From Oscillatoria sp. HE19RPO (GTDB lineage Bacteria > Cyanobacteriota > Cyanobacteriia > Cyanobacteriales > Laspinemataceae), in contig NZ_JAMXOT010000326.1 in NCBI RefSeq assembly GCF_024220515.1, positions 1 through 23,946 of the forward strand: DNA of 23,946 nucleotides, given 5' to 3'. Made by a program: the position numbers and the translations under genes. Each line of letters begins with the position of its first letter. Positions within the stretch are counted from its first letter, which is position 1. The notes beneath the pieces were generated by a model. That model did no database searches and was not told where the DNA came from. It worked only from the letters and a program-made list of their open reading frames with translations. Shown here piece by piece: positions 1-23,946 of this stretch.

Positions 1-103
1 CAATTACTCCTCCTGCCGATGCTCGGTTTTAATTCTATTCTCTATTGGTTACAAGTGTTTCCTATTCCTCAGTTATCTTTGGAGTTAAATCGATTAATTT
101 CTT

Positions 104-975
104 TTATAAATCGGGCCTGTTTCGCTCTCTTCCCTCTTTCTGCTGACGTGGATTTCTTATTTTCCTCTGCCTAGAGTGACAGAAGAGGGATAGAGCAATA
201 CCGTTTAGCCAATCCGAAAGATAAACGAGGACGTCGAACCACATTAACTCTTGAAGAACAAGTCTTAGTAGCATTAGAATATTGGCGAGAATATCGAACC
301 TATTTCCATCTCGGCACAAATTGGAGAGTCTCCGAATCAACAGTGTGCCGAATTGTCACTAATATCGAATCCACTTTGATGAAAAGTGGAAAGTTGAGGA
401 TTCCTGGCAAGAAAGCCTTGCTTAAAGGTTTTGGGGATCCAGAAGTTGTCGTAATGGATGTCACAGAAACAGCAATCGAACGGCCCCAAAAAAAACAGAA
501 GAAATACTTTTCAGGAAAGAAAAAATACCACAGTCTAAAAATGCAGGTGGTCATTAATCAAAAAACTAAAGAGATTATTTGCCTACACTTTGGGCCGGGG
601 CATTGCCATGACTTCAATTTATTCAAAAACAGTCCAGTCCATTTTCATCCTGAACCCGATAGTTTACAAGATAGTGGATATCAAGGAATAAAAAAATATC
701 ATTCTAATAGCTATACTCCTAAAAAGAAACCGAAAAAGGGTAGTCTTTTCGCCTTACAAAAAGACTACCATCTGGCTTTGTCCCAAGACATAGTTGGGAT
801 TAAACATATTAATAGAAGTCTGAAAATTTTCAAGATTTTGTCAAGTCGTTATCGAAATCGTCGCCGCCGTTATGGCCTCCGGTGTAATTTGCTCGCAGCA
901 CTTTACAATTATGAGTTGGCTCTGGGGGCTAAAATTCAAAATTTGTAATTATAACATAGATTTTTTTGCAAGAGG
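104..975 (+). mobile_element. IS5-family insertion sequence carrying a Harbinger/DDE_Tnp_4-type transposase; boundaries uncertain and the element may be degenerate
   Basis: Transposase homology in frame 1 runs from about nt 175 (HTH region ...KRGRRTTLTLEEQVLVALEYWREYRTYFHLGTNWRVSESTV...) to the stop at 948. No clear terminal inverted repeats could be defined by eye. The left end may lie upstream of the window. Confidence 0.5.
343..948 (+). CDS. IS5-family DDE transposase (DDE_Tnp_4 / Harbinger-like)
   Basis: The motif GKKKYHSLKMQVVINQKTKEIICLHFGPGHCHDFNLFKNS matches the conserved G-x-KGYHS...G-x-PGS-x-HD block of DDE_Tnp_4, and DSGYQG matches the third catalytic region. In-frame homology extends upstream to about nt 175 with no ATG, GTG or TTG before the GTG at 343. 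An in-frame TAG lies at 172-174. This is probably a pseudogene or a non-canonical start. Confidence 0.7.
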   Translation: MCRIVTNIESTLMKSGKLRIPGKKALLKGFGDPEVVVMDVTETAIERPQKKQKKYFSGKKKYHSLKMQVVINQKTKEIICLHFGPGHCHDFNLFKNSPVHFHPEPDSLQDSGYQGIKKYHSNSYTPKKKPKKGSLFALQKDYHLALSQDIVGIKHINRSLKIFKILSSRYRNRRRRYGLRCNLLAALYNYELALGAKIQNL

Positions 976-979
976 TCTA

Positions 980-1300
980 ATGATCAAGAAAAATAGTAGA
1001 GTCAGGAGTTGGCAAATCGTGATGAATTGGGGTCATTATTATCTATCTATTTTCATTGTTGTGAGTGCTTTGCTGTTTCTGGAGGGAAGTCTAAGGCAGA
1101 ACTCTCTTCAAGCGCAAGTCATCCCGGATAATACGCTACCGAATCCTACCGGGGTGCAAATCAATGGCAATACTTTCACCATTGAGGGGGGAACTGCTGC
1201 CGGGAGTAATTTGTTTCATAGTTTCCAGGAATTTTCCATCCCGATGGGAACTGCTGCACTTTTTAACAATTCCCCGGCGATCGCTAATATTATTACTTGA
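980..1300 (+). CDS. TpsA-like exoprotein, N-terminal fragment (signal peptide plus start of TPS domain) ending at a premature TGA
   Basis: Same frame as the 872..1300 ORF; 980 is the first ATG that yields a hydrophobic signal-like segment. The start could alternatively be at 872. Confidence 0.5.
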   Translation: MIKKNSRVRSWQIVMNWGHYYLSIFIVVSALLFLEGSLRQNSLQAQVIPDNTLPNPTGVQINGNTFTIEGGTAAGSNLFHSFQEFSIPMGTAALFNNSPAIANIIT

Positions 1301-1315
1301 ATTACTGGCGGCAAA

Positions 1316-2383
1316 TTGTCCCAAATTGATGGGGCGATCGCCGCCAATGGCAGCGCCAATTTATTTTTAATTAATCCCAGTGGCATTGCCTTCGGACCGA
1401 ATGCGACCCTAAATCTAGGGGGTTCCTTTGTCGGGAGTACCGCCAACAGGGTGTTATTTCCTGGCGATCGCGCCTTTAGTGCCACGGACCCTGATTCATC
1501 GCCAATTTTGAGCGTAAATGTCCCCATCGGGTTGCAATACGGACCGAATCCCGAGAGCATTGTTGTGCGGGATGCGGTCTTAACTGTGCTGCCAAATCAA
1601 TCTTTAACCTGGGTTGGGGGTGAGATTACCCTGGAGGGGGGACAATTATTGGCCCCCGGTGGGACGGTGAGTTTGGGGGGGATATCCGAGGCGGGAGTGG
1701 TGGAATTACCCGGAGGAAATGCCCTCAAACTGCGGGACACCATCGGGCGATCGCCACTCACTCTCACCAATGGGGCGCGAGTGGATGTGGCAGGGTCAGG
1801 GGGTGGAAGTATCTCGATTCAGGTGGATAATCTGCTGATTTCTGGTCAGTCTGAGATTCGCGGGGGGATTGCCGAAGGGTTAGGAGAACCGGGTGCACAA
1901 GCAGGAGATATCGACATTGATACCCGGGGAAATATTGTGCTAACGGGAGAGAGTGCGATCGCCAATGAAGTCCAACCCACGGGAATGGGAGATGGGGGAA
2001 ATATCACTTTAAATACCAACAGCTTTTCCGCAACCCGTTCAATGATTTCTACTAGCACATCGGGAGAAGGGAATGGGGGAAAACTGCAAATTACCGCCCG
2101 AGACTCGGTGGTATTTGATGGACAAGGCACAGAGGATTTCATCACCATCGCCTCGGCAGATGTAGCACCCGGAGGGGTCGGAAATGCAGGAGGCATCGAG
2201 ATTCAGGCGCGTTCTGTGTTGGTCAAAGATGGCGCGGGCATGAGCACGGGAACCCGGGGTCGGGGGAATGGTGCACCCCTAGTCATTCGCGCCGTAGAGT
2301 CGGTGGTTTTTGATGGAGTGAATTCCAGTAACGATGTGCTAAGGGTGTTCCAACAAATAAATCATCCAAATCCCGATGGTTAA
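1316..2383 (+). CDS. TpsA-like exoprotein, middle fragment (rest of TPS domain plus Gly-rich beta-helix repeats)
   Basis: [25 protein letters not shown] and repeated GNGG/GxGG hemagglutinin-type repeats. Ends with a stop codon supplied by the inserted element (…[12 protein letters not shown]). Confidence 0.6.
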   Translation: [355 protein letters not shown]

Positions 2384-2479
2384 GCATCTAACTATATTAG
2401 CCCGCGCAGGCGGGCTTTGTCCGTGTAGCCCCACCCTTAAGGGTGCGGGTTTTTTGGGGATTTTATTTTTTGGAGTTCC
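2343..2479 (+). mobile_element. MITE-like ~137 bp element (copy A) inserted into the TpsA-like gene
   Basis: Shares TTCCAACAAATAAATCATCC, TATATTAGCCCGCGCAGGC, CCCCACCCTTAAGGGTGCGGGTTTTTTGG and ATTTTATTTTTTGGAGTTCCC with a second copy at 13575..13720. The termini are imperfect inverted repeats: left GGGTGTTCCAACAAATAAA, right reverse-complement GGAACTCCAAAAAATAAAA. It has an internal hairpin (CACCC TTAA GGGTG) followed by a T-run. There is a possible 4-bp target duplication CTAA (2339-2342 and 2480-2483). Confidence 0.55.
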
Positions 2480-2482
2480 CTA

Positions 2483-3793
2483 ATGCCGACGGGGGCGGAA
2501 AGTACCGTAGACCCCGAGGCAATGGGAAAGGCGGGAAGTTTAGAGCTTGAGACGGCAGCATTACGGATTCTAAATGGGGCGAATGTGGGCAGTATGACCT
2601 TTGAGGCGGGGAATGGAGGTCCTGTGAGATTACAGGCAACGGAGGTGATGGAATTTGGAGGAGTCGATCGCCTGGGCAATCCGGTGATTGTGTTTAGTGA
2701 TACGTTGGGAGAGGGGAATGGGGATAATTTACGGATTGAAACCCCGAGGTTGATTTTGCGCGATGGTGCCCAGATTAGTGTGGGTACATTTGGCGCGGGG
2801 GATGGGGGAAATTTGGAGATTCTGGCAACGGAGGCGATTGTGTTATCTGGTTCAGTTCCGGCAACGGAGGGCGGATTTTTCTTCACCGATGAGTCTGGAA
2901 TGGTTTTCCCTACAGGCATTTTTGCTGCTTCTACACAGACGGGGAATGCGGGGACAATGCAGTTAGAGACGGGAGAGTTAATGTTAGGCGATCGCGCGAT
3001 TATTTCCGCCAGTGGTGAGAGTACGGGGGTTGCTGGGAATATGGAAATCGTGGCGCGACAGATTCTGGTTAATAATGCGGCGATCGCCGCTGAAACGGTG
3101 CAGGGGGACCAGGCGAATATTTTCATTGAATCGCGGGATATCCGGTTGCGGAATCAAGGGGGAATTACCACCAATGCCAGTGGGAGTGGGACGGGAGGGA
3201 ATATTGCGATCGCCACGGATACGTTAGTTGCCGTAGAAAATAGCGATATTACGGCCAATTCCAGCGCTAGTTTTGGGGGTCGCGTGGCGATCGCTGCCCA
3301 AGGCATCTTGGGGACTGATTTTCGCACAGAAATCACCCCTCAAAGTGATATTACTGCCACCTCCGAACTTGGGGCGGAGTTTAGCGGCAGTGTCACCATT
3401 AATACCCCCGATGTCAATCCCTCTACTGGATTGGTGCAATTACCCGAAATGCTGGTGCAAGCGAGGGATAATTACTTTGTCGGTTGTGCCTTATCCGATG
3501 AGAATTCTTTTACTATTTCTGGACGAGGAGGATTGCCCACCGATCCGACTCAACCCCTCCAAACCCAACCGATTTGGCATGATTTACGCAACTTTTTCCA
3601 AGAGTTAGAGGAGGAACCCGTTACCCTTGCCCCCCCTGGTACCCCTTCCTCTGAAAATTCATCTCCCCGACTCAAGGAAGCGACAGGTTGGCGACAAAAT
3701 TCTCAAGGAACCATTGAATTAATTACGGCAATACCCGAGGGAAGTATTTCTTTTTCCGGGTTGCGATCGCCGGACTGTCAACCCATTGAATAA
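2483..3793 (+). CDS. TpsA-like exoprotein, C-terminal fragment
   Basis: Same frame as the upstream fragments. Continues the GNGG repeat architecture. No signal peptide of its own. Ends with the GRGGLPTDPT region. Confidence 0.6.
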   Translation: MPTGAESTVDPEAMGKAGSLELETAALRILNGANVGSMTFEAGNGGPVRLQATEVMEFGGVDRLGNPVIVFSDTLGEGNGDNLRIETPRLILRDGAQISVGTFGAGDGGNLEILATEAIVLSGSVPATEGGFFFTDESGMVFPTGIFAASTQTGNAGTMQLETGELMLGDRAIISASGESTGVAGNMEIVARQILVNNAAIAAETVQGDQANIFIESRDIRLRNQGGITTNASGSGTGGNIAIATDTLVAVENSDITANSSASFGGRVAIAAQGILGTDFRTEITPQSDITATSELGAEFSGSVTINTPDVNPSTGLVQLPEMLVQARDNYFVGCALSDENSFTISGRGGLPTDPTQPLQTQPIWHDLRNFFQELEEEPVTLAPPGTPSSENSSPRLKEATGWRQNSQGTIELITAIPEGSISFSGLRSPDCQPIE

Positions 3794-3948
3794 TAGCGGT
3801 TGTTAATATCTGTGAATCAGTCTTGCGAGTCAGACCCTTTCTGGATATGATAGGAACGAGAGAAAATGGCGGTTTTTGTTCCCTAAGCGGATGAGGATAC
3901 GCTCTTCCAATTTTTTAACAACTCGTCCATTTCTCCGGACCCATCAGA

Positions 3949-5739
3949 TTGGATTGCTTTATGTCTAAAACTCCTGACTTGACCGATCGCCTCATTCGCC
4001 AAAAATCCGCCCCTGAATTGTTTAGCAAAGGCCAGTCTGATTATGAAGCGGGCAATGTCACCGCAGTAACTCTGCGGGGCAACTTAATCAATGCCGAAGT
4101 CATCGGCAACGCAGTCCAACCCTATCGGGTTCAAGTTGGATTTGACCAGGGCAGTTTGACCTCGGCGACCTGTTCTTGTGCTTATGATGCTGAATGGTGT
4201 GAACATATTGTTGCCACCCTATTTGTGGTGATGCGACAACCGGAAATCATTCAAGAACGTCCGACTTTGGAGCAATTAATCGGTCAGCTAAACCTGTTAG
4301 AACTCCAAGAATTAGTGCAAAATTTGGTCAATCAAAATCCAGGACTTCTGGATGAAATTGACTGCTATATTACGTTAAATCCTGAACTAAAAATTTCAAA
4401 TCAACCGGCAAAAAATCACCGTTCTTCCCCCATTAATTCTGTTCCATTTCGTCAACAGGCCCGGGACATTTTATATGAGGGAATGCGATATTTTGAAAAT
4501 TTAGACGGGGAAGAGGACCCGGTAACCGAGGAGTTATTAGATTTAATTGATAATGTTCAAGGGTTAATAGAAATTGGGGAGACTTATAATGCTTTAATCG
4601 TCTTAGAAGCCATTGCCTCAGCTTGTGCAGCCGATTGGGACCGGGTGGAACAGTATGGGATTGATTCGGATGAAATTGTCATCGCCCTGGATGAGGCGAT
4701 CGCCGAAGCAATTCTCAGCGACTCCCTGAGTTCCAGTGAAGTGGAACAGTGGCGATCGCGATTAGAAATCCTCCAAGAGGAGTGGAGTACCGAATTTCCC
4801 CTCAGCTTAGAATCCCTAACTCAAGGATGGGATGATCCGGATCTGGTAGCAGCCCTCAACGGAACTATAACCGAACCTGAAATTAAAGAAGAGTCGCTTA
4901 CCAATTATTCCCCAGATTTGGGATTAATTCGTTTAAGAATTCTGGATCTGCAAGAGCGATATCAGGAGTATTTGAACCTGGCCAAAGCGAAAGGTAAAAT
5001 GAAACAATATCTGACCATGTTGGGCAGTTTAGGACGAACTGCCGAAGCAATGGAAGCCGCCGAAAATCAGATGAAAACTATGGAGGAAGCATTATCCCTG
5101 GGTCAAACTTTACACAGCAATGGAGAAGTCAGAAAAGCCTTGGAAGTCGGGCGAATGGGGTTAAAATTATTGGGAAATTGCCAATATGAACTCGCCAGTT
5201 GGACCGCTGATTTAGCCCAAGAATTGGGGAATGCCGAGGTAGAAATGGAGGCGAGACAACTAGCCTTTTGCTATAACCCCACTTCGGCGGATTATTTCAG
5301 ACTCAAAGAATTAAACGGAGAAAATTGGTCTAACATTCAGCCAGATTTATTAAAATCTCTCAGGCAGCATACGAGTTGGGGGACAACTGAGGTTAAGGCG
5401 GATATTTTTCTAAGTGAAGGCTTAATTGATGAGGCGATCGCCTCCGTAAAAGGCTTGGGTTCCTATCATATAGATTTAGTGCATCGAGTCATGGATGCCG
5501 CGATTCCTGAACGTCCAGATTGGGTGATTGAAACGGCGCGACCCTTTGCCGAAGCGATTCTGGATCGCAAAAAATCTGAATCCTATAATCAGGCGATCGC
5601 CTGGTTGAAAAAAGTCCGGGCCGCCTACATTCAAAAAGACCAGTGGGACCGCTGGAAAACCTATCGACAAGAATTGCTACAAACCCACGCCCGCAAACAC
5701 AAATTCCGGGGGATGCTGGAAGATAGGCGCTTGGATTAA
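3949..5739 (+). CDS. SWIM zinc-finger domain protein (conserved hypothetical)
   Basis: CxC...CxH SWIM signature SATCSCAYDAEWCEHIVATLF near the N-terminus. The remainder is a helical, TPR-like region. An alternative start is the ATG at 3961 (MSKTPDL). Confidence 0.75.
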   Translation: MDCFMSKTPDLTDRLIRQKSAPELFSKGQSDYEAGNVTAVTLRGNLINAEVIGNAVQPYRVQVGFDQGSLTSATCSCAYDAEWCEHIVATLFVVMRQPEIIQERPTLEQLIGQLNLLELQELVQNLVNQNPGLLDEIDCYITLNPELKISNQPAKNHRSSPINSVPFRQQARDILYEGMRYFENLDGEEDPVTEELLDLIDNVQGLIEIGETYNALIVLEAIASACAADWDRVEQYGIDSDEIVIALDEAIAEAILSDSLSSSEVEQWRSRLEILQEEWSTEFPLSLESLTQGWDDPDLVAALNGTITEPEIKEESLTNYSPDLGLIRLRILDLQERYQEYLNLAKAKGKMKQYLTMLGSLGRTAEAMEAAENQMKTMEEALSLGQTLHSNGEVRKALEVGRMGLKLLGNCQYELASWTADLAQELGNAEVEMEARQLAFCYNPTSADYFRLKELNGENWSNIQPDLLKSLRQHTSWGTTEVKADIFLSEGLIDEAIASVKGLGSYHIDLVHRVMDAAIPERPDWVIETARPFAEAILDRKKSESYNQAIAWLKKVRAAYIQKDQWDRWKTYRQELLQTHARKHKFRGMLEDRRLD

Positions 5740-5746
5740 ACCTCGT

Positions 5747-5764
5747 CCCCTCTTGCCAGAGGGA
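5747..5764 (+). terminator. Possible stem-loop terminator after the SWIM gene
   Basis: CCCCTCTTGCCAGAGGG is a perfect 6-bp stem, located 8 nt after the stop codon. The downstream T tract is weak. Confidence 0.3.
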
Positions 5765-5896
5765 AGGGTTTCCAGGATTAGGAGTCTCCCTCCTTTCCTC
5801 CATTTTCAATGGGTGAATGTACTCTGCGGGTTACTCCCCACTCAACTGCTCTAATTTATGCCATAATTGTAGCACTAAGCCCCTATAGGTGAGCGT

Positions 5897-6391
5897 ATGT
5901 TTCCCTCTCAACGGTTTACGATTACGACTTATCTCAGTCCCGAGGACGTCCAGAAAAAATTAGTAGCAGTTGTAGAACCTCCCCCTCAAGGGATACAATT
6001 CCAGTGGAAAAGGTCGGACAAACTATACCGGGGAAAAATTGGCGAACACTCTTTTAAGATTGCCAAAATTATCTACCACCGCAATTCATTCTTACCGCAG
6101 ATTGAAGGTCGAATAAAGGCCCACGGTAGAGGCAGTCAAATCGAAATTGAAATGAAACTGCACATCGCTGCGATCATTTTTATGTGCGTTTGGCTGAGTA
6201 CAATTGGACAAGTCGCGTTGCTGAGTTTATTCGCCCTCTTTCAAGATGACTTTGAACCTGCTTTTTTAATCCCTTTGGGAATGGTAATTTTTGGTATAGC
6301 GTTGCCCTGGGTTGGATTTCTCCCCCAAGCTAAGGCGTCTAAAGATTTTTTAATCGAGTTGTTTCAAGGTACAGAAGAACATTCCCTTTAA
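5897..6391 (+). CDS. Hypothetical small membrane protein: soluble N-terminal domain plus two C-terminal TM helices (paralog 1)
   Basis: Shares the LYRGKI..SF.I.KIIY...F.P..EG.I..H..GSQI.I..K motif with the adjacent ORF. The hydrophobic segments are IAAIIFMCVWLSTIGQVALLSLFALF and LIPLGMVIFGIALPWVGFL. Confidence 0.55.
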   Translation: MFPSQRFTITTYLSPEDVQKKLVAVVEPPPQGIQFQWKRSDKLYRGKIGEHSFKIAKIIYHRNSFLPQIEGRIKAHGRGSQIEIEMKLHIAAIIFMCVWLSTIGQVALLSLFALFQDDFEPAFLIPLGMVIFGIALPWVGFLPQAKASKDFLIELFQGTEEHSL

Positions 6392-6473
6392 GAGAGATAG
6401 AGGGACAGCTTCTGGCCTTGATGACTGAAAATGCAGCAAAATAATGTCCCGGCATAGTTGGGAGAGTTAGAAA

Positions 6474-6947
6474 ATGTTGACTTATCAAAGGTTGACGATT
6501 AAAACTGGGCTAAAACTCTACCAAATTCGGGAAAACCTCATGGGAATTGTGGAACCTACCTATCGGATAGGTGAGGAAAGTCCCACTCCCCTCTATCGAG
6601 GAAAAATCAATAAAGACTCTTTTCAAATTTCCAAAATTATCTACTATACCCGTTCGCAACGCTATCGCGAGTCTTTCTTTCCGGTGCTTGAGGGTCAAAT
6701 TAGGGAACATGACAGCGGGAGTCAAATCGACATCCAAGTTAAAATCACTCCAGGAATTCTCGTTTTTCTGGCAATCTGGCTGATGACGGCGGGAAGAGAA
6801 GCTTGCGTTTCTTTGCTGAGGCTTCAAAACGAATCTGTTTCGTCATTTTCAAGCCCTATCGGTATCTTTTTATTCGGTTTAGCCATCCCACTCATTACTT
6901 TTTTTAGCATCGCTCAACATTCTAAAAAAAAATCATCAATTTTCTGA
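6474..6947 (+). CDS. Hypothetical small membrane protein (paralog 2 of the previous ORF)
   Basis: LYRGKINKDSFQISKIIYY...FFPVLEGQIREHDSGSQIDIQVK with two C-terminal TM segments; in tandem with its paralog. Confidence 0.55.
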   Translation: MLTYQRLTIKTGLKLYQIRENLMGIVEPTYRIGEESPTPLYRGKINKDSFQISKIIYYTRSQRYRESFFPVLEGQIREHDSGSQIDIQVKITPGILVFLAIWLMTAGREACVSLLRLQNESVSSFSSPIGIFLFGLAIPLITFFSIAQHSKKKSSIF

Positions 6948-7071
6948 AAAACTGATAAACTATAAAGCTAGGACTTAGGCGAAGTAGAGGCAGTTCACCT
7001 CAGATAGAGTCACTCAGGAATAAGGGGATGCATGAGTCCTGAAAATTAATCGTCATCGATTTTTTATAAAC

Positions 7072-7998
7072 ATGAGTATTATTGTGTTCGGTAGTATCAA
7101 TCTCGATTTAGTCACCCGCACTCACCGACTTCCCAAACCTGGGGAAACTCTGGCGGGAATTAGCTTTTTTACCGCATCCGGTGGCAAAGGTGCAAATCAA
7201 GCAGTTGCTGCGGCGAAATTGGGCATGACAACTTGGATGATTGGACGGGTAGGGGGAGATAGTTTTGGACAGGAACTCCTGGAGAGTTTGCAACAGTCCG
7301 GGGTGAAGTGCGATCGCATCTTCATCGATGAAACCACGACTTCCGGAATTGCCACGATCGCCGTCGAGGATACGGGAGAAAATACCATTATAATTGTCCC
7401 CGGTGCCAACGCTGGCGTCAATGAGTCAGACTGCGATCGCCTCACGGATTTATTACCCGATGCCGCAGCATTATTATTACAATTAGAAATCCCCTTAAGC
7501 GCAGTTCTGGCAGCGGCTAAAAAAGCTCAGGATGCCGGAGTTCCGGTCATTTTAGACCCCGCACCCGCCGGAGAACTCCCCCCAGAATTGTATTCCTTAA
7601 TTGATATCATTACCCCCAATGAAACGGAACTGAGTCTCCTCACCGGAATTGCCGTGAGAGATGTAGAAACAGCCAGGGAAGCCATCAGCGAATTGCAAAG
7701 ACGGGGAGTTAGAACAGCGATCGCCAAGTTGGGGGCAAAAGGGGTGCTTTGTGCCAGGGGAGAAGAACAGTTTTTTGTCCCCCCCTTTGAAGTGGAAGCG
7801 GTGGATACGGTAGCGGCAGGAGATGCCTTTAATGGGGCATTGGCAGTGGCGATCGCCGAGGGATTGTCCTTACCCGAGGCTGTCAGATGGGGGGCTGCTG
7901 CCGGTGCCTTGGCGGTGACGAAACCCGGTGCTCAATCCGCCTTACCCAGTCGCCTCACCTTCGAGGAATTTCTTCGGGAGGGGAAAATTAAGACTTGA
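7072..7998 (+). CDS. rbsK: Ribokinase (PfkB family)
   Basis: The N-terminus GSINLDLV...PKPGETL...ASGGKGANQAVAAAKLG and the C-terminal anion hole DTVAAGDAFNGAL are collinear with E. coli RbsK. Confidence 0.9.
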   Translation: MSIIVFGSINLDLVTRTHRLPKPGETLAGISFFTASGGKGANQAVAAAKLGMTTWMIGRVGGDSFGQELLESLQQSGVKCDRIFIDETTTSGIATIAVEDTGENTIIIVPGANAGVNESDCDRLTDLLPDAAALLLQLEIPLSAVLAAAKKAQDAGVPVILDPAPAGELPPELYSLIDIITPNETELSLLTGIAVRDVETAREAISELQRRGVRTAIAKLGAKGVLCARGEEQFFVPPFEVEAVDTVAAGDAFNGALAVAIAEGLSLPEAVRWGAAAGALAVTKPGAQSALPSRLTFEEFLREGKIKT

Positions 7999-8039
7999 TC
8001 GGTTATATGGTGTTTGTTTGATCATCCACGGGGACCTAA

Positions 8040-8300
8040 CCCCCCAGCCCCCTTCCCTAAGCTAATCTTGTAGGGGTTTTGTAGGGGCGCAATGCTTGCG
8101 CCCCCTAGTTTTGGAAAACAGACCCTAGTTTTGGAAAACAGACCCTAGCTGTGAAAACAGACCCTCGCTGTGAAAACAGACCCTCGCTTTGGGCGCAAGC
8201 ATTGCGCCCCTACATAAAATAACGATTTTTATAAAATAACGATTTTTCGTAGGCGGCTTCAAAACCCCTACAAGATTAGAGGAAGAGGAAAGGGGGAGAA
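8040..8300. repeat. Complex intergenic repeat: nested inverted repeats enclosing four 20-bp tandem units and a doubled AAATAACGATTTTT motif
   Basis: CTTGTAGGGGTTTTG (8067-8081) pairs with CAAAACCCCTACAAG (8259-8273). GTAGGGGCGCAATGCTTGCGCCCC pairs with GGGGCGCAAGCATTGCGCCCCTAC. Between them are CCTAGTTTTGGAAAACAGAC x2 and CCT(A/C)GCTGTGAAAACAGAC x2. The GTAGGGGCGC and AAATAACGATTTTTCGT modules are shared with the repeats at 11.8 kb and 23.6 kb. Confidence 0.7.
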
Positions 8301-8342
8301 GAGGAAGAAATGGTTTTTTAGGTTAATTCACCAGACTGGATA

Positions 8343-9023
8343 TTAATCCAAGGGTTGAGTCGTGGCGATCGCCGCAATCCCATATACTGAAATCCCCTGT
8401 TTAGACAGGGTTGTGATGGCTTCTTGACAAGTTGCCCCGGTGGTATAAATGTCATCGAGCAAAATCACCCCCTGTTTCGGCTTCCTGCGGCGAAACCCGG
8501 CCCCCACCCGCATCGCATTGGCGAGGGTTTGCTTGCGTTGTGCCGGGGATAATTGATTTAACGCTTCGGTATCTCGTACTCGTTCTAAACCCCGAGGTTC
8601 TAACGGGTATCCCGTCAGTTCACAAAAGCTTTTTGCCAGTAATTCTGCCTGATTAAATCCCCGTTTTCGTTGCTTGTCGGGATACATGGGAATGGGAACC
8701 ACCGTGAGTCCCTGAGCTTTTGCCAGGGGAGACTGTAACCAAGTTTCAGCCAAAAAGTACCCCAGGGGTTGAGCGAGTTCCGGGCAGTTTTGGTACTTCA
8801 TCACGGCGATCGCCCGTTTCATCACCCCGCCATAGCGCCCCCAAATCAATACCGGAGGGGTTTCCTTTAATAACCGTTGCTTCACCGAGAATTTTTGGCG
8901 CTGCAACTGGCGATCGCAAGCGGGACAGAGGAGGGGTTTTCCAGGGCGATCGCACAAAGGACAGTTGGGTTTTAAAAACAAATTTACCCACCCTTTCACC
9001 ATTGCCGACCAATTTCCCATCAT
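8343..9023 (-). CDS. comF: ComF family protein (double zinc-ribbon plus phosphoribosyltransferase domain)
   Basis: CPLCDR...CPACDR zinc ribbon followed by the PRTase motif GVILLDDIYTTGAT. Confidence 0.85.
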   Translation of the reverse strand: MMGNWSAMVKGWVNLFLKPNCPLCDRPGKPLLCPACDRQLQRQKFSVKQRLLKETPPVLIWGRYGGVMKRAIAVMKYQNCPELAQPLGYFLAETWLQSPLAKAQGLTVVPIPMYPDKQRKRGFNQAELLAKSFCELTGYPLEPRGLERVRDTEALNQLSPAQRKQTLANAMRVGAGFRRRKPKQGVILLDDIYTTGATCQEAITTLSKQGISVYGIAAIATTQPLD

Positions 9024-9148
9024 CTGCCACCCTCTCTTTCCTGCACTAATTCTTCATCTTAGCCCCCCGCCTCCACCTTGACTAGGTTTTTTCAATTCAT
9101 GCAAAAGGGAGCCACCCAGACTATGATAGAGGATGTCCGAATGGTTGC

Positions 9149-11626
9149 TTGATTGTGGATCACCTTTACTGGCTTGACCAAATTCAACCCTCACAACAGT
9201 ATTTAGTGGGGGACAATCCATTTTATTTAAGTCAGATGGCGCAACAGGGTTATCCGGTGCTGCCCGGATTTGTGTTGGCGGCCCCTGCATTGCGAGAATT
9301 TTTAGAAACCTATCCTTGGGAAGAACCCCTGTTTGCCGAACTCCTGAGTTCGTCGGTGCATCTGAATGTGGATGATACCCGACAGCTAAAGGCGATCGCC
9401 CAACATATCCGGGAACAGATGATGGCGGCAGAGTTACCCCTAGAGTGGATTAATGACTTGGCAATGGCAGGGGAACAACTGAGTTCCCCGGGGTTAATCC
9501 TGTCCCCGATTGTCACCCTTCCGAAACATACCCCTAGTCCGGTCAAATTTTCGGGGTTAGTGGAAAGCTATGTTTGCCTGTGCGATCCAGAGGAAATTGC
9601 CCTAGGGGTACTGCAAACTTGGGCGGAGTTATTTAGGGCGAGAAGTTTATTATATTGGCAGCGATCGCAAATTGAACTGCGTTCACTGAATCTGGCAGTT
9701 TTGGTGCAACCCTTACACAGTGCCATTACCTCCGGAACCCTCACCTATACCCCAGCGCACTGTGAAATTAAAGCCACCTGGGGATTGCCCCTATCGATTA
9801 AACTGGGACAAGCGATTCCCGATTGGTATCAAATCGAGTTAGAGAGGGGGGATGCGATCGCCCAAAGTCTGGGAAACAAACATCTCGGTTACGATTTGAG
9901 ATGGAACTCCACCCCACCGGACGAGTTAACCGCAGAAACCAGCTTGCTGAGTCCCTACAGTTGTCTTCAACCCTATTTGGTGAGTGATGAACAACAACAG
10001 AAATTTTCCCTCCAACCCCGGGAACTGGAAATATTGGGGGCGATCGCCCGCAACCTCGGCAGTCACTTAAACCGCCAGTTCAGCCTAGAATGGACCCTTG
10101 TAAAAGCCATAGAACAGTCCCCAGAACAGATCTATATCACCGGAGTGGAAGTGGGAAATCCCCTTCCCTCTTTGGAAATGACAGCCCCTGTAAACCCGCC
10201 ATCTTCCCCCAAATCGGTTCCGGTAAAGGCAATTGAGGGAGAAGAAATGCCACAGATTATCCTCGGAACTGGGGCCGCCAAAGGAGTCGCTGTCGGATTA
10301 GTATATTGCATCACCTCCCCCACGGAAGTCTTGGAACATATTCCCCCAGGACGGATCTTGATTGCCAAAGAAATAGCCCCCCATTGGCTGCATATTGTCC
10401 GACAAGCTGCGGCAGTCGTCACCGAATCCGGGGGAATGACCAGTCATGCGGCGATTCTCGCCCGAGAATTTGGCATTCCTGCGGTGGTGGGGGCTACCGG
10501 AGTCACCCAAGCGATCGCCACCGCCACGGAAATATGTGTCAATGGGGATACCGGAGAAATCTTTATACTCTCTGCGGGAACTGTCCCACCGAATCCTGGG
10601 CGATCGCCTCACCCTGTTGCCTCTGCTGTCTCAGAACCTCATCCCATGCCATTACCCGAGTCTGACCCTGTAACTGCTTCCTTCTCTCCACCCTTTCCCA
10701 CTGCTACACAGGTGTTGGTGAACCTGTCGCATCCAAGTTCCTTAGACCGAATTGCTGATACCTACTTAGATGGGGTGGGGTTATTGCGATCGGAAATGAT
10801 GGCCCTGGAAATTTTCCAATCGGAAGACCCTTACCAATGGTGCGATCGGCACAAAAACCAGGAATTTATCCACCGAATTTCCGAACCGTTAAAGCGCGTC
10901 GCCGAATTTTTCTTTCCCCGTCCAGTATTTTATCGGTCCTTAGATTTGCGCGGGTACGATTTACCGGGAGTGCGATCGCCGGGACAAACCAACATCAACT
11001 CCAATCGCAGTGCCCAAACCTTGGGAGTGCATGGCGCATTTAGCTACCTCCTCGACCCGGCATTATTTGATTTAGAACTAGAAACCTTAGCCAAATTACA
11101 ACAGGAGGGGTTAACCAACCTGCGGTTAATCATTCCCTTTGTGCGAACCGTCGAAGAATTTATATTTTGCCGGAATCGGGTCCAACAATTCAAACTCGAC
11201 CGCGTTCGGGATTTCCAACTCTGGATCATGGCGGAAGTGCCTTCTGCCTTATTTTTAATCCCAGATTATGTGCAAGCGGGAGTCCAGGGAATATCCATCG
11301 GCACCAATGATTTAACCCAGTTACTCCTCGCCGCAGACCGAGAAAATCAGCAAATGTCCCAGGTGTTTGACCCCCGTCATCCGGCGGTAATGAGGGCGAT
11401 TCATCAACTGATTCAACAGGCAAAAGCAGCGGGGATTCCTTGTGCGATTTGTGGCGGCGCACCCACCCATTATCCAGAAACTATTGATACTTTAGTGCGA
11501 TGGGGAATTGATGGAATTTCCGTCGAACCCGAGGCGATCGCGCGCACTCATCAGGCGATCGCCCGGTCCGAACAGCGCATCCTGTTAGAAACTGCCCGTC
11601 GTGACTCCGGGGATTGTCCGTTTTAA
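9149..11626 (+). CDS. PEP-utilizing enzyme family protein (PEP synthase / pyruvate-phosphate-dikinase-like, three-domain)
   Basis: The N-terminal nucleotide-binding region resembles PpsA (LVGDNPFYLSQMAQQGYPVLPGFVL). The central mobile His domain is GGMTSHAAILAREFGIPAVVG. The C-terminal TIM-barrel carries GTNDLTQ. A Pro-rich linker lies around residues 470-520. The start is TTG at 9149, or GTG at 9155. Confidence 0.8.
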   Translation: MIVDHLYWLDQIQPSQQYLVGDNPFYLSQMAQQGYPVLPGFVLAAPALREFLETYPWEEPLFAELLSSSVHLNVDDTRQLKAIAQHIREQMMAAELPLEWINDLAMAGEQLSSPGLILSPIVTLPKHTPSPVKFSGLVESYVCLCDPEEIALGVLQTWAELFRARSLLYWQRSQIELRSLNLAVLVQPLHSAITSGTLTYTPAHCEIKATWGLPLSIKLGQAIPDWYQIELERGDAIAQSLGNKHLGYDLRWNSTPPDELTAETSLLSPYSCLQPYLVSDEQQQKFSLQPRELEILGAIARNLGSHLNRQFSLEWTLVKAIEQSPEQIYITGVEVGNPLPSLEMTAPVNPPSSPKSVPVKAIEGEEMPQIILGTGAAKGVAVGLVYCITSPTEVLEHIPPGRILIAKEIAPHWLHIVRQAAAVVTESGGMTSHAAILAREFGIPAVVGATGVTQAIATATEICVNGDTGEIFILSAGTVPPNPGRSPHPVASAVSEPHPMPLPESDPVTASFSPPFPTATQVLVNLSHPSSLDRIADTYLDGVGLLRSEMMALEIFQSEDPYQWCDRHKNQEFIHRISEPLKRVAEFFFPRPVFYRSLDLRGYDLPGVRSPGQTNINSNRSAQTLGVHGAFSYLLDPALFDLELETLAKLQQEGLTNLRLIIPFVRTVEEFIFCRNRVQQFKLDRVRDFQLWIMAEVPSALFLIPDYVQAGVQGISIGTNDLTQLLLAADRENQQMSQVFDPRHPAVMRAIHQLIQQAKAAGIPCAICGGAPTHYPETIDTLVRWGIDGISVEPEAIARTHQAIARSEQRILLETARRDSGDCPF

Positions 11627-11642
11627 CCCTTATATCAAGTTA

Positions 11643-12069
11643 CAACACCCGGCGGGGGTTCTCTCCGGTCCCCTCCCCTTGGCAAGGGGAGGGTTAGGGT
11701 GGGGTTCTTTTTGTGCGATTCCCTACGGGATAGCTCCGCTTACCGCACATCACGAAGAAAGAGGTTGGACCAGTCTCCATACAGGCGCGATCGCCCTAGC
11801 CCTGTCAAGGTGATAAATTTAATGACGAAAAATCAGGGTTTCTTGGACAGGCGATCACTCTCGCGCCCCTACAATCTACACACCTTGACAGGGCTAGTGC
11901 GATCGCCCCCAAGAGTGCGTGACGTGGCGGTAAGCGGAGCTATCCCGTAGGGAATCGGCAAAGAGGGACCCCACCCTAACCCTCCCCTTGCCAAGGGGAG
12001 GGAACCGGAGGTGCAGTTAAGCGTAAAAAACCTACTCTTGTATAAAGGATTAATCCCCCGCCGGTTGTT
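11643..12069. repeat. ~430 bp nested imperfect palindrome (four concentric inverted-repeat layers) around one copy of the 65-bp GTAGGGGCGC repeat unit
   Basis: Four layers, each pairing with its reverse complement: CAACACCCGGCGGGGG (11643) with CCCCCGCCGGTTGTT (12055); CCCTCCCCTTGGCAAGGGGAGGG(TTAGGGTGGGG) (11671) with (CCCCACCCTAA)CCCTCCCCTTGCCAAGGGGAGGG (11969); GATTCCCTACGGGATAGCTCCGCTTACCGC (11722) with GCGGTAAGCGGAGCTATCCCGTAGGGAATC (11925); CTAGCCCTGTCAAGGTG (11794) with CACCTTGACAGGGCTAG (11881). The core at 11813-11880 is the reverse complement of the 65-mer unit seen at 23.6 kb. Confidence 0.7.
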
Positions 12070-12073
12070 CCCA

Positions 12074-12121
12074 CTCTTGCTCCCCCTTCCCTCTTAGGGA
12101 AGGGGGTTGGGGGGTTAGGTC
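12074..12121. repeat. Dispersed hairpin repeat CTCTTGCTCCCCCTTCCCTCNNAGGGAAGGGGGNTGGGGGGTTAGGTC (copy 1)
   Basis: Near-identical copy at 15292..15338. Both copies sit at gene 3' ends, so they may act as terminators. Confidence 0.5.
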
Positions 12122-12151
12122 AATCTGGGTAATCAAGCAACCATAATATTA

Positions 12152-13030
12152 TTAACCCTCCGAATCCGTTGCTGGAGACTCCACTGGCGCGACTGGACTC
12201 CAAGCACTTTTCTGCTGACTATTGCGGTGCATCAGCGCCAAAGTCAATTGTTTAAATAACCAGTATAAAACCGTAATCACCACAAACGTGACAATCATCA
12301 CCAAAACCGGACGACGACCAATCAAATCATTCATCACACTGCGGACTAAAATATCTGGGTCCGTCACAATATCCCAAGTATTAAACCGTTGAAAGCGACC
12401 CAGATAAATCCCAATTGCCGTCAACCCATGTATCACCAATTCCGCCAACCCAGTCCAGCGACGTAACCCAGACCGTTCCATATACCAAGTTAAATAAATC
12501 AGGGACAGAACATAAGATTGAAACCCCACAATCATAAAGATTAGATACTGGGGAATCAAAGCTAACGTAATAATCCAGACCGAGTATCCGGCGCGAATAT
12601 CAGTGATTAAATGAATCACATCGGTTAACACATAAGGCGCATTCGGTAAAAAGGTGATAAACGCCACAAATCCCACCCACCATAAGAGAGAACGCGAAAC
12701 CGTCGAGCTATTTTGACTGCGCCGCAACTGCCAAATTTCCGACGACATCAAAATCAGAGTCAGGATGAGAATCCAGATTAAGTAATCAGCACTGATTCGT
12801 TGCAGCAGGAAAATTCCCGTCCGGAAAACCCGGTGAGCAGACGGCAGAAAAGTGGCCCCTAAAATGAGAAACACTCCCCATCGTAACCATTGCGATCGGG
12901 GTTTGTGAAACAACCAAAAACTCAACGCTAAGGGAACCACCGCTAAAAACGTATTCCAAGCCATAAAGCGATGATTGCCTTCCAGGGCCCCCCATGCAAC
13001 AGTCATCCAGTCCATCAATTGAGCAGTCAT
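12152..13030 (-). CDS. Polytopic integral membrane protein, DUF1361-like
   Basis: About 8 hydrophobic segments. LPNAPYVLTDVIHL and RFQRFNTWD resemble DUF1361 hallmark motifs (recalled from memory, not searched). Confidence 0.55.
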   Translation of the reverse strand: MTAQLMDWMTVAWGALEGNHRFMAWNTFLAVVPLALSFWLFHKPRSQWLRWGVFLILGATFLPSAHRVFRTGIFLLQRISADYLIWILILTLILMSSEIWQLRRSQNSSTVSRSLLWWVGFVAFITFLPNAPYVLTDVIHLITDIRAGYSVWIITLALIPQYLIFMIVGFQSYVLSLIYLTWYMERSGLRRWTGLAELVIHGLTAIGIYLGRFQRFNTWDIVTDPDILVRSVMNDLIGRRPVLVMIVTFVVITVLYWLFKQLTLALMHRNSQQKSAWSPVAPVESPATDSEG

Positions 13031-13254
13031 AGGCTTTTTCTTTCAGGGATTCTTTCAACAGAGCTTGTTTATTCCCTTACTATGATATTCACTTGATTCT
13101 GGGAGTTGCCAAATTGCTGAAACTCTTGACAATTTAGAGATATTGTGGTATGTAAAAAGACTAACTGGTATAGTAAATCATTGTTGTATATAGATAACGA
13201 GCAAGATGCTCGCACTCCTTAACTCACTCACGTCTCACTAATGTCCTCTATTTC

Positions 13255-13350
13255 TCGTGACTTGGCTCCGCAGAGTCACGTCCTATTGGAGGCTCTGCCT
13301 CCTGCTACTGTATCAGGCGGCAGAGCCGCTGATTGCCCGTGACATGGCTC
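13255..13350. repeat. Hairpin-rich dispersed repeat (CGTGACNTGGCT...GTCACG modules), copy 1
   Basis: CGTGACTTGGCTCCGCAGAGTCACG and CGTGACATGGCTCTGCCGTGTCACGAG hairpins with a shared TTGGAGGCTC(T/C)GCCT...GCTGATT core. A related copy lies at 14222..14390. Confidence 0.45.
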
Positions 13351-13357
13351 TGCCGTG

Positions 13358-13618
13358 TCACGAGAAAATCCTTTGCGATTGGGGCGGAAATACATCAGCC
13401 AGAGGTGAGATTTCACCAGCAGCAATTTCCTGTCGGACCATTTGGGCCATCTTATCCCACTGAGCATCAGTCGTCGATGCGAACTGGTCTTGCCATTTCT
13501 GGTCATCCTCCATTTCTGCAAGCAGACGAGAGGCGATCGCATCCTGCTGTTCATCCGGTAAAGTTTTCAGTTGGGGTATTCCAACAAATAAATCATCCTT
13601 GCTTTGATGCGATCGCAC
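13358..13618 (-). CDS. Small hypothetical protein, antitoxin-like (resembles the putative addiction-module-component family); N-terminus supplied by the MITE-like element
   Basis: LKTLPDEQQDAIASRLLAEMEDDQKWQ resembles the LP..ER..LA..LL.SL signature of small antitoxin-like proteins (TIGR02574-type, from memory). The first ~15 codons (MRSHQSKDDLFVGIP) lie inside the MITE copy at 13575..13720. Confidence 0.4.
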   Translation of the reverse strand: MRSHQSKDDLFVGIPQLKTLPDEQQDAIASRLLAEMEDDQKWQDQFASTTDAQWDKMAQMVRQEIAAGEISPLADVFPPQSQRIFS

Positions 13619-13720
13619 CTAACAAGACTCTATATTAGCCCGCGCAGGCACCGCTTCGTTCGCAAGTGCCCCACCCTTTAGGGTGCGGGTTTTTTGGATA
13701 TTTTATTTTTTGGACTTCCC
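13575..13720 (+). mobile_element. MITE-like ~146 bp element (copy B)
   Basis: Same conserved blocks and terminal inverted repeats as copy A at 2343..2479 (left GGTATTCCAACAAATAAA, right reverse-complement GGGAAGTCCAAAAAATAAAA). Possible 4-bp target duplication TTGG. Carries a terminator-like hairpin plus T-run. Confidence 0.55.
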
Positions 13721-13826
13721 TTGGGCAATCACTCGTTTAAGTAATTCAGTCATTGTTTTGATTGTAGGAGGTAGTGGGTGGAGTTGGGTGGTATTGTGAC
13801 AAGAAACCAGAGACTCAACAGTATTT

Positions 13827-14051
13827 TTAAACGAGGTAGTTGTTGTAGTTTGGCGGTTCGGTTTCTACGTTAGGGGGTTGGGGATTGAGGGGGAGTGCAT
13901 CCACTTCAGCAAACCAGTTTTCCCAAAGGGTAGTGTAATCGGTTTGGGGTTGAAGGGAGCGGGTAAAGGCGAGAACTTGGGTTAAGGATTCCGGGGGAAG
14001 GCGATCGAGTTCGCGATCGATTTGTTGTCGGATTAGGGGAGGGTTTTGCAT
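13827..14051 (-). CDS. Small hypothetical protein, DUF2281-like (putative antitoxin-like), orphan
   Basis: MQNPPLIRQQIDRELDRLPPESLTQVLAFTRSL resembles the DUF2281 N-terminal pattern common in cyanobacterial toxin-antitoxin-like pairs. No partner ORF is adjacent. Confidence 0.4.
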   Translation of the reverse strand: MQNPPLIRQQIDRELDRLPPESLTQVLAFTRSLQPQTDYTTLWENWFAEVDALPLNPQPPNVETEPPNYNNYLV

Positions 14052-14221
14052 GAGCGGGGTTGATGGGGTAGTGGGTTACTTGGGCGGTTGAGAAACCGGG
14101 GTTCTTAGGAAACATTATGCCTTACAATTAAAGTTATCGCAGAAACCCGGTTTCTGGGCTTTCTGGGACTAGAGGCGTGAGCGAATTTGGTCGCTGAAAG
14201 GGAGTTGACGGAGGCGGCTGT

Positions 14222-14390
14222 TGGTAAGTCCTGACATGGCTGAAGCGATGTCACGAGTAGATAAAGTAGAGGAGAGTAGGCCCCTGGTAACGAAAGCTGA
14301 AGCCGAGTTACGCCCTCTTCTGTTGGAGGCTCCGCCTACTCTCAAGCGCTTAAGCGCTGATTTCGTGACATCCCTTGACTGGGAATAAGG
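14222..14390. repeat. Hairpin-rich dispersed repeat, copy 2 (related to 13255..13350)
   Basis: TGACATGGCTGAAGCGATGTCACGAG hairpin. GAGAGTAGGC...GCCTACTCTC long-range inverted repeat. Shares TTGGAGGCTCCGCCT and GCTGATTTCGTGACAT with copy 1. Confidence 0.45.
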
Positions 14391-14469
14391 ACCTCGTGGG
14401 GATTAAGGTGCGGCAGTATCTTAGAGGCGATCGCTAACCCACTTCTTCAATCTTTGGTACAGTTGACTT

Positions 14470-14886
14470 ATGCCTCGATTAGACCTGATCCACCACGCCG
14501 TTAAAACCGCCTTGCTCAAAGAGGGGTGGACCATCACCGATGATCCCTACATCCTCAAATATCGCCGCACGACTCTCTACGCCGATCTAGGAGTGGAACG
14601 TGCTATTTCTGTCCAACGCCACAATCAAAAACTGGTTATAGAAATCAAAAGTTTCGTAGGAGTTTCCAAAATTCAAGACCTCAAAGAAGCACTTGGACAA
14701 CTGGATATTTATTCTTACATCCTCGAAGAAATCGAACCCGATCGCAAACTTTACCTTGCGGTTAGCACTACCACTTATCAAAATATTTTCCAGCTAGACA
14801 TTGCTCAACTCATTCTCAAAAAGCGCTACTTGCCTTTAATCATTGTTGATTTAGAAACCGAGGAAATCACCCAATGGATAAACTAA
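14470..14886 (+). CDS. xisH: XisH family protein (fdxN-element excision controlling factor homolog)
   Basis: MPRLDLIHHAVKTALLKEGWTITDDPY...LVIEIKSF is characteristic of XisH. It overlaps the following xisI by 13 nt, the usual arrangement. Confidence 0.85.
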   Translation: MPRLDLIHHAVKTALLKEGWTITDDPYILKYRRTTLYADLGVERAISVQRHNQKLVIEIKSFVGVSKIQDLKEALGQLDIYSYILEEIEPDRKLYLAVSTTTYQNIFQLDIAQLILKKRYLPLIIVDLETEEITQWIN

Positions 14887-15215
14887 CAGACTATCCCCAA
14901 CTCATCAAAACTCTTCTGATGGCCCATGTTAATCGCTGTCAGCAACATCCCGACCCGAATATCGAAACTTTTTTAATCTGTGATGAAGCACAAGGACATT
15001 ATCTGTGGATGACCCTAGGCTGGCAAAAGGGCGAACGTTTTTCTGGGGCGACGGTGTACGTTCGTTTGCGTGACCAGAAATTCTGGATTGAGGAAGACTG
15101 GACAGAAGAGGGCATTGCCACGGAACTGGTGGCAGCCGGTGTCCCCAAAGAGGATATTGTACTGGCTTTCCATGAACCTAAAATTCGTTCTGAGACGGGT
15201 TTTGCTGTGGTCTAA
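14874..15215 (+). CDS. xisI: XisI family protein
   Basis: MDKLTDYPQLIKTLLMAHVN...FLICDEAQGHYLWMTLGWQKGERFSGATVYVRLRDQKFWIEEDWTE is characteristic of XisI. Confidence 0.85.
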   Translation: MDKLTDYPQLIKTLLMAHVNRCQQHPDPNIETFLICDEAQGHYLWMTLGWQKGERFSGATVYVRLRDQKFWIEEDWTEEGIATELVAAGVPKEDIVLAFHEPKIRSETGFAVV

Positions 15216-15291
15216 AGGCAATGATATCCTGCTGATGCATTCAGGCGGATTCATGTCCCGAGAAACACGAGGAAAGAGGAATTTCGCTCCC

Positions 15292-15338
15292 CTCTTGCTC
15301 CCCCTTCCCTCCCAGGGAAGGGGGCTGGGGGGTTAGGT
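15292..15338. repeat. Dispersed hairpin repeat CTCTTGCTCCCCCTTCCCTCCCAGGGAAGGGGGCTGGGGGGTTAGGTC (copy 2)
   Basis: Copy of 12074..12121. Lies between the convergent 3' ends of xisI and the MVP gene and overlaps the MVP stop codon, so it may act as a bidirectional terminator. Confidence 0.5.

Positions 15339-23946: not shown

Follow-up and report, generated by a model that had tools for sequence, protein, structure and literature searches.

A palindrome of about 430 bp between two convergent genes of Oscillatoria sp. HE19RPO very probably arose as a side effect of small mobile repeats inserting at the gene junction, one after another, at least five times, and not as a single functional unit. 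The stretch of DNA that was analysed, referred to here as the window, is the forward strand of contig NZ_JAMXOT010000326.1 (GCF_024220515.1) from position 1 to 23,946. The kinds of elements that make up the palindrome are known, namely MITEs, SDR-type mini-elements and REP-like hairpins. What is new are the particular families, the targeting of HIP1 by an IS4-type MITE, and the presence of an SDR5-like element outside the Nostocaceae. The insertion nest is ordinary in kind, though unusually clear, and it changes no paradigm. Its value is that it offers a clean, datable case in which a long bacterial palindrome would have arisen by nested transposition, as opposed to duplication.

Three nested inverted pairs were found by an inverted-repeat search of positions 11400-12300 (Table 1). 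The preliminary description of this DNA had listed four concentric layers. The inverted repeats that it reported are present where it placed them and lie far beyond chance, but its layers 2 and 3 turn out to be the two halves of one 84-nt arm pair. The structure had been placed directly 3' of the PEP-utilizing-enzyme gene, and this is where it lies, starting 17 nt past the stop codon of that gene and ending 83 nt short of the stop codon of the convergent DUF1361 gene. The window as a whole is rich in HIP1 (GCGATCGC). A long RNA hairpin had also been suggested, and one long hairpin is the predicted fold on either strand, with -281 kcal/mol (z = -23.8) for the plus strand and -293 kcal/mol (z = -19.4) for the minus strand; for each strand, 0 of 100 shuffles folded as well. 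The two ORFs inside the palindrome gave no significant match in a Pfam search and the DNA that contains them is absent from most relatives, which agrees with their earlier dismissal as artefacts. For annotation, such structures are a source of spurious internal ORFs, and their hairpins can be mistaken for ncRNA genes.

Table 1. Positions of the palindrome, its component elements and the neighbouring genes in the window
Feature	Position	Strand	Description
PEP-utilizing-enzyme gene	9149-11626	+	Domains PPDK_N, PEP-utilizers, PEP-utilizers_C
Outer pair	11644-11658/12055-12069		15 nt, 93%; inverted-repeat search
Middle pair	11663-11746/11927-12010		84 nt, 92%; inverted-repeat search
Inner pair	11784-11812/11881-11909		29 nt, 93%; inverted-repeat search
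Left outer arm	11643-11658	+	CAACACCCGGCGGGGG, copy of the 26-mer module core
Layer-2 long-TIR MITE	11661-12044		Left-truncated, three later insertions inside
Left 'B' hairpin module of layer-2 TIR	11663-11709	+	CCGGTCCCCTCCCCTTGGCAAGGGGAGGGTTAGGGTGGGGT
Left-arm 24-nt mini-element	11720-11743	-	GTAAGCGGAGCTATCCCGTAGGGA on the minus strand; plus strand split GCGAT-...-CGC
Left TSD copy	11786-11795		CGCGATCGCC, 10 bp, includes HIP1
102-bp MITE	11796-11897	-	17-bp TIRs (CTAGCCCTGTCAAGGTG) flanking one diverged 65-mer unit
Right TSD copy	11898-11907		TGCGATCGCC, 10 bp
Right-arm 24-nt mini-element	11930-11953	+	Inserted as GCG-x-ATCGG
Right 'B' hairpin module of layer-2 TIR	11964-12010	-	
Right outer arm	12055-12069	-	CCCCCGCCGGTTGTT, inverted 26-mer module core
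'D' module	12071-12149	+	G-rich hairpin (CCCCCTTCCCT-CTTA-GGGAAGGGGG) with TTGGGGGGTTAGGTC tail and extension
DUF1361 membrane protein gene	12152-13030	-	Convergent with the PEP-utilizing-enzyme gene
Sister MITE copy	23575-23807	+	Same 17-bp TIRs flanking 3 tandem 65-mers

The state of the same junction in relatives carries much of the argument. The DUF1361 protein of the window is 94% identical to that of Laspinema olomoucense, 92% to that of L. palackyanum and 90% to that of Phormidium pseudopriestleyi; together with the density of HIP1, these values point to a filamentous cyanobacterium close to Laspinema. An exact-sequence look-up of the DUF1361 protein gave no record, and the junction was compared in relatives. 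In L. palackyanum only 3 bp separate the stop codons of the PEP-utilizing-enzyme and DUF1361 genes, in P. pseudopriestleyi the two genes overlap by 4 bp, and in GCA_038321985.1 (L007) and two short-read (Logan) contigs the same gene ends are separated by 6-7 bp. Since the gene ends abut or overlap in these five relatives, the 525 bp that lie between the two genes in the window are inserted DNA. The nest sits between two gene ends, which is a harmless spot.

L. olomoucense (L001) has an intergenic version of 330 bp, an intermediate state of the window site. Aligned with the window it shows three large indels, of 112, 24 and 60 bp, the other differences being substitutions and a few 1-2-nt gaps. 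The 112-bp indel is the 102-bp MITE together with 10 bp of target site duplication (TSD) and the 24-bp indel is the right-arm mini-element. At the 60-bp indel L. olomoucense is without the right outer arm and half of the adjoining 'D' hairpin, a difference that on grounds of parsimony is most simply read as a deletion in L. olomoucense; this reading is preferred because 'D' is found complete elsewhere. Of the modules of the palindrome, the left outer arm and layer 2 are therefore present in L. olomoucense, and the inner MITE, the 24-mer of the right arm and the right outer arm are missing there. The region consists wholly of multi-copy repeats, and in one related metagenome contig (L005) the 3' end of the gene is duplicated in a suspicious way, both of which would fit an assembly artefact produced by collapsed or mis-joined repeats. 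However, an independently assembled isolate, that of L. olomoucense, is near-identical at the same site and differs mainly by the three clean indels, which makes such an artefact extremely improbable.

It had been suggested that the structure is a composite non-autonomous element. The parts are indeed non-autonomous elements, and two observations agree with the view that all ~430 bp move as one unit by means of the outermost repeats, namely that a 15-nt inverted pair bounds the structure and that every module belongs to a repeat family. However, L. olomoucense has only some of the modules at this site, no duplication was noted beside the outer arms, and at other places the outer module forms tandem arrays or self-contained hairpins. 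A census of the modules was drawn from relatives and metagenomes and comprised 205 loci and 1.5 Mb, with the 'B' hairpin of layer 2 in 76 loci and the 17-bp terminal inverted repeat (TIR17) of the inner MITE in 85. Among these loci the window is the only place where 'B' lies 400 bp or less from TIR17, thus the composite is not a recurring unit in the DNA covered. No further copies with the same module order exist in the 1.5 Mb of related loci, each module was found independently elsewhere, and a literature search with the four module sequences gave no match. Movement or folding of the whole as one unit is very unlikely, and a series of separate insertions is the reading that we follow here.

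Could the hairpin be a functional RNA or DNA structure? It might act as a 3'-UTR hairpin that forms a bidirectional transcription end, as an insulator or as an mRNA stabiliser, or it might be the structured ncRNA that was among the first candidates. Cyanobacteria have no Rho, and in E. coli REP hairpins stabilise the upstream mRNA. The extreme predicted folding of both strands speaks for a function, as do the G-rich 'D' hairpins, which are found at all three convergent junctions of the window, and a 'B' hairpin that is preserved through compensatory changes at a related locus (L069). On the other side, Rfam 15 gave nothing at the gathering threshold in the window and nothing relevant in 18 related loci. 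Even at E<=10 the palindrome yielded no fitting family, its best match being a eukaryotic snoRNA model with 19.7 bits against a 64-bit cut-off. A terminator scan of both strands of 11627-12151 found no GC-rich hairpin followed by a T-run, and a promoter scan found no promoter-like site inside the region. The site is empty in the five relatives with abutting genes, therefore the flanking genes do not need it, and the conservation of the arms is accounted for by transposon ends. The ncRNA proposal is not borne out by these results, and a functional structure of any of these types is improbable. A function acquired secondarily, such as a transcript end or an RNase III/processing site, is not needed to explain the observations, though the predicted hairpin may influence transcription end-points or DNA stability.

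The innermost layer is the 102-bp MITE. Its core had been recognised as the reverse complement of the 65-mer repeated at the end of the window, and in that orientation it matches the 65-mer at 23599-23793 with ~80% identity. The 65-mer unit inside the MITE consists of a GTAG-headed REP-like hairpin and an A/T-rich spacer, and the 65-mer core (TTGTAGGGGCGC...GCGCC) has a GT[AG]G head and a GC-rich imperfect palindrome. The innermost pair had been seen to bound the 65-mer array as well, and CTAGCCCTGTCAAGGTG does flank it, at 23575 and at 23791-23807. This array is a sister MITE that sits within the 26-mer array, with GGTTTTAAcT/GGTTTTAAgT as its TSD, and both window copies have one mismatch in the 10-bp TSD. 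Where the window has the MITE and its TSDs, L. olomoucense carries one uninterrupted GTGCGATCGCC. The L. olomoucense site reads ...ACAGGTGCGATCGCCCCCAAG and the window reads ...ACAGG-CGCGATCGCC-(CTAGCCCTGTCAAGGTG ... CACCTTGACAGGGCTAG)-TGCGATCGCC-CCCAAG, with the MITE in parentheses. Since the target that was duplicated is a palindrome, its copies extend the apparent arm, which measures 29 nt instead of 17.

In a scan of contigs from metagenomes the 17-mer was found at 80 loci, and from the window, relatives and metagenomes 27 elements bounded by TIR17 were obtained. Their sizes include 102, 123, 160, 179, 180, 191, 233, 235 and 378 bp, and the short ones have at least 10 unrelated interiors. 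The 10-bp TSDs are perfect in 12 of the 27 elements and agree at 9 of 10 bp in six more, both window copies included. Sixteen of the 27 sit in the loop of the REP-like palindrome GTGGGCAnTGCCCAC and the copy at 11796-11897 sits in HIP1, therefore the transposase favours palindromic targets. HIP1 and REP loops are thus shown in use as insertion targets.

A parent for this family was found. Two elements of 1488 bp (1.49 kb; L125 and L201) have the ends CTAGCCCTGTCAAGGTG and perfect 10-bp TSDs, and their frameshifted ORFs match DDE_Tnp_1 (PF01609, 24.8 bits; cut-off 23) and the IS4-family model of NCBIfam. The latter (NF033592) is the top NCBIfam match, with an E value of 4e-13, and stays under the curated cut-off since these ORFs are fragmentary. 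Intact homologues of 455 aa carry PF01609; some are named IS4 transposase and one is 'transposase [Laspinema]' (P0169). The gene for the 455-aa transposase lies in a 1.94-kb IS with the ends TAGCCCTGTCAAGGTG...CACCTTGACAGGGCTA and TSDs of 11-12 bp, present in L. olomoucense and a second Laspinema genome (L205, L206). This IS, too, is bounded by CTAGCCCTGTCAAGGTG. Overall the TSDs of the parent IS are 10-12 bp, the border between TIR and TSD being ambiguous by one base. The genome of L. olomoucense holds both the intact parent IS and the MITE-empty orthologous site. Judging from the TIRs, the TSD length, the DDE parent and the empty site, 11796-11897 is a non-autonomous derivative (MITE) of an IS4-family IS, and it was probably mobilised in trans by the Laspinema IS4-family transposase. 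This links a cyanobacterial MITE family to its IS4-family parent.

MITEs are known from cyanobacteria, with examples in Microcystis and Anabaena 'Nezha'. The window family resembles IS4-derived MITEs in that its TIRs are identical to those of the autonomous IS, its TSD is 10-12 bp, it has no ORF and it is present in many copies, with heterogeneous interiors and presence/absence polymorphism among close relatives. It differs in its interior, which is GTAG-headed, REP-like and made of one or three tandem 65-mers, and in its palindromic target sites.

A second type of insertion accounts for the 32-nt inner arms, each of which is one 24-nt mini-element that splits a HIP1 site. The 24-mer enters between the third and fourth HIP1 bases without duplication, and its flanks are GCG-x-ATCGC in 13 of 13 copies (11 loci; 1.5 Mb of related sequence), no more than one mismatch being allowed. 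The left-arm copy is common to the window and L. olomoucense. L. olomoucense has no right-arm copy, its sequence at that site being GGCGATCGGC. The two sequences, GACGTGGCG^ATCGGCC in L. olomoucense and GACGTGGCG-GTAAGCGGAGCTATCCCGTAGGGA-ATCGGCA in the window, differ by an indel of exactly 24 nt with no target duplication. A ragged deletion of ~25 nt in the right arm of L. olomoucense was also considered and is ruled out by this exact indel at GCG^ATCG.

The fallback offered in the preliminary description was a one-off local duplication and inversion. A local inverted duplication around a single 65-mer, by template switching or hairpin-primed repair, would leave arms such as those observed, which are 92-93% complementary, as expected if the event were recent, and which have the 24-mer at mirror positions. 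However, the arms belong to a dispersed family of transposable elements, of which they form the TIRs and which has TSDs of its own. The two 24-mers of the window also differ in their flanks (ATCGCACAAAAAG and ATCGGCAAAGAGG), and the right one, compared with L. olomoucense, is an insertion of exactly 24 nt. Since the flanks differ and the right copy is limited to the window lineage, the mirror symmetry reflects two independent insertions, with no copying from arm to arm. As an account of the palindrome, local duplication is highly improbable; for layers 2-4 it is refuted by the dispersed copies, and it is conceivable for the outer pair only.

The 24-mer invites comparison with the SDRs of heterocystous cyanobacteria. 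SDR5 of Nostoc is reported to split HIP1 after its third base, with no duplication of the target (PMC4390886). It is 21 nt long and known only from heterocystous cyanobacteria (PMC5861425; bioRxiv 10.64898/2026.06.24.733823), and SDR-like repeats have been reported only from Nostocaceae (PMC5861425). The window element has the same HIP1 geometry and causes no duplication, but it has 24 nt instead of 21 and every copy of it was found in Laspinema-group Oscillatoriales. It is filed as SDR5-like rather than SDR5 because this host range lies outside the reported Nostocaceae. The SDRs of Nostoc punctiforme reported by Elhai et al. in 2008 are 21-27 nt long and form 'complex nested insertions'. The window 24-mer falls within that size range, and it too lies inside MITEs and contributes to nested repeat structures. 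Other recurrent HIP1-splitting inserts of 18-30 nt were looked for in the fetched loci, Nostocales included, and no dispersed one was found; the recurrent matches were tandem repeats or orthologous gene segments and were rejected. To our knowledge the mechanism of SDR insertion has been unknown since 2008. The present results extend SDR5-type HIP1-splitting mini-elements to the Oscillatoriales, with an orthologous empty site. If this is true, the 24-mer would be the first SDR5-like element outside the Nostocaceae, and the pair of filled and empty sites would provide a second system for studying how SDRs insert.

The 84-nt arms belong to the layer-2 element, a MITE with long TIRs. The family was found with a 22-mer from the arm, which was searched in species-representative genomes. 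Many loci of the Laspinema group have inverted 'B' modules around CACGTCACG, GAAGAAAGAGGTTGGACCAGYCTCYATACAGG and a central HIP1. At least 10 dispersed copies were identified (L015, L055, L057, L069, L078, L090, L099, L104, L112 and L118). Full copies are ~300-355 bp long with the termini CTTACAAGAGTAGGTTTTTTAC..., and perfect 11-bp TSDs were found at L057 (ACTCCGGTCCC) and L069 (GCGGGGGGGAT). The window copy has its right terminus only (GTAAAAAACCTACTCTT, 12023-12039); the left terminus is missing, so the TSD of layer 2 is unreadable at this site. At the central HIP1 of the family, L090 and L118 carry the 24-mer, and the window carries the IS4-type MITE. In the fetched loci no pair of termini lies 1-3 kb apart, as a layer-2 parent would have. 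When the ORFs within 2.5 kb of 'B' hairpins were clustered over 116 loci, no recurrent transposase was found among the clusters, which are unannotated, and only large multi-copy protein families recur across loci. The G-rich 'B' hairpin has an exact 22-mer in common with REPIN-like repeats of Proteobacteria, Chloroflexota and Bacteroidota, and this sharing could reflect the spread of a hairpin-repeat system across phyla.

The outer pair would be two inverted copies of the CAACAMCCGGCGGGGG module, which is tandemly repeated at 23807-23946. Its earlier assignment to the 26-mer module was correct, the arms having 1-2 mismatches to the core of the tandem unit. In L. palackyanum (L082) the module occurs as self-contained hairpins, CAACACCCGGCGGGGG-loop-CCCCCGCC. 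By parsimony, two separate inverted copies are at least as likely an origin for the outer pair as one hairpin split in its loop, because the right arm reads ...CCCCCGCCGGTTGTT whereas the intact hairpins of L. palackyanum read ...CCCCCGCCTAACAG. The left outer module is also present at the orthologous site in L. olomoucense and L005. The 'D' module lies just outside the palindrome and belongs to the same insertion cluster. Further copies of 'D' are found at 15289-15339 and, reverse-complemented, at 8005-8061.

Several features of the locus are shared with REP sequences and with the REPIN and BIME mosaics that are mobilised by RAYT (TnpA-REP) transposases (PMC3116915; PMC6006769). The window repeats are extragenic hairpins, inverted doublets of which form long hairpins, and they are grouped as mosaics where convergent genes meet. 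A 5' GTAG head, the canonical one of cyanobacterial REPs, is present on the 65-mer and on several further repeats of the window, and absent from the 'B' and 'D' hairpins. The difference is that the two best-characterised layers of the window have TSDs and a DDE transposase parent, as opposed to Y1/HUH. No RAYT or TnpA-REP gene was found among the window ORFs examined.

How would the nest have been built? We infer the order of the earliest steps, in which 26-mer-type and 'D' hairpin modules and the long-TIR MITE would have opened the intergenic space. A 24-nt SDR5-like element would then have entered the HIP1 site in the left arm of this MITE. Two further insertions would have taken place in the window lineage only. 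A second 24-mer would have entered the mirror-image HIP1-like site of the right arm, and the 102-bp IS4-derived MITE would have entered the central HIP1, with duplication of 10 bp. The structure is concentric because each element is itself bounded by inverted repeats and because later arrivals prefer palindromic targets (HIP1 and the loops of REP hairpins). In a host element that is already a palindrome, such targets would sit at the centre or symmetrically around it. The recombination hotspot that had been among the early suggestions stands solely as a hotspot of insertion.

A broader idea is that palindromic motifs, above all HIP1, are landing pads shared by two or more mobile repeats that differ in mechanism and that MITEs thereby grow into self-similar nested palindromes. 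We put this forward tentatively and regard it as possible but rather doubtful. The two types of landing may be that of the IS4-type MITE, which duplicates its target, and that of the 24-nt element, which enters between GCG and ATCGC without duplication.

A second nested palindrome, at 8062-8279, occupies another convergent junction of the window, and this junction is empty in L. olomoucense and in locus L002. It is a sign that nesting at convergent junctions is a general pattern.

One component of the nested palindrome at the convergent junction of the PEP-utilizing-enzyme and DUF1361 genes is the B hairpin, the module found in the long terminal inverted repeats of the layer-2 MITE family. Exact matches to its 22-mer, CAAGGGGAGGGTTAGGGTGGGG, were found in at least 116 stretches of species-representative genomes (loci L009-L124). 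Cyanobacteria account for about 63 of the matches listed; the other ~53 are from Beta-, Gamma- and Deltaproteobacteria, one Chloroflexota and one Chitinophagaceae. The loops and tails around the 22-mer vary between lineages, and in Proteobacteria the hairpin is paired with a second, distinct G-rich hairpin to give REPIN-like doublets. The tail of the B hairpin, GGGGAGGGTTAGGGTGGGG, fits a G-quadruplex motif, judging from its sequence. An Rfam search with 18 related loci found no family for this repeat, a comparison of the neighbourhoods of the fetched loci found no recurrent gene beside it, and a literature search on its sequence gave no match.

In the layer-2 family copy of locus L069 the B hairpin is preserved by compensatory changes, CCGGACCTTGGCAAGGTCCGG. 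The copy in locus L099 has inverted arrays of the heptamer GGATGGGGA on its flanks, and thus the palindrome is prolonged into the flanks. The orthologous PEP-enzyme/DUF1361 junction in metagenome contig L005 carries the B module twice in direct orientation. The 3'-terminal ~72 bp of the PEP-enzyme gene are duplicated there, and the extra copy begins at a site of HIP1, the palindromic cyanobacterial motif. Of the two copies of this 3' end, one is similar to the window allele, the other to the empty allele. The arrangement stems either from HIP1-associated recombination or from a chimeric assembly.

The D module, a G-rich hairpin, is present at all three convergent gene junctions of the window. 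At one of them the major-vault-protein gene takes its stop codon from the TTAGG tail of the module. Another junction, between the PfkB kinase gene and its convergent neighbour, is occupied by a second nested palindrome, which has 19-20-bp and 17-bp tandem repeats in its interior. In L. olomoucense and L. palackyanum these two genes overlap or lie 1 bp apart, and in L003 and L007 (GCA_038321985.1), two of the fetched loci, the same junction has one D or B module alone.

The IS4-type MITEs, short elements with 17-bp terminal inverted repeats, strongly prefer the loop of a REP-like palindrome, GTGGGCAnTGCCCAC, as their target (16 of 27 elements; L063-type and metagenome loci L130-L199). Their flanks are reverse complements, not direct repeats, in three cases. 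The copy near the window end is followed by a 26-bp tandem array of at least 5.4 copies that are 100% identical, and the array continues past the window end. Since one more, diverged unit lies upstream of this MITE, the element inserted into the array.

Features at the junctions and elsewhere in the window and in related loci
Feature	Position	Strand	Remark
CRISPR-DR28	2398-2421	-	Rfam; single 24-nt match
PfkB kinase gene	7072-7998		
Second nested palindrome	8005-8279		
Its D module	8033-8058		
Its arm pair	8062-8084/8257-8279		
Its arm pair	8077-8103/8191-8217		
Convergent neighbour of PfkB gene	8343-9023		
B hairpin 22-mer	11683-11704		
D module	12080-12121		
XisH/XisI pair	14470-15215		
D module	15298-15339		
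Major-vault-protein homologue	15333-17978	-	881 aa; stop codon 15333-15335
ORF, CHAT-domain protein	19536-21494		
12-bp tandem repeat	19697-19848		12.8 copies
5_ureB_sRNA	21968-22254	-	Rfam, 84 bits; antisense inside urease alpha gene
Diverged 26-bp unit	23540-23572		
IS4-type MITE	23575-23807		
26-bp array	23807-23946		
L005 junction	6840-7100		ENA metagenome contig ERZ27266017 k141_9624
L069, layer-2 copy	218-558		
L099, layer-2 copy	6258-6630		

Rfam gave two matches in the window at gathering level. The 5_ureB_sRNA match probably reflects conserved urease coding sequence. No CRISPR array accompanies the CRISPR-DR28 match.

The major-vault-protein gene, which is conserved in L. olomoucense and disrupted at the P. 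pseudopriestleyi locus, encodes a homologue of the eukaryotic protein; the product carries Vault repeats and the MVP shoulder domain (E 2e-67). Upstream of the DUF1361 gene, L. olomoucense and L005 have a small gene and a PIN-domain gene instead of the XisH/XisI pair. The 12-bp tandem repeat, TACTCCCACAGA, falls in the N-terminal part of the CHAT-domain protein.

Follow-up and report, generated by a model that had tools for sequence, protein, structure and literature searches.

The stretch of DNA analysed here, which we refer to as the window, comprises 23,946 nucleotides of the cyanobacterium Oscillatoria sp. HE19RPO. It contains a small minus-strand open reading frame (ORF) that starts inside one of two copies of a MITE and continues into the remainder of a small antitoxin gene, next to the relics of further toxin-antitoxin (TA) genes. 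The features on which the analysis turns are given below by position and strand, where L001 and L002 denote the metagenome contigs (SRR24908176 and ERR14790952, respectively) that carry the two closest homologues of the antitoxin gene.

2343–2480, plus strand: MITE copy A, 138 bp, with the target-site duplication (TSD) TAA at 2340–2342 and 2481–2483
13165–13374: toxin-deletion scar, a 210-bp segment found by blastn in place of 463 bp of L001
13251–13367: 117-bp imperfect palindrome with CTCGTGAC...GTCACGAG stems and three GGCAGAGCC units, at the toxin-loss junction
13358–13618, minus strand: chimeric 86-codon ORF made up of a GTG and 15 MITE codons, a native part and a C-terminal RIFS followed by the stop
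13571–13573: left TSD, TTG (CAA, Gln codon 11/12, on the minus strand), present as a single CAA in L001 and L002
13574–13720, plus strand: MITE copy B, 147 bp, which aligns with copy A, is absent exactly from L001 and L002, and is a member of the MITE family
13668–13695, plus strand: terminator-like hairpin (CCCCACCC/GGGTGCGGG) and T-run in copy B, antisense to the antitoxin gene
13721–13723: right TSD, TTG, from the TSD reconstruction and the empty-site alignment
13721–13753, minus strand: displaced native 5' end of the antitoxin gene, MTELLKRVIAQ (ATG and 10 codons), from translation, reconstruction and the family consensus
13827–14051, minus strand: DUF2281-like antitoxin relic of 74 aa, with a stop at codon 75 and its PIN-like partner deleted

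The TA relics adjoin an overlapping XisH/XisI pair (PF08814, PF08869; 14470–15215, plus strand). Further along, an 881-aa ORF (15333–17978, minus strand) matches the full Major Vault Protein domain set (Vault repeats, Vault_2/3/4 and MVP shoulder; E down to 2e-67) and is, by this domain content, a predicted vault-protein homologue in cyanobacterial DNA. Dense non-coding repeats occupy 8094–8250, with 19–20-nt tandem units at 8094–8195, and 23599–23946, where three 65-nt tandem units and at least five 26-nt units (GGTTTTAAGTTGCAACAACCGGCGGG) run off the end of the window. There is also a pair of 84-nt inverted arms at 11663–12010, with related pieces elsewhere in the window, and within ORF 19536–21494 a 12-nt repeat of about 14 or more units (ACTCCCACAGAY; 19662–19888, plus strand) encodes a Thr-Pro-Thr-Asp linker.

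The ORF begins inside MITE copy B

The original prediction placed the start and the first ~15 codons of the minus-strand ORF inside copy B, and our analysis agrees with this. Codons 1–15 (MRSHQSKDDLFVGIP) lie at 13618–13574 within the element, and the peptide KDDLFVGIP is indeed the left terminal inverted repeat (TIR; 13574–13600) read in reverse. The duplicated target provides codon 16 (CAA), 13573–13370 holds native codons 11/12 to about 76, and the last codons and the stop (RIFS, stop) are supplied by the palindromic element at the toxin-deletion junction. The frame downstream of the MITE stays open for about 70 codons. The start codon had been given as an ATG at 13618–13616; however, the plus strand reads CAC there and the codon is GTG. 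An in-frame TAG (13621–13619) stands directly before it, and the ORF exists only because this GTG is the first start-capable codon after the last in-frame stop of the element. As predicted, on the minus strand the ORF is preceded by the hairpin and T-run (13668–13695 of the plus strand).

No recognisable Shine-Dalgarno sequence precedes the GTG, which falls within the GUGCGAUCGCAU hairpin of the predicted minus-strand RNA (fold of the MITE, -58.2 kcal/mol, z = -3.4). A promoter scan stayed at chance level, with two matches against 1.4 expected from shuffles, and the sole promoter-like match is a 9/12 sigma-70-like hybrid of flank and right TIR on the minus strand at 13728–13700 (-35 TTGCCC, -10 TAAAAT). 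From these features we infer that the chimeric ORF would not be functionally expressed; low-level translation from the GTG, or from an internal ATG at native codon 31, could conceivably occur. Looked up as an exact sequence, the 86-aa chimera has no entry in public assemblies. The filled-site junction GGACTTCCCTTGGGCAATCAC gave two metagenome matches, both of which proved on alignment to be unrelated and due to chance.

Both window copies of the MITE interrupt genes

Copy B has imperfect TIRs of ~25 bp, the left reading GGGTATTCCAACAAATAAATCATCC and the right end, in reverse complement, GGGAAGTCCAAAAAATAAAATATCC. Taken over both copies, the left TIR has the form GGGT(A/G)TTCCAACAAATAAATCATCC and the right, in reverse complement, GGGAA(G/C)TCCAAAAAATAAAAT. 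Copy A lies in a TpsA/filamentous-haemagglutinin-like gene (343–5739, plus strand) that is present as a string of ORFs (343–948, 872–1300, 1316–2383, 2483–3793 and 3949–5739). The break between 2383 and 2483 is caused by copy A, which splits the gene into ORFs 1316–2383 and 2483–3793 and, on the plus strand, ends the first of these as ...LRVFQQINHPNPDG and a stop; once copy A is taken out, one continuous TpsA-like frame runs from 1316 to 3793. The prediction that the element is read as peptide in a second host holds as well, as the TPS-domain ORF 1316–2383 closes in ...RVFQQINHPNPDG followed by the stop of the element. Including the duplication, copy B adds 150 bp and copy A 141 bp, both multiples of 3, and in-frame stops within both copies lead to host proteins that are truncated, not extended.

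The native N-terminus is displaced and related loci carry the empty site

It had been proposed that the native N-terminus and promoter of the small protein were replaced by MITE sequence. This part of the prediction did not hold: the element is inserted between codons 11 and 12 of the coding sequence, and the ATG, the 11 codons and everything upstream of them are kept beyond it. The native 5' end reads ATG ACT GAA TTA CTT AAA CGA GTG ATT GCC CAA on the minus strand, with the ATG at 13753–13751. The native start sits 150 bp upstream and is in frame with ORF 13358–13618, because the element and the duplication together measure 150 bp. No intact antitoxin reading frame runs from this ATG; it now enters the MITE and yields 16 codons (MTELLKRVIAQGKSKK, stop) before a TAA at 13705–13703. 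When copy B and one copy of the 3-bp target duplication (TTG) were taken out in silico (deletion of 13574–13723), an 81-aa protein was restored, MTELLKRVIAQLKTLPDEQQDAIASRLLAEMEDDQKW... (MTELLKRVIAQLKTLPDEQQ...).

Alignment of orthologues recovered the original N-terminus, as the prediction had anticipated, since all 35 aligned family members start MTELLE(R/K)xIAQLKTLP. None of the 35 begins with MRSHQSKDDLFVGIP (MRSHQSK...); a shared N-terminus of this kind would have pointed to protein-level conservation in place of an insertion. Both L001 and L002 are syntenic with the window and share its downstream neighbours, DUF1361 and a PEP-utilising enzyme. A three-way DNA alignment showed that the two loci run uninterrupted through ...GAGTGATTGCCCAACTGAAAACTTTACC... 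(...GTGATTGCCCAACTGAAAAC...) with a single CAA, and that the window has the 147-bp element and a second CAA exactly there. These exact empty sites are direct evidence for a transposition event with a 3-bp duplication. The C-terminal ~65 native residues are still an open frame, and the 8 synonymous and 6 non-synonymous codon differences from L001 in this part are too few to show relaxed selection.

The interrupted gene belongs to a family paired with ParE-like toxins

A search with the restored 81-aa protein found 808 proteins at E <=1e-3 that are 70–93% identical to it, with about 95% of the query covered. Nearly all of them are 76–78 aa long, and they come from Leptolyngbya, Nostoc, Rippkaea, Chroococcidiopsis and many metagenomes. 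The N-terminal consensus of the family, MTELLERxIAQLKTLP, matches the N-terminus that the restoration gives. Over residues 1–11 of 35 members, M1, T2, L4, E6 and I9 are invariant and E3, L5, R7, A10 and Q11 nearly so; the residues replaced by the MITE are thus among the best conserved of the family.

Homologues of the gene have an overlapping cognate partner. The 78-aa antitoxin gene lies upstream of an 89-aa PF24732 ParE_like gene (E = 2.8e-9), with a 4-nt overlap, in L001 and in two further loci, L029 (from Leptolyngbya 'hensonii') and L030, and in another, L028, the partner is of 65 aa and has no Pfam match. Because of this overlap with a PF24732 ParE_like gene, the 78-aa family behaves as the putative antitoxin of a ParE-like toxin. 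Neither Pfam, NCBIfam nor PADLOC has a model for it, and a profile search of PDB sequences and a Foldseek search with the AlphaFold model found neither a PDB relative in sequence or fold nor any known antitoxin fold. The AlphaFold model of one member (P0001, pLDDT 87.9) has helices at residues 2–13, 17–43 and 46–61, which would place the MITE insertion within helix 1. Some sources give odd automatic names, e.g. 'CarD/CdnL/TRCF family regulator', to members of this family (P0001–P0120; >800 members of 76–78 aa, paired with ParE_like toxins).

A MITE family with TNA targets in Laspinema, Oscillatoria and Phormidium

We scanned for the 20-nt left repeat, taking one genome per species, and obtained at least 25 stretches, most of them from an Oscillatoria sp. 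MAG (S11.Bin022), Laspinema olomoucense, L. palackyanum, an uncultured Laspinema and Phormidium pseudopriestleyi. In Laspinema/Oscillatoria/Phormidium we found at least 22 complete copies, each of 96–269 bp; together with the two copies in the window, this repetition is far beyond chance. The ends of the copies begin with GGG. Identical 3-bp flanks occur in 17 of the 22 complete copies and are nearly all TAA, TTA or TGA, a TNA-type duplication to which the TTG of copy B is an atypical exception. The element therefore has the properties that define a MITE: it has TIRs, a TSD with an empty site in a related genome and stops in the frames that are read, and it is small, non-coding and multi-copy. 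Most family copies are intergenic; both window copies are within genes. A preference for in-frame insertion was considered and rejected, as length plus duplication is divisible by 3 for 7 of 22 copies, the frequency expected by chance, and the in-frame lengths of both window copies are a coincidence.

Duplications of the TNA type are typical of some IS5-family groups (IS1031/ISL2-type), and, judging from this target preference, we presume an IS5-family-like enzyme to be the source of the transposase for the MITE. A full-length or autonomous IS with matching TIRs, sought as an inverted TIR pair 0.6–2 kb apart, was not found in the window and 27 loci (~200 kb). Two matches to the 20-mer in Nostoc genomes were set aside: each is a solo left TIR-like sequence, with neither a second end nor a transposase in the vicinity. 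When copy A was compared with plasmids by BLAST, the internal hairpin segment alone matched (Gloeothece and Nostoc plasmids), with no TIR match and no transposase. This internal double-hairpin segment (GCCCGCGCAGGCGGGC...CCCCACCC..GGGTGCGGG; 2396–2450 and 13634–13690 of the window) matches unannotated plasmid DNA of Gloeothece PCC 7424 and PCC 7822 at 85–91%, without the TIRs, and a small repeat with a wider distribution in cyanobacteria may be the origin of the MITE core.

The pairing of the TIRs and a GC-rich hairpin followed by a T-run are conserved across the family and visible in both the family alignment and the consensus fold. Two stem pairs, columns 102/133 and 103/132, show compensatory swaps of GC to CG, in 6 and 5 of the 16 copies respectively, which indicates that the terminator-like hairpin has been maintained. 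The copies do not share a conserved TATATT box upstream of the hairpins, and no Rfam family matched 13000–14200 with E up to 1. The hairpin of copy A is co-oriented with the interrupted TpsA-like gene. That of copy B is on the other strand from the antitoxin gene, so that transcription from the native promoter probably reads through it and the downstream frame would be present on the mRNA.

Decay of a tandem toxin-antitoxin locus

The cognate toxin gene is absent from the window locus. Searches by tblastn for a ParE-like remnant there gave no hit better than E = 0.37, with the two top scores elsewhere, and a match at 13118–13159 is at chance level (E = 7–8). The blastn segments show that 13165–13374 of the window stands in place of the parE gene and downstream spacer of L001 (1058–1520), and this replacement segment begins with the 117-bp palindrome. 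The palindrome at the junction appears to have expanded locally, because L002 carries just a 29-nt hairpin in its place. We considered it as a second dispersed MITE and have set this aside for now, as the motif is confined to this locus within the window and, among the fetched loci, to L002.

L002 and the window have in common the junction of the toxin deletion and the terminal RIFS with its stop, and L002 is free of the MITE. Codon 4 of its antitoxin gene is changed from TTA to the nonsense codon TGA. With the toxin lost in both and the MITE present in one and the nonsense codon in the other, the antitoxin has therefore been inactivated independently in two relatives. From the presence of the shared deletion without the MITE in L002, we infer that toxin loss came before the MITE insertion.

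Upstream, L002 has a second module, a DUF2281 antitoxin with a PIN-like toxin. The PIN-like gene is missing from both the window and L001; a 516-bp segment between similar short sequences has been deleted, and in the window the junction lies at about 13816. The three loci (13165–13374 of the window, 1058–1520 of L001 and 486–1001 of L002) are in three states of decay: L001 is without the PIN-like toxin, L002 is without ParE and its antitoxin gene is interrupted by a nonsense codon, and the window is without both toxins. What the window keeps of the tandem TA locus (DUF2281/PIN-like, then 78-aa antitoxin/ParE-like) is two damaged antitoxin relics. Identities among the window, L001 and L002 are mosaic, which suggests recombination.

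Discussion

The MITE insertion very probably disrupted an antitoxin that was already orphaned. We propose that copy B, a 147-bp non-autonomous TIR transposon, would have been mobilised in trans by a transposase encoded outside the window, which the TNA target preference suggests to be of an IS5-family-like type. Insertion between codons 11 and 12 of the small helical antitoxin gene duplicated 3 bp (TTG/CAA), and the resulting 150-bp in-frame insertion with its stop codons leaves the native ATG (13753) to give a 16-residue peptide and the remainder of the gene without a start of its own. The ParE-like toxin and the PIN-like toxin of the adjacent module would by then have been deleted in the lineage, making the antitoxin dispensable, so that its disruption was probably neutral and the insertion would be one step in the decay of the tandem TA locus. 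The 86-aa ORF is, in all likelihood, an ordinary MITE-disrupted orphan antitoxin pseudogene, a by-product of gene decay.

The original prediction had left open whether the insertion was an inactivation or an exaptation. Inactivation is favoured by the loss of the toxin, the nonsense codon in L002, the loss of conserved residues and the lack of a convincing promoter or ribosome-binding site before the GTG, and exaptation found no support. Were the element exapted, it would provide a new start (GTG 13618) and possibly a hybrid promoter for a hybrid antitoxin with a new 15-residue N-terminus, whose retained C-terminal part could still counteract paralogous ParE-like toxins encoded at other places in the genome. 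In favour of this are the open downstream frame of about 70 codons, the 9/12 sigma-70-like match across the flank/TIR junction (minus strand, 13728–13700), the antisense orientation of the terminator-like hairpin, which should leave minus-strand transcription unblocked, and the MITE-borne ORF fusions documented elsewhere (PMC10969869, PMC3184786). However the promoter match is no better than those in shuffles, the GTG is buried in a hairpin with nothing resembling a Shine-Dalgarno sequence ahead of it, and helix 1, the part now replaced, is the best-conserved part of the family. The cognate toxin is moreover gone, the L002 orthologue is knocked out and the chimeric protein is found in no other public assembly. 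We consider exaptation unlikely on this evidence. A more elaborate form of it seems to us very unlikely, namely that the chimeric ORF is expressed through read-through from the native promoter or from the flank/TIR promoter, and that the GTG-started hybrid, with helices 2–3 and the C-terminal tail, counteracts, as an orphan 'anti-addiction' antitoxin, the ParE-like toxins that incoming plasmids or paralogous modules encode. If this were true, the MITE would have rescued the very gene that it interrupted.

A selected regulatory role for the element, in which its terminator-like hairpin or an antisense/sRNA unit would control the antitoxin locus, draws on the conservation of the hairpin and T-run with compensatory changes across copies, and on copy A, whose hairpin is co-oriented with the TpsA gene and would be polar there. 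The terminator of copy B, in contrast, faces away from the antitoxin gene and nothing upstream on the plus strand obviously needs terminating; there is no Rfam match, the TATATT box varies among copies and the target gene was orphaned beforehand, all of which make such a role highly improbable. As for the reading that no insertion took place, with MRSHQSKDDLFVGIP a native and conserved N-terminus and the likeness to copy A coincidental or at the protein level, nothing was found in its favour. It is refuted by the family N-termini, all of which are MTELLE..., and by L001 and L002, in which the site is exactly empty and the TSD present just once, and the TIRs, the TSDs and the more than 20 copies of the element in other genomes also speak against it; we give it practically no probability.

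Disruption of the orphan antitoxin by a MITE is in keeping with what has been described in cyanobacteria, where Nezha and the MITEs of Microcystis and Anabaena have been reported with empty and filled sites, gene inactivation and MITE-host ORF fusions (PMC3184786, PMC10969869). Like Nezha of Anabaena/Nostoc (about 130–170 bp), the ORF-fusion MITEs of Anabaena PCC 7120 and the mcy-inactivating MITEs, the window element is of ~140 bp and has TIRs, short direct duplications and a stable fold; it also resembles these cyanobacterial MITEs in having empty and filled sites in related genomes, insertions within genes and an element read in host ORFs. The host clade of our family is, however, Laspinema/Oscillatoria/Phormidium, and the likeness to Nezha rests on size range and host phylum only. 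The literature that we searched has no name for a TNA-target, terminator-hairpin MITE family of Laspinema/Oscillatoria. The family would be a new one, and its effect, gene disruption and ORF fusion, is already described in cyanobacteria.

Other mobile elements and repeats share some of these properties. IS5-family groups with TNA targets (IS1031/ISL2-type) resemble the family in their TAA/TTA/TGA duplications and GGG ends, but the TTG target of copy B is atypical and the ~200 kb of fetched loci hold no transposase or full-length IS. The SPRITE-like terminator-carrying repeat is also a small repeat with a GC hairpin followed by a T-run; the window MITE, however, is unrelated to it in sequence and host, and the hairpin of copy B, a predicted terminator, faces the wrong way for the disrupted gene. 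Rickettsia palindromic elements insert in frame into genes, and the lengths of the window insertions are likewise multiples of 3 (150 and 141), whereas the window copies carry in-frame stops and truncate their host proteins, and only 7 of 22 family copies have lengths that are multiples of 3. With regard to the gene itself, type II TA systems with ParE-like toxins, such as ParDE and PaaA2-ParE2, have a small helical antitoxin upstream of the toxin gene, as do the intact relatives of the window antitoxin. In contrast to these systems, the window antitoxin is split and without its toxin, and its family has neither a model nor a fold relative.

In annotation, the 86-aa ORF is best treated as a MITE-disrupted pseudogene rather than a protein, and its MITE-derived N-terminus should be kept out of protein databases; beyond annotation, the significance of the finding is small. 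The MITE family is a possible strain marker, with copies that are able to split genes, as in the TpsA-like gene and the antitoxin gene here. The locus itself is a tidy textbook example of TA decay, in which toxin deletion, nonsense mutation and MITE insertion are combined in a different way in each of three related genomes.
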